Assembly (NCBI GenBank): GCA_013166835.1
Contig: JABLTI010000028.1
Coordinates: 1 to 27,523 of the forward strand
Length of the DNA stretch: 27,523 bases
Direction: 5' to 3'
Origin: Promethearchaeati archaeon
GTDB lineage: Archaea; Asgardarchaeota; Heimdallarchaeia; JABLTI01
Below are positions 1 through 27,523 of the stretch, one piece after another. The notes under the pieces are model-generated. The model saw only the letters and a program-made list of their open reading frames with translations, was not told where the DNA came from and did no database searches. Position numbers and translations under genes: made by a program. The stretch's first letter is position 1. Each line of letters begins with the position of its first letter.

Positions 1-326
1 ATACAAACATATTCCTTACCAGCTGGCAATAAAGCATCAGTAATTTTAGTTGCATCCTCTAGAGCAACAGGAAGTATACCAGTAACAGCGGGATCTAAAG
101 TGCCAGAATGGCCTGCTTTCCTTAGGGTGAAGATTTTCTTAATATACGAAACAATTTCTTGACTTGTTGGATTAGGATGCTTGTCCACATTAATGACTCC
201 AAGGCGAATTAATGCATTAGCTGACCGTTCATATGGATTCAAACCGTATTTAGTGATCTCAAAATCATCTGATTTAACAACAAATTCTCTTTTTCGCTCT
301 GAGGGCAAGATATTTTTTGTAGACAT
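1..326 (-). CDS. cbf5: H/ACA RNA-guided pseudouridine synthase Cbf5 (TruB family), 5' part, runs off the window edge
   Basis: Manual translation from ATG 326 gives MSTKNILPSERKREFVVKSDDFEITKYGLNPYERSANALIRLGVINVDKHPNPTSQEIVSYIKKIFTLRKAGHSGTLDPAVTGILPVALEDATK...GKEYVC. It contains motif I (DKHPNPTS) and the catalytic motif II (GHSGTLDP). GGTGA RBS at 331-335. Follows rpl14e, as is usual in archaea. Not in the ORF track. Confidence 0.96.
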   Translation of the reverse strand, partial: MSTKNILPSERKREFVVKSDDFEITKYGLNPYERSANALIRLGVINVDKHPNPTSQEIVSYIKKIFTLRKAGHSGTLDPAVTGILPVALEDATKITDALLPAGKEYVC

Positions 327-402
327 TACATCACCAGCTGAAAAGTACCTTACATATGATTTGTTCCTAGTTATAATGTATTTCTTAAAGAAAAAATAAA
401 GT

Positions 403-424
403 CTTTCCTTTTTTTAAAGGAAAG
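403..424 (-). terminator. Hairpin CTTTCCTTT-N4-AAAGGAAAG followed by a T-rich tract on the minus strand, downstream of rpl14e
   Basis: Perfect 9-bp inverted repeat (403-411/416-424), then TTTATTTTTT on the minus strand. Confidence 0.55.
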
Positions 425-468
425 CTAGACTAGATTTATGCATTAACTATTCTTTTCTGCTCAAAGAA

Positions 469-744
469 CTAAACATTAATTTGTAAATGTTCTTTAATGA
501 AAGCTTCAAGTTTTGCAGCTTTTGCAGCAGCAAGAACATCAGCATCAGTTGCTTTACGGGTTATCTCTAGCTTTTTAGTTGTGGGTTCAAGATGACCAAT
601 ATTTACTCGTCTTCTACGAACACCGTTAAGGCTAGGAGGTCCGGTAATTAGTGCATAATTCTTATCAATTATATCTACTACAACTGCTTTTTTTAGCGCC
701 TCGCGCCCAGCAGTTTTAATTACTATTCGACCTATATCAATCAT
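469..744 (-). CDS. rpl14e: 50S ribosomal protein L14e
   Basis: MIDIGRIVIKTAGREALKKAVVVDIIDKNYALITGP...GVRRRRVNIGHLEPT is the KOW/L14e signature. Start moved to ATG 744, downstream of an AAGGAG RBS. Confidence 0.96.
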   Translation of the reverse strand: MIDIGRIVIKTAGREALKKAVVVDIIDKNYALITGPPSLNGVRRRRVNIGHLEPTTKKLEITRKATDADVLAAAKAAKLEAFIKEHLQINV

Positions 745-757
745 TTTTATTGACTCC

Positions 758-821
758 TTCACAGATTTACTTCAAATCCGATTCCCGCGTCACCTTGCGG
801 GAAAGCCTTATTGACTGTGAA
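758..821 (-). promoter_or_regulatory. Candidate structured 5' leader of rpl14e
   Basis: Outer stem TTCACAG(758-764)/CTGTGAA(815-821) encloses a GC-rich hairpin TTCCCGC(782-788)/GCGGGAA(797-803) and a small hairpin GATTT/AAATC (764-778). It abuts the Shine-Dalgarno. Confidence 0.4.
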
Positions 822-880
822 TGTAATCTCAAAAACAAATGTACCGTTTTTAACTTTTTGTGTCGAAATGAAAAGAGGAA

Positions 881-1429
881 TTAGCTTTCATTGTTGATGA
901 ATTCTTTACAAGAAGCAATGAGGATACTAACACATAATTCTCGAGGTAATCTATCGGTGCTTAGAATAATATCATAGATATCTGTGTTTTCGATGTCTAT
1001 ATTATACATGCGTTTAAATCGACGAACTTCACTTCTTGTTCGAGCGATAGTTTCCTTTCGAGCTTCCTTATAGTCTATACTATCTCTCTCAGCAATACGT
1101 TCAACTCGAGTTTTTAATGAAGCTGTAACATAGATATGTAGATCTGCAAATTCCATTGCCATCCAAGCAGCAAGTTGCCCCTCTAAAATAACATTGCCTT
1201 TCTTAGCTTCATCAATAGTTCTCTGATCGATTTCTTTGTCTATGGATTTATCGTTCTCACATTTCTTCGAAAATTCTTCGAGATTACAACTGTATTCCTT
1301 AGCTAACTCTCTGAAAGTTTGGCCAGAAGAAACATACTTGAGATTAAGTGCTTTGGCAATTGCTTGTGCATATGTACTTTTACCTGAACCATGAGGACCT
1401 GAAATCGTAATTACTACCACATTTTTCAC
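881..1429 (-). CDS. cmk: Cytidylate kinase, archaeal type
   Basis: ITISGPHGSGKST P-loop, SSGQTFRELA, ILEGQLAAW and YNIDI..YDIIL motifs. Conserved position upstream of rpl14e. Confidence 0.93.
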   Translation of the reverse strand: MKNVVVITISGPHGSGKSTYAQAIAKALNLKYVSSGQTFRELAKEYSCNLEEFSKKCENDKSIDKEIDQRTIDEAKKGNVILEGQLAAWMAMEFADLHIYVTASLKTRVERIAERDSIDYKEARKETIARTRSEVRRFKRMYNIDIENTDIYDIILSTDRLPRELCVSILIASCKEFINNES

Positions 1430-1564
1430 CGAGATAGTTAGTTTAACTTAAGAGAGATTATTTGTTTTTCCTAAATTAATACTCCTATTATTTAGATATG
1501 TTGTTCGTTCCATGGAAAAACTTTTCAATAAAAATTTTGTCATTTGCTATAAGAGGTATGCTAA

Positions 1565-3088
1565 ATGCCATCAATTACTATAACAAAAGATCAATCAGAA
1601 ATATTGAAAGTGATTGAGAAAAAAGATGAGATTTCACAGAGGGATATCATAAAAGCAACCAAATTTGATCAAGTAAAGGTTGCAAGAATAATACTTGAGC
1701 TTTCTGAAAATGGATTAGTTGATAGTATAGAAAAAACAGAGAGACAAGTTATTCTAACAAATGAAGGACAAAAATATGTTGAGAAAGGATTACCTGAAAA
1801 ACAAGTGTTTAGCATACTAAAGAAAGAGAAAGATAGAATTTTACTGGAAGATTTTAAAGAAAATTCAGGATTAGATCCTCAACTCATAAACATAGCAATT
1901 GGCTGGTTACGAAGAAAAAATTGGGCAGATTTCACTAAAGAGGGAAAGAAATCCTACATAAAAGCTAAAGAGCCAACTCAAGACATTGATGAAGAAGTTA
2001 TTCGAGATGTTGCAAAGAAAGATATTGCTGAGAAGCTTGGACAACCATCAATTGAAGATAGTATTAAAAATTTAAAGAAAAGAGGAATTCTAGAAGTTAT
2101 TGAAACAAGAAGCAGAATTGCTAAACTCACTTCTGAAGGATTAAAACTACTAAAAGAGGGAATCAAAGTCCAAGCAAAAATGGAGACAACTTTAACTCCA
2201 AAAATGATAATAACAGGAAGTTGGAAAAAGAAAAAATTCAAACCTTATGACCCTACAGAAGATGTTCCAATCACCTATTTTGGCAGAAAACATCCTGTAA
2301 TTGAAGTTATCAATGAATTGAGAGAAATTTTTCTTGAAATGGGTTTCAAAGAAATTAGAGGACCCATTATCGAATCAGAGTTCTGGAACTTTGATGCGTT
2401 ATTTCAACCACAGGATCACCCAGCGAGAGAATTAGCAGACACTTTCAAAATCGCTAAACCAAGTAAAGCGAAGTTACCTGCTAAAGATTTGGTTGATGTT
2501 GTTGCTAAAACCCATGAGAATGGTTGGAAAACAAAAAGTACAGGTTGGGGTTATAAATGGCAAATGAGCGAAGCAGAAAAGTTATGTCTTCGGACCCACA
2601 CAACTGCTACAACATGTAGGCATTTGTCAAAAGCTTATAAAGAGTGGACTCCACCGGAAAAAGTTTTCTCTATTGATAGGGTATATAGAAATGAAGCTAT
2701 TGATTACACACATTTAGCTGAATTTATGCAATTTGAAGGTATTATTGTTGATGAAAAAGTTACTCTAAGAGATCTCATGGGAAATTTGAAAACATTCTAT
2801 GGAAAAATGGGTTTCAAGAAAATACGATTAATTCCATCATTCTATCCTTATACCGAACCATCAATGTCCACACTGATTTATGTTGACAAATTCAAAACAT
2901 GGATTGAAATGGGAGGGTCGGGTATTTTCAGACCAGAAGTTACATTGCCCTTTGGGGTAAAAGAAAAAGTACTAGCATGGGGACAAGGATTAGATCGATT
3001 AGTCATGTTGAAACTAGATTTAGATGACATCAGAGAAGTCTATAGCACCAATATTGATCGTTTGAGAAAAACTCCAATCGTCTTTTGA
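1565..3088 (+). CDS. pheS: Phenylalanine-tRNA ligase alpha subunit (archaeal/eukaryotic type with N-terminal winged-helix domains)
   Basis: FWNFDALFQPQDHPARE, LRTHTTA, motif 2 YRNE..D.THL.EF.Q.EG, FYPYTEPS and motif 3 GQGLDRL. Confidence 0.97.
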   Translation: MPSITITKDQSEILKVIEKKDEISQRDIIKATKFDQVKVARIILELSENGLVDSIEKTERQVILTNEGQKYVEKGLPEKQVFSILKKEKDRILLEDFKENSGLDPQLINIAIGWLRRKNWADFTKEGKKSYIKAKEPTQDIDEEVIRDVAKKDIAEKLGQPSIEDSIKNLKKRGILEVIETRSRIAKLTSEGLKLLKEGIKVQAKMETTLTPKMIITGSWKKKKFKPYDPTEDVPITYFGRKHPVIEVINELREIFLEMGFKEIRGPIIESEFWNFDALFQPQDHPARELADTFKIAKPSKAKLPAKDLVDVVAKTHENGWKTKSTGWGYKWQMSEAEKLCLRTHTTATTCRHLSKAYKEWTPPEKVFSIDRVYRNEAIDYTHLAEFMQFEGIIVDEKVTLRDLMGNLKTFYGKMGFKKIRLIPSFYPYTEPSMSTLIYVDKFKTWIEMGGSGIFRPEVTLPFGVKEKVLAWGQGLDRLVMLKLDLDDIREVYSTNIDRLRKTPIVF

Positions 3089-3114
3089 GATAATTATGCT
3101 CTTAAGAAATCTCA

Positions 3115-4776
3115 TTAGAGTTTTTCTACTTCTATTTCAAATGCTCCAACAGGATTTTCAAGCTCAAAATTATTTAGCACTTCTGGGTGAATTTCACCAA
3201 AAACTCCTACTTTCATATTTTTAACCATGATCTTAGCACAACGTCCTTCAAAGAAACTCGGATGTTCAGTAGCTTCTAATTTATATTTTGAAACACCAAG
3301 TGCTTTTAGAATTGCTTCAACATTCGATTTCATTTCTACAAAATCTACTTTTGAATGTATGATTACACCACTGAGGTATATTTCTCGAGTAGTACTAGTT
3401 TCTAATTTTTCATCTATACGGAAAATGTCACCAACATCAAATATTTTCTGTGGTAGTGAATATGGTTTATTTTTCTGGAGGATATTCACTAAACTAGGAA
3501 TTAAGCTATCACGAATGATATTAAACTCACGACTTACTGGGTTTAGGAGTTCTATTGGAATGCCTGAAGTCCTCATTTTTTTGTAATGCCAATCTTTCGA
3601 GACCAAAGTCCAACTGACAACTTCAATGAAACCTAAGCCTGCAAGGATATCCCTGCACTTATTTTGTAATTTGAAAACAGGATGCTGTTCTCCAACTTGA
3701 ACTATATCATCTAGTAGGGGTTCCATTAAATGATAACCATAAGATATTGCAATATCTTCTATAAGATCAACTTCATGTAAAATGTCAACCCGGAAAGACG
3801 GGACATCAACGGAAATTTTTTGGTTATCTTTACTTGCTGTTTTGGATATGCCAAAACGTGATCTCTTTAGGTGCTTCTCAATTTCTTCGCGGGTAAGGTC
3901 AAGTCCAAGGATTTCCTTCACATATTTTTGTCTTAGCATCCAAGTTTCAGTAGCAAATGTAGGGGTAACAATTTTCTTTCCATCAGGATATTCTACAGTA
4001 ACAGTTTCAACTTGATAACCTTCTTCTGCAAAAGAGCTAGTTAATATTTCTAAAGCGTTTTTTACTGCTTTAACATCAGTTCCTGTTGCATCAATAAATA
4101 GATCAGTTGTTTTTTCAGTAACGAGTGTAAGCACACCATTGATTATAGGTGGAAAAGATAAAACTCCATCATTCTTATCTACCAAAAAAGGAACAATGCC
4201 TTCTGGATTTACAAGATGAGCATATTTAATCCCCTTTGGATGCTCTGTACAAATCTGTTTGGGGGTCATTTCGGTTTCTTCACCGAGAGGAAGAAAAGCA
4301 TAAGTGTTTGCATCAACTCCAAAATATCGATAGGGACCTTGAATATCGCGCATATCATGAATTCCAATACTTACTTTCTTACGATCTCTACCAATAACCC
4401 AGTGAAGTGTTTCTTGGGTATTCATTAATTCAGCAATATTATCTGCATCAAATGAAACATTCCGAACAATGGCACATTGAATATAAGGTCTAACTTTTGA
4501 AACAGATTTTTCAACTTTAACTGTAACGCCACTATTTTTCAGAGTATATTTTGGAAGACCAATTTCAAAATTAGCTATCCCTTTAACAGCTCTAGCGAAG
4601 CCAGCTATACTGCAATAATCAGGACGGTTTGGATTATATTCTGCTTTTATTCCGTCTTCTCGTTTATCGTCAATATCAGCTCCTAATTGTAGAGAATACT
4701 CTTCAAGCTCGTCTAAGGTTAAATCCTTGCCAATGAGCTTGTTAATGCGTTTTAAGGGAATATCAATAACGGGCAT
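3115..4776 (-). CDS. pheT: Phenylalanine-tRNA ligase beta subunit (archaeal type)
   Basis: MPVIDI start (ATG 4776), PNRPD, VRPYI, GRDRKKVSIGIHD, LSFPPIIN, FRVDILHEVDLIEDIAISYGY and GEIHPEVL. Confidence 0.97.
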   Translation of the reverse strand: MPVIDIPLKRINKLIGKDLTLDELEEYSLQLGADIDDKREDGIKAEYNPNRPDYCSIAGFARAVKGIANFEIGLPKYTLKNSGVTVKVEKSVSKVRPYIQCAIVRNVSFDADNIAELMNTQETLHWVIGRDRKKVSIGIHDMRDIQGPYRYFGVDANTYAFLPLGEETEMTPKQICTEHPKGIKYAHLVNPEGIVPFLVDKNDGVLSFPPIINGVLTLVTEKTTDLFIDATGTDVKAVKNALEILTSSFAEEGYQVETVTVEYPDGKKIVTPTFATETWMLRQKYVKEILGLDLTREEIEKHLKRSRFGISKTASKDNQKISVDVPSFRVDILHEVDLIEDIAISYGYHLMEPLLDDIVQVGEQHPVFKLQNKCRDILAGLGFIEVVSWTLVSKDWHYKKMRTSGIPIELLNPVSREFNIIRDSLIPSLVNILQKNKPYSLPQKIFDVGDIFRIDEKLETSTTREIYLSGVIIHSKVDFVEMKSNVEAILKALGVSKYKLEATEHPSFFEGRCAKIMVKNMKVGVFGEIHPEVLNNFELENPVGAFEIEVEKL

Positions 4777-4932
4777 AACTGACCAATCCAAGTTGATATG
4801 ATATACTTTTGAGGAAGTCTATACAAATTAAAGTTTTGCGTAAAATATTGACAATTTAAAGATTCAAGTAAAAAAGAATCCTTAAATGCTAAAAAACCGT
4901 TGTTGTAAAAAAGGAGTAAAAAGTGATTAACT

Positions 4933-5292
4933 ATGAATTTTTTCAAAAGAATTTTCACAAAAAGAAAGAAAGGAATAGGACAGGAAATTAAGAAACCAGC
5001 TACTATAGAGAGAATGGCAGCTCCTGAAACAATAAAAGAGGGAGAAACTTTGAGAATAGTTGTGAGTGGACATTTCTCAAACCTTGGCTGGAGCTTAGAT
5101 GAAGCAGAAGCAAATACAAAAAAGAATGATGTTACAGTAACAGTCATAGGGAAAAAGAAGACAGGAGTAATGTCAGCTCAAGCTCTAAAGCCATATAAAA
5201 CAACAGTTGAGATTAAGAAACTCAAGAAAGGTAGATATAAAATTAAAGCAGCAAAAGGACCTGCAGGTACTTTAGAATTAGAAGTGAAATAG
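4933..5292 (+). CDS. Small basic hypothetical protein, probable beta-sandwich (possibly PrcB-C/protease-inhibitor-like)
   Basis: Clean ORF with a GTGA RBS-like element upstream, alternating beta-strand pattern and a G..MSAQALKPY segment. The family assignment is a weak recollection only. Confidence 0.6.
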   Translation: MNFFKRIFTKRKKGIGQEIKKPATIERMAAPETIKEGETLRIVVSGHFSNLGWSLDEAEANTKKNDVTVTVIGKKKTGVMSAQALKPYKTTVEIKKLKKGRYKIKAAKGPAGTLELEVK

Positions 5293-5309
5293 AAAATTAG
5301 GTGTAGAAA

Positions 5310-6311
5310 ATGAATTTATCGAAAATTGAAGGATTAAAAGCATTAGAAAAAGGAGAGTCTCTAGAACCTACCCCATTTGCTGTTTGGCGACATTTCCCAG
5401 TTGATGATTTATACGCAGACAAATTAGCAAAGAAACAACTTGATTATCTCGAGAAATTTGATTCCCTTGTAATAAAAGTGAGTCCCAATGGCAGATATTG
5501 TGTTGTTGATTGGGGGTGCGAAATCGCTTTCGATGAAAATAAAATGTCAGGATCTGCTTACTGTACAAATTATAGAATTAAAACTATAGATGATTGGTCT
5601 ACCTTAGAAGAATTAGATATTAATCAAGGGATGTTTGGAGAGCAATTACAAGCATTAAAACTCATCAATGAAGGAATGAAAATTCCAACGCCATTTGTTG
5701 AAACCGTTTTTAATCCGCTCATGGTTGCTGCGAAACTGGTGGAAACAAGAGAGTTATTTGTACAATCCATGAGAGAGAATCCAAAAGTTTTCCATGATGG
5801 AATGAAAACAATTACAAAAGTTATGACTGAGTTCTCTAAAGCATCAATTGATAATGGAGCAGCAGGATTGTTTCTAGCAACCCAAGAAGCAACTACCGAT
5901 CTATTAACAAGGGAAGAATATACAGAATTTGGTATGAATTATGATTTGGATTTATTAAAGGCAATTGAAAAGAAAGCAGAGTTTAATGTCGTCCATATCC
6001 ATGGAGATAATATTATGTTTGATCTTATAGCTGAAAACTATAAAGTACAAGCATTGAATTGGCATGATCAGCTAACAGCACCAACAATTGGTGAAGCGTT
6101 CAAGAAGTTCAAAGGCATAATAATGGGTGGAATTGAGGAAAAGCAATTCTTGCTTGAAGCTTCAAATGAAGAATTACTCTTAAAAATTCAAGAAGTAATA
6201 GATTCTGTTAATGGTCAAAGGTTGATTATTGCTCCAGGTTGTGTTATACCAATAAATATTCCCGACGAAAAAGTTCAGGTAATAATTGATTATTTAAGCA
6301 AAAAAAACTAA
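5310..6311 (+). CDS. Uroporphyrinogen decarboxylase / MtaA-CmuA superfamily TIM-barrel protein
   Basis: P..VWRHF, ETVFNPL, GAAGLFLA, EYTEFG..YD, VHIHG, ALNW, IMGGI and LIIAPGC.IP motifs. Confidence 0.85.
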   Translation: MNLSKIEGLKALEKGESLEPTPFAVWRHFPVDDLYADKLAKKQLDYLEKFDSLVIKVSPNGRYCVVDWGCEIAFDENKMSGSAYCTNYRIKTIDDWSTLEELDINQGMFGEQLQALKLINEGMKIPTPFVETVFNPLMVAAKLVETRELFVQSMRENPKVFHDGMKTITKVMTEFSKASIDNGAAGLFLATQEATTDLLTREEYTEFGMNYDLDLLKAIEKKAEFNVVHIHGDNIMFDLIAENYKVQALNWHDQLTAPTIGEAFKKFKGIIMGGIEEKQFLLEASNEELLLKIQEVIDSVNGQRLIIAPGCVIPINIPDEKVQVIIDYLSKKN

Positions 6312-6352
6312 AACTCAGCATTAGACAGAGGAATAAATCCATAGAAACCAAA

Positions 6353-6420
6353 AAATGTTTAAATTATTTTTAACATTTAAATAATTTGGAGAACATAACC
6401 GATTTTAATTACTTAAGTAA
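6353..6420. promoter_or_regulatory. Candidate operator palindromes upstream of the ArsR-like regulator
   Basis: AAATGTTTAAA-N4-TTTTAACATTT (6353-6378, 1 mismatch) and perfect TTACTTAAGTAA (6409-6420). The region is AT-rich, so chance occurrence is possible. Confidence 0.3.
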
Positions 6421-6482
6421 ATTATTTATAAGACAAAAATAGTAGTAACACGGAAAAGTGATAAGGCTTCCTAAGTGAAAGG

Positions 6483-7157
6483 ATGGTAAAATCAAGAATG
6501 AGCTCAAAGCGTACCGAAATGGACGATGAAGAAATACTAAATAGTGAAAACGCAAGTAGTGCAGTTAAAATTGTTACTGATCCCGAAAAAATAAAAATTT
6601 TAGTTGACCCAATGCGCAGGAAAATATTGGGAACAATGCGCGAGGGATTGGAAAACGAAGATGGAATAATTAGGAAAGAAATGACCGTACCAGAGATTGC
6701 TAGAAAACTAGGTGTTTCTGCTCCAAAATGTTATCATCATTTAGATCTTTTAGTAGAAAATGGATTTGTCAGAGTAGCTAAAGAGGAGAAGAAGAAACGA
6801 ACTTCTATCACATATTATGAAAGAACCTCACCAGCTTTTGTTTTAGCAAGTTCAATAGATGAACTAGAACGAAAAGAAGGGATAAGGGAAAGCCCTCTAA
6901 TTATGTTCATAAACGAAGGTTTCATGCTTGGACTAACAGATAAAGAGCAAGAAGAAGCTCAGAAACTAATAGATGAGTTTACTGAAAGAAATCATAAATA
7001 TATAATAAAAGCTGCTCAACAATTTAAAGGGAAGATTCCTGATGAACGAATGAGAGCTGTTTTAGGATTTGTATCAAATCAATACGCATCTCAAGATAAA
7101 AGGTGTATAGAAATCCGAAAGGAATTGAACAAATACCTCAAAATTGATTTAGAGTAA
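6483..7157 (+). CDS. ArsR/HTH_20-like winged-helix transcriptional regulator with C-terminal helical domain
   Basis: KILVDPMRRKIL...MTVPEIARKLGVSAPKCYHHLDLLVENGFV...YYERT. The true start may be ATG 6498 or 6519. Confidence 0.85.
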   Translation: MVKSRMSSKRTEMDDEEILNSENASSAVKIVTDPEKIKILVDPMRRKILGTMREGLENEDGIIRKEMTVPEIARKLGVSAPKCYHHLDLLVENGFVRVAKEEKKKRTSITYYERTSPAFVLASSIDELERKEGIRESPLIMFINEGFMLGLTDKEQEEAQKLIDEFTERNHKYIIKAAQQFKGKIPDERMRAVLGFVSNQYASQDKRCIEIRKELNKYLKIDLE

Positions 7158-7172
7158 GACATTGGAAAATAA

Positions 7173-7203
7173 CCTACCAATTAACTACCATTAATTGGTT
7201 AGG
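7173..7203 (+). terminator. Hairpin downstream of the ArsR-like gene
   Basis: ACCAATTAA(7176-7184)/TTAATTGGT(7191-7199), extendable by CCT/AGG, followed by TTTATTTCTTT. Confidence 0.4.
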
Positions 7204-7267
7204 GAAAATCTTTATTTCTTTAGAATTGTTTCAATCCTTTAGGTCATTTCAGGATGTGTTTTCTTAT

Positions 7268-8092
7268 ATGAAAATAGGTGTTACAATAGAACCTTACGAA
7301 GGGATAGCAGCGGGACATTTGGTTCCTTTTGCGAAAGCAATAGAATTAGACCACATAGAAATTAATGTCAATATTTTGCCAGACATAGATGGGGTTCTAG
7401 AAAACATAGATAATCTTACAACAACTTTTCATATGCCAATATTTGATGTGGAAGGATATGATCCAGGCTCAAAAGGTAAAAAGTATGCGAAAAAGATGGA
7501 TGAAATTATTTCATTTATTAATAAATACCATAAAAAATTGAATATGCTCTATACCTTGGCACATCCTCCTGAATCTTCTAATTCCGAATTTAATCTTTTG
7601 ATTGAAAGATTGCAACAAGTAGATACACCAATTATACTCGAGAATATACCTTGGCAACCGGATAGTGAATTCATGGATTTCTATTTCAAAGCAAAAGATG
7701 TGTTAGGTAAGCAACTAGCAGGACACGCAATAGATGGACCACATCGATTTTTGACCGATACTGAAAATTGGTTGGATGTGCCTGAAGAATTAACAAAAGA
7801 GATTGTTTACGTGCATTTACAAGATACCGGTAAAGAAAAAGATGATCATCTTCCCTTAGGACAAGGAGAAATGCCCTATCAAGATTTCTTGCGATTCTTA
7901 AAACGAATAGGATACAAAGGAGTAATTAATCAAGAAATCAAGCCAAAAGGACTTGATATTGTAAGCATAATGAATTCTTGTTTGAATATCTTGAAGATTG
8001 TTAACAAAGGACGTTTTCTAAAATTAAAAGCAAAATATGCGATTATGAAACCAATCATTAAGAAGAAAATAAGAGAAGCAGCTAAATCTTGA
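7268..8092 (+). CDS. Xylose isomerase-like / AP endonuclease 2 TIM-barrel protein, paralog 1
   Basis: MKIGVTIEP start (ATG 7268, matching the paralog starts), FHMP, HPPE, ILEN, GHAIDGPH, YVHLQD..DDHLPLGQGEMP and NQE metal-ligand motifs. Confidence 0.85.
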   Translation: MKIGVTIEPYEGIAAGHLVPFAKAIELDHIEINVNILPDIDGVLENIDNLTTTFHMPIFDVEGYDPGSKGKKYAKKMDEIISFINKYHKKLNMLYTLAHPPESSNSEFNLLIERLQQVDTPIILENIPWQPDSEFMDFYFKAKDVLGKQLAGHAIDGPHRFLTDTENWLDVPEELTKEIVYVHLQDTGKEKDDHLPLGQGEMPYQDFLRFLKRIGYKGVINQEIKPKGLDIVSIMNSCLNILKIVNKGRFLKLKAKYAIMKPIIKKKIREAAKS

Positions 8093-8140
8093 TGAACATT
8101 TGTAACTATTTAAATTAAAATTGATTAGTAAAGAATTGTC

Positions 8141-9025
8141 ATGAAATTAGGTATGACTTTAGAACCGTTTAGAGGTATGTCTGTTAAGCAAGTAGTTCCT
8201 CTGCTGAGATTGCTTGATTTAAATCATTTTGAGATTAACATGACTATGATACCGAAAATTGATGAATTTGTAAAGAGTTTACACAAGAAGACAACAACAT
8301 TTCATCTCCCAATATATAGTAGATTTTTTTACGATATTGGTACTCAGAATCCAAATTATCAGATGAAAATAGAGCAATTAATTGATTTCTTGAATTACAA
8401 TAAAGAGAGATTAAATATAAAATATGTCTTAACTCACCCTCCAGAAGATCCAAGCTCAAGCAATCACTCAATTATTGAGAAACTAGAACAAATAAATGTA
8501 CCAATATTAATTGAGAATGTTTTGGGGCAATCTGACGAGAATTTTATGGAGTTCTATTTTCAAGCTAAAGATCTCCTAGGGAGAAAACTAGCGGGGCATG
8601 CTATTGATGCACCTCATAGATTTATAACTCATAATAAGAAATGGTTAGACATTCCGGAAGAAATCAAAAAGGAAATTGAATATGTGCATATCTCAGATTG
8701 TACAAAATATGCTGATTTGCATTTACCTCTTGGACTCGGAGAATTACCATATGATGAATTCTTCTCTTATCTAAAAAATATAGGATTTCGAGGAATTATT
8801 CTGCAAGAAGTAATTCCAACAATTGACCAATTAAGCTCACTCCTAGATTCTTTCTTAGCAAGCGTGAAACCGTTTTCATTGAATAGATATAGAAAATTGA
8901 AGATCCTCTATGGACTTACTAAACCCATGATAAATCTCGCAGTTAATACTTCTTTTAAAGAATTAAGAAAAAGTGGCCATGGATTGCATACTCAAGATTT
9001 AGCATTTGAACTTGTTTCACACTAG
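8141..9025 (+). CDS. Xylose isomerase-like / AP endonuclease 2 TIM-barrel protein, paralog 2
   Basis: MKLGMTLEP, FHLP, HPPE, LIEN, GHAIDAPH, YVHISD..DLHLPLGLGELP and LQE. Confidence 0.85.
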   Translation: MKLGMTLEPFRGMSVKQVVPLLRLLDLNHFEINMTMIPKIDEFVKSLHKKTTTFHLPIYSRFFYDIGTQNPNYQMKIEQLIDFLNYNKERLNIKYVLTHPPEDPSSSNHSIIEKLEQINVPILIENVLGQSDENFMEFYFQAKDLLGRKLAGHAIDAPHRFITHNKKWLDIPEEIKKEIEYVHISDCTKYADLHLPLGLGELPYDEFFSYLKNIGFRGIILQEVIPTIDQLSSLLDSFLASVKPFSLNRYRKLKILYGLTKPMINLAVNTSFKELRKSGHGLHTQDLAFELVSH

Positions 9026-9061
9026 TAAAATGGAAAACAGAATTTTTCTGTAGTTTGCTTT

Positions 9062-10318
9062 CTATTCGATGTCGAGTTTTGTTTTTGATTTGTAGACCAT
9101 AATTACTACAATGACAACAACAATGATCAATAGAGTTGAAGACAGAACCCAAGCCCACCAATAACCTGTGCCAAAGATGAGTCTTTCCCAAGTATTGAGC
9201 CAATCTTGGTAGTTTTCTCCGACATATTGGGAAGTCACTAAATCATTGAGTATTGTAACATTCTCTGTAGTAATTGCATAATCATAGCTGGGCGGTAACT
9301 CCACATCTGTATTTACTGGAAACATCCAATTGTTTGTTGCAAGCAATTCTTGAACTTCGCTACTTAGCGCATAATCCACATAGGTTTTCGCTAAGGTCTC
9401 ATTTGTTGTTCCCTCAACTATACCGATTCCTTCTATTTGCATCCAACTATATTCTTGCGAGTTATGTGATATGATAGCAGCATTTTGCTCGAAACTATAA
9501 TTGAAATAAGCATTATAGGCAGGATCAGTTCCGTAGGAAACCATCATGTGATCTTCTTTTGTGTCAAAAACTCTTGCCCAGGTGTCTGACCAGCTTTTGT
9601 CAATGGAAACAACACCTCGAGCGGATTCCCACCAGGTTTTCCAATCCAAACCAAGTACTTGTTCATAAAAGATAATTTGATACAAGAGAAAATTAATGCC
9701 AGTAGCACTTAGAGTTGGATCTTGTAACGCAAAATCATCTCCGAATGTTGTTATAAGTTCATCAAATGATAAATCGAGGATTTCAGGATAACTTGTCGTT
9801 GTAATAAACTCGGTATCAAAGATTAGTGCAATTAGACCGTAATCCATGGGTAAAAGGTATTTTTCAGGATCTAAAGCAGAAATAAGTGAAGCAGGAATAC
9901 CAGTTATATTGACACCAGATGTTATTGGTTTCAGAATTCCCTCATCTTTAGCTCGATTAATCATAATTGAATCTAAGCCAATAACAACATCAGCTTGAGG
10001 GTTGGATTTCTGATTGATAAGAGTGTTTAGTGCATCAACCATACCACTGAATTCTTGAACTCTTACAGTAACTCCATGAGCAACACCAAACGCTTGAAAA
10101 GCTTTGTCACGGGCTGCAACTGGGTCAAGACCCCATGCTATGAAACTATCTGGAATATAAATGACAAGTTCTCCATCTGCATTAGGATTGTAAATATAAG
10201 TTTTAAAACTTGGATTTATGCTTTGACAAAATTTTAAATTATCAGAAGTTGCTCCAAGAAAAGGTGTGAAAACTAATAATGAAATAAGTAGTATTATTCG
10301 TATTTTCTTAATTCGCAT
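9062..10318 (-). CDS. thiB: Thiamine ABC transporter substrate-binding protein (ThiB/TbpA family) with signal peptide and C-terminal membrane anchor
   Basis: Y.PDSF..WG, ADVVIGLD, PMDYG, QDPTLSATG, SWSDTW, SYGTDPAY, QIEG and NWMFPV match ThiB motifs. N-terminal basic and hydrophobic signal. C-terminal TM helix WWAWVLSSTLLIIVVVIVVIMVY. Confidence 0.85.
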   Translation of the reverse strand: MRIKKIRIILLISLLVFTPFLGATSDNLKFCQSINPSFKTYIYNPNADGELVIYIPDSFIAWGLDPVAARDKAFQAFGVAHGVTVRVQEFSGMVDALNTLINQKSNPQADVVIGLDSIMINRAKDEGILKPITSGVNITGIPASLISALDPEKYLLPMDYGLIALIFDTEFITTTSYPEILDLSFDELITTFGDDFALQDPTLSATGINFLLYQIIFYEQVLGLDWKTWWESARGVVSIDKSWSDTWARVFDTKEDHMMVSYGTDPAYNAYFNYSFEQNAAIISHNSQEYSWMQIEGIGIVEGTTNETLAKTYVDYALSSEVQELLATNNWMFPVNTDVELPPSYDYAITTENVTILNDLVTSQYVGENYQDWLNTWERLIFGTGYWWAWVLSSTLLIIVVVIVVIMVYKSKTKLDIE

Positions 10319-10335
10319 CTACTTATTACCTCGAT

Positions 10336-10355
10336 TGTGATAATATTTTATCATA
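10336..10355. promoter_or_regulatory. Palindrome TGATAA-N4-TTATCA just upstream of thiB (candidate operator)
   Basis: TGATAA(10338-10343)/TTATCA(10348-10353), about 20 nt before the start and next to the GAGG RBS. Confidence 0.45.
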
Positions 10356-10420
10356 CATGCATATAACTCATTAATTTTTATCAATATAAAATTACTTATA
10401 ATAATTCCAAAATAAGTAAA

Positions 10421-11473
10421 CTATAAAATAACTTTAGAAAATAACTCATGAATGCTTTTTTCATACGCTTTGATTTCTTCAGGTGTACTAGAATTGACAG
10501 ACCAATTCCAAGAACCAATCATATATAGTAACCAAACAAAATCAAGCAATTCATCCTGTAAATCTGCTAATTGTTTCCTGTAAGAAGTCTGATAACCCGC
10601 TAATAATTCTTTATGAACTTCTTCTTGATTCAAATCAAGATGGGTAATTATTTTACTCTCATCTAGTGATGGAAAAACACTGAAATAAAAGCCAGCTTTA
10701 GTTAAATGAAAATCAAAGCTTGGAGAACCTGCATAAGACCATTCGAAATCGATGATACCAGTAATTTTTCCGTTTTTTACGAGTATATTTGTTGGCTGTA
10801 TATCCGAATGGACAAAACAACCATTTTTGTTAGGTTCTTCTATTCTTTCTGATAATTCATTAATTTTCCATTCCAAGGGTTTTCGATAATTCGGAAAGCT
10901 TGTTTGATCAACCCAATTAAGCATATCATAACAAAAAGCTTTGAAACAAGATGCCCAATTTGTAAATTGTTTTCCCCAAAAATAATTAGAAGATTTCCTG
11001 GAATTGTTTTCTTGCTTCACGCAAAAGTCTCCATAATGATTAAAGGTTATAGTATGTAACTCACCAAGATGAAAACCAATTTTTCTTACGATTGAAAGAA
11101 ATTCTTTTTTTGTTATGAGATTTTGTTCAACTATTTCTCTCAAATCTTTTCCAGGAAGTTTTTCAAGAATCAAATAAGAAAATGGATTGTTATCGTCTAT
11201 TATCTGATCAGCAATAACTTGAGGTAAAGGGATGGTGGTGTTTTTCTCTGCTATGGTCATTGCTTTTAGCTCTCGAGTTTGCTTTAAAGGCCATTCTGGA
11301 TTGTTTATTTTAAGAATATAGGATTCATTATTAGATAGTTTAAATTCATAAACTGGATTAACAAAGGATTTCTTAATTTCACTTATTCTTTTTGATTTCT
11401 CATTTGGAAAATGATCTAGGATAATCTTCTGTATTTGTTTTTCTGATAAGGGAATTTGTGATTTATAGGGCAT
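10421..11473 (-). CDS. Aminoglycoside phosphotransferase / choline kinase family protein
   Basis: YILKI, LPQVI, YLILEKLPG, Brenner motif HSDIQPTNILV and IIDFE. Confidence 0.88.
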   Translation of the reverse strand: MPYKSQIPLSEKQIQKIILDHFPNEKSKRISEIKKSFVNPVYEFKLSNNESYILKINNPEWPLKQTRELKAMTIAEKNTTIPLPQVIADQIIDDNNPFSYLILEKLPGKDLREIVEQNLITKKEFLSIVRKIGFHLGELHTITFNHYGDFCVKQENNSRKSSNYFWGKQFTNWASCFKAFCYDMLNWVDQTSFPNYRKPLEWKINELSERIEEPNKNGCFVHSDIQPTNILVKNGKITGIIDFEWSYAGSPSFDFHLTKAGFYFSVFPSLDESKIITHLDLNQEEVHKELLAGYQTSYRKQLADLQDELLDFVWLLYMIGSWNWSVNSSTPEEIKAYEKSIHELFSKVIL

Positions 11474-11577
11474 CGTAATTCAACTTGGGATTATATAGTA
11501 GATTAAAGTGCTAGGATAGTAAGCTAAACTCATACATAACTATTTTCTGTTTTGAAAAACCAATGTGGAAATCAGAA

Positions 11578-12282
11578 TTACTCTTGTTCAGATGCAGTTT
11601 CTTTTTTCTTAAAAAGAGGAGAAAAAAAGAACATCTTCTCTTCAGTTCCTTTGTAGATACCAAAGAAATATGGGACAAATCGAGGTACTTGTATTAATGC
11701 AACAGTAAGAACCATAACTGGAATTGTAACCATAGCAATCTCACTAGTTAATAATGGACCGAAATTCCTCCAATAGAAAGGCCATTCTATAATTAATCCG
11801 AAAGCACCAGTTGCGGTAATCGCTATTAATTGCATTGGTCTAATATATTTGAATATCAAAGTAAGGAGAAAGACAAATACTCCCCACTCTAAGACCATCC
11901 AGGGATTATAAATAAACATGAAACCAAAAATGGTGGAGTAACCATTACCACCTTTAAATCTAAAGAAGATAGGATAACAATGACCAAGTAAAGCAAAGGT
12001 TGCAGCTAAACCGACAGCCCAACTTTGTTGCTCCTTAAAATTCACATTGGTTGCAATAATTGCAGGTATAAGACCTTTTGTTGTATCTAGTAGCATAACA
12101 AGTATACCATATTTCTTCCCCAGGTTTCGTCCTGTGTTGAAAGCACCCGGATTACTATCACCAATTTGTCTAATATCTTGTTTTTCTTTTAACCAATTAA
12201 TAACAATAGCCCAGCAGATAGAGCCATAAAGATAAGATCCAAGGGCTATAAATATGAGCCCACTAACAATAGCAGGATCCAT
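11578..12282 (-). CDS. plsY: PlsY-family glycerol-3-phosphate acyltransferase homolog (divergent motif 3)
   Basis: YLYGSI, DIRQIGDSNPGAFNTGR, LLDTTKG, LLGHCYPIFFRFKGGNG and KGTEEK. Multiple TM helices. Confidence 0.85.
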   Translation of the reverse strand: MDPAIVSGLIFIALGSYLYGSICWAIVINWLKEKQDIRQIGDSNPGAFNTGRNLGKKYGILVMLLDTTKGLIPAIIATNVNFKEQQSWAVGLAATFALLGHCYPIFFRFKGGNGYSTIFGFMFIYNPWMVLEWGVFVFLLTLIFKYIRPMQLIAITATGAFGLIIEWPFYWRNFGPLLTSEIAMVTIPVMVLTVALIQVPRFVPYFFGIYKGTEEKMFFFSPLFKKKETASEQE

Positions 12283-12362
12283 TTGATGACCTTCTTCTAA
12301 TGTAATTATTCACTTTCCTCTATGTAATTTTTCCTCTTTTACAGTCAAATTGTATATCATTT

Positions 12363-13394
12363 TTACTGGAACTTCTTGTTTTCTTGCTCCTTGAACCAAG
12401 CAAGAGTTCGCTCAAAAGCTTCTTCTTTAGATACAATTGGTTCATATCCAAAATCCCGAGTTGCTTTATCATGAATAAATGTATGGTCTATGCATGTTTG
12501 GATTACAGAGAAACGATTGAAATTTGATTTAGGACTAAAAATTTCAGCGATAGTAGCAAGAAAATATGCAAGACGATATGGAATAGCTCGCTTTGGTAAG
12601 GGTAAACCTAATCCTTCCAAAAAGGGTTCCATAAAAGTAAAGAGATTATCTGCAGGTTGATGATCACATACAAAATAACTTTGTCCACATACTGGAGAAC
12701 CAGGTTTGAGATTTTTAGCTGCAAGAACATGAGCATGTGCAGCATTTTCGGAATAAACATGACTAAACTTTGCTGAACCATCTCCAAGTTTAATATTATT
12801 GTTGCTCTTTGCTACCTTGATGATATTTGCTATGTGATACATATCTCTTGGACCATACATGCCAACTGGTCTTAGAGAACAAGTAAGTAATTCAGGGGAG
12901 TTTGCAGCAATAACCATTTGTTCTGCAATAATTTTTGTTCTAGAATAATGATCTTTTGGCAACTTTTTCGGATATGGTAAGGATTCATCACCGTAAACAA
13001 TGGGTTTCTTACCATCAACCACAACATCCAATGTACTCGAGTAAACTAATTTGGAAATGCCAAGTTCCTTACAAACTTCAATAACATTCTTGTTTCCAGT
13101 AATGTTAACATCATCGTAGATTTTTGCAGGGAGTTTTGGAGCCCATACTGCAGCTGCAGTTTGAAAAACAATGTCGATATTTTCGCAAGCATTTCGAACA
13201 TTTTCCTTATTACAAATATCGCCTAAAATAAAATCCACATCATCATTTTTTTCCTGAAGCGGTTGGATATCTAAAACTCGAACATATTTTCCTTTATTTT
13301 GTAGTTGCTTAACAATTTCATAGCCAAGCATGCCAGATCCTCCGATGACCAAGCATCTTTTAAAATCATCTTCTTTCGATTTATTTTTTGCCAT
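12363..13394 (-). CDS. Extended SDR, 3-beta-hydroxysteroid dehydrogenase/NSDHL-like NAD-dependent epimerase/dehydratase
   Basis: GGSGMLG, VFQTAA, VNITG, LVYSST, YSRTK catalytic motif, LRPVGMYGPRD, YSENAAHAH and KATRDFGYEP. Confidence 0.85.
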   Translation of the reverse strand: MAKNKSKEDDFKRCLVIGGSGMLGYEIVKQLQNKGKYVRVLDIQPLQEKNDDVDFILGDICNKENVRNACENIDIVFQTAAAVWAPKLPAKIYDDVNITGNKNVIEVCKELGISKLVYSSTLDVVVDGKKPIVYGDESLPYPKKLPKDHYSRTKIIAEQMVIAANSPELLTCSLRPVGMYGPRDMYHIANIIKVAKSNNNIKLGDGSAKFSHVYSENAAHAHVLAAKNLKPGSPVCGQSYFVCDHQPADNLFTFMEPFLEGLGLPLPKRAIPYRLAYFLATIAEIFSPKSNFNRFSVIQTCIDHTFIHDKATRDFGYEPIVSKEEAFERTLAWFKEQENKKFQ

Positions 13395-13422
13395 TTGTTA
13401 TTTCTCCTGTTTTTATATTATC

Positions 13423-13680
13423 CTACCAAGTAACTTGGATTGCTTTTCCTGGACATGACTCTACACACTTCATACATCTCGTACAAAGAGATGGATAGAG
13501 AGGTGTAACTCGCCAAATCTGTGGATCATAGGGATTTTCTTCTTCAACACCAAATGATTCATGGAGGAGGAAGAGTGCAGGTTCACAGACTTTAAGACAT
13601 CTCAAACACTCACGAGGATCAATTTCATTACCATCTCCACAAATAGAATAATCAATTTTGATTTTGGTTTTTTTGCCCAA
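13423..13680 (-). CDS. Small ferredoxin-like 4Fe-4S protein (85 aa)
   Basis: Start reassigned to TTG 13680 (MGKKTKIKIDYSICGDG) after a GGAAGTG RBS. Motifs C..CLRCLKVCE and CTRCMKCVESCP. Confidence 0.8.
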   Translation of the reverse strand: MGKKTKIKIDYSICGDGNEIDPRECLRCLKVCEPALFLLHESFGVEEENPYDPQIWRVTPLYPSLCTRCMKCVESCPGKAIQVTW

Positions 13681-13691
13681 CGAAACACTTC

Positions 13692-14561
13692 CTAATAGAT
13701 TCCTTTCAACTCTGGAAAATCTTTTCGCGGGTGAATTCCTATAGCATCGTATTTGCAGGCATGTAAACAAACCCCGCAACCAAAACATTTCGATTTATCT
13801 ATCACTGATTGATTTCTGATGTGATCAAAATTTATGGCATCAAATTGACATTTTGCTATACAACTTTTGCATCCCGTACACAGATCTGATTTTATGTCAA
13901 CAACATATTCAGCTTTGTAAATCGAATTTATACCGAAATCTAAACGAGGTCGTATCCCTGCACATTCAGGATTAGCGCATGAACATAAATTATTGATATA
14001 TGGATATGGTCCATACCAGATAGTTCCAATATACCCTTTCTCATTATGTTCTTTGAATCGTTCAATTGCTTCTTCTCGAGTTAATTGGAATTTTTCATCG
14101 ACAGGAATAAAACGAGGGAGTTTCTCGATGATTTCTGACATTACTCCAAAATTAATGCAGCAAGCATCTTTTTCTCCTCGATGCATATACCGACACATAC
14201 AATATTTCTGGATAATTGGTTCCATAGCACAGTGCTCTAGAATAGCGATTGCATCATCTAAAGGAACAACTTGACCAATATGGCCTTCAGCTTTAAATGG
14301 ATTCGTTGGAGGTTTTGTACTATGAAGCATTTGCTCAGCTATACGTTTTACAATACGACCAATAATCGGCATTTGGATCTTATAACCAAGACCAACACCA
14401 TTAAAACCAGCAATTTTTCGAACAGCAATTTGTTCAAAATTCTTATATTGCTCCATTAAGAATTCGCGGAGATTATATTCTTCTACAATTTCATAAGAAT
14501 AATTTCTTGCATTAAGATACCACTTTCCTGCGGTACCATGTTTTAAACAATGATCACACAT
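13692..14561 (-). CDS. Cys-rich 4Fe-4S dicluster domain protein
   Basis: N-terminal CDHC..HG..GKWY, internal CMCR, CC and LCSC...C, and C-terminal CTGCKSCIAKC and CFGCGVCLHAC ferredoxin motifs. Confidence 0.85.
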   Translation of the reverse strand: MCDHCLKHGTAGKWYLNARNYSYEIVEEYNLREFLMEQYKNFEQIAVRKIAGFNGVGLGYKIQMPIIGRIVKRIAEQMLHSTKPPTNPFKAEGHIGQVVPLDDAIAILEHCAMEPIIQKYCMCRYMHRGEKDACCINFGVMSEIIEKLPRFIPVDEKFQLTREEAIERFKEHNEKGYIGTIWYGPYPYINNLCSCANPECAGIRPRLDFGINSIYKAEYVVDIKSDLCTGCKSCIAKCQFDAINFDHIRNQSVIDKSKCFGCGVCLHACKYDAIGIHPRKDFPELKGIY

Positions 14562-14674
14562 AGTTGTGCACCGGTACAGATAGTTATGATAGTATAATAT
14601 ATTCTAATAGATGGTAATTTGCTAGCTATTTTATATCGAACTTATTTAAAGATTTAGCAGATAATCAGTGATTT

Positions 14675-16213
14675 CTATTTTGCTAATTCAATATCTTCTT
14701 TGTTATTTGAGTTTGAGTTGTTATTATGCCAGGTTTCTGGACCACGAAGTGCTGAGAGAATTATTGCTATAATCATGAAAACACCGAGAATACCAAATAG
14801 TATTTTTACTGTTGGAATATAATTCACATTCGCTAATTCATCTGGATTACCCGTACTTTGCATAACCAAATTAAGAATTAAGTAGAAAATGGTCGTGGAT
14901 AGTGCTGTTCCGATTGTATAACCAATATTTCTTGCCAATTGTAGGAAACCACTAACAACACCCAATTCATCTTTTGGTACACTCGACATTACAGAATTGC
15001 TATTCGGAGAGGTAAAAGTTCCAATAGCTAGACCGATTATTGCAGCTATTATTACATAAAACCACAATGGGGATTCAAATTTGATTAAGAGTGAACCAAT
15101 AAGCAAAGCAAGAAATATCGCTCCTAAACCGATAGAAGATAAAATTCTCGAGTCAACTTTACTAGATATTTTGCCAAAAATGGGTGCAGTAATCCCTAAA
15201 CCAATAGGCACAGCTATAATAACTGCACCAATTTTTAACGTAGAATAATTAAGGATATCATTCAAATAGAAAGGAAGTTGAAATGCAACCGAATTCAACG
15301 CAATATACGTAGCTAATGCACACAAAGTACCAATTGTGAATTTCCGGTTTTTAAATAACTTAAGTTTAATGAACGGATATTCTACACGCCGCTCCCAAAG
15401 AATGAATCCAGCTAATAAAAGAATACTGACAATGAAACTTATTCCAGACCACATCATTGGACGACTTATTGTTGTTTCAGCAAACAATGTGATACTTGTA
15501 ATGAAAGCAGTCATGAAAGCTGCAAATATGATTGAACCAAAAGGATCTCCTTTCTGATGTCCTTTTTCTAAAGATGGAGTTGCTGGAACAGCAAATTGAA
15601 CATAAATAAAACCAATGACTCCTATCGGTACATTAATCCAGAAAACACTTGCCCAACCAAGATACTGAATCATCACACCACCTAGAGCAGGACCTATAAC
15701 CACACCTAATGCTGCAAGTAAAGCAGTTAATCCAATAGCTAGACCTCTCTTCTCATCATCTGTGAAACGTGTAATAATTGCATTTCCATTTGCTAAAAGA
15801 GCAGCTCCTCCCACACCTTGAACGGCTCTTGCCAGAATTAACAAATATAGATGATCAGAATAACCGGTTAATGCACAGAATAAGGATCCAACAGCAAAAA
15901 TAACCATTCCTACTTGAAAAACTGTTTTAGTACTAAATCTATCACCTAAATGACCTGAACCAGCTGTTAAAGCAACAATTACAAGTAAATAGACTAAAAC
16001 AGTCCACTGCACATGAAGCTTGTCAGTTCCAAAAAAAACAGCAATTTTAGGAATGCCCACAGTCATGACAGATTCATCCAAAGCACTCATAAATATACCA
16101 ATGCCAATGGAACTAACAAGAACTCCAGTTCTTACTGGTTGGCTTTGCTTGTCTTTCTCATCAATTGATGAATTATATGTTAAGTTCGTTGTATTATCTT
16201 CTGCTTTCGCCAA
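14675..16213 (-). CDS. MFS transporter, DHA2 (EmrB/QacA) 14-TM family
   Basis: FMSALDESV, WTVLVYLL, GHLGDRF, ARAVQGVGGA, GPALGG, WASVFWINVPIG and R.IG..IGTAL. Confidence 0.92.
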   Translation of the reverse strand: MAKAEDNTTNLTYNSSIDEKDKQSQPVRTGVLVSSIGIGIFMSALDESVMTVGIPKIAVFFGTDKLHVQWTVLVYLLVIVALTAGSGHLGDRFSTKTVFQVGMVIFAVGSLFCALTGYSDHLYLLILARAVQGVGGAALLANGNAIITRFTDDEKRGLAIGLTALLAALGVVIGPALGGVMIQYLGWASVFWINVPIGVIGFIYVQFAVPATPSLEKGHQKGDPFGSIIFAAFMTAFITSITLFAETTISRPMMWSGISFIVSILLLAGFILWERRVEYPFIKLKLFKNRKFTIGTLCALATYIALNSVAFQLPFYLNDILNYSTLKIGAVIIAVPIGLGITAPIFGKISSKVDSRILSSIGLGAIFLALLIGSLLIKFESPLWFYVIIAAIIGLAIGTFTSPNSNSVMSSVPKDELGVVSGFLQLARNIGYTIGTALSTTIFYLILNLVMQSTGNPDELANVNYIPTVKILFGILGVFMIIAIILSALRGPETWHNNNSNSNNKEDIELAK

Positions 16214-16445
16214 TTTTAATCACTGGATATAAACCAATGATAGATTATGTCAGTAGATTATAAGTTTTTATTATGATGATTTTTCACAGCTAAAATTAGA
16301 AAGTTACGAAAAAAAAAAGAAAATATATCTTAGAATCAAAGAAATTTTTCCGCGTAACCTTTTTGAACGTTCTTTCTATAATAGAAATGGTTAAGCTAAT
16401 CGAAAATATTAGCTAATTAATAACAGCTATACAGGAGCTCTGGAC

Positions 16446-17600
16446 TTGGCCGAGTCAGAAAAATTTGAGAAAAAAGAAGCAGGCGATAAAGAAGAGGAAT
16501 TAACTAAAGCAGAAAAGAGAACATTAAGACAAGAGAAACGAGCAGAAAAAAGGCAAAAACGCGAAGAGAGACGAAAGAACCGCAAGAAATGGCATATCTT
16601 AAGCATTCTTCGAGGGATTTGGCTATTCTTTCTTTATTTATTCAAGTTTCTCTACTTTCCATATGTTTATGCTTTCTGGAAGATAAGAGACACCTTTAAA
16701 TTCCTAGGTCAAAATGATCCAGAAGATTTAGAGGGAGATTTAATATCAGAAGAAGATAATGATGTTATTCCGGAAGGGTACCTGGATGAGAAAGGATTCC
16801 TGAGATCTCTACCTATGTTTTACTTCATAGCCGGAGCACTTGGAGGAATTCTTGCTATTTTCCTTGTATTTGATTTCATGCAGCCAGTTTGGGATGCTAT
16901 AAAGAATTTCTTTGTCAACTTTGATTGGGCTACATTTTGGGCAGATATTGGAAATATACTGAAAATCATCTTTGTTGATGGTATTTGGTTTGCTATTAAG
17001 ACTTCTGCTATATGGATAGGGGATGGTATAGTCTGGTTATTTACAGGTGGAAGATTTTGGATTCCACTCACAGTACTAATTGTAATTGGTGTTGTAATAA
17101 TCATACTTGCAGTAATTTTCAGTGAAGTGGAATTTTCTGGAAAAATCATCCAAAAGATTAAAGCGTTTTTCAAATCCATTTTTACATTTCCAAGAGTAAT
17201 CGGACGTTGGCTTAAGAAAGCGTATCTCTGGTGGCAACTGATGATTTCAAGATTCACCTTTGGAGAGAAGAAACTAAAATACTTCAAAAAGAGATTCTTC
17301 TATCGGGTAGTCATTTACAGTTCAGTAATAACATTGTGGATTATTATTAGTGTCTTCACAACAGTTCTTGTAACAGAATTACTAGGTGTAGATGTTAGGC
17401 ATCAATTAGTTTATCCAATAGGTTTAGTCATGATAGGAATCGTCAACGGTGTTATCATTCTTGCATTCCTCTCTTGGTTCGTAGGAATTTTAAGCGGTGA
17501 GAAATATGTCGTAGATCTAGATGCTTATCATAAATACGAAGAAGAAAAGAAGAAGGCAAAACTTGAAAAGAAGAATAAGAAGAAAAAACCTACAACGTAA
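16446..17600 (+). CDS. Hypothetical integral membrane protein with highly charged termini
   Basis: AGGAG RBS before the TTG start, several hydrophobic and amphipathic helices, E/K/R-rich N-terminus and K-rich C-terminus. Confidence 0.75.
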   Translation: MAESEKFEKKEAGDKEEELTKAEKRTLRQEKRAEKRQKREERRKNRKKWHILSILRGIWLFFLYLFKFLYFPYVYAFWKIRDTFKFLGQNDPEDLEGDLISEEDNDVIPEGYLDEKGFLRSLPMFYFIAGALGGILAIFLVFDFMQPVWDAIKNFFVNFDWATFWADIGNILKIIFVDGIWFAIKTSAIWIGDGIVWLFTGGRFWIPLTVLIVIGVVIIILAVIFSEVEFSGKIIQKIKAFFKSIFTFPRVIGRWLKKAYLWWQLMISRFTFGEKKLKYFKKRFFYRVVIYSSVITLWIIISVFTTVLVTELLGVDVRHQLVYPIGLVMIGIVNGVIILAFLSWFVGILSGEKYVVDLDAYHKYEEEKKKAKLEKKNKKKKPTT

Positions 17601-17737
17601 ACAAGTTTTTTCTTTCTCTTTCATTTTTTATTTATTCAGCCTGATGTGCATTATTTAAGTCTTTTCTTAAAAAATGAGGGAAAATTCTCAAAAGAATGAG
17701 AGGATTTATAACATATTTTCAAGAAAAAGAATATACT

Positions 17738-18628
17738 ATGTCAGATTACGAGATAAAAATTTACGAAAAAGGCTTCGAGGATGCTCAAGCAAAATTAGGT
17801 ACAAACGTAACACAGGATTGGACTGACTTCGGACAAACAACAGCAGAACAATTGAAAGTATACTATACTCGAGACGATTTCGACCCTGAAACCAGACTCT
17901 ATGCATTCAAAGATGGAGAACTAGTTAGTTTTATTGTTTCTAGAATTCTTCCAGATGCAGAAGATGGTATAAAGAGAGCTCAACACGACTTTCCACTTTA
18001 TACTAAAGGAAATGAGAAGGCAGCAGAACTACTGTATGAAAAAGCAGTAAAGGTGTTGAAGAAAAAAGGCGTGCAAGTTTTAGAAGCTCGAGTAGGCAAG
18101 GGTTGGCTTGGTACATTAGATTTAGCTGAAAAATACGGTTACAAAAAAGCCAGAGTTTCATTCATGAGAATCGAACTTGAACTTGATGATATAGAAGTCA
18201 AAGATACTGAAGTAAAATACGAGAACTTTGATCCAGAAAAAGACAAAGAACAAATAATTCAAATGTTCAAAGATCGTTTTAATTTCACAGATGAACAAGC
18301 AGAAACCAATTTCGATGGTATTGTGAATCCACCAGAAGGTTGGTATGCAATGCCAATTCTTCGCGAGGGTGATAAGATCATCTCACGTGGACTCCTTTAT
18401 ATTCAACCAGAACCAAATCAAGAAAACGCAATATTTAGATCACTAATCCCTGACCCAGAAAAACACTTTGATTCCTATTTAAGCATGATTACTAAAATTG
18501 CTAAGGAAAAAGGAGCAAAGAGATTCCAACTTTATTTGGGTGGTCCAAATCTAGAACAGAAAGACTTCTTCAAATCTGTTGGATTTGATGTCAAAGGAAA
18601 AGTATTGATTTTTGAAAAAGAGATCTAA
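17738..18628 (+). CDS. Probable tandem GNAT-fold acetyltransferase-like protein
   Basis: Two halves ending in AEKYGY and FFKSVGF (GNAT motif B-like). Start taken as ATG 17738 (MSDYEIKIYEKG). Confidence 0.65.
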   Translation: MSDYEIKIYEKGFEDAQAKLGTNVTQDWTDFGQTTAEQLKVYYTRDDFDPETRLYAFKDGELVSFIVSRILPDAEDGIKRAQHDFPLYTKGNEKAAELLYEKAVKVLKKKGVQVLEARVGKGWLGTLDLAEKYGYKKARVSFMRIELELDDIEVKDTEVKYENFDPEKDKEQIIQMFKDRFNFTDEQAETNFDGIVNPPEGWYAMPILREGDKIISRGLLYIQPEPNQENAIFRSLIPDPEKHFDSYLSMITKIAKEKGAKRFQLYLGGPNLEQKDFFKSVGFDVKGKVLIFEKEI

Positions 18629-18655
18629 ATTAGATCTCATATTTCTTTCTTTTTT
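18620..18655 (+). terminator. Palindrome GAGATCTAA-A-TTAGATCTC plus T-tract between convergent genes
   Basis: Perfect 9-bp arms (18620-18628/18630-18638) overlapping the stop codon, followed by a T-rich run (TTTCTTTCTTTTT). Confidence 0.5.
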
Positions 18656-19489
18656 TTATTTTGTTCCAAACGCAAAAATAACAGATTTTGTAAAATAATA
18701 ACTACCGTCTTTTTGTTTGTATGAGCTAATTCCATGTGGAAGCATTTTATCTTTGAAATCCAGAATTTTCTTTTCATCTTTATCCAAGGTATGATGTAAG
18801 ATCCATCCTGATCGTTTTATCATGTTGAACCATTCATCAACAGATTCATATTTTAGAATGAAATCTTCAGAAAAAACTTTTACATTGTTGAAACCTACAT
18901 CTTGTAAGATTTTTTCAAATCCTTCCTTAGTTTCTTTGCTATAACTAATTGGAACATTATTACTGTCTTCTTTTGATTTAGTAGTGTATTTAGCCAGATA
19001 ATCCTGTAGTAATTTTCGTAAACAATCAAGTTCTCCTTGTGATTGCCAAGTGCTAAAACCTGTTTTTCCATCGGGCTTCAAAACTCGAAGAATGTGTTTC
19101 ATTTTATCATTTTCTTTTCTATATTTGTGGTTTTGAAAATCAAAAACATCACCAAATCCGATGAAACCACTGATCACACTATCAAAGGTATTATTGTCAT
19201 ATGTTAAATCATTTGCATCCATAATTTCTGCCATAGCATTAGTCAATAAATTACTCTTGATATTTTCAAGAGTTTTAGCTACCTGGTTTTCCCATCGATC
19301 AATACCAATAATGTAACCAGATGCACCAATAATTCTTGCTGCAGGAATTAAACATGCTCCTCCACCTGTACCTATATCCAGAATTCTCGCACCGGGTGTC
19401 AAATTCATATATTGTACCAATTTTTCTCCAAATGCTGACCAGAAATCAAGACCAATGATTTCATTCTCTTCATTAATCATCAAATTCAC
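18656..19489 (-). CDS. Class I SAM-dependent methyltransferase (UbiE/Methyltransf_11-like)
   Basis: ILDIGTGGG, IIGID, MDANDL..FDSV and LRVLKPDG. GTG start overlaps the upstream TGA. Confidence 0.88.
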   Translation of the reverse strand: MNLMINEENEIIGLDFWSAFGEKLVQYMNLTPGARILDIGTGGGACLIPAARIIGASGYIIGIDRWENQVAKTLENIKSNLLTNAMAEIMDANDLTYDNNTFDSVISGFIGFGDVFDFQNHKYRKENDKMKHILRVLKPDGKTGFSTWQSQGELDCLRKLLQDYLAKYTTKSKEDSNNVPISYSKETKEGFEKILQDVGFNNVKVFSEDFILKYESVDEWFNMIKRSGWILHHTLDKDEKKILDFKDKMLPHGISSYKQKDGSYYFTKSVIFAFGTK

Positions 19490-19791
19490 TCTTCTAATCT
19501 TTCTAGTTTAAAGCACACGGGTCTTTTTCCATCTGAGCAAACAGTATACACAATACCTTTAGGAGTACCAGGCATTTCCCCACCAAAAGCAAGCAAATAG
19601 AAATCCTTTCGGAAATCAGCGAAAGCCCAACCACAAAAACCCTCTGGTTTTGTAAAACCGTTTGTAATCCATTCTTGCCCTTCTTTTAGATGACAAGGTT
19701 CTACGACTGTACCATCTGTTCTCACGAATTCTTTCCCGAAGACATCTTCAGGAGCAAATACTTTGAGTACTGTTATCTTGATTTTTGACAT
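19486..19791 (-). CDS. TIGR04076-family small Cys protein, copy 3
   Basis: KIKITVLK, PC, FCGWA and VCSDGKRPVCFKLER. Confidence 0.8.
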   Translation of the reverse strand: MSKIKITVLKVFAPEDVFGKEFVRTDGTVVEPCHLKEGQEWITNGFTKPEGFCGWAFADFRKDFYLLAFGGEMPGTPKGIVYTVCSDGKRPVCFKLERLEE

Positions 19792-19829
19792 CCAAATAAC
19801 TCCTTGAAAAAAATTAAGGACTAATTGAA

Positions 19830-20141
19830 TTATTCATCAGTTATTCTTTCTAGTTTAAAGACAACTGGTCTAATACCATCAGGACAAGCTACATAATCTA
19901 TGCCGTCTCCTGCCCAATCATCAAATTTACCCCCATATCTAATGAAGGTAATTTTCGGATACATTCCAAACCACGCATGATGACAGAAGTCTTCAGGCAT
20001 GTTACCATTTTCACTGATGTAAGTTTCACCTTCCTTAAATCCACATTTAGTGATTTCTTTGCCACTTGGTTTGTGAAACTTTTCACCAAATACTTCTTCA
20101 GGACTAAAATTCTTGACTACTGTAATTCTTATTTTTGACAT
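19830..20141 (-). CDS. TIGR04076-family small Cys protein, copy 2
   Basis: KIRITVVK, KC, FCHHAW and ACPDGIRPVVFKLER. Confidence 0.8.
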   Translation of the reverse strand: MSKIRITVVKNFSPEEVFGEKFHKPSGKEITKCGFKEGETYISENGNMPEDFCHHAWFGMYPKITFIRYGGKFDDWAGDGIDYVACPDGIRPVVFKLERITDE

Positions 20142-20179
20142 TTATCTCACTCCATAGAAAAAAAAAGAAAGATGGAAGT

Positions 20180-20494
20180 TTAATCTTCAATCCTCTCTAA
20201 TTTGAAAACAACTGGTCGAACACCATCTGTACAACAAGTATGTTGCAAACCTTCTTTTGCCCAACTCTTGAAGTTTCCATCGAAGTTCAGAACCGCTGTA
20301 TCTTTGTAAATATCTCTCCATGCCCAACCACAGAAACCATCTGGTTTATTGAGATTTTCTACAATAAACTCTTGTCCATCTTCGAATGCTGTGCACGCTG
20401 TTACTTTCTTACCGTTTGGAGTAGCGTAACCTATCTCTCCAAAAACGTCTTCAGGTTTAAATCGCTTTATTACAGTTATTTTTATCTTAGCCAT
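20180..20494 (-). CDS. TIGR04076-family small Cys protein, copy 1
   Basis: KIKITVIK, AC, FCGWAW and CCTDGVRPVVFKLER. Confidence 0.82.
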   Translation of the reverse strand: MAKIKITVIKRFKPEDVFGEIGYATPNGKKVTACTAFEDGQEFIVENLNKPDGFCGWAWRDIYKDTAVLNFDGNFKSWAKEGLQHTCCTDGVRPVVFKLERIED

Positions 20495-20523
20495 AGTATT
20501 ACTTCCATTTTTTTTTATTCTTT

Positions 20524-20913
20524 TTATTCATAGGTGGCGTCATAGATCTTATTGACTATTTGCCACAAATCATTAATCTTCAAAAGATTCAGTAAATCTA
20601 AAAAGATAACAGAACCCTTCGAGTGTTCCACAATGGTCTTAACTTTAGCAGAAGCAATAGTTCCTACTATATCAACTGATAGAATTTCCGAAGTTCGTTT
20701 GTATTTTGGGTCATCAATTGGTTTTCCAAGACTCTCTTTCCAGAAGTTCTTGTCATAGATAACTAATTTCTCCTCTTTATCTATGCCAAACATCTTTGCC
20801 TCGTCATGCCAACCTTTTGCTAAGATCTCAAAGTCTCTTTTGATAGTTCCCTTTATGTAGTAGTTGACTGCTTCTTCTACTCTTGCTAACTCTTCTTTAG
20901 TTGTCATTTCCAT
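20524..20913 (-). CDS. NTF2-like (putative lumazine-binding) family protein
   Basis: V..YIKG....D...L...WHDEA, SVDIVGTIASAKV and DLLNLLKINDLWQIVNKIY. Confidence 0.8.
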   Translation of the reverse strand: MEMTTKEELARVEEAVNYYIKGTIKRDFEILAKGWHDEAKMFGIDKEEKLVIYDKNFWKESLGKPIDDPKYKRTSEILSVDIVGTIASAKVKTIVEHSKGSVIFLDLLNLLKINDLWQIVNKIYDATYE

Positions 20914-21078
20914 AAATCCCCAATTGGGTTTAGTTTTATCCCAATTTAGTTACAGAAGAAATTATATGTATACATTTGGGATGTTGTTTGAGAAGAATAT
21001 CATCAAGAGAGTATAAAAAATTTCTCATCGATATGAGACATTAGTCTGGAAAATTTCAGAAAAACTTTTAAAGCGATA

Positions 21079-21615
21079 TTATTGTCGAAAATCGATTTCC
21101 TGCGTTGCTTTTAGAGTTACAATACCGTCATCAACTAACTTCTTATTGTGATGAGCGACCTTTTCTTTTCCTGTTTTCTCATTGCCCCAGCAACTATGAG
21201 CATCTTTTACTAAGACTACAGAATAACCTAGTTTTTTAGCAGCTCTACAATTCGCTTTTACACAAGCATTTGTTAATGTTCCAGTCATTACTAGTTTCTC
21301 AATTCCTTTTGATTGTAGGACTTCATGCAAATCTGTTTCTTCAAAAGTACTTGAAACTGTTTTATAATAAAATAAGTCATCTTTAACTGGTTGAAGTTTC
21401 GGATGTATATTATAACTCTCAGTTCCTACAATCAATACACTTTCGTTTGCATGTTGAATCCAAATTGTAGGAATATTAGCGGACCGAGCATTACTAGTTA
21501 AATAGTTGATATTCTCCAGCAACTCATCTTCTTTGTAAATTGGTTTCTTTCCAGTGAATAAGCCAAGTTGAACATCGATAACTACTAATACAGTATTTTT
21601 CCAAATTTCACTCAT
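21079..21615 (-). CDS. Isochorismatase / cysteine hydrolase family protein
   Basis: LVVIDVQ, WIQH, K..SSTFEETDL, GTLTNACV and VKDAH; catalytic D-K-C triad present. Confidence 0.9.
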   Translation of the reverse strand: MSEIWKNTVLVVIDVQLGLFTGKKPIYKEDELLENINYLTSNARSANIPTIWIQHANESVLIVGTESYNIHPKLQPVKDDLFYYKTVSSTFEETDLHEVLQSKGIEKLVMTGTLTNACVKANCRAAKKLGYSVVLVKDAHSCWGNEKTGKEKVAHHNKKLVDDGIVTLKATQEIDFRQ

Positions 21616-21629
21616 TTTCTATCACTTCT

Positions 21630-22493
21630 TTACACATAATCATATCCGATTTCTTCAGCTGTTAGATCTTTAACATCTTTGAATTTTCTTCTTTGAAACC
21701 ACAAGAGAGTTTTCAGAAAAGTACAACGAGTCTTCATTCTAAGATATTTAGTTTTTGAAAATGGTTTGATGCAATGAAGACTGGATGACATGATCTTATC
21801 AGCTTGATTTCCATCAGGTTTTAATTCCTGATTAATCACACCATCGTATTTGATTTTTTTAAGAAAAGCAAAGAAATCGTTGAAAGGCATTTCTCCTAAA
21901 CCAAGTGGCAAGTGCAAGTCTTCTGTTTTTGTGCAATCAGAAATGTGTACATACACAATGTCTTTCACTAAATCTTCTGGAATGTCCAACCAGGTTTGCC
22001 AATCATTAACATATCTATGAGAGATATCCAATGCATGTCCTGCAATTTTCTTCCCTAAATGATCTTTTGCTTGATGATAAAAGTCAAGAAATTGCTCATC
22101 TGTAAAGCCAACAACATTCTCTAAAACCAAGGGTACTTCGATTTCTTCTAATCTTTCAAACATTAACTCGTAAGAAGCATTAGGGTCCTCAGGCATATGT
22201 GCAAGAACAAAAAGCATATTCAAATCGTCTTTTCTCTGATTAATGAAGGAGACAACCTCTTGCATTTGAATTTCGTAGGTCTCAGTTTTTGAAGAGAAGT
22301 CAAAATTATCTCGATTAAAGATAGGCAAATGAAAAACAGTAGTTGCACTACCGAGACTCTTGAGAACATCATCCACTTTAGGAATAACTCGCCAATTGAA
22401 CTCGAAGTGTTCTAAAGGAATTTTGCGTATCAATTTTACAATAAGATCTAGACCTAATCCTTTGATTGGTTCTAAGCCAAAGCCAATTCTCAT
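21630..22493 (-). CDS. Xylose isomerase-like / AP endonuclease 2 TIM-barrel protein, paralog 3
   Basis: MRIGFGLEP, FHLP, HMPE, VLEN, GHALDISH, YVHISD..DLHLPLGLGEMP and NQE. Confidence 0.85.
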   Translation of the reverse strand: MRIGFGLEPIKGLGLDLIVKLIRKIPLEHFEFNWRVIPKVDDVLKSLGSATTVFHLPIFNRDNFDFSSKTETYEIQMQEVVSFINQRKDDLNMLFVLAHMPEDPNASYELMFERLEEIEVPLVLENVVGFTDEQFLDFYHQAKDHLGKKIAGHALDISHRYVNDWQTWLDIPEDLVKDIVYVHISDCTKTEDLHLPLGLGEMPFNDFFAFLKKIKYDGVINQELKPDGNQADKIMSSSLHCIKPFSKTKYLRMKTRCTFLKTLLWFQRRKFKDVKDLTAEEIGYDYV

Positions 22494-22628
22494 ATATTAC
22501 ACCAGATTTGAGTCCTATAATTTCATGTCTGTAAGAGGGGAATGAATGTTCGCTAAATTTATTTTAATAGCTTTTGTCAAGAACCAAAAAAATGTGAAAA
22601 GAAAAAATAAGGTAATGCATTATTTCCT

Positions 22629-24296
22629 CTATTTTTTTGCTTTGAGTCTAATCCTTGTAACAACAGCTATAACCATGACTAAAACGAATGGAATATATGG
22701 AACAAAAGATCCAGTTTCAGTAGGAATTTCCGGAGGAACTGTTAAGTTAAGATTGAAAATTGTAACATAAGTATCAAAAAGACCACCGTATTCGTCTTGG
22801 TAAGCATCCACGGTAGGAAAGCTTGTAGAAGAAGTATAACCAGACACAATGATATTGCCATTGGAGTTAATAGCTGCTTTCTGTCCTCTATCCGCGGAGT
22901 TTCCACCTAAGTAGGAAGAATAGAGTATTGTACCATTTAATGCTACTTTCGCAACAAATGAATTTGAAGATCCACCTGGAGGTGTGGATTGATATGCTTG
23001 TTCAACAGGGAGATTTGATGAAACTGTTCTTCCAGTTATAACTAAAACATCATCCGCAACAGCTATGCCAATTATTTCGTCAATGCCTGAACCACCATAA
23101 AATGAACTGAAAACTCTCGTTTGACCATCTGATGAAAAAACGGATACAAATCCGTCTAAAGAACCACCACCGTAAGAGCTTTGGAACGCATCATTGGTTA
23201 TTGGAAAATTGTAGAGTGAATTTGTACTACCCACAAATACAATGTTGTGATTCTCATCAAAAGCAATGTCATAAGCACGATCAGCATCTGTTCCACCATA
23301 AAATGTTGAGAAAGCTAAAGAACCATTTGCGAAAAACTTTGATAAGAACACATCATATGCTCCAGTATTGTAAGAACTATCATAGGCATTTTTCGTTGGG
23401 AAACCAGTTGATGAAGTTAATCCGGTAAGTACAAGATCACCATTATAATCAAATTTTATACTGGAACTTCCATCATTACCTGTAGATCCAAGATAGGTTG
23501 AGAAAACGAGTGATTGCCCATTTGCTGAAAACAAAGTCACATAGTTGTCTACAGAACCAGCGGTTTTAGAAGCTTGATAAGCACTAACAGTGGGGAAATC
23601 AAGTGAATAAGTACTTCCGGTTATTGCAATTCTATTACTCGAGTCAAAATCAACACCATATCCCCAATCATCTCCAGTTCCACCAAAGTATGTGGAAAAT
23701 AAAAGTGAACCAGAACCACCGAATTTAGCGAGAAAGATATCAGTCGAATAAAACTCTCCACCATTATTAGTGCTTTGATAAGCACTCTGAAGGGGCAAAT
23801 TAGTTGAAGTTGTTGTACCAACTACAGCAATCTCTCCTTCAGCGTTTACTGCTACATTTGTAGCCCATTCCTCACCACTCCCACCAAAATACGTTGCGAA
23901 GAGAAGTGATTGCCCGTCTGAGCTAAGCTTGTAAACGAATGCATCAAATAATCCTCCTCCAAAAGTAGCTTGATAAGCATTAATTACAGGGAAATCTGTG
24001 GATGAACCAGTTCTCCCAACTACAATTATATTACCCGAGGAATCTATTGTCATTCCCGAATTACCTATATCTTCAGCATTCGCTCGATACTCTGTGCCAC
24101 TCCCACCGATATACGTTGAAACATTAAGATGGTCAGGTAATGTTTCATCTGAAGGATTAAGTATGTTTGAATTATCTTCAGATCCAAAATTGAAACCCAT
24201 AGTATTATTACTTCCAATTATTAGTGCAGTCATTAGTACTGTACTAAAAATGACAAAGAATGTTTTACTGCCTTTTTCCTGCTGTTTTGCATTCAA
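22629..24296 (-). CDS. Secreted SBBP-repeat (beta-propeller) cell-surface protein with C-terminal TM anchor and basic tail
   Basis: Seven repeats of about 60-65 aa (STY.GG.G.D...D..G...V.G.T.S..FP...AYQ....GG..D.FV). Start reassigned to TTG 24296 after GGTG, giving a signal peptide (KQQEKGSK TFFVIFSTVLMTALIIG). Ends PTETGSF-hydrophobic-RIRLKAKK. Confidence 0.88.
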   Translation of the reverse strand: MNAKQQEKGSKTFFVIFSTVLMTALIIGSNNTMGFNFGSEDNSNILNPSDETLPDHLNVSTYIGGSGTEYRANAEDIGNSGMTIDSSGNIIVVGRTGSSTDFPVINAYQATFGGGLFDAFVYKLSSDGQSLLFATYFGGSGEEWATNVAVNAEGEIAVVGTTTSTNLPLQSAYQSTNNGGEFYSTDIFLAKFGGSGSLLFSTYFGGTGDDWGYGVDFDSSNRIAITGSTYSLDFPTVSAYQASKTAGSVDNYVTLFSANGQSLVFSTYLGSTGNDGSSSIKFDYNGDLVLTGLTSSTGFPTKNAYDSSYNTGAYDVFLSKFFANGSLAFSTFYGGTDADRAYDIAFDENHNIVFVGSTNSLYNFPITNDAFQSSYGGGSLDGFVSVFSSDGQTRVFSSFYGGSGIDEIIGIAVADDVLVITGRTVSSNLPVEQAYQSTPPGGSSNSFVAKVALNGTILYSSYLGGNSADRGQKAAINSNGNIIVSGYTSSTSFPTVDAYQDEYGGLFDTYVTIFNLNLTVPPEIPTETGSFVPYIPFVLVMVIAVVTRIRLKAKK

Positions 24297-24403
24297 CTGC
24301 AACACCAAGCGAACGTATAGTTTGGACGATATATAAGATAAATGATAGGATATCGAAATCAAACGATAAAATTTTTGAAGAAATTCTAAAATTATATGAA
24401 AAT

Positions 24404-26185
24404 CTAATCTTTCAAGCTGCTTATTTTCCATTTCTGACTATCAAAATCAAATAAATTCTGCAATGGAACAAAATTTGACTTGTAGAATTTAATAGTATAA
24501 AATGAAGGTGTCAATCCTTCTTTTTCTAAGAAATCTTGAATTATTTTTCGTATGGGATGAGTATGAGCCACGCCAGGAAGATTGAAGATATAGCGATCGT
24601 ATATTGTATTTTGTCCCAATAAAGAAAATACACTTAATTTCTTTGTTACTAAATCAATTTTATCTTTTGAAATTTCGTCAGATGTTGGTATCTCAAAAAT
24701 AAGAACATCAGGACTTCGCTTCATTCGATTTCTCATATATAGTGAAAATGTAAGTAACTCTTTGTTTTTAGCTCGTAACTCATTTTGATAAAGTAGATCA
24801 GTTTGTGCATCAACATCAGTCATTAGGACATTATTTTCCAAATAAAATTTCTTAAATTCATTAAGTGTTACACCATATCTTGCTCTAAGTAGAAGTTTAG
24901 AAGTTATTATTGAAAGAAAGTAAAGCAAATTATAATCTAATTGTAGCGGTTTGGCTGGGGAAGGTATTTTTTGAGCTCTTTTATAGCTGTAGAAGGTATA
25001 CATCCTTAGTGAAGGATCTTTCGGATTAATCAATTTTTTAAAGACACTAAGGATTGGCTTATGGGGAATATTAGAAATTGCAAAATACCTATGTCTTTCC
25101 CTTACTAGCTGTAAAGTAAAATCACTTATTAAGTTCTTACTTTTCATTTTGCTTAGTTTGTCACTAAGTTGATCACTAATTATGTGAGGACAAATTAAAG
25201 TTGGAGAATATATTATGTTTGAATTTGAATCTGTTCCATGAAAAAGTGATTTTAGGTAAGGAATTTTAAGTAAATCTTGAGTTAATTTTTCAAAAAATCC
25301 ATTCTTGTTTAATGTAATTTTAAATAAATAGTTATGAAGATTTATCTTTTCATAATTTATGTCAGAACGCCAATATGTAGAGAAGGTTTCATTTAAAGCT
25401 TTAAAGCGTTTAGCAATTGTTTTTTGAGTTAGATCAAGTTTACGAGCAATAAAAGAGGTAGTACCTCGTTCATATCCTAATTCATGGAGAGTTTCAATTA
25501 ATTCAATTAATTTCAAATTAGTATAAAATGGCAATATTGATGAACTTTCTTCAATTGTTTTTGAGAAGGTCCACTCGGAAAATTCCTTTATTTTTCTAGA
25601 AGTTGTTTGTTTTTTATTAAATATCTCAAAAGAAATCTCAAAAACTTCAGTGAAAGGAATATTATTACTAATTAAAAGTAAAAGTAAATTATCCCAATAA
25701 TAATTACTGAGTTCAGCAATTTCTTCAGGATAGATTTTAGATCTTATAGCTGATAAGACAGGATTATCAATAGTAGTTATGTTAAATAAATCTACTAAGA
25801 GAAGAACCGTTATAATGTTGATTATTGATTCATCAACCTCTTCAATCTCATTATTCAAGAAATGAAGAAGGCATTCTTTAAGAACTATAAATGACAATAG
25901 ATAACTTCGTGTTTTAGATTGAAGATTCATAATCCAATCAGCAATTACAACTTGATCTTGGTTTCGTTTTAAACCAAAATCTACACTAATATCTTCTTTC
26001 ACTTTACCAAAAATAATAGATTTTACCGGAATTATTGGATGTCTTTTTAAAATATTTGTGAGAATATTAATAGTGAAACTAGAAACCTCGTTGATTAATT
26101 TGATTAGCTCAGATTTCTTAACAGCAGAAATATCATCTAGTAGACCTATTTTTTCTAATAGCTTTTTCTTAAATTGAGTTTTCAT
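24404..26185 (-). CDS. Large (593 aa) HTH / Lrp-AsnC-like transcriptional regulator with uncharacterised N-terminal domain
   Basis: Central HTH TTSFIARKLDLTQKTIAKRFKAL (aa ~242-264), then the AsnC-type linker INYEKINL and a beta/alpha domain. A possible second repeat begins at LQLDYNLLYFL. The C-terminal LFDFDSQKW is reminiscent of Lrp-like repeats. Confidence 0.7.
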   Translation of the reverse strand: MKTQFKKKLLEKIGLLDDISAVKKSELIKLINEVSSFTINILTNILKRHPIIPVKSIIFGKVKEDISVDFGLKRNQDQVVIADWIMNLQSKTRSYLLSFIVLKECLLHFLNNEIEEVDESIINIITVLLLVDLFNITTIDNPVLSAIRSKIYPEEIAELSNYYWDNLLLLLISNNIPFTEVFEISFEIFNKKQTTSRKIKEFSEWTFSKTIEESSSILPFYTNLKLIELIETLHELGYERGTTSFIARKLDLTQKTIAKRFKALNETFSTYWRSDINYEKINLHNYLFKITLNKNGFFEKLTQDLLKIPYLKSLFHGTDSNSNIIYSPTLICPHIISDQLSDKLSKMKSKNLISDFTLQLVRERHRYFAISNIPHKPILSVFKKLINPKDPSLRMYTFYSYKRAQKIPSPAKPLQLDYNLLYFLSIITSKLLLRARYGVTLNEFKKFYLENNVLMTDVDAQTDLLYQNELRAKNKELLTFSLYMRNRMKRSPDVLIFEIPTSDEISKDKIDLVTKKLSVFSLLGQNTIYDRYIFNLPGVAHTHPIRKIIQDFLEKEGLTPSFYTIKFYKSNFVPLQNLFDFDSQKWKISSLKD

Positions 26186-26524
26186 TAATTAATCAACTTA
26201 GATTTCTTGTTTTATATACTAATAAAGTCAAATTCATTATTTTTTAACCTTCTTTACTTAAATAAATATCTAAAGAATGTTCCTAATTCCTAGCGTGAAA
26301 GAGAGAGGATTATTGTCGCTTTTCTCTAAGAAGAATTTTTCTGGTTTTAATGCTAGAAAAACAGTTTTTTTATGTTTTAAGCAAAGGAAAAAATCAACCC
26401 TAAGATTATTTTTGCAGTATTTGAATGTATAATTTAGTGTGTTTACTCACATAACGAAAATGCTAGACGAGAAAACTGGTTAAGCATGTAAGTAAAAACC
26501 AAAAGAAATACAAGGTGCACTGAA

Positions 26525-26665
26525 TTGAAAAAAATAAACCCGAAAGTAATTGGTTTGACTATCCTTCTATTAGGTCTTTTAATAGGAGGAAGTTTATCTG
26601 TCCAGACAGGACATGGGGATCCAACATTGACCCCAAACCCACCAGAGGATGATGGTGGAGGTTAA
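26525..26665 (+). CDS. 46-aa secreted micro-peptide precursor (signal peptide plus short acidic/Pro/Gly mature peptide)
   Basis: TTG 26525 to TAA 26665 translates as MKKINPKVIGLTILLLGLLIGGSLSVQTGHGDPTLTPNPPEDDGGG. AGGTG RBS at 26513-26517 (7-nt spacer), classic n/h/c signal-peptide layout and a downstream terminator. Below the ORF-track size cutoff. Confidence 0.8.
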   Translation: MKKINPKVIGLTILLLGLLIGGSLSVQTGHGDPTLTPNPPEDDGGG

Positions 26666-26725
26666 TCTACAAGAAAATATACGTGGGTAAATTAACCAAA
26701 ACTGAGAGGGTAAAATCGATTTGCC

Positions 26726-26766
26726 CGAGGAGCATGAAAAAAGGCATGCTCCTCGTTTTATTCTTT
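26726..26766 (+). terminator. Strong intrinsic-terminator-like hairpin after the micro-peptide gene
   Basis: Perfect 11-bp GC-rich stem CGAGGAGCATG(26726-26736)/CATGCTCCTCG(26745-26755), 8-nt loop, then TTTTATTCTTT. Confidence 0.75.
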
Positions 26767-26825
26767 CCAGTAAGCACTGTAAACGATTATTCCGATAGAA
26801 AAAATATAATAGGTGTAATTCATAC

Positions 26826-27185
26826 ATGGGAAAAATCCTCCTTGTTGAAGATGATAATACTATTAGAACATTATTTAGAAAAATACTCGTTGCAAATGGG
26901 TATGAAGTTATCGAAGCTACAAACGGAGAGGAGGCCCTTAAACTTTACGAGGAGTTAAAAGAAAAACCAGAACTCATAATTCTTGATCACTTAATGCCAA
27001 AAAAGAGTGGACTAGAAGTCACTCAAGAATTACTAAAACGTTATTCACATGATAAAATCCTCATAATTACAGGTCATCCTGGCATTGAATTAGATTGTTT
27101 CCCTAATGAAACTATCAGATTGAAATTAAAACCAATTAGTGTTAATGATTTTCTCTCTGAGATTCAAAGCATGGTGCAGACTTGA
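26826..27185 (+). CDS. Stand-alone response regulator receiver (CheY-like) protein
   Basis: ILLVEDD, phospho-acceptor ILDHLMPKKSG, IITG and KP conserved. AGGTG RBS upstream. Confidence 0.92.
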   Translation: MGKILLVEDDNTIRTLFRKILVANGYEVIEATNGEEALKLYEELKEKPELIILDHLMPKKSGLEVTQELLKRYSHDKILIITGHPGIELDCFPNETIRLKLKPISVNDFLSEIQSMVQT

Positions 27186-27297
27186 ATTAATGAGAAGCAA
27201 AAGAAAAATTAGAAGTAAAATAAAAAAAATCCAACGTGAATTATAACTTACAAGAAGTTACAATTCAGCTAGGAATGATTTTAAGACATTAGTTTGA

Positions 27298-27456
27298 CTA
27301 ATATCTTCTTGGTTTTCGTTTTCTGTAACAATCTTGACAGTAAACTGGTCTTTCGCCATCTGGTTTGAAGGGTACTTCAGTTTCTTGACCGCAATCTGCG
27401 CAAGTTACCTTGTGCATCTCTCTTGGTGGTCTGTCGTAGTTACCGTATCTACTCAT
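27298..27456 (-). CDS. CxxC-x17-CxxC domain small zinc-ribbon protein (52 aa)
   Basis: Manual translation MSRYGNYDRPPREMHKVTCADCGQETEVPFKPDGERPVYCQDCYRKRKPRRY, with exactly 17 residues between the CxxC pairs. GGTGA RBS at 27466-27470. Not in the ORF track. Confidence 0.93.
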   Translation of the reverse strand: MSRYGNYDRPPREMHKVTCADCGQETEVPFKPDGERPVYCQDCYRKRKPRRY

Positions 27457-27523
27457 TTTATATTTTCACCAAATATTTGTGTTATACATACTCAACAGAA
27501 AATAAGTTTAAAGATTATATTTT

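Follow-up and report, generated by a model that had tools for sequence, protein, structure and literature searches.

A micro-peptide gene of Heimdall-group Asgard archaea paired with the gene of a tandem Lrp/AsnC-like protein: a candidate peptide-signalling module

The window analysed here is the whole 27,523-nt stretch of contig JABLTI010000028.1 from a Promethearchaeati archaeon (assembly GCA_013166835.1; Asgardarchaeota, Heimdallarchaeia), with a G+C content of ~33%. Towards its end it carries a very short ORF, and the question is whether so short a frame is a gene and, if it is, what its product does. A first-pass annotation had described it as a secreted micro-peptide and had offered three possible roles, namely a diffusible signal, a RiPP-like precursor or a membrane-tethered micro-protein. 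The ORF was recovered as described, with the same coordinates, the T-G-H-G motif (residues 28-31) and the acidic Pro-rich stretch ending in GGG (residues 32-46). It closes with a TAA stop codon (26663-26665, + strand) and its 46-aa translation is MKKINPKVIGLTILLLGLLIGGSLSVQTGHGDPTLTPNPPEDDGGG. No Pfam, NCBIfam or PADLOC family was found for the micro-peptide. The positions of the gene, of its parts and of the neighbouring features are given in Table 1.

Table 1. Positions of the micro-peptide gene, the partner gene and neighbouring features in the window.
Feature	Residues	Positions	Strand	Remarks
593-aa partner gene		24404-26185	-	divergent from peptide gene
Partner Lrp/AsnC-like wHTH+RAM module 2 (predicted)	418-580	24446-24934	-	
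Partner Lrp/AsnC-like wHTH+RAM module 1 (predicted)	224-400	24986-25516	-	
Partner orphan N-domain (predicted)	1-216	25538-26185	-	
Intergenic block, ~41 bp		26253-26293	.	near-invariant in 6 orthologous loci
Shine-Dalgarno-like AAGGTG		26512-26517	+	7 nt upstream of the TTG start
Micro-peptide gene		26525-26665	+	46 aa plus stop; TTG start
Peptide basic n-region	1-7	26525-26545	+	
Peptide hydrophobic core	8-22	26546-26590	+	GG at its end
Peptide small-residue c-region	23-25	26591-26599	+	
Peptide acidic Pro/Gly-rich tail	26-46	26600-26662	+	
Codons of contacting peptide residues	30-46	26612-26662	+	predicted complex
3' element, two GGGTAAA-containing repeats		26683-26722	+	non-coding, conserved
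Terminator-like 11-bp hairpin and T-run		26726-26765	+	
Stand-alone CheY-like receiver		26826-27185	+	119 aa; acidic pocket, D54, T82, K101 present

The micro-peptide ORF is a genuine conserved gene under purifying selection. When the source genome (3.56 Mb in 260 contigs, 84.75% complete) was queried with the peptide, contigs C23 and C106 proved to carry three further copies. All ORFs of 20-150 codons of this genome, 40,598 in number, were searched with an HMM derived from 27 peptide copies; it matched the window gene and its three paralogues alone, with E values of 1e-17 to 3e-22, the next ORF reaching E 0.094. Among 5.8 billion proteins, 152 database clusters matched the family profile at E <= 0.01; the peptides are 41-86 aa long among the 120 of these matches that were listed, and the listed clusters are named 'hypothetical protein' and labelled mostly Heimdallarchaeota or Asgard, with one Bathyarchaeia. 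Several public MAG records also call peptide homologues under the name 'hypothetical protein'. A dN/dS analysis across orthologues, which the first-pass annotation had proposed as a check, was performed by the Nei-Gojobori method on six orthologues of equal length and gave ratios of 0.06-0.65, below 1 in all 15 pairs. The start codon varies between TTG, ATG and GTG at one aligned position. The reading frame is open in 28 copies across 26 loci, and its amino-acid architecture is kept despite low DNA identity. The Shine-Dalgarno-like motif is conserved as well, related motifs (GGAGAC, GAGGTT) occupying the equivalent place in other peptide subfamilies. One could still argue from the extreme shortness of the ORF and its TTG start that it is a chance frame, or, from a conserved structured 3' element downstream of it, that it is merely a coding-looking segment of a non-coding RNA. 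Against both stand the dN/dS values, the open frame in all these copies together with the database clusters, the conserved ribosome-binding-like motif and an architecture that persists where the DNA has diverged, and we rate the chance of such an explanation as close to nil.

Conserved non-coding sequence lies on either side of the gene. An AT-rich, TATA-like sequence with a tandem TTCCTA repeat behind it makes up the upstream intergenic block, a candidate promoter/operator shared by the two divergent genes. Downstream, the 3' element is more strongly conserved than the coding sequence across eight orthologous loci, the stem of the hairpin contains three pairs with compensatory changes in orthologues, and the folding z-score of the 110-nt 3' region is -4.17. 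A search of positions 26100-26900 against Rfam gave no match. Two other ORFs in these regions were rejected as genes. A 91-aa frame starting from a GTG at 26683 stops after three codons in one orthologue despite conserved DNA, and a 51-aa frame at 26277-26432 is conserved in its first bases alone, which belong to the intergenic block, the remainder being rich in indels among orthologues.

The peptide family was characterized from 135 distinct sequences. An N-terminus of the form M-K-K-[IVLM]-N-P-K, with a net charge of +3, is almost fixed, and it is followed by a hydrophobic core of ~15 residues with a conserved GG at its end, the uncharged stretch having a median length of 19 residues. The segment after the core is short and semi-conserved, frequently A-K-x-A-I-A-P, with V-Q-x-G-x-G-D-P in the type to which the window peptide belongs. 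The tails, in which six types can be distinguished, are variable and rich in Gly, Pro and Asp, with a median net charge of -2; the topology of the window peptide is one of an N-flank of net +3 and a tail of net -4. A class I signal has a positively charged n-region, an h-region of 7-15 residues and small residues at -3 and -1 of the c-region, and by these rules the window peptide shows class I Sec features (net charge +3, core at residues 8-22, S23 and S25). The N-terminal ~25 residues would therefore be read, from sequence, as a probable Sec signal peptide cleaved near residue 25; alternatively, the uncharged stretch, with its median of 19 residues, could serve as a membrane anchor.

The first-pass view of a signal-peptide-like N-terminal segment followed by a tail too short for a fold of its own was upheld. 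Its predicted cleavage after T-G-H-G fared less well: such a site is allowed in the subfamily of the window peptide, but family-wide a Pro stands at +1 of this site (after G31) in 88 of the 135 members. We moved the rule-fitting site to the residue aligned to S25 because the -3/-1 rule is satisfied there in 120 of the 135. Cleavage after S25 would give a product of 21 residues and cleavage after G31 one of 15. The likeness of the C-terminus to ubiquitin or SAMP proved as superficial as had been judged, consisting of the terminal GG alone, which is present in 74 of the 135 peptides, other members ending for example in D-T-G-[IL]-[FWY]; a modifier of this kind was rejected, since the ~21 residues after the signal segment allow no beta-grasp fold. 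Three other types of leader were rejected as well. In class III (type IV pilin-like) archaeal signals, a basic residue and then a Gly or Ala immediately precede the hydrophobic stretch; the window peptide has K7-V8 at this point, with no Gly or Ala at -1. A lipobox is missing from the Cys-free window peptide, any Cys occurring in only 9 of the 135 members. A double-glycine leader does not agree with the hydrophobic segment before the GG, such leaders being non-hydrophobic and served by an exporter with a C39 peptidase, and Peptidase_C39 was not found in the 84.75% complete source genome.

The decisive context for the peptide, overlooked in the first-pass annotation, is its 593-aa neighbour together with a recurrent receiver gene. 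In the source genome, each of the four peptide copies adjoins one of three paralogous large genes. Across 30 loci from 12 genomes, 28 family peptides were found in 26 loci, and the four peptide-less loci (L017, L025, L026 and L034) are each truncated by the end of the contig towards the expected place of the peptide gene. Three layouts occur. In the first, that of the window, the genes are divergent with a gap of ~330-375 bp; in the second, the peptide gene lies upstream of the large gene and co-directional with it, at ~90-105 bp; in the third, which accounts for 10 loci, the two genes converge and the peptide gene lies 27-39 bp past the large-gene stop. Because all three layouts retain the pair, adjacency is kept independently of layout. 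At one locus of the source genome (L007) and one of another genome (L018 in G002), a peptide gene stands on both sides of the large gene. When 24 large proteins were placed in a maximum-likelihood tree, the types of peptide tail and the gene layouts followed its well-supported clades. Several peptide/large-protein pairs are present per genome. Co-variation of tail and receptor is expected from joint duplication alone, and it is therefore no proof of specificity.

No Pfam, NCBIfam or PADLOC family was found for the 593-aa protein, and its nature was approached through a structural model. The AlphaFold2 model obtained with a 39-row alignment (mean pLDDT 88.9, pTM 0.78) consists of a helical N-domain with a small sheet, followed by two modules, each a winged HTH plus a beta-alpha-beta-beta-alpha-beta fold. 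The top Foldseek match in the PDB was NirDL (4ch7; E 3.4e-6, 375 columns, TM 0.55 on the target), after which came many archaeal and bacterial Lrp/AsnC regulators. The weakest matches of the partner profile point the same way, being proteins of 300-330 aa with two HTH_AsnC domains (E 1e-6 to 1e-3), and one weak match combines a NirDL-like HTH with an AsnC ligand-binding domain. A further weak match, to a kinase-rich protein of 2,846 aa (P0165), was set aside as spurious. On the strength of the model, the partner is predicted to be an orphan N-domain joined to tandem Lrp/AsnC-like modules.

The N-domain modelled alone reached a pLDDT of 87.8. Foldseek returned nothing significant for it (best E 0.37), a PDB sequence search with the N-domain profile gave nothing below E 0.8, and a Pfam scan of 24 N-domains revealed no family in common, 16 families being hit by a single member each. 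Its weak fold rows are zincin-type peptidases (abylysin, selecase, M1 aminopeptidase catalytic domains, IrrE and thermolysin). The HExxH motif is absent from the partner family, and the zincin likeness is a lead only. ESM Atlas searches with the peptide and the partner N-domain gave nothing but unnamed clusters, whose values of 0.75-0.79 are too low to count as a lead. The partner is taken to be cytoplasmic because it has no signal-like N-terminus and its single hydrophobic helix (121-139) is buried in the model; this helix is also non-hydrophobic in distant paralogues.

The partner family is small and narrowly distributed. A search of 1.84 billion proteins at E <= 1e-3 yielded 144 representatives, of which about 60 have full length (~570-620 aa), and a word-indexed search found 44 clusters, all of them hypothetical proteins without Pfam domains. 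In single-sequence searches, the partner was present in all 11 other genomes of the same family, with 2-6 matches each, some being contig-end fragments, and in none of 29 genomes from other families of the class. When 301 genomes of the phylum were searched with the profile, full-length partners were found in those 11, in the source genome and in one genome of another family; four more genomes gave weak, HTH-sized matches only.

A complex of peptide and partner was then considered at the level of structure prediction. The prediction passed, with an ipSAE, a measure of model confidence, of 0.65 (runs 0.65, 0.66 and 0.61), compared with 0.00 for the best of three controls. The score mark applied is reached by 58 of 80 solved complexes and by 2 of 110 mismatched pairs, rates that give a rough guide here, where our own alignments were used. 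Contact agreement between the runs was at least 62%, and the pLDDT of the partner in the complex was 52-53. To our knowledge, no complex of this type has been solved, and because of this the pass is unlikely to come from model memory. Confident contacts in the predicted complex are confined to peptide residues 30-46, with none from the signal-like segment. The C-terminal D-G-G of the peptide is predicted to be inserted between the two RAM domains of the partner: D43-G44-G45 face residues 313-328 and 364-366 of the first RAM domain and residues 494-496, 522-537 and 565-567 of the second, peptide residues 33-35 lie on partner residues 435-441, and residues 92 and 139-169 of the N-domain would also contact the peptide. 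In the 39-row alignment, every row has Arg or Lys at pocket position 364, Y326 is invariant and position 315 is always Phe or Tyr; position 328 is Pro in 28 of the 39 rows, and positions 313, 522, 526, 535 and 567 vary by clade. As a set, the 52 contact residues are no more conserved (0.482) than the protein is on average (0.480); the 15 pocket positions (0.55) are somewhat more so.

The stand-alone receiver gene downstream of the peptide gene in the window is found again elsewhere. Ten of the 30 loci have a receiver in the module or no more than 1.5 kb from it. Its place varies: it may follow the peptide gene, follow the large gene or stand between them, and one locus has two receivers. These loci all belong to a superclade with the divergent or upstream layout, and the receiver is missing from all 10 loci of the convergent clade. 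The source genome encodes 11 receiver domains, two of which adjoin two of its three modules; one of these module-adjacent receivers is in two pieces, at the ends of contigs C23 and C150. No histidine kinase gene was found among the 10 nearby ORFs of the window (Pfam) or in the ORF lists of loci L002-L004 and contigs C238 and C150. Elsewhere in the genome there are 10 proteins with HATPase_c.

We give roughly even odds (about 0.5) to the reading that the ORF encodes a pro-peptide exported by Sec and that the peptide tail serves as ligand for the cytoplasmic regulator encoded next to it, the two forming a lineage-specific pair. In such a mechanism, the N-terminal ~25 residues would direct Sec export and be removed near residue 25, and the exported tail of ~21 aa, perhaps trimmed further, would build up outside the cell. 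The tail might then be re-imported, for which the nine genes of Opp/Dpp-type binding proteins (SBP_bac_5) in the source genome would be available. Inside the cell it would bind its cognate regulator and thereby change transcription, probably including that from the divergent promoter region; the CheY-like receiver next to the pair may also participate in one superclade. Among the three roles named by the first-pass annotation, the diffusible signal is the one favoured by the strict pairing with the partner and by the predicted placement of the tail in a pocket.

It is also conceivable that peptide and neighbour never touch, the former being a membrane-anchored or secreted micro-protein that is only transcriptionally controlled by the Lrp/AsnC-type protein; it would sit N-in with its tail outside, or have an extracellular role, for instance in surface, metal or matrix interaction. 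The median of 19 uncharged residues is borderline for a transmembrane helix, the divergent layout with a conserved intergenic block is typical of a regulator and its target, and joint duplication alone would align tail type with receptor clade. However, the 10 convergent loci have no shared promoter region, since there the peptide gene runs towards the large gene and lies 27-39 bp from its stop, and they still keep the pair adjacent. The complex prediction, which passes with contacts from the tail only, and the helix-breaking GG followed by small -3/-1 residues in 120 of 135 members, as in cleaved signals, also speak against such an arrangement, which we regard as unlikely. The best structural match of the proposed regulator, NirDL, is an enzyme and not a regulator. 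This siroheme decarboxylase is an Lrp/AsnC derivative turned enzyme, and it lends some weight to a RiPP-like maturation pair, in which the large protein, as an enzyme or chaperone, would bind and modify the tail while it is still in the cytoplasm, ahead of Sec export. The predicted position of the tail in the inter-RAM cleft and the division of the peptide into a conserved N-terminal and a variable C-terminal part, reminiscent of leader and core, could be read in the same way, as could the zincin-type rows of the N-domain, not significant at a best E of 0.37.

Maturation of this kind is nevertheless distinctly unlikely in our judgement. No catalytic motif was recognised, HExxH included, and the Pfam, NCBIfam and PDB sequence searches came back empty. 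RiPP leaders are the part normally recognised by RiPP enzymes, and the hydrophobic, signal-like 'leader' here makes no confident contact with the partner; moreover, the recurrent CheY-like receiver suggests signalling. That receiver could also belong to a chain in which a membrane histidine kinase senses the tail outside the cell and passes the signal to the adjacent receiver and on to the large regulator, the tail never entering. The recurrence of the receiver close to the module (within 1.5 kb, 10 of 30 loci) in varying places, the two of 11 receiver domains beside two of three modules and the 10 HATPase_c proteins of the genome are in line with this idea. Yet a kinase gene was lacking from the own-genome loci examined, all 10 convergent-clade loci have the pair without a receiver, and the tail is predicted to contact the large protein directly, which together make extracellular sensing very improbable to us.

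The closest parallel in logic is found in the RRNPP systems of Firmicutes and their phages (Rap/Phr, NprR/NprX, PlcR/PapR, PrgX, AimR/AimP). The criteria set out for them in the excerpted text of PMC10075063 are a pro-peptide of 10-100 aa, Sec secretion (Sec/SPI) with maturation outside the cell, a receptor of 250-500 aa whose TPR repeats bind the peptide, and adjacent genes. The module has a pro-peptide within this size range (46 aa here, 41-86 aa in the family) and adjacent genes in 26 of 30 loci, the other four being cut by contig ends; Sec export would be a rule-based proposal (basic n-region, ~15-residue core, GG, -3/-1 residues in 120 of 135). As in RRNPP pairs, a small gene for a pro-peptide, here putatively of Sec type, adjoins that of a cytoplasmic receptor, here a predicted one, the active part is predicted to lie towards the C-terminus of the pro-peptide, and multiple paralogous pairs with differing peptide 'codes' occur per genome. 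Rap/Phr also works with a stand-alone receiver, Spo0F. Unlike RRNPP receptors, the partner has 593 aa rather than 250-500 and no TPR (0 Pfam families), being built instead, by prediction, of an orphan N-domain and two Lrp/AsnC modules; the host is an Asgard archaeon, and no sequence or fold homology to RRNPP proteins was found. Because its receptor is larger and lacks TPR, the peptide/partner module would be an analogue of RRNPP in logic and not a homologue or member.

The modelled partner resembles Lrp/AsnC regulators at the level of fold, with a winged HTH followed by a RAM domain (beta-alpha-beta-beta-alpha-beta), here twice in tandem, and its ligand is predicted to sit where two RAM domains meet, as the small ligands of these regulators do. 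It differs from them in carrying both modules in one chain behind a 216-residue orphan domain, in matching none of the Pfam models above threshold as a single sequence, and in that the ligand predicted for it is no free amino acid but the C-terminal end of a gene-encoded peptide. Tandem Lrp/AsnC-like modules in one chain are also seen in the siroheme decarboxylase NirDL/AhbAB (4ch7), from which the partner is set apart by an identity of 11-12%, the extra N-domain and the paired peptide gene; a Pfam scan of the 10 nearby window ORFs revealed no haem-pathway gene. Unlike in known RiPP classes, the neighbour belongs to no modifying enzyme family recognised by Pfam, NCBIfam or PADLOC.

Communication among archaea is barely known at the gene level. 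The excerpted text of PMC12240190 counts three true archaeal quorum-sensing cases, one with a carboxylated AHL and two with signals that are unknown, and names filI as the sole archaeal gene experimentally tied to a quorum-sensing pathway; none of the cases in that text consists of a gene-encoded peptide and a cognate receptor. The likeness of the module to archaeal quorum sensing, a secreted signal that alters behaviour with cell density, is hypothetical. In the passages considered of PMC12700828, archaea appear only within the reference list, and none of the papers listed in full-text searches on Asgard and archaeal peptide signalling, archaeal RRNPP systems and Lrp proteins of Heimdallarchaeia describes the family in its title or the opening of its abstract.

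A wider reading can be offered tentatively, as a possibility against which the odds stand somewhat. The module would be the first archaeal system of cell-to-cell signalling by a gene-encoded peptide, in Heimdall-group Asgard archaea; it would have arisen independently of RRNPP, with a tandem Lrp/AsnC sensor of amino acids converted to read the C-terminus of a peptide; and duplication would have produced several orthogonal peptide/receptor channels per genome, with one branch wired to a CheY-like receiver. The new aspect would be an analogue of signalling by peptide and intracellular receptor, assembled from unrelated parts in another domain of life. Lrp/AsnC is the commonest regulator family of archaea, and if this reading is true, the RAM domain of such regulators is adaptable to the reading of peptides. 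A short peptide that can be synthesised and a soluble candidate receptor would offer a directly testable entry point in the archaeal group nearest to eukaryotes, and the natural variants of peptide and receptor, with their six tail types, suit the study of how specificity evolves. For annotation, the locus carries a warning that micro-ORFs of 40-50 codons starting with TTG or GTG may be key partners of large 'hypothetical' proteins. On the far side of the module, an SBBP beta-propeller gene (22629-24431, - strand) was rejected as a module part, as it stands beside the module at no other locus; in the window it overlaps the end of the large gene.

A block near-invariant in six orthologous loci was found between the peptide gene and the divergently oriented gene for the 593-aa large protein, at loci where protein identity is just 51-89%. 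The block consists of a TATA-like part followed by TTCCTA(A/G) repeated in tandem, and is a candidate promoter or operator for the divergent pair. A second conserved element follows the peptide gene and comprises, in order, two GGGTAAA-containing repeats spaced ~24 nt apart, a hairpin in which compensatory changes are present, and a T-run. Proteins could bind at these repeats, or the repeats could form part of a longer stem; the element had no match in Rfam. Within the peptide coding region itself, the terminator scan picked out a 13-pair stem (26562-26590), which coincides with Leu/Gly-rich codons and is probably incidental.

Features adjoining the peptide gene and the large gene (window coordinates)
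Feature	Position	Strand	Details
SBBP beta-propeller-repeat protein	22629-24431	-	600 aa
Conserved intergenic block	26253-26293		~41 bp; comparison of six orthologous loci
Conserved 3' element	26683-26765		downstream of peptide stop codon
Stand-alone CheY-like receiver	26826-27185		adjoins module
Treble-clef zinc-ribbon protein	27298-27456	-	52 aa; PF23477, E 2.7e-21

The module was not confined to one peptide gene per large gene. At two loci, L007 (contig C106 of the window's own genome, G000) and L018 (genome G002), a single large gene has a peptide gene on either side, one upstream and co-directional and the other downstream and convergent, and the tails differ between the two peptides of each locus. 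Outside family f1, to which the window's genome belongs, full-length copies of the large protein were detected only in G209, a genome of family f2, which carries two (contigs C25 and C58; E 2e-221 and 2e-159). Their presence there could reflect gene transfer, misbinning or misclassification.

A stand-alone CheY-like receiver lies near the module in 10 of the 30 loci, at positions that differ among loci, and only 11 receiver domains are present in G000. One receiver homologue is split over two contig ends of this genome, C23 (2-127) and C150 (1-237), the pieces corresponding to residues 1-42 and 36-114. These contigs probably adjoin at the split homologue, in which case the receiver would sit downstream of the second G000 module.

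The start of the SBBP gene overlaps the end of the large gene by 28 nt, and the encoded protein contains an internal repeat (self-match 39%); this gene was absent next to the module in the other loci examined. The zinc-ribbon protein is 92-100% identical across three related loci (L008, L010 and L014), and a second copy with 94% identity is located on G000 contig C201.
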